Shown: piece by piece, positions 1 to 16,862 of the stretch
Layout: every line of letters starts with the position of its first letter
Position numbering within the stretch: the first letter of the stretch is position 1
Assembly (NCBI GenBank): GCA_027053075.1
Contig: JALUEE010000031.1
Location: 1-16,862 of the forward strand
Length of the DNA: 16,862 nt
Origin: a candidate division WOR-3 bacterium
GTDB taxonomy: Bacteria; Hydrothermota; Hydrothermia; B15-G9; WFZT01
Reading direction: 5' to 3'
Program-made: the position numbers and the translations under genes
Notes under the pieces: generated by a model
Database searches by the model: none
Seen by the model: only the letters and a program-made list of their open reading frames with translations
Told to the model about the DNA's origin: nothing

Positions 1-3000
1 CTCTCCTGCCCTGTGATCTGTAAGGATTTACGCCAGTAGGAAGTCCATCCTCTGTGTGGTCGAGTGTCTCTTCTCTTATTACACTGAAATCGCTTGAAAC
101 AACTGCTGTCTTCAAACTCCAGCTCTGTGGAGTGAATAGGGTATCACCCGCCATCTGACCTGCCATTTCCTCATATACTATATAGTAATTACCATCACTG
201 TATGAAACTCCATACCCTGGTGAGAATTGCCCCATCTTCACCACAAAGTGTTCGTTTTCAAAACCGTCACTATGGGTCCTTGCAAACAAACTGTCGTTCC
301 TGACGTAAAATACTGTAAATGAGCTATCGGTGTGTACTGCTACAGGGTTGTAACCTTTACAAATAATATTTTCTCGACTCCACCCGGTAACGGTATTATC
401 AGACTGGACATAATTGACATATCCATATCTTGAGAAGAAGATATAATTTGAGTCACCGTGGTGAATTGATGAAAGATCGCCTTTCATAATGTCAGGTCTA
501 ATTACAATCTCGTCTTTAACTTTAAATGATCTTTCTTTAAAGGCCATTTCACTTGCATTCAGATCATAAAGAGCAAGGTATTTTTGGTAAATTCCAGCTC
601 TACCTCTATATCTATTGGAAAATGCAACTTGTCCATTATTGTAAGCATGTCTTTCTATAATTCTCGAAGACCATTGAGTATTTCCAGCGGGTCTTGTGTA
701 AGTTATAAATTTAGAAAAAGATTCGGTATCTCTCACTACAACACCAATAACTTCGTCACCGTAGGAATTTTGTGAGTAGTCAAGAGAAAATACGTTTTCA
801 CCTGTAATATCCTGTGTTATCATCTCTGTCCTATCTACCCAGATCATATCTGCTACACCATCAATCACCGCCTCCTTTATTCCTTCCTCCGAGGCCCAAA
901 CAACCCTATTATTATCTGAATCAACAAAACCTCCGTATGCCTGGATCGTGTCTAAAACCACATAACTGTATTCATCATCTCCGTAGAAAGCTATAATTTT
1001 ACTTCCGCTGGGATAATTGCTGGAATTTAGAACAACTCCCCATGGAAACTCTGCCACCTCTACTCCATCTACCTTTAGTGGGCTCAAGCTCGCGACAGAA
1101 GTAGTATTAAATAAATTATGGGCGTCAATGTAACCTAATATCGATATAGTGTTTGATAAAGTGTATTCAGCCCAGTATATTCTTTCTTCTAAACTATTAT
1201 GTACTGTAAACACAAAATTTATCCCTACATTGTTACTTTCTCTGTTCCAGATTAATGTTGGATGTCCTGCCACACCGTTTCCTGAGAAAACTTCTATCAC
1301 TCCATGCAATCCGACGCCACTGTATGTTATAAAATCGACATGGCTAATATTATTCCCGAGCTCGTAAATTGCCAAACCAGCAAACTTTACACCATTCTGT
1401 AGGTCCACTGGAATCATGTCAAATTTAAATGATCTAATCACAAAATCGGATATCAATCGGTAGATGGTATCTTCTGTAGTCCAATTAATCCCGTCCATAG
1501 AAGATTTGAGCAATATTATCATCCCATGCCATTTACTTCCGCTGACAGATTGTGCTATAGCAATATATTCCTTATTGCCCTTATGCATAACTTTTGAAGC
1601 ATTCTGCACTAAAAATGTTGGAGTATTGTACACTCTCTCAGTAACCCATTCTGAAGCAACGTCGTCATTATTAATAGCCCTGATTTTATAATCGTATGTA
1701 TGAAATGGAGCGACCGTATGGTCCACATAACTTGTTGCATCACTGTCGTTGATCGTTATAGTTCTGACATTTCCTTCCTCATCGATTCTCTGGATTTCAT
1801 ATCCAGAATTATATCGAGACCTGTCCGTCCAGGTAAGGGTAACATTTCGATAGTTATTTGATGTTGAGACATTAAAGTTTGAAGGTTCATTTAATGCAGT
1901 CAACACCGGGTTCAATGGTAGAATGTAAGGCCAGTAAAGGTCAGGATGTTCGACAGGATTCTGATCTTCCGATCTTACAGGATTTCCATTGACAAAGTAG
2001 TGTTGATAATAAGGGTTCGAGTATACTGCACTCTGACTATTATAAACACCTCTGTAATCCGAGCTAAACATGGTGGCAAATTGATTAGGGTTATCCCGAT
2101 TACCTGTTCGTACTTCAAAGAAAACAGTATCAGATCCATTACTCACGATTTCCTGGGCATTAAAAAGTAGAGTACCATCATGACGAGCAATATCTGTAAA
2201 TTGAACCGAGGTTATTGGTATAGGAGTTTTAACACTTCTAATGTTTATTTTGGTATTCCCAAAAGTAACGATGTCGTAATTTAAATTCAGTATTTTGGGG
2301 TCTCCTTCGACTTCTATAGATTCTGGCAAATAAATCTCACTATTACTATCCGCGAAAAACAGATTAATCACTCCCGGTTGATCCACAAACCTATCATTTG
2401 GTATATTCCACATCCCTCCCAATAGACCAGCTTTTCTCGCAAGCGACCATATTGGTCTTCCATTTAATCTATAATCTAAAGATTGGGGACCATTGACAAA
2501 CACATCCCTCATTATAGGAAATAATTCTATTGCCCTCAAAATTTCACCAGAGTATGATGCTCTCATGCAAGGTTTATCTATAGTCCCGTAGATATAGAAA
2601 AACTCAATTTCCCTCCTCAAATCGTAATATTCCTCCGGTCTATCTGAGCTTGGGATACAACTCCATAATTCATCAAAATTCTCAGGAGTTTCAAAATAAG
2701 TATACCATGGATTATCGCCTAGGCAGTAGTCAAAGACTGAATGGACTACACTCAATAGAGCTGCTCTCAAAGCAGGCCATGCTATCGTCTGTATAAGGTC
2801 ACAGATAACCGGGGTGTCACACAATCTCCAATAATTATCTCCTATATCTACCCAAAAATTAGCAATATCATTAAAGCTCCACTGAGGATGTGAAAAAATC
2901 CCACCAAGATCAGTTCCATTCCGTCTGTATCCCATGGTCAAAAATAACATCATAGCCCATCCATGTAGATATGACTCTAATCTTTCCTGAGTGAGAGAAC

Positions 3001-3829
3001 TGTTACCATAACCCACGTGTTGTGCCGCCTCCACGAATTTCTGAACAGGTAGGAAGTTCATATCTTGCCATCTACCCATTATCCTACCATTAATACTGAC
3101 TCTATAATAAAATTCCATTGCTCCCCAGACGTAATTAATAAATACTGATCCGCTGAACATCGAGCCTCGATACAATATATTTCTAATATGTGACCAGTCT
3201 GGTATAAATGTGGGAGTAAAAAGTTCATAGAAAGATTCAGCATAAAAGAGAATATCTTCCGTATTCCCTCCCAGATTAAATGCACTATCGGATTCAACAG
3301 CATAACCATAACCAAACCTGCTTGGCTGAAGCACCATGTGGGCAAATAAATCCTGAATCACGTGCATATAAGCTCCATATATCAATGCCTTTTCAAGAGA
3401 AGTCCAATGGTGATCACGTGCATATATAGCCATTTCTCTCAACTTCTCAAGATTGGTATTGGGTGGATTACCATTGAATGTTATCGGAGTTTGAACCGCG
3501 TTATGTGTGTGATCTTGAATATACATCGGACCAGTTGCATGATTTCTATGATTATACAAACTATTTATAAAACTGCGAATCTTGTTTTGTGCATCTGTAT
3601 CGAACATATCTGGAATAGTTAAACCTATCAGATAGAATTTCTTAATAAGAAGAGCATTTTCTCCATACATGTATCCTCTTAAAGCGTTCGCAAAAGATGT
3701 GTCTCCAAATGCCTCCCAGAAAGATATAGCTCCATCTCTCATACCAAGATACATATGTGTTGCAGGGTTAAATCCCGCAAGTTTGCTCACTCCTAATAAA
3801 AATACTAAAATTAATATATTCTTTTTCAT
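1..3829 (-). CDS. Giant secreted multidomain protein, >1276 aa, 3' end outside the window: signal peptide, Zn-dependent phospholipase C / S1-P1 nuclease-like domain, unknown region, FN3 domain, Asp-box/beta-propeller-like region
   Basis: Not in the ORF track. Manual translation from ATG 3829 (SD GGAGGTG at 3840-3834) is stop-free to position 1. It begins MKKNILILVFLLGVSKLAG/FNPATH. Motifs: FYLIGLTIPDMF (D74), YGAYMHVIQDLFAH (H156/D160/H164), FN3-like NEPSNFNV...VTLTWTD...GYEIQR...SYVDHTV...YDYKIRAIN...SEW (nt ~1891-1630), Asp-box-like SMDGINW (nt ~1501-1481). The ORF itself is secure; the domain calls are motif-based. Confidence 0.93.
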   Translation of the reverse strand, partial: MKKNILILVFLLGVSKLAGFNPATHMYLGMRDGAISFWEAFGDTSFANALRGYMYGENALLIKKFYLIGLTIPDMFDTDAQNKIRSFINSLYNHRNHATGPMYIQDHTHNAVQTPITFNGNPPNTNLEKLREMAIYARDHHWTSLEKALIYGAYMHVIQDLFAHMVLQPSRFGYGYAVESDSAFNLGGNTEDILFYAESFYELFTPTFIPDWSHIRNILYRGSMFSGSVFINYVWGAMEFYYRVSINGRIMGRWQDMNFLPVQKFVEAAQHVGYGNSSLTQERLESYLHGWAMMLFLTMGYRRNGTDLGGIFSHPQWSFNDIANFWVDIGDNYWRLCDTPVICDLIQTIAWPALRAALLSVVHSVFDYCLGDNPWYTYFETPENFDELWSCIPSSDRPEEYYDLRREIEFFYIYGTIDKPCMRASYSGEILRAIELFPIMRDVFVNGPQSLDYRLNGRPIWSLARKAGLLGGMWNIPNDRFVDQPGVINLFFADSNSEIYLPESIEVEGDPKILNLNYDIVTFGNTKINIRSVKTPIPITSVQFTDIARHDGTLLFNAQEIVSNGSDTVFFEVRTGNRDNPNQFATMFSSDYRGVYNSQSAVYSNPYYQHYFVNGNPVRSEDQNPVEHPDLYWPYILPLNPVLTALNEPSNFNVSTSNNYRNVTLTWTDRSRYNSGYEIQRIDEEGNVRTITINDSDATSYVDHTVAPFHTYDYKIRAINNDDVASEWVTERVYNTPTFLVQNASKVMHKGNKEYIAIAQSVSGSKWHGMIILLKSSMDGINWTTEDTIYRLISDFVIRSFKFDMIPVDLQNGVKFAGLAIYELGNNISHVDFITYSGVGLHGVIEVFSGNGVAGHPTLIWNRESNNVGINFVFTVHNSLEERIYWAEYTLSNTISILGYIDAHNLFNTTSVASLSPLKVDGVEVAEFPWGVVLNSSNYPSGSKIIAFYGDDEYSYVVLDTIQAYGGFVDSDNNRVVWASEEGIKEAVIDGVADMIWVDRTEMITQDITGENVFSLDYSQNSYGDEVIGVVVRDTESFSKFITYTRPAGNTQWSSRIIERHAYNNGQVAFSNRYRGRAGIYQKYLALYDLNASEMAFKERSFKVKDEIVIRPDIMKGDLSSIHHGDSNYIFFSRYGYVNYVQSDNTVTGWSRENIICKGYNPVAVHTDSSFTVFYVRNDSLFARTHSDGFENEHFVVKMGQFSPGYGVSYSDGNYYIVYEEMAGQMAGDTLFTPQSWSLKTAVVSSDFSVIREETLDHTEDGLPTGVNPYRSQGRR

Positions 3830-3850
3830 AATTCACCTCCTACCAATTGT

Positions 3851-5008
3851 TCAAAATCCTATAGTATCATAAAAAATATCGTACTGATAATGGGTTTCAT
3901 CTTTTTGGATGATGCTCTCCCAAACAAGATGAACGCCTCCCTCTGGGCCCATAGCTCCAGAAAGTGTCCATGCCCATAAAGGGAAGTCCATCTCATTGAC
4001 TGTCCCCCACCTACCATCTCTCCTAATAATATATTGCACCGGAATGTTCAGACTACTTCTACCATCTACCCAGGCAAGTAATAGCTCACCAGTATGAAAT
4101 GCTACATATTTATGTCTTGGCCATCCCACTGTCCTTGGTATTGTATCCGGCTCCGTCCAACTCCCGTTCTCAAGATGTGTGTAATATATTATCCCTGTAT
4201 TCCATCCTGCTCTGTAATCTTGCTCAGTCCAGAATATCCATGGGTGATCCTCTTCGTCCAGAAATATGTATCCGTACCATGACTTGTAATCACTATGGGT
4301 AACATTCACCTGACTCCATTCTCCTGAAGGGGAGCGGTAAATATAATAAATATCACGGTCCCCTTCCCACACAACGTGCAATCCACCTTCTCGATCAACT
4401 GCAATAGACGGATTTAGGACATAGTAGGGAGATGTTTCAGTTGCACTCCAATGACCATCTGACATTTTTTTCTTATATCTCATCCTCAGACCTTCAGACC
4501 ATATAACATACACAACACCAGATGAGTCCACCGCAATACGTGGTTGGTCAGCAAAGTCCTCCCCTGACAAAACTATCGTCCTTGTCCACTCCCCTGTCGG
4601 TGTTCTCATTCGATAGTATATCTTTACATCATTTTGCCCAATTGTGTTCGCCTCCCACACAAGATGTACATTGCCAAATGGATCCGCTACGATGTGTGGA
4701 GCCCATGCGTCGTGTAAACTGTCTGAGAGTATCTCTATATCACTCCAATCCTCATCGGGTGGTTTATACCGGAAGTATATTCGGGATGGGTCATATCTTG
4801 TTCTACCACCGTCCATCCATGCCACATACACCGTACCGTCATGTCCAATCGCTATCCATGGGCCGTAAGACTGCGTAGAATCTGTCCTCGATATATTCCT
4901 TGGATCATACTGTGGACCTGGTGGGTTATTACCAGGATTAAATGTTGACCTCTTGCATGACACAAAAAGAGCCAATCCTAAAATTATCAATTTTTTGATA
5001 TTCAACAC
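3851..5008 (-). CDS. Lipoprotein with a 7-repeat beta-propeller (BNR/sialidase-like fold), function unknown
   Basis: 385-aa ORF with basic N-terminus, hydrophobic stretch and lipobox LFVS-C18. Seven repeats of the type P-x-I-A-V-D-x-x-G-x-V-H-V-V-W-x-[DE] (e.g. QPRIAVDSSGVVYVIWSE, NPSIAVDREGGLHVVWEG). SD GAGGAGGT at 5018-5011 lies 2 nt from GTG 5008 but 5 nt from TTG 5005, so the true start is probably TTG 5005. Confidence 0.88.
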   Translation of the reverse strand: MLNIKKLIILGLALFVSCKRSTFNPGNNPPGPQYDPRNISRTDSTQSYGPWIAIGHDGTVYVAWMDGGRTRYDPSRIYFRYKPPDEDWSDIEILSDSLHDAWAPHIVADPFGNVHLVWEANTIGQNDVKIYYRMRTPTGEWTRTIVLSGEDFADQPRIAVDSSGVVYVIWSEGLRMRYKKKMSDGHWSATETSPYYVLNPSIAVDREGGLHVVWEGDRDIYYIYRSPSGEWSQVNVTHSDYKSWYGYIFLDEEDHPWIFWTEQDYRAGWNTGIIYYTHLENGSWTEPDTIPRTVGWPRHKYVAFHTGELLLAWVDGRSSLNIPVQYIIRRDGRWGTVNEMDFPLWAWTLSGAMGPEGGVHLVWESIIQKDETHYQYDIFYDTIGF

Positions 5009-5256
5009 CTACCTCCTCTGTGTTTTAACATATTCCCCTCGTCTTCATTTGAAGTTATGCCTTCCGATAAAATTGTCCACGACTTTTTTATAATTTTAAT
5101 ACCCTCATACTCCCTCACCTCCTTTATTTTAAATCTTGTGGAAAATTTGGAATACTTAGATGGGGACAGCGTAATAAAGTGAATAACACCCCCAATCAGG
5201 CAGGTTTGCGATTTACTTAAAAATATCTTATATCTATTTCCCCATCCACCCTCCAT
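5002..5256 (-). CDS. Small hypothetical protein (84 aa), possibly a leader ORF or gene remnant
   Basis: Strong SD-like AGGAGGGG a few nt upstream of ATG 5256. Its TGA (5004-5002) overlaps the probable TTG start of the lipoprotein (TTGA). No recognisable motif. Confidence 0.35.
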   Translation of the reverse strand: MEGGWGNRYKIFLSKSQTCLIGGVIHFITLSPSKYSKFSTRFKIKEVREYEGIKIIKKSWTILSEGITSNEDEGNMLKHRGGRC

Positions 5257-5340
5257 CTTTTCCCCTCCTGTTCACCATCTTCCCAGGGCAATTCTTCAAC
5301 ATCATTTTCCCAACTCCTTTATCAATTACAGAACATTTTA

Positions 5341-5370
5341 ATTTAAAGGGTAAAGTCCAAAATCTGTCAA
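5341..5370 (-). promoter_or_regulatory. Candidate sigma70 promoter for the lipoprotein/giant protein unit
   Basis: TTGACA (5370-5365), 18-nt spacer, TTAAAT (5346-5341), in an AT-rich context. Confidence 0.5.
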
Positions 5371-5503
5371 GTATTTTTTAGTTTGAATTATAAATTCTGA
5401 TTCTTGTTGGGATTTGCAATGGTATAACCAACATGAGGAAAGGCATAATGGATATAAACAGTGAGATGAATATGGACAAGTCCGATTTAATGTGTCACCT
5501 ATT

Positions 5504-5535
5504 CCACCCCACTCTCCCTTCCCCAGGAAGGGAGT
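5504..5535. repeat. REP-like GC-rich hairpin
   Basis: CCACCCC lead-in, then a perfect 9-bp inverted repeat CTCCCTTCC (5514-5522), loop CCA, GGAAGGGAG (5526-5534). Confidence 0.55.
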
Positions 5536-5867
5536 TCTATTTTCGCTTAAACCAACATGGATAAAACCTTTATCAAGAAGCTAAGAATATCCCCTTCTCC
5601 GAGGAAAAAGTTATCAGGGGAAAATTCTAAGTATTATAGTGAAGAGAGGCTGCATTCTTCATAAAAGCCCACCCCTAACTTATAATTTTTCCAAAAAAGG
5701 GGAATTTCCGGAGATAGGAAAAGTGTACTTTCGACCAAAATATCCACCTCTTGCGAAGCACGGGCCGGACGGTTACTTAAAACTCAACATGCAAAAATTG
5801 ATTCAAGAGATTGCGCATTCTAAAGAATTCATCAACTTTCCAAAGTACTTATTGCGTCTAAGATTCA

Positions 5868-7691
5868 CTATATTTTCCCCAATTTCTCCAGAATCTCCGG
5901 TATTAGCCTGTATCTTCCAAGGGGTGGCATGAAGAGGATACCATTCACGAGGTCAATAATGCCCTCAATAACCTCTATGGCAATCTCTATACCCTCAAGT
6001 TCCCCCTCGCGTCCGCTTTTGCCCTTCATCCTCCGCAGAAACTCCTCAGGTATTTCAATCCCCGGAACCTCATAATGCAGGTATTCAGCATTTCTGTATG
6101 ATACAAGCGGCATGATTCCAGCTATTACAGGGACATCCTTTAATTTTTCAAAAACTTGCCTTGCGGCTTTTACGTCATAAACAGGCTGTGTCACAACAAA
6201 ATGTGCCCCCTTTTTAATCTTCCGGAGTACATTTTTAAGCATTCTCTCGGGGTCTCCTGAAACGCTCATTCCCACTCCGATGAAAAAATGGGTCTTTGCA
6301 CTGATAGGATTCCCCAGGAAATCCACACCGTGGTTCAGTGCTGACATGAGCTCCACAAGTCCCTCAGATGTCAGGTCATACACCCCGGTTGCAAAGGGAT
6401 AATCACCGATTGACGGTGGATCACCTGAAAGTGCAATAAAGTTTTCCAGTCCCAGCGCATCTGCACCAAGTAGATCAGATTGGATACCGATGATATTCCT
6501 GTCCCTGCATGTGTAATGGACAACAACCTCTTTGCCAAGACGCTCTTTTAACAATCGAGCCACAGCGATGGGTGACATGCGCGGACGGGCCATTGGACTA
6601 TCAGAAACCGTGAGGGCAAAGATGCCATCGCTGTAAGGCTTTATCTTTTTGATGAAGGCCTCAATATCCGCGCCACGTGGTGGGTCAACCTCCATGAGAA
6701 ATGTCTTTCCTCTCTCAAGCTGCTCTTTCAGTTTTGATCGAATCTCTTCTTTCTTCTTCATCTCACCGGTGCTTTCTTCAACTACAACTCGAGACACTCG
6801 CCTTTTGCCACGCTTAACCCCCTTCAGTCTCTCTTTTAGTTTTCTAATATGCTCCGGGGTGGTTCCACAGCATCCACCGATGACCTTCACCCCAAATTCA
6901 AGAAACTTTTTCCCATACTCAGCGAAGTAGTCAGGATTGTAAGGGTAGTAGAATTTTCCCTGGACAAACTGGGCACGTCCTGCATTGGGCATGGCAGAAA
7001 GCTCTTTCGTGGTTACAGATGCCATCTTTCGAACCGCTTCATAGACGTTCTGTGGGCCAAGTCCACAATTGGAGCCGATGACATCTGCCTCGCTTCTGTC
7101 CAGCTTTGCTCCCACTTCATAGGGATTCTTACCAAAGAGGGTGAGTCCATTATTGGGAAATGACATCTCTGCAATGACAAACACGTCGGGATCAACCTCT
7201 TTTGCCACCCGAATCCCCACTAAAAGCTCTTCGAGGCACGAGAAGGTCTCAAATACAAGCAGATCAACTCCACCTTCAAGTAATGCCTCTATCTGTTCCC
7301 TGAAAATGCTCTCCGCTTCCTCATCTGAAAGCCGCTTCTCGCGATCCAGTGGACGTGAAATTGGCCCAATTGAGCCCGCGACAAAGATATCATCTTTCGC
7401 AACTGCCCTTGCAATTCTTGCCCCGTAGTAATTGATTTCACGGGTTTTATTTCCAATTCCAAAATACTCTTCAAGGATAAATCTGTTCGCGCCAAAGGTA
7501 TTGGTGGTGATGACCTCTGCTCCTGCCTCTTTGTAAGCGGCATGAATTTCTTTCACAATCTCGGGCATAGTTATGTTCAGCTCATCGTAGCACAGTCCTT
7601 TGGGTACACCACGGGCATAAATCTCGGTGCCCATGGCACCGTCAAACACGATATAATCCTTTTCCTCGAAAAATTCTCTAAACTTCATCAA
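5868..7691 (-). CDS. yitJ: Bifunctional homocysteine S-methyltransferase / methylenetetrahydrofolate reductase (YitJ-type)
   Basis: N-terminal Hcy-binding domain: DGAMGT, TNTFGAN, Zn ligands in SNCGLGP and GGCCGTTPEHI. C-terminal MTHFR domain: EVDPPRG, DSPMARPRMS, HYTCRDRN, SGDP, VTQPVYD. Position 7691 is TTG; ATG 7688, 8-9 nt downstream of GAGGA, is the likelier start. Overlaps the metH stop codon. Confidence 0.92.
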   Translation of the reverse strand: MMKFREFFEEKDYIVFDGAMGTEIYARGVPKGLCYDELNITMPEIVKEIHAAYKEAGAEVITTNTFGANRFILEEYFGIGNKTREINYYGARIARAVAKDDIFVAGSIGPISRPLDREKRLSDEEAESIFREQIEALLEGGVDLLVFETFSCLEELLVGIRVAKEVDPDVFVIAEMSFPNNGLTLFGKNPYEVGAKLDRSEADVIGSNCGLGPQNVYEAVRKMASVTTKELSAMPNAGRAQFVQGKFYYPYNPDYFAEYGKKFLEFGVKVIGGCCGTTPEHIRKLKERLKGVKRGKRRVSRVVVEESTGEMKKKEEIRSKLKEQLERGKTFLMEVDPPRGADIEAFIKKIKPYSDGIFALTVSDSPMARPRMSPIAVARLLKERLGKEVVVHYTCRDRNIIGIQSDLLGADALGLENFIALSGDPPSIGDYPFATGVYDLTSEGLVELMSALNHGVDFLGNPISAKTHFFIGVGMSVSGDPERMLKNVLRKIKKGAHFVVTQPVYDVKAARQVFEKLKDVPVIAGIMPLVSYRNAEYLHYEVPGIEIPEEFLRRMKGKSGREGELEGIEIAIEVIEGIIDLVNGILFMPPLGRYRLIPEILEKLGKI

Positions 7692-10074
7692 TCATTTCCT
7701 CAATTTTTCGCACAGTATCAATGGCATCCCTGCAGTATGCATCAGCACCGATCTCATCAGCAAACTCCTGATTCACTGCAGCGCCACCAATGAAAACCTT
7801 TGCACGGGGATAAATTTTGTTTTTCAGGTCAATCACATCCTTCATCCCGTCCATGGTGGTCGTCATAAGAGCAGAAAGACCAATAAAGTCCGCATTCTCA
7901 CGCTTTACCGTCTCAACTATTGTCGAGGCATCCACATTTTTCCCGAGGTCAATTACATCGTAACCGTAGTTTCTCAGAACGAGAGCCACTATATTTTTCC
8001 CGATATCGTGGAGGTCACCCTTGACTGTTGCCATGACTATCTTCGCCTTCTTTGAAGCTTTCCCATCGAGCTTGAGATAGTTTTCAAGAACCTCTGCTGC
8101 GCCTTCCATAGCCTCAGCAGAAAGAATGAGCTGCGGCAAGAAGTAAATCTTCTTCTCGTAAAGCTCTCCCACCTTTCTCATGGCAGGAATAAGAATCTCA
8201 TTTAAAATCTCAAATGCCCCTTTTCCGGACTCAAGAAGCTTCTTCGTAAGTCTCACTGTTTTCTCCCGCTCCCCCTCGACCACAGCATTAAACAATTCCT
8301 CTTCCGGGCCCCGGGCTTCCTTTTTCTCCTCCACGACCTGCAAATCCACCTGTTTTCCAAACTGTTCAATATAAAACTTCATTCCTGCGTCCCTGCCGGT
8401 CAGGGCATCGGTCGCCTTGATAAGATTCATCATCTCCTGGTCAAGGGGATTAAGAATTGCAGAATCAAGCCCATGCCACACAGCAATGGGCAAGAATGCC
8501 CTGTTTAAAAATTTCCGTGCAGGAAGTCCATAGGAGAGGTTGGAAAGGCCAATTGTGGTCGGGATTCCTCTTTCACTCAGCAATTTGATGGTCTCGAGGG
8601 TCACCCGCAAAGCTTCCTGTGACGTGGACATGGTTAAAACCACCGGGTCTGCAATCAAATCGTTGAGACTATAGCCAAAATTAAGGGCCTTTTCCACAAG
8701 ATTTTCTATAATTTTCACCCTGCCTTCCACTGTATCTGGTATCCCGTCCTTGTCCATTGCGAGGAGCACGAGAGATGCACCAAACCTACGGCCGATGGGC
8801 ATCAAATCTTTGTATGTTTCGCCGTTGACCGAATTTAAAACAGGCTTTCCTGCGTAGAGCTTGAAAGCCTGCTCGATGGCCTCAAGATTGGCATTGTCTA
8901 TAAAAAGTGGAAGCCTGGTGGTATTCTGCAGCACCCGGATGGCACCTGAGTAAAAGGTCGCATCCTTTTCCCCTTTTCTACCAAGATTCACATCCAGGGC
9001 ATGAGCGCCGGCATGCTCCTGCTTTCTTGCATATTCTCTTGCAAGATTTAGTTTTCCTGCCTTTAGCTCCTCGTTGAGTTTCTTTTTCCCGTAGGGATTG
9101 ATGTTCTCACCAATCACCTTAAACGGGAGACCTTTTCCAATAAAAATTGGCCTATTCCTGCTCGTTGCCCTGAAGTAATTTTCAATTTCCTCTCTCCTTC
9201 GTGGAGGACGATTTTTCAGTGCATTCGCAATAAGCCTGATGTGCTCCGGGGTGGTTCCACAGCATCCACCAATGATATTTGTACCAAGTTCATAAAACTC
9301 GAGGGGGTACTGGAGGTACTCATCGGGTCCGAGTGGATAAACAACCCTATCACCGTGCTTTTCGGGGATGCCAGCGTTGGCATAGACAATTATTGGCTTC
9401 TTGGAGTGCTTTTTTATTTTCTTAATAAATTCAACAAATTCGCGGGGATGTCCACCACAGTTAAGTCCAAAGATATCCACATCGAGGGAGGCAAATGTAA
9501 TGGCCGCAATCTCCGGGTCTGAGCCTGTAACGGTCAGGCCTCCCTCCATTGGATAGGAGATGGAAACTGCCACAGGCAGATTTGTATTCTCTTTTGCAGC
9601 AATGGCTCCTATCTTTGCCTCCAGAATGTCAATCTGTGTCTCAATCAGGATCAGGTCAGCTCCACCCCTTTCCAGCGCCTTCGCCTGCTCTTTATAGACC
9701 TCATAAACCTCATCCTCGTCAAGTTCTCCAAGCGGTTTTATGAGCTTGCCAATGGGGCCTATTGAGCCGGCAATGTAAACTCTTCGTGACCCTCTCGCGC
9801 GCTTTGCAACCTCGACCGCAGCAATGTTCAATTCCTCAAGCCTGTCCTCAGCGCCAAACTCACGAAGTTTTATGCGATTGCCGCCAAAGGTATTGGTTTC
9901 AATAATGTCTGCACCAGCGTCAATATAATCTCTGTGAATCTTTTCTACCAATTCTGGATTTTCCACATTTAGGAGCTCGGGGAAGTCAAACTTTCTGCCC
10001 GTTCGTCGTATGAGCTCCGTGCCCATAGCCCCATCTAAAATTAGAACCCGTTTTTTCAGCTCCTCAAGTATCAT
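7678..10074 (-). CDS. metH: Cobalamin-dependent methionine synthase, short form (Hcy, pterin, cap and B12 domains; no reactivation domain)
   Basis: DGAMGTEL, LNCGG and GGCCGTTPEHI (Zn site); VIGENINPYG and LDVN (pterin domain); FLPQLILSAEAM (cap); VKGDLHDIGKNIV (DxHxxG) and GLSALMTTT (B12 domain). The 798-aa protein ends right after the B12 domain. Confidence 0.95.
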   Translation of the reverse strand: MILEELKKRVLILDGAMGTELIRRTGRKFDFPELLNVENPELVEKIHRDYIDAGADIIETNTFGGNRIKLREFGAEDRLEELNIAAVEVAKRARGSRRVYIAGSIGPIGKLIKPLGELDEDEVYEVYKEQAKALERGGADLILIETQIDILEAKIGAIAAKENTNLPVAVSISYPMEGGLTVTGSDPEIAAITFASLDVDIFGLNCGGHPREFVEFIKKIKKHSKKPIIVYANAGIPEKHGDRVVYPLGPDEYLQYPLEFYELGTNIIGGCCGTTPEHIRLIANALKNRPPRRREEIENYFRATSRNRPIFIGKGLPFKVIGENINPYGKKKLNEELKAGKLNLAREYARKQEHAGAHALDVNLGRKGEKDATFYSGAIRVLQNTTRLPLFIDNANLEAIEQAFKLYAGKPVLNSVNGETYKDLMPIGRRFGASLVLLAMDKDGIPDTVEGRVKIIENLVEKALNFGYSLNDLIADPVVLTMSTSQEALRVTLETIKLLSERGIPTTIGLSNLSYGLPARKFLNRAFLPIAVWHGLDSAILNPLDQEMMNLIKATDALTGRDAGMKFYIEQFGKQVDLQVVEEKKEARGPEEELFNAVVEGEREKTVRLTKKLLESGKGAFEILNEILIPAMRKVGELYEKKIYFLPQLILSAEAMEGAAEVLENYLKLDGKASKKAKIVMATVKGDLHDIGKNIVALVLRNYGYDVIDLGKNVDASTIVETVKRENADFIGLSALMTTTMDGMKDVIDLKNKIYPRAKVFIGGAAVNQEFADEIGADAYCRDAIDTVRKIEEMIDEV

Positions 10075-10697
10075 CTTTCAACACCTATCACCGCGGTTAT
10101 TGTTTTTTGCGGATAGAGCAGATTTTTCTCGTTGATTTTTATACCCATTTCGTCAAGTCTTAATTCTTCATAAATTTCCCTCTGAAATTCAAGGCCCAGG
10201 TCCCCATAGCCCGGACTGAATCTCATAGTGAGAAAACTTCTTGCATGCCTCGCCTGTGTATCAAGGAGGCTGTTTAGCGAGTTGGCAACTGCCTCAACTG
10301 CCTCGGAGCCAATGACGTCAAAAATGATTGCCCGCTCCATCCTTCCAGATTCTGTTTCCTCCTTGATTTTTTCGTCAATTCCAGGTCCAATGGTTACCGC
10401 CATAAATATGACTGCGTATGAATCCTTTAGAAGTTTTCTCATTGACTCACCCCTGAGGGTTATTTTCGTGTTATAGAAAGTGATGGAATCGTTCTTTTCT
10501 TTAATCCGTCGAATGATATAAGTTCCTGCAGGCTTAATCAGGTTTTCTGCCTCGTGAAAACATTCTTCAACAAGGGATTTTATACGGGGTGAGATAACGG
10601 TTTTCTTGAACCTGTAACCTAAAAGACCCCAGACCGCCTTCCTGTTTATCTCGAAGTTTTCAATGCGGTGGAGTCTTATGAGCCTGTCATATAGCAT
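10071..10697 (-). CDS. Stand-alone methionine synthase reactivation (AdoMet-binding) domain protein
   Basis: 208 aa with MAVTIGPG, IGSEAVEA, RFSPGYGDL and LLYPQKTITAVIG. 4-nt ATGA overlap with metH. Confidence 0.9.
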   Translation of the reverse strand: MLYDRLIRLHRIENFEINRKAVWGLLGYRFKKTVISPRIKSLVEECFHEAENLIKPAGTYIIRRIKEKNDSITFYNTKITLRGESMRKLLKDSYAVIFMAVTIGPGIDEKIKEETESGRMERAIIFDVIGSEAVEAVANSLNSLLDTQARHARSFLTMRFSPGYGDLGLEFQREIYEELRLDEMGIKINEKNLLYPQKTITAVIGVER

Positions 10698-10704
10698 TCC
10701 ATGG

Positions 10705-12558
10705 CTAATAGAGTAGATAGGAGCGGTAGTCTTTCACACCCTCTGTGCTTGTAAGCTCCCTGTTCCAGTACTGCCAGAGCTGATTTATCAGGCTATATTT
10801 TACTCTCAGAGCAAACTGTTCCTTATTCTTCTCAAACTCCTGTTTTGTAGGCAGTTTCTTATCAAGAAGTTTGATAATGAAAATCCCGGACGTGTATTTA
10901 ATAGGCTCTGATATTTCTCCAGGTTTCATTTCGTAAACCACGCCGTAGAGGGTGTAATTAACTCCAATGGTTTTAATGGGCTGGCCCCATCTGACTTCGC
11001 CTGTCTCCACATATTTAACACCGTAGGGTTTCAAGGAGTCACCGACAGCCTTTAAGGACAGCCCGGATTTTATCATATTTTCAGCCTTCTGGGCGAGCTC
11101 GTTTGCAAGCTCCTCTTTTTTGGCCTTCTTGTATTTGAGCTCTACCTCTCTTTTGGCTTTTTCGAAGGGTGGGAGCTGTCTTGGAATCTTTTCCTTGATT
11201 TTGAATACAACGTAATAGTACGGCTGGTTAAACACAGGAGAAATGGTTCCCTGCTCATGCTTTTTCACAAAGTCGAGGATTTCCGGGGCAATACCCAGCT
11301 TGGGAATAAATCCAAGATTAAGTTTAAATTGGCCTGTTTCCGTAATTTTAAGTCCCATATCCTTTGCAGCTTTCTCAAATCCCTCTTCCTTCGCCTTATC
11401 GAGAAAATCACGGAGTTTCTGATTCAAATCGCTTTTTGTCGTAGAGCTCACGTGAACTCTCACAAGAATGTAGGCAATCTTGAGGCTATCCGGCTGAGCC
11501 CCTTTCTTGTGTCTTTTCTTCTTTTTGGGAACATCTAAGAGTTTAACAATCACCCATCCTCTGGGAGTCAGAGTAGGTTTTGAAAACTCTCCCTTTTTCA
11601 GATTTTTAGCAATAGCGTAAAGGTATCCGTACCTGCGGTCGTTGGGCTTAATCCAGCCAACAATGCCACTGTCCTTGGTTGCCGGGTCTTCACTGTAATA
11701 TTTGGCGATATCTTCAAATTTTTCGCCACCTTTTAGCTCATCATAGGCAGTGTAAATCCTGTCTTTGGCATCTGATGAATCCTGGGAGGAGGGTAATTTT
11801 CTCAAAATAATGAGCTCAAGGTTCGCCTTTTCAGGCTCGTAAAATTCATCCTTGTGTTTTTCGTAAAAGTTTTTCAGGTCTTCGTCAGTGTACTTAACGA
11901 GAGAATCGGGAATGTAATAGATGTTAAAATTTAGAATATTAGCCTTAAAACGCATGTTCTGGCGTTTGTATTCCTCAAAAAGCTCGGTCTCAGATAGAGG
12001 GAGTGAAATAAGAATATCCGATTTTACAATGTCTTTTGGAACTTCTGAGCGTATCCTTGCCTCGTATGCCTCAAAGTACCTGAGGTTACGGGGATTTTTC
12101 AAAGCCTGGATGTAACGCTGATAGTTGAACTTACCGTCCGGAGTGCGAAACGCAGTATCTCGAAGGATTTCAGGTGGTGGTGTGGTTTCAATTATTTTCA
12201 AGACTGTGGGATCAGAGAGAGAAAGATGTCTTTCTTCAATAATTTTCTGCCATCTAATATTCTCAAGAATTTTGTTCCATGCCTCTTTGGCAATCCTGGC
12301 TTCTTCCTCATCGGAGAGGGTTACGCCATTTTTCGCCTTTAGACTATCATTGTAAATCTGCTGATAAACCTGATTGTAGTAGCGAAGTGGAATCTTATGC
12401 TCCCCCACTTCTGCTACAATGCCCTTTTGCCAAGGCTTGGCGTTTCTTTTACCAACAATATTAGCACCGAGATCAAAAATGATCCATCCAATAAATGCAG
12501 CTACAATAAGCCATAAATAAAATTTAGTCGTTTTCCTTAATTTTCTCATTAACATCAT
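10705..12558 (-). CDS. PpiD/SurA-family membrane-anchored periplasmic chaperone with parvulin-like domains
   Basis: Basic N-terminus plus one TM helix (FYLWLIVAAFIGWIIF). SurA-N-like region (VAEVGEHKI...; F-x-T-x-DGKFNYQRY). Parvulin-like FEDIAKYYSED...G.VGW...FSKP...GWVIVK. SD GGAGGA at 12574-12569. Confidence 0.88.
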   Translation of the reverse strand: MMLMRKLRKTTKFYLWLIVAAFIGWIIFDLGANIVGKRNAKPWQKGIVAEVGEHKIPLRYYNQVYQQIYNDSLKAKNGVTLSDEEEARIAKEAWNKILENIRWQKIIEERHLSLSDPTVLKIIETTPPPEILRDTAFRTPDGKFNYQRYIQALKNPRNLRYFEAYEARIRSEVPKDIVKSDILISLPLSETELFEEYKRQNMRFKANILNFNIYYIPDSLVKYTDEDLKNFYEKHKDEFYEPEKANLELIILRKLPSSQDSSDAKDRIYTAYDELKGGEKFEDIAKYYSEDPATKDSGIVGWIKPNDRRYGYLYAIAKNLKKGEFSKPTLTPRGWVIVKLLDVPKKKKRHKKGAQPDSLKIAYILVRVHVSSTTKSDLNQKLRDFLDKAKEEGFEKAAKDMGLKITETGQFKLNLGFIPKLGIAPEILDFVKKHEQGTISPVFNQPYYYVVFKIKEKIPRQLPPFEKAKREVELKYKKAKKEELANELAQKAENMIKSGLSLKAVGDSLKPYGVKYVETGEVRWGQPIKTIGVNYTLYGVVYEMKPGEISEPIKYTSGIFIIKLLDKKLPTKQEFEKNKEQFALRVKYSLINQLWQYWNRELTSTEGVKDYRSYLLY

Positions 12559-12596
12559 GGCGTAATCATCCTCCGTGAATGAAAAATTTGGAGGTT

Positions 12597-12626
12597 AGTA
12601 TATGACAAGACCAAAAACCCTGTCAA
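12597..12626 (-). promoter_or_regulatory. Sigma70-type promoter for the ppiD-like/met operon
   Basis: TTGACA (12626-12621), 18-nt spacer, TATACT (12602-12597), about 40 nt upstream of the start codon. Confidence 0.72.
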
Positions 12627-12653
12627 GGAAAGTAGGGCTCATTTTCACAAATT

Positions 12654-12708
12654 CCCCCTCCTATCCTCCCCCACGCACTTTGTGCGTGGGGGAGGAACAA
12701 GGTGGGGG
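12654..12708. repeat. REP-like palindrome
   Basis: Perfect 15-bp inverted repeat TCCTCCCCCACGCAC (12664-12678), loop TTT, GTGCGTGGGGGAGGA (12682-12696), with imperfect outer arms CCCCCTCC / GGTGGGGG. Confidence 0.75.
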
Positions 12709-12811
12709 CAAATTTTTCATTAAAAATCAAAGGTTTTGAAATTTTTCGAATAGACTCAGGAAAGTAGAGATCATTTATTAAAAATAAAAATTGGTCAGCA
12801 ACAAAAATTTT

Positions 12812-12861
12812 ATAAGTGGGTGGCGGGCAGGGGGTTAACCCCTTGCCCGCCTCTCACTTAT
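12812..12861 (-). terminator. Long hairpin after the M42 peptidase gene, probable terminator of the alaS-M42 transcript
   Basis: 50-bp near-perfect palindrome centred on TTAA (3 mismatched pairs), starting 3 nt after the stop codon. Followed on the minus strand by AAAATTTTTG. Confidence 0.65.
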
Positions 12862-12864
12862 CAA

Positions 12865-13932
12865 TCAGTATGGAATAAAATCTGTGTCTTCAGTTATCTT
12901 CTTGACCGTTGCCGCTATGAGCTTTGCTGCATTCTCAAGGTCTGTCTTGCTCACCACCTCAACAGGCGTATGCATATACCTATTCGGAATAGAAATCAAT
13001 CCTGCGGCCACTCCAGCCCGGGTAAGCTGAATAACATTGGCATCGGTACCGGTTCCACGAGGGATACCCTCGATCTGGAATGGGATACCCTCTTCCTCTG
13101 CAGTTTTAACAAACAGGTCAAAGAGCTTGTGGTTGATATTCGGCCCACGAGCAATCACCGGCCCTCCACCAATTTTTATATCACCAACTTCACCTTTAAC
13201 CATCTTCAGCTTTGGGGTGTCCATTGCAAAAGTTACGTCCACAGCGATTCCCACCTTTGGATCAATTCCAAAAGCACTGGTCTTAGCTCCTCTCAGGCCA
13301 ATCTCTTCCTGAACAGTGGCAACCCCGTAGACAGCAGCCTTGATATCCATTTCAGCAAGAAGTTTTAAGGCCTCTGCAACCACAAAGGCTCCTACTCTGT
13401 CGTCAAATCCGCGTCCAACAATCCTGTCACCAAGAAGCTCATCAAATCCAGGCGCATTAACTATCGGGTCTCCTACACTCACATACTCCTCTGCCTCTTC
13501 CTTACTCTTTGCACCAATGTCTATGTACATGTCGTTGAAATCAACAACCTTCTTTCTGTCTTCGGGCTTGAAAAGATGTATTGGTTTTTTGCCAATAACT
13601 CCAAGTATCTTGCCCTTCTTTCCCTTTATATACACACGCTGACCCTGAGCAATCTGCGGGTCCACTCCACCAATAGGTGCGAAGGATATGAATCCATCTT
13701 CATCTATGTATTTTACAAGGTAACCAATCTCATCAATATGGCCTGCAAGCATCACTCGAGGAGCGCCCGCCTTGTTCACAACAGCAATGGTATTACCGTG
13801 AAGGTCACGTCTCACTTCATCTGCAAAAGTGGATGTGTAATCTCTCCAAACATTTGCAGCTTCTTCTTCAAACCCTGATGGAGACATTGAGTTTACAAGA
13901 CTCTTTAAAAATTCGAGGGACTTCTGGTCCAT
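12865..13932 (-). CDS. M42 family (TET-like) metallo-aminopeptidase
   Basis: Metal-binding and catalytic motifs MLAGHIDEIG, GFDDRVG, VQEEIGLRGA, AVDVT, GTDA and RYMHTP. SD AAGGAGGAG overlaps the alaS stop codon. Confidence 0.95.
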   Translation of the reverse strand: MDQKSLEFLKSLVNSMSPSGFEEEAANVWRDYTSTFADEVRRDLHGNTIAVVNKAGAPRVMLAGHIDEIGYLVKYIDEDGFISFAPIGGVDPQIAQGQRVYIKGKKGKILGVIGKKPIHLFKPEDRKKVVDFNDMYIDIGAKSKEEAEEYVSVGDPIVNAPGFDELLGDRIVGRGFDDRVGAFVVAEALKLLAEMDIKAAVYGVATVQEEIGLRGAKTSAFGIDPKVGIAVDVTFAMDTPKLKMVKGEVGDIKIGGGPVIARGPNINHKLFDLFVKTAEEEGIPFQIEGIPRGTGTDANVIQLTRAGVAAGLISIPNRYMHTPVEVVSKTDLENAAKLIAATVKKITEDTDFIPY

Positions 13933-13944
13933 AACTTCTCCTCC

Positions 13945-16554
13945 TTATAGTTTTGATTTCAACTCTTCAACAAGTGTATCCAGGGCCTCTTTTACCTTTT
14001 CCGGCTTTTTACCGCCACCTTCGGCCTTGAGGTCACTTCCTCCTCCGCCGCCCTGGATTATCGGGGATATTTTCTTAATCAATTCGCGCGCGTTAAGCCT
14101 GCCCTTTAGGTCCTCTCCTATTCTGATAAAGACATGGGCTCTTCCATTTTTGTCAGTGCCAAACAGCACCACGTAGCCCTTGCCCCTGTGCTTCTCATTT
14201 ATCCTGTCAGCGATTCTTTTCAAGACATCAGGTTTCAGATTTCTGAATGGAGCACTGTAGACAACCACGCCGTTCATGGAAATTGGCTTAAGCTTCTTGA
14301 AAAGTTCACTGGCGAGAATATCGTATAGCTGATTGAGTTCCTTCTCTGCCGCATCCTTTTCCTCAAGAAGTTTATTCACCCGTGTAATCACTTTTTGGGG
14401 CTCAGTGTGGAGAGAGGCCGCAAGCTCTTTTATAGTTTCTTCATTTTCTTGAGCGTACTGTACCGCCTTGTGGCCAACGTAAGCCTCGATTCTCCTGATC
14501 CCTGAGGCCACCGATTCTTCTTTTACAATTTTGAAGAATCCAATGTCACCAGTGCGCTCGACATGGGTTCCACCACACAATTCCTTTGAGTAGTCTCCCA
14601 CTGAGACGACACGAACAGTTTCACCATATTTTTCACCAAATAGGGCCATTACACCCTGTTTGATGGCCTCACGATAGGGCATCCATTCCTTTTTAACCTC
14701 GATATTCTCGATGATTTTTGAATTAACAATGCGCTCGATCTCTTTGATTTCCTCGTCCTTTACTGCCTGAAAGTGAACAAAATCGAACCTCAGTCTGTCG
14801 GGCTCAACGAGAGAGCCCTCCTGGCGAGCGTGCTCACCAAGGATTTCGCGAAGCGCCTTGTGCAATAAATGTGTGGCCGTGTGTGCTCTCTGGGCTGCAA
14901 GACGCAGGTCTCTGTCCACTCTCGCACTTACTTCTACAGCCTGCTCGGGAAGCTTTCCGTGTGTGACCCTCCCGATGTGAACAATATCCTTACCGAATTT
15001 CTGGGTATCCTCGACCTTAAAGAGGAATGATTCTCCATCAAATTCACCTGAAATGTAACCCTTATCACCTACCTGACCTCCACTTTCTGCATAGAACGGG
15101 GTTCTATCGAGGACAAGGTAAACTTTTTTGCCATTCACAGCGTATTTGACAAGCCTCGCTGTGGTCTCGAGGGTTTTGTAACCAACGAACTCCGATTCTT
15201 TGTAGTTTTCATCAAGTATTTTCCACTCAGGGAGTTCCATCTTGAAGGTGGATTTTTCACGGGCACGCTCTTTCTGCTTTGCCATTTCACGGTCAAACCC
15301 TTCCCAGTCAATCTTTACCCCATAATCATCGGCATACTCCTCAATAAGGTCCAGTGGAAGACCGTAGGTGTCGTAAAATTTGAAAACCTCCTCGCCCGCG
15401 ATTATCCCGCTATCCCTTGCTGCTTCAAGGGCTTCTCTCAAGCGAGGGAGATTACGAGCAACGTGCTCTATAAACTTTTCCTCTTCCTTTTTGATGATGA
15501 GCTCAACTTCCGCTTTCCTCTCTTTTAGCTCCGGATAGGCATCACCCATGATTTCTACAACCACGGGAGCGAGTCGATAAATAATGGGCTTATCCTCAAA
15601 TCCTATTTTTTGTGCGAATCTGTGGGCACGGCGAAGAATTCGGCGCAAAACATAACCGCGCCCGAAGTTTGATGGGTAAATCCCATCGGTAATGGCAAAA
15701 ACAAGAGCCCTTGTATGGTCAGCAAGAACCCTGAAGGGTGCTCCTTCCTCACCGAAATCGTATTTGACTCCTGTAATTCTCTCAGCTTCCTGAATTATGG
15801 GCATAAAGAGGTCTGTGTGGAAGTTGGAATCCACGCCCTGAAGCACTGCAAGTAGTCTCTCAAGGCCCATTCCTGTGTCAATATTCTTATTTGGCAGAGG
15901 CTCAAGTGTTCCATCGGGCTTTCTGTTGTACTGCATAAAAACAAGGTTCCAGAGCTCAAGGAATCTTTCTCCTTCTTCGGATGGGTCTTTCTGGTTGGGA
16001 TCAAACTCGGGGCCCTGGTCGTAATGAAGCTCAGAGCATGGGCCACAGGGACCGGTGTCACCCATCTCCCAGAAGTTGTCCTTTTTGCCAAGTCTCAGGA
16101 TTCTCTCCTCAGGGATGCCTATCTCGTCTCTCCAGATTGCGTATGCCTCATCGTCATCGAGGTAAACGGTTGCCCACATGCGATTTTTATCCAGTCCATA
16201 AACCTCGGTGAGTAGTTCCCATGCCCATTTTATTGCCTCCCTCTTAAAGTAATCGCCGAACGAGAAGTTCCCGAGCATTTCGAAAAACGTGTGGTGCCTT
16301 CGGGTGAATCCTACATTGTCAAGGTCGTTGTGCTTTCCGCCAGCGCGCATACATTTCTGGACACTTGTAGCCCTCCTGAATGGTGGCTCCTCCTCTCCAA
16401 GGAAGTATGGTTTAAACTGATTCATCCCTGCATTAGTGAAAAGCAGGGTGGGATCATTCCATGGAAGGAGAGGAGATGAGGGAACGACTACATGTCCTCT
16501 CTCCCTGAAAAACTCCAGAAAAGTTTTCCTCACATTATTAGCTGTCCATTTCAT
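13945..16554 (-). CDS. alaS: Alanine--tRNA ligase
   Basis: DPTLLFTNAGMNQFKPYF, RHHTFFEMLGNFSFGDYFK, DTGMGLER, GRGYVLRRILRRA, editing-domain HTATHLLH and ELCGGTH, and C-terminal GGGG (DHHA1). Confidence 0.99.
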   Translation of the reverse strand: MKWTANNVRKTFLEFFRERGHVVVPSSPLLPWNDPTLLFTNAGMNQFKPYFLGEEEPPFRRATSVQKCMRAGGKHNDLDNVGFTRRHHTFFEMLGNFSFGDYFKREAIKWAWELLTEVYGLDKNRMWATVYLDDDEAYAIWRDEIGIPEERILRLGKKDNFWEMGDTGPCGPCSELHYDQGPEFDPNQKDPSEEGERFLELWNLVFMQYNRKPDGTLEPLPNKNIDTGMGLERLLAVLQGVDSNFHTDLFMPIIQEAERITGVKYDFGEEGAPFRVLADHTRALVFAITDGIYPSNFGRGYVLRRILRRAHRFAQKIGFEDKPIIYRLAPVVVEIMGDAYPELKERKAEVELIIKKEEEKFIEHVARNLPRLREALEAARDSGIIAGEEVFKFYDTYGLPLDLIEEYADDYGVKIDWEGFDREMAKQKERAREKSTFKMELPEWKILDENYKESEFVGYKTLETTARLVKYAVNGKKVYLVLDRTPFYAESGGQVGDKGYISGEFDGESFLFKVEDTQKFGKDIVHIGRVTHGKLPEQAVEVSARVDRDLRLAAQRAHTATHLLHKALREILGEHARQEGSLVEPDRLRFDFVHFQAVKDEEIKEIERIVNSKIIENIEVKKEWMPYREAIKQGVMALFGEKYGETVRVVSVGDYSKELCGGTHVERTGDIGFFKIVKEESVASGIRRIEAYVGHKAVQYAQENEETIKELAASLHTEPQKVITRVNKLLEEKDAAEKELNQLYDILASELFKKLKPISMNGVVVYSAPFRNLKPDVLKRIADRINEKHRGKGYVVLFGTDKNGRAHVFIRIGEDLKGRLNARELIKKISPIIQGGGGGSDLKAEGGGKKPEKVKEALDTLVEELKSKL

Positions 16555-16562
16555 AGTGTGAA

Positions 16563-16591
16563 ATATTAAGTTTGCCCATATTTAAAGTCAA
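16563..16591 (-). promoter_or_regulatory. Candidate alaS promoter, probably giving a leaderless or near-leaderless mRNA
   Basis: TTGACT (16591-16586), 17-nt spacer, TAATAT (16568-16563), only 8 nt before the ATG. No SD present. Confidence 0.6.
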
Positions 16592-16760
16592 TAGCAGGGC
16601 TTATAAAAGTGTATCGCCGTCATAGGGTGAGAATGCTCAGAAGGAATGGACATAACCCAAAAGGTTAAAAACTAAATGCCTCAATAACAGCCAGTATACT
16701 CAAAATTTTATGCCGCACGCTAAGTATCGATCAATCCCCAAATCCTCAGCTAAGGAAAAT

Positions 16761-16781
16761 TTTGGTCTCGATCAGACCAAA
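16761..16781 (-). terminator. Short hairpin, possible terminator of an upstream gene
   Basis: 8-bp inverted repeat TTTGGTCT / AGACCAAA with a 5-nt loop, followed on the minus strand by ATTTT. Confidence 0.3.
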
Positions 16782-16822
16782 TCGGCGCTTATCTCCACAC
16801 CCGCTCCGCTAACTTCACTGGC

Positions 16823-16862
16823 TCACTGCCGTCTCCTGACTATTTTTATCCACTCATCTCCC
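16823..16862 (-). CDS. Possible 3' end of an upstream gene (...GDEWIKIVRRRQ*)
   Basis: Purine-rich open frame entering from the window edge and ending at TGA 16825-16823, with a hairpin about 40 nt downstream. Too short to verify. Confidence 0.3.
   Translation of the reverse strand, partial: GDEWIKIVRRRQ

Follow-up and report, generated by a model that had tools for sequence, protein, structure and literature searches.

A putative phospholipase C-fold exported protein and its neighboring propeller lipoprotein in a candidate division WOR-3 bacterium

The window analyzed here (16,862 nucleotides from a candidate division WOR-3 bacterium, comprising the whole of contig C31) encodes at one end a large exported protein and, directly upstream, a lipoprotein (Table 1). 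The original prediction had called the former from a stop-free minus-strand frame of 1276 codons with a strong Shine-Dalgarno sequence, and both observations held. In a six-frame count, the frame 3829..2 contained 0 stops, whereas the remaining five frames had 60 to 125 stops apiece and stayed open for at most 92 codons at a stretch; the probability of such an open frame by chance at the given composition was ~1e-41, and AGGAGG (3841-3836) lay 6 nt ahead of the ATG. The frame leaves the contig without a stop, which likely accounts for its absence from the ORF track. It is a genuine gene, truncated by the contig end: an assembly or ORF artefact was excluded by the single open frame of six, the conserved family, and a public contig spanning 1814-3872 with 0 differences from the window. 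The full-length protein would be ~1676 aa, provided that its tail matches that of a paralog in length. Of the plus-strand ORFs previously read as antisense shadows of this gene, only one within 1-3829 reaches at least 80 aa, and their shadow status is presumptive. A promoter and terminator scan gave a result at chance level; NCBIfam yielded no match for the large protein, and PADLOC none for it or for the neighboring lipoprotein.

Table 1. Features of the large exported protein and its upstream neighbor (window coordinates)
Feature	Coordinates	Strand	Basis
Large exported protein (1276 aa within the contig; truncated at the 3' end)	2..3829	-	sequence
Shine-Dalgarno AGGAGGTG	3834..3841	-	sequence
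Sec-type signal peptide, residues 1-19	3773..3829	-	sequence; -1 residue small in 74/74 relatives
Helical PLC/P1-fold head (supported at superfamily level), residues 20-475	2405..3772	-	model, fold ranks, PF00882 E=0.0011 (below cut-off), conservation
Ig/FN3-like beta-sandwich within conserved family module, residues ~486-589	2063..2374	-	model, fold search, conservation
Conserved segment, end of family module, residues 590-640 (ends WPY)	1910..2062	-	conservation
FN3 domain containing head/stalk junction, residues ~644-737	1619..1900	-	model, fold search, PDB profile search
Beta-rich stalk, likely propeller repeats, common with C33 paralog, residues 740-1276	2..1612	-	identity to paralog; Atlas
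Upstream lipoprotein (putative partner), 385 aa (GTG start; 384 from TTG)	3851..5008	-	sequence, BNR_4, profile, adjacency

Relatives support the proposed Sec signal with cleavage after LAG, that is, after G19: the residue six ahead of the first histidine was small in all 74 relatives having the signal region (A48, G15, S7, C3, T1). The head behind it was modeled with a pLDDT of 91.7, and a search of this model against 48,161 PDB chains placed phospholipase C (PLC) or S1/P1 enzymes at all of ranks 1-6, with Z of 5.8-4.1, in a range (Z < 8) that the tool terms common, and with rmsd of 4.5-5.5 Å. The PLC chains were 1ah7 (Z 5.8, rmsd 5.5, 160 aligned), 1olp (5.5), and 8cqm (5.3); the S1/P1 nuclease chains followed at 4.3, 4.2, and 4.1, and the best unrelated chain at 3.7. 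These ranks, with their low Z, support the predicted PLC/P1 fold at the superfamily level only. The profile and structure searches proposed along with that fold did not reach threshold: PF00882 scored 19.4 bits on the large protein against a cut-off of 26.8 (E=0.0011), PF02265 had no match in it at E<=1, and Foldseek with the head alone had none at E<=0.001. A phmmer search of the head against the PDB returned 0 matches at E<=10, and a fold search with a 721-aa model was swamped by FN3 matches. Atlas matches of the head (0.85-0.89) were to PLC/D-named, DUF6765, VWA7_N, and PF00882 clusters and, lying under 0.9, are leads only.

Residues 20-640 constitute an unnamed family with 29 long relatives, present in 20/272 genomes of the phylum, whose closing segment (residues 590-640) has Y592, Y608, P625, W633, and P634 invariant across 28 sequences; against the PDB, the family profile matched FN3, FlgD, and sorting-tail chains only. 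The FN3 module of the original prediction was recovered by both model and fold search, and inside it, at approximately window 1840-1855, lies the junction of head and stalk. A 2092-aa paralog on contig C33 has the same stalk (residues ~660-1276) behind a different head, one that includes a Vps10-like binding propeller, and ends in a type IX secretion tail; the two proteins share 79% amino acid identity over residues 642-1276 and 92-100% DNA identity over the final ~500 nt. Only 2 relatives of the stalk were found. Public contigs break within the stalk repeat, and contigs C1 and C92, both loose ends, bear a near-identical tail. Propeller-like modules had also been proposed: propeller repeats in residues 740-1276 are likely but only a lead, with BNR-like clusters at 0.88-0.91 in an Atlas feature search and no Pfam match. 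An analogy to eukaryotic GPI-specific phospholipase D had been drawn as well. That enzyme has a PLC-like domain followed by an FG-GAP propeller, and the order of a PLC-like domain and then beta-rich modules is similar here, but Pfam found no FG-GAP repeats in the 1276 aa seen (the 3' end is missing) and the region behind the head is exchangeable across family members; for want of specific support, the analogy was dropped.

The guess that the missing end bears a T9SS/FlgD-type tail is supported by the C-terminal sorting tails of the paralog and of 19/29 long relatives. The genome encodes SprA (over cut-off), 2 PorV, and 60 sorting-tail matches, peptidase C25 proteins among them; GldL, GldM, and GldN had no match in it, and control genomes were equally blank. 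The large protein probably leaves the cell through a type IX system. Within our literature coverage, which excludes subscription journals, no description of a WOR-3 T9SS or WOR-3 phospholipase was found, and the main text of a WOR-3 genomics preprint mentions neither.

Missed in the original prediction were the sharing of the stalk with a different head and the conserved lipoprotein gene, which ends 21 nt ahead of the large ORF. The lipoprotein has a signal reading FVSC18 (lipobox read by eye) and appears to carry a BNR-type beta-propeller: BNR_4 occurs in 46/58 family members, and the family profile matches propeller structures. Elsewhere, it adjoins the head gene at 18/20 informative head loci; when the search started from the lipoprotein, a head or head remnant was adjacent at 11/16 informative loci, with no head at the other 5. 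The genome holds one such lipoprotein versus 60 tail matches, which argues against a general export helper. Broken heads (5/24 head loci, a count that may include frameshift errors of assembly) and remnants stood beside an intact lipoprotein in G270, G032, G028, G158:C1, and G125, and in one G146 cassette both genes were broken; the reverse case, a broken lipoprotein next to an intact head, was not seen among the loci examined. The lipoprotein also occurs as orphans or tandem copies, and G225 and G268 each hold two head-lipoprotein cassettes. Conversely, G240, which is absent from the lipoprotein-matched genomes, has an intact head and no lipoprotein within ~6 kb, and G130 has none upstream of its head. 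The lipoprotein also lies ahead of other tail-bearing cargo (G009:C122, G130:C37) and, in G130 and G125, behind PorV-like genes. The head is patchily distributed (0/5 same-genus genomes). In G124, an unrelated propeller lipoprotein lies ahead of each of two tandem PLC-like genes. The correlation between head and lipoprotein identities (18 pairs, rho 0.65, 0/2000 shuffles) does not control for relatedness and was not used as evidence of co-evolution. The 340-470-aa genes ahead of PLC-like cargoes in G260 were dropped as partners for having a sorting tail of their own; two of them, read stop-to-stop, resemble repeated tail fragments.

The reading that we prefer, at a probability of about 0.4, is that of an exported, lipid-attacking antibacterial effector with a PLC-fold zinc head, accompanied by a periplasmic immunity lipoprotein, both functions being putative. 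It is supported by the fold ranks, ligand conservation (below), tails, linkage, asymmetric decay, and patchy spread. Against it stand the low Z and the lack of Foldseek, phmmer, and above-cut-off Pfam matches; the absence of 2/9 canonical ligands and variability of H164; the G240 and G130 heads and the 5/16 headless lipoprotein loci; the awkwardness as a weapon of a ~1,700-aa, probably surface-tethered protein; and the nutritional function of many known tail-bearing cargoes. The position of the lipoprotein ahead of other tail cargo and behind PorV-like genes fits an export helper, and on this builds a possible but unlikely alternative, in which the protein is a nutritional surface phosphoesterase scavenging phosphate or lipid and the lipoprotein is its cargo-specific chaperone, anchor, or substrate-presenting subunit (a split PLC-plus-propeller enzyme). 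The wealth of tail-bearing proteins in the genome, C25 peptidases included, and the partnerless G240 head suit such an exoenzyme; less so the five decayed-head loci with an intact lipoprotein, where a pure helper would be expected to decay too, the orphan or tandem lipoproteins, and a head that is patchy and broken at 5/24 loci.

Two further alternatives concern the head. The motifs named in the original prediction are present in the sequence (F20, H25, GLTIPD with D74, and HVIQDLFAH with H156, D160, and H164), and the putative ligands comprise F20 (N-terminus), H25, which we take to be the counterpart of the first PLC histidine (His14), D74, N124, H156, D160, H164, and E198 (E202). By alignment to Zn-dependent PLCs (PF00882: Bacillus cereus PC-PLC 1ah7, clostridial alpha-toxin 1olp, and Listeria PlcB 8cqm), with zinc ligands other than the first histidine as listed in an excerpt of PMC10420013, 7/9 positions are filled (the N-terminal, D55, H118, D122, H128, and E146 equivalents and the first histidine), whereas His69 and His142 are replaced by T125 and L194, so that the center is likely remodeled. 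The helical fold aligns from residue 1; unlike those enzymes, the head is ~450 aa with large insertions (12% identity), has H-x3-D-x3-H spacing, lacks a pro-peptide, and is carried on a stalk that probably ends in a sorting tail. Of the residues expected to be conserved, H25 (75/76), D74 (80/81), H156 (77/79), and D160 (76/78) were near-invariant among non-gap residues, as was E198 (65/70), but position 164 was His in just 49/70 relatives. A catalytically dead or non-hydrolytic head, an adhesin gripping a phospho-ligand via its metal site, would suit the two lost histidines, the variable H164, and the binding propeller on the paralog's stalk; it is nonetheless improbable, given the near-invariance of the other ligands at ~40% mean identity among heads and the way N124 tracks His125 loss (55/58 relatives without His125 versus 4/24 with it, the relatives being non-independent kin). 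Least probable is an S1/P1-type nuclease or nucleotidase acting outside the cell, in biofilm remodeling or the scavenging of DNA/RNA, for although the fold, ranks 4-6, and the histidine at +6 from the mature N-terminus (the P1 nuclease pattern) are shared, PLC chains score higher by 1.0-1.7 Z, PF02265 is unmatched, the Arg/Lys that S1/P1 enzymes have three residues past the catalytic Asp is not conserved (position 77 is mostly Asp), and protection in the periplasm would be superfluous for a nuclease. Overall, the original interpretation is partly supported.

Under the effector reading, signal cleavage after G19 would free an N-terminus that serves as a zinc ligand in the PLC fold, at the spacing observed, and with no pro-peptide between, the periplasmic enzyme would be active. 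A remodeled center of two or three metals, held by the ligands from F20 to E198, would hydrolyze a phosphodiester, most likely in a membrane or envelope phospholipid, as the conserved ligands suggest. The linked, lipid-anchored propeller may bind the head and shield the producer's membranes until export, when the C-terminal sorting tail expected from the paralog and relatives would take the protein through SprA/PorV. Recombination within FN3 could exchange heads on the common stalk, for which the observed mosaic is the basis.

Several known systems offer partial parallels. The Het-C toxin domain is PLC/S1-P1-related, has HxxxDxxxH, and is proposed in an excerpt of PMC3482391 to be a toxin with T2SS, T6SS, or PVC as its export route; the table of that paper includes no immunity protein for Het-C. 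Unlike Het-C, the protein described here has no HxD motif, an N-terminal head, and an expected type IX tail. Immunity encoded upstream, as a periplasmic protein or lipoprotein, is known for lipase effectors (PMC6560169, in excerpt): T6SS Tle lipases and their Tli partners resemble the present pair in the upstream partner of a putative lipid-attacking enzyme and differ in enzyme fold and export route, immunity being putative here. TANFOR polymorphic toxins of Bacteroidetes likewise combine a signal peptide, a modular toxin-like protein, and a type IX link; according to an excerpt of PMC7073777, their toxin is C-terminal, type IX export was hypothesized from neighbors, and a type IX role in interbacterial attack is hypothesis only, whereas in the present case it is the N-terminal part that varies, and family chains themselves bear the sorting tail. 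The arrangement is inverted relative to polymorphic toxin systems, with a variable N-terminal head on a common C-terminal stalk; the neighboring lipoprotein gene, with its frequent adjacency and orphan copies, is a candidate for the cognate immunity gene of such systems.

A broader and rather doubtful proposal is that WOR-3 has an inverted polymorphic toxin system that uses the type IX pathway without a detectable Gld motor, in which swappable N-terminal warheads, including several remodeled zinc phospholipase lineages, would be recombined onto a common multi-copy stalk whose C-terminus is a sorting tail, each lipid-attacking head being neutralized by a cognate propeller lipoprotein. Together, our analyses add to the PLC/P1 superfamily an unannotated branch with an altered metal site and show that WOR-3 has a repertoire of type IX cargo.

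The open frame at the left end of the window is a real gene: its 1276 codons ran without a stop, with 60-125 stops in each of the other five frames, an AGGAGG precedes its ATG by six bases, and its product starts with a hydrophobic leader. These counts and the AGGAGG confirmed the long stop-free minus-strand frame with a strong Shine-Dalgarno sequence of the original prediction. The window spans the whole of contig C31, part of an assembly of 2.44 Mb, so the gene is truncated where the contig stops. Residues 642-1276, mostly the stalk, shared 79% identity with a 2092-aa paralog on contig C33 of the same genome; at the DNA level, identity was ~58% up to about residue 669, where it jumped to 92%, and it stood at 92-100% in the final 500 bases. 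The C33 paralog has an unrelated head that includes a Vps10-like propeller, and its C-terminal end is PF18962; two contig ends (C92 and C1) carried its last 181 and 145 residues, respectively, at 99%. In a public hydrothermal-vent run, which may derive from the source sample, two loose ends (see table) revealed other sequences joined to the stalk at the FN3 domain; by eye, one of these sequences resembles the C33 head. Contig depth, which is not a copy number itself, was 104 and 123 over the two heads, against 416-424 for the pieces that are shared; this fits three or four copies, the likely reason for the assembly break. In addition, one public contig of 3285 bp begins like the lipoprotein gene and, after a divergent middle, continues into the FN3 stalk. 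The lower G+C of the head and lipoprotein genes is a hint of acquisition.

Features of the window and of related loci
Feature	Sequence	Coordinates	Strand	Remarks
Head gene	window	3829..2	-	stop-free, 1276 codons
Lipoprotein gene	window	3851..5008	-	385 aa
Cassette (both genes)	window	1-5008		G+C 38-44%, third positions 32-39%; three neighboring housekeeping genes 47% and 47-50%
Public contig, vent run	window	1814-3872		0 differences
Loose ends, public run	window	1840; 1855		C33-like head sequence at 1840, by eye
Divergent segment	window	4306-4560		mid-lipoprotein gene; two other public runs have 265 divergent bases here instead
Methionine-synthase functions	window	5868-10697	-	divided among three genes: a homocysteine methyltransferase-MTHFR fusion; a second methyltransferase, which also carries pterin- and B12-binding domains; separate activation-domain match, weak
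Dispersed intergenic repeat, ~125 bp	window	12649-12758		one copy, strong hairpin; 111 BLAST matches on 48 contigs, 47 of >=90 bp
C33 paralog	L001 (source genome)	7158-13436	-	preceded by a PQQ-type propeller gene, a relative of which follows a head remnant in genome G028
Propeller lipoprotein/PLC-like array	L119 (G124, contig C24)	2208-10039		lipoprotein, PLC-like, lipoprotein, PLC-like, 1176-aa tail-bearing gene

AlphaFold2 models were confident (pLDDT 94 for residues 20-740; 91.7 for the head, residues 20-475) and predicted a head of helices, followed by an Ig/FN3-like sandwich at ~486-589 and then, as originally proposed, by an FN3 domain at ~644-737. An exhaustive structural alignment against 48,161 chains placed three phospholipases C (PLC) and three S1/P1 nucleases at ranks 1 to 6, all aligned over model residues 1 to 428 (Z 5.8-4.1, rmsd 4.5-5.5 A); the best chain thereafter had Z 3.7. 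The Z-scores are modest; the fold was assigned from rank purity and motifs taken together. The head is very probably an exported PLC/P1-fold metalloprotein. The ranking supported the proposed Zn-PLC/P1 identity at superfamily level, but the profile and Foldseek searches did not: Foldseek found no match for the head, and the sole Pfam match, PF00882, fell below the cut-off (E=0.0011), leaving the head outside strict PF00882 membership.

The ligands given for B. cereus PLC are Trp1, Asp55, His69, His118, Asp122, His128, His142, and Glu146 (PMC10420013). Counted over non-gap residues in 99 aligned sequences, the putative ligands H25 (75/76), D74 (80/81), H156 (77/79), and D160 (76/78) were near-invariant, but H164 was His in just 49/70; E198 and E202 were conserved in 65/70 and 61/71, and a small residue stood just ahead of the mature start in 74/74 relatives. 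When two stand-alone PF00882 proteins (profile match 90.7%, E=1.3e-6) and nine exported heads of more remote relationship were included in the alignment, position 125 was His in all nine distant heads and Thr in the head under study. Within the family, 24/82 members had His125; Asn124 occurred in 55/58 members without it versus 4/24 with it. E198 aligned with the Glu, and L194 with the His, of the H-x3-E motif in the stand-alone proteins; none of 70 sequences had His at position 194. From these alignments, we infer that positions 125, 194, and 198 correspond to His69, His142, and Glu146. Counting His14, a further ligand of B. cereus PLC, the unfilled positions 125 (Thr) and 194 (Leu) leave seven of nine ligand positions filled. 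The putative metal center has likely been remodeled, and sequence comparison predicts that the head behaves like a PLC-fold metallo-phosphoesterase.

Residues 20-480 retrieved 29 long relatives (24-42% identity), 81 cluster representatives were found for the head, and family conservation extended to about residue 640. Among the matches listed in a profile search of 272 phylum genomes, at least 20 genomes, the source included, had a head-starting match, with 402 further, weaker matches beyond those listed; head remnants additionally turned up in G028 and G125 when loci were read, and none of five same-genus genomes had a head-family match. The family profile matched all 272 genomes, mostly, among the matches listed, via the C-terminal tail. 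Large exported proteins of 829-3970 aa at loci L113 and L115-L118 (G260, G271, G252, and G074), several with ILEI and Ig domains, carry more distant PF00882-like heads, which the head-family profile did not match. The anticipated type IX sorting tail was present in the paralog and 19 of the 29 long relatives (five of the ten without it were labeled partial), but the head protein's own chain stops at the contig end. The source genome encodes SprA (1869-aa frame, above cut-off), two PorV-family proteins, and 60 sorting-tail matches; GldL, GldM, and GldN models found no match there, control genomes being equally blank.

The gene ending 21 bases upstream of the head gene encodes a protein whose Cys18 is of lipoprotein type and whose propeller repeats are of the BNR type. 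Among the matches listed, 24 other head loci were surveyed, four of them too close to contig ends; at 16 of the 20 informative loci the lipoprotein gene lay directly upstream, and at two, both in G225, directly downstream. No lipoprotein gene was found within about 6 kb in G240, or upstream in G130, where the downstream side is cut. A survey starting from the lipoprotein read 29 loci, of which eight proved to be larger non-lipoprotein matches and five were cut off; a head or head remnant adjoined it at 11 of the 16 informative ones. Five of the 24 head loci were broken. The lipoprotein was intact beside a broken or remnant head in G270, G032, G028, G158 (contig C1, transposase insertion), and G125; in one G146 cassette both genes were broken. 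Mean identity was lower among lipoproteins (24%) than among heads (40%). In genome G124, the canonical H-x3-D-x5-H spacing is kept by two PLC-like genes; an unrelated propeller lipoprotein precedes each of them, and a tail-bearing gene comes after both.

This linkage, the lipoprotein outlasting head decay, and the patchy spread favor, at roughly 40%, a lipid-attacking exported head paired with a periplasmic lipid-anchored inhibitor. Against strict pairing, the lipoprotein also occurred ahead of other tail-bearing cargo (G009 contig C122, G130 contig C37), after PorV-like genes (G130, G125), or alone; these exceptions would be better accounted for if the head were a nutritional exoenzyme and the lipoprotein its helper subunit, a reading that is on the whole somewhat less likely. 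A noncatalytic adhesin and a nuclease are both quite improbable, fitting the observations less well.

Type IX cargo is described as folding in the periplasm once its signal is removed (PMC11285876). Under the inhibitor reading, signal removal would at once bare the N-terminal metal ligand beside the producer's own membranes, and the lipoprotein would shield the producer, by analogy with Tli proteins, which counter Tle lipases (PMC6560169). The component parts are of known kinds, as Het-C domains, PLC-related like the head, have been proposed as bacterial toxins (PMC3482391), and type IX-linked polymorphic toxins have likewise been proposed (PMC7073777; PMC12419801). Our literature search found no earlier description. 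What is new is the head family, whose ligand set is putatively altered, together with its lipoprotein cassette and an inverted design, differing heads on a shared stalk, in WOR-3.
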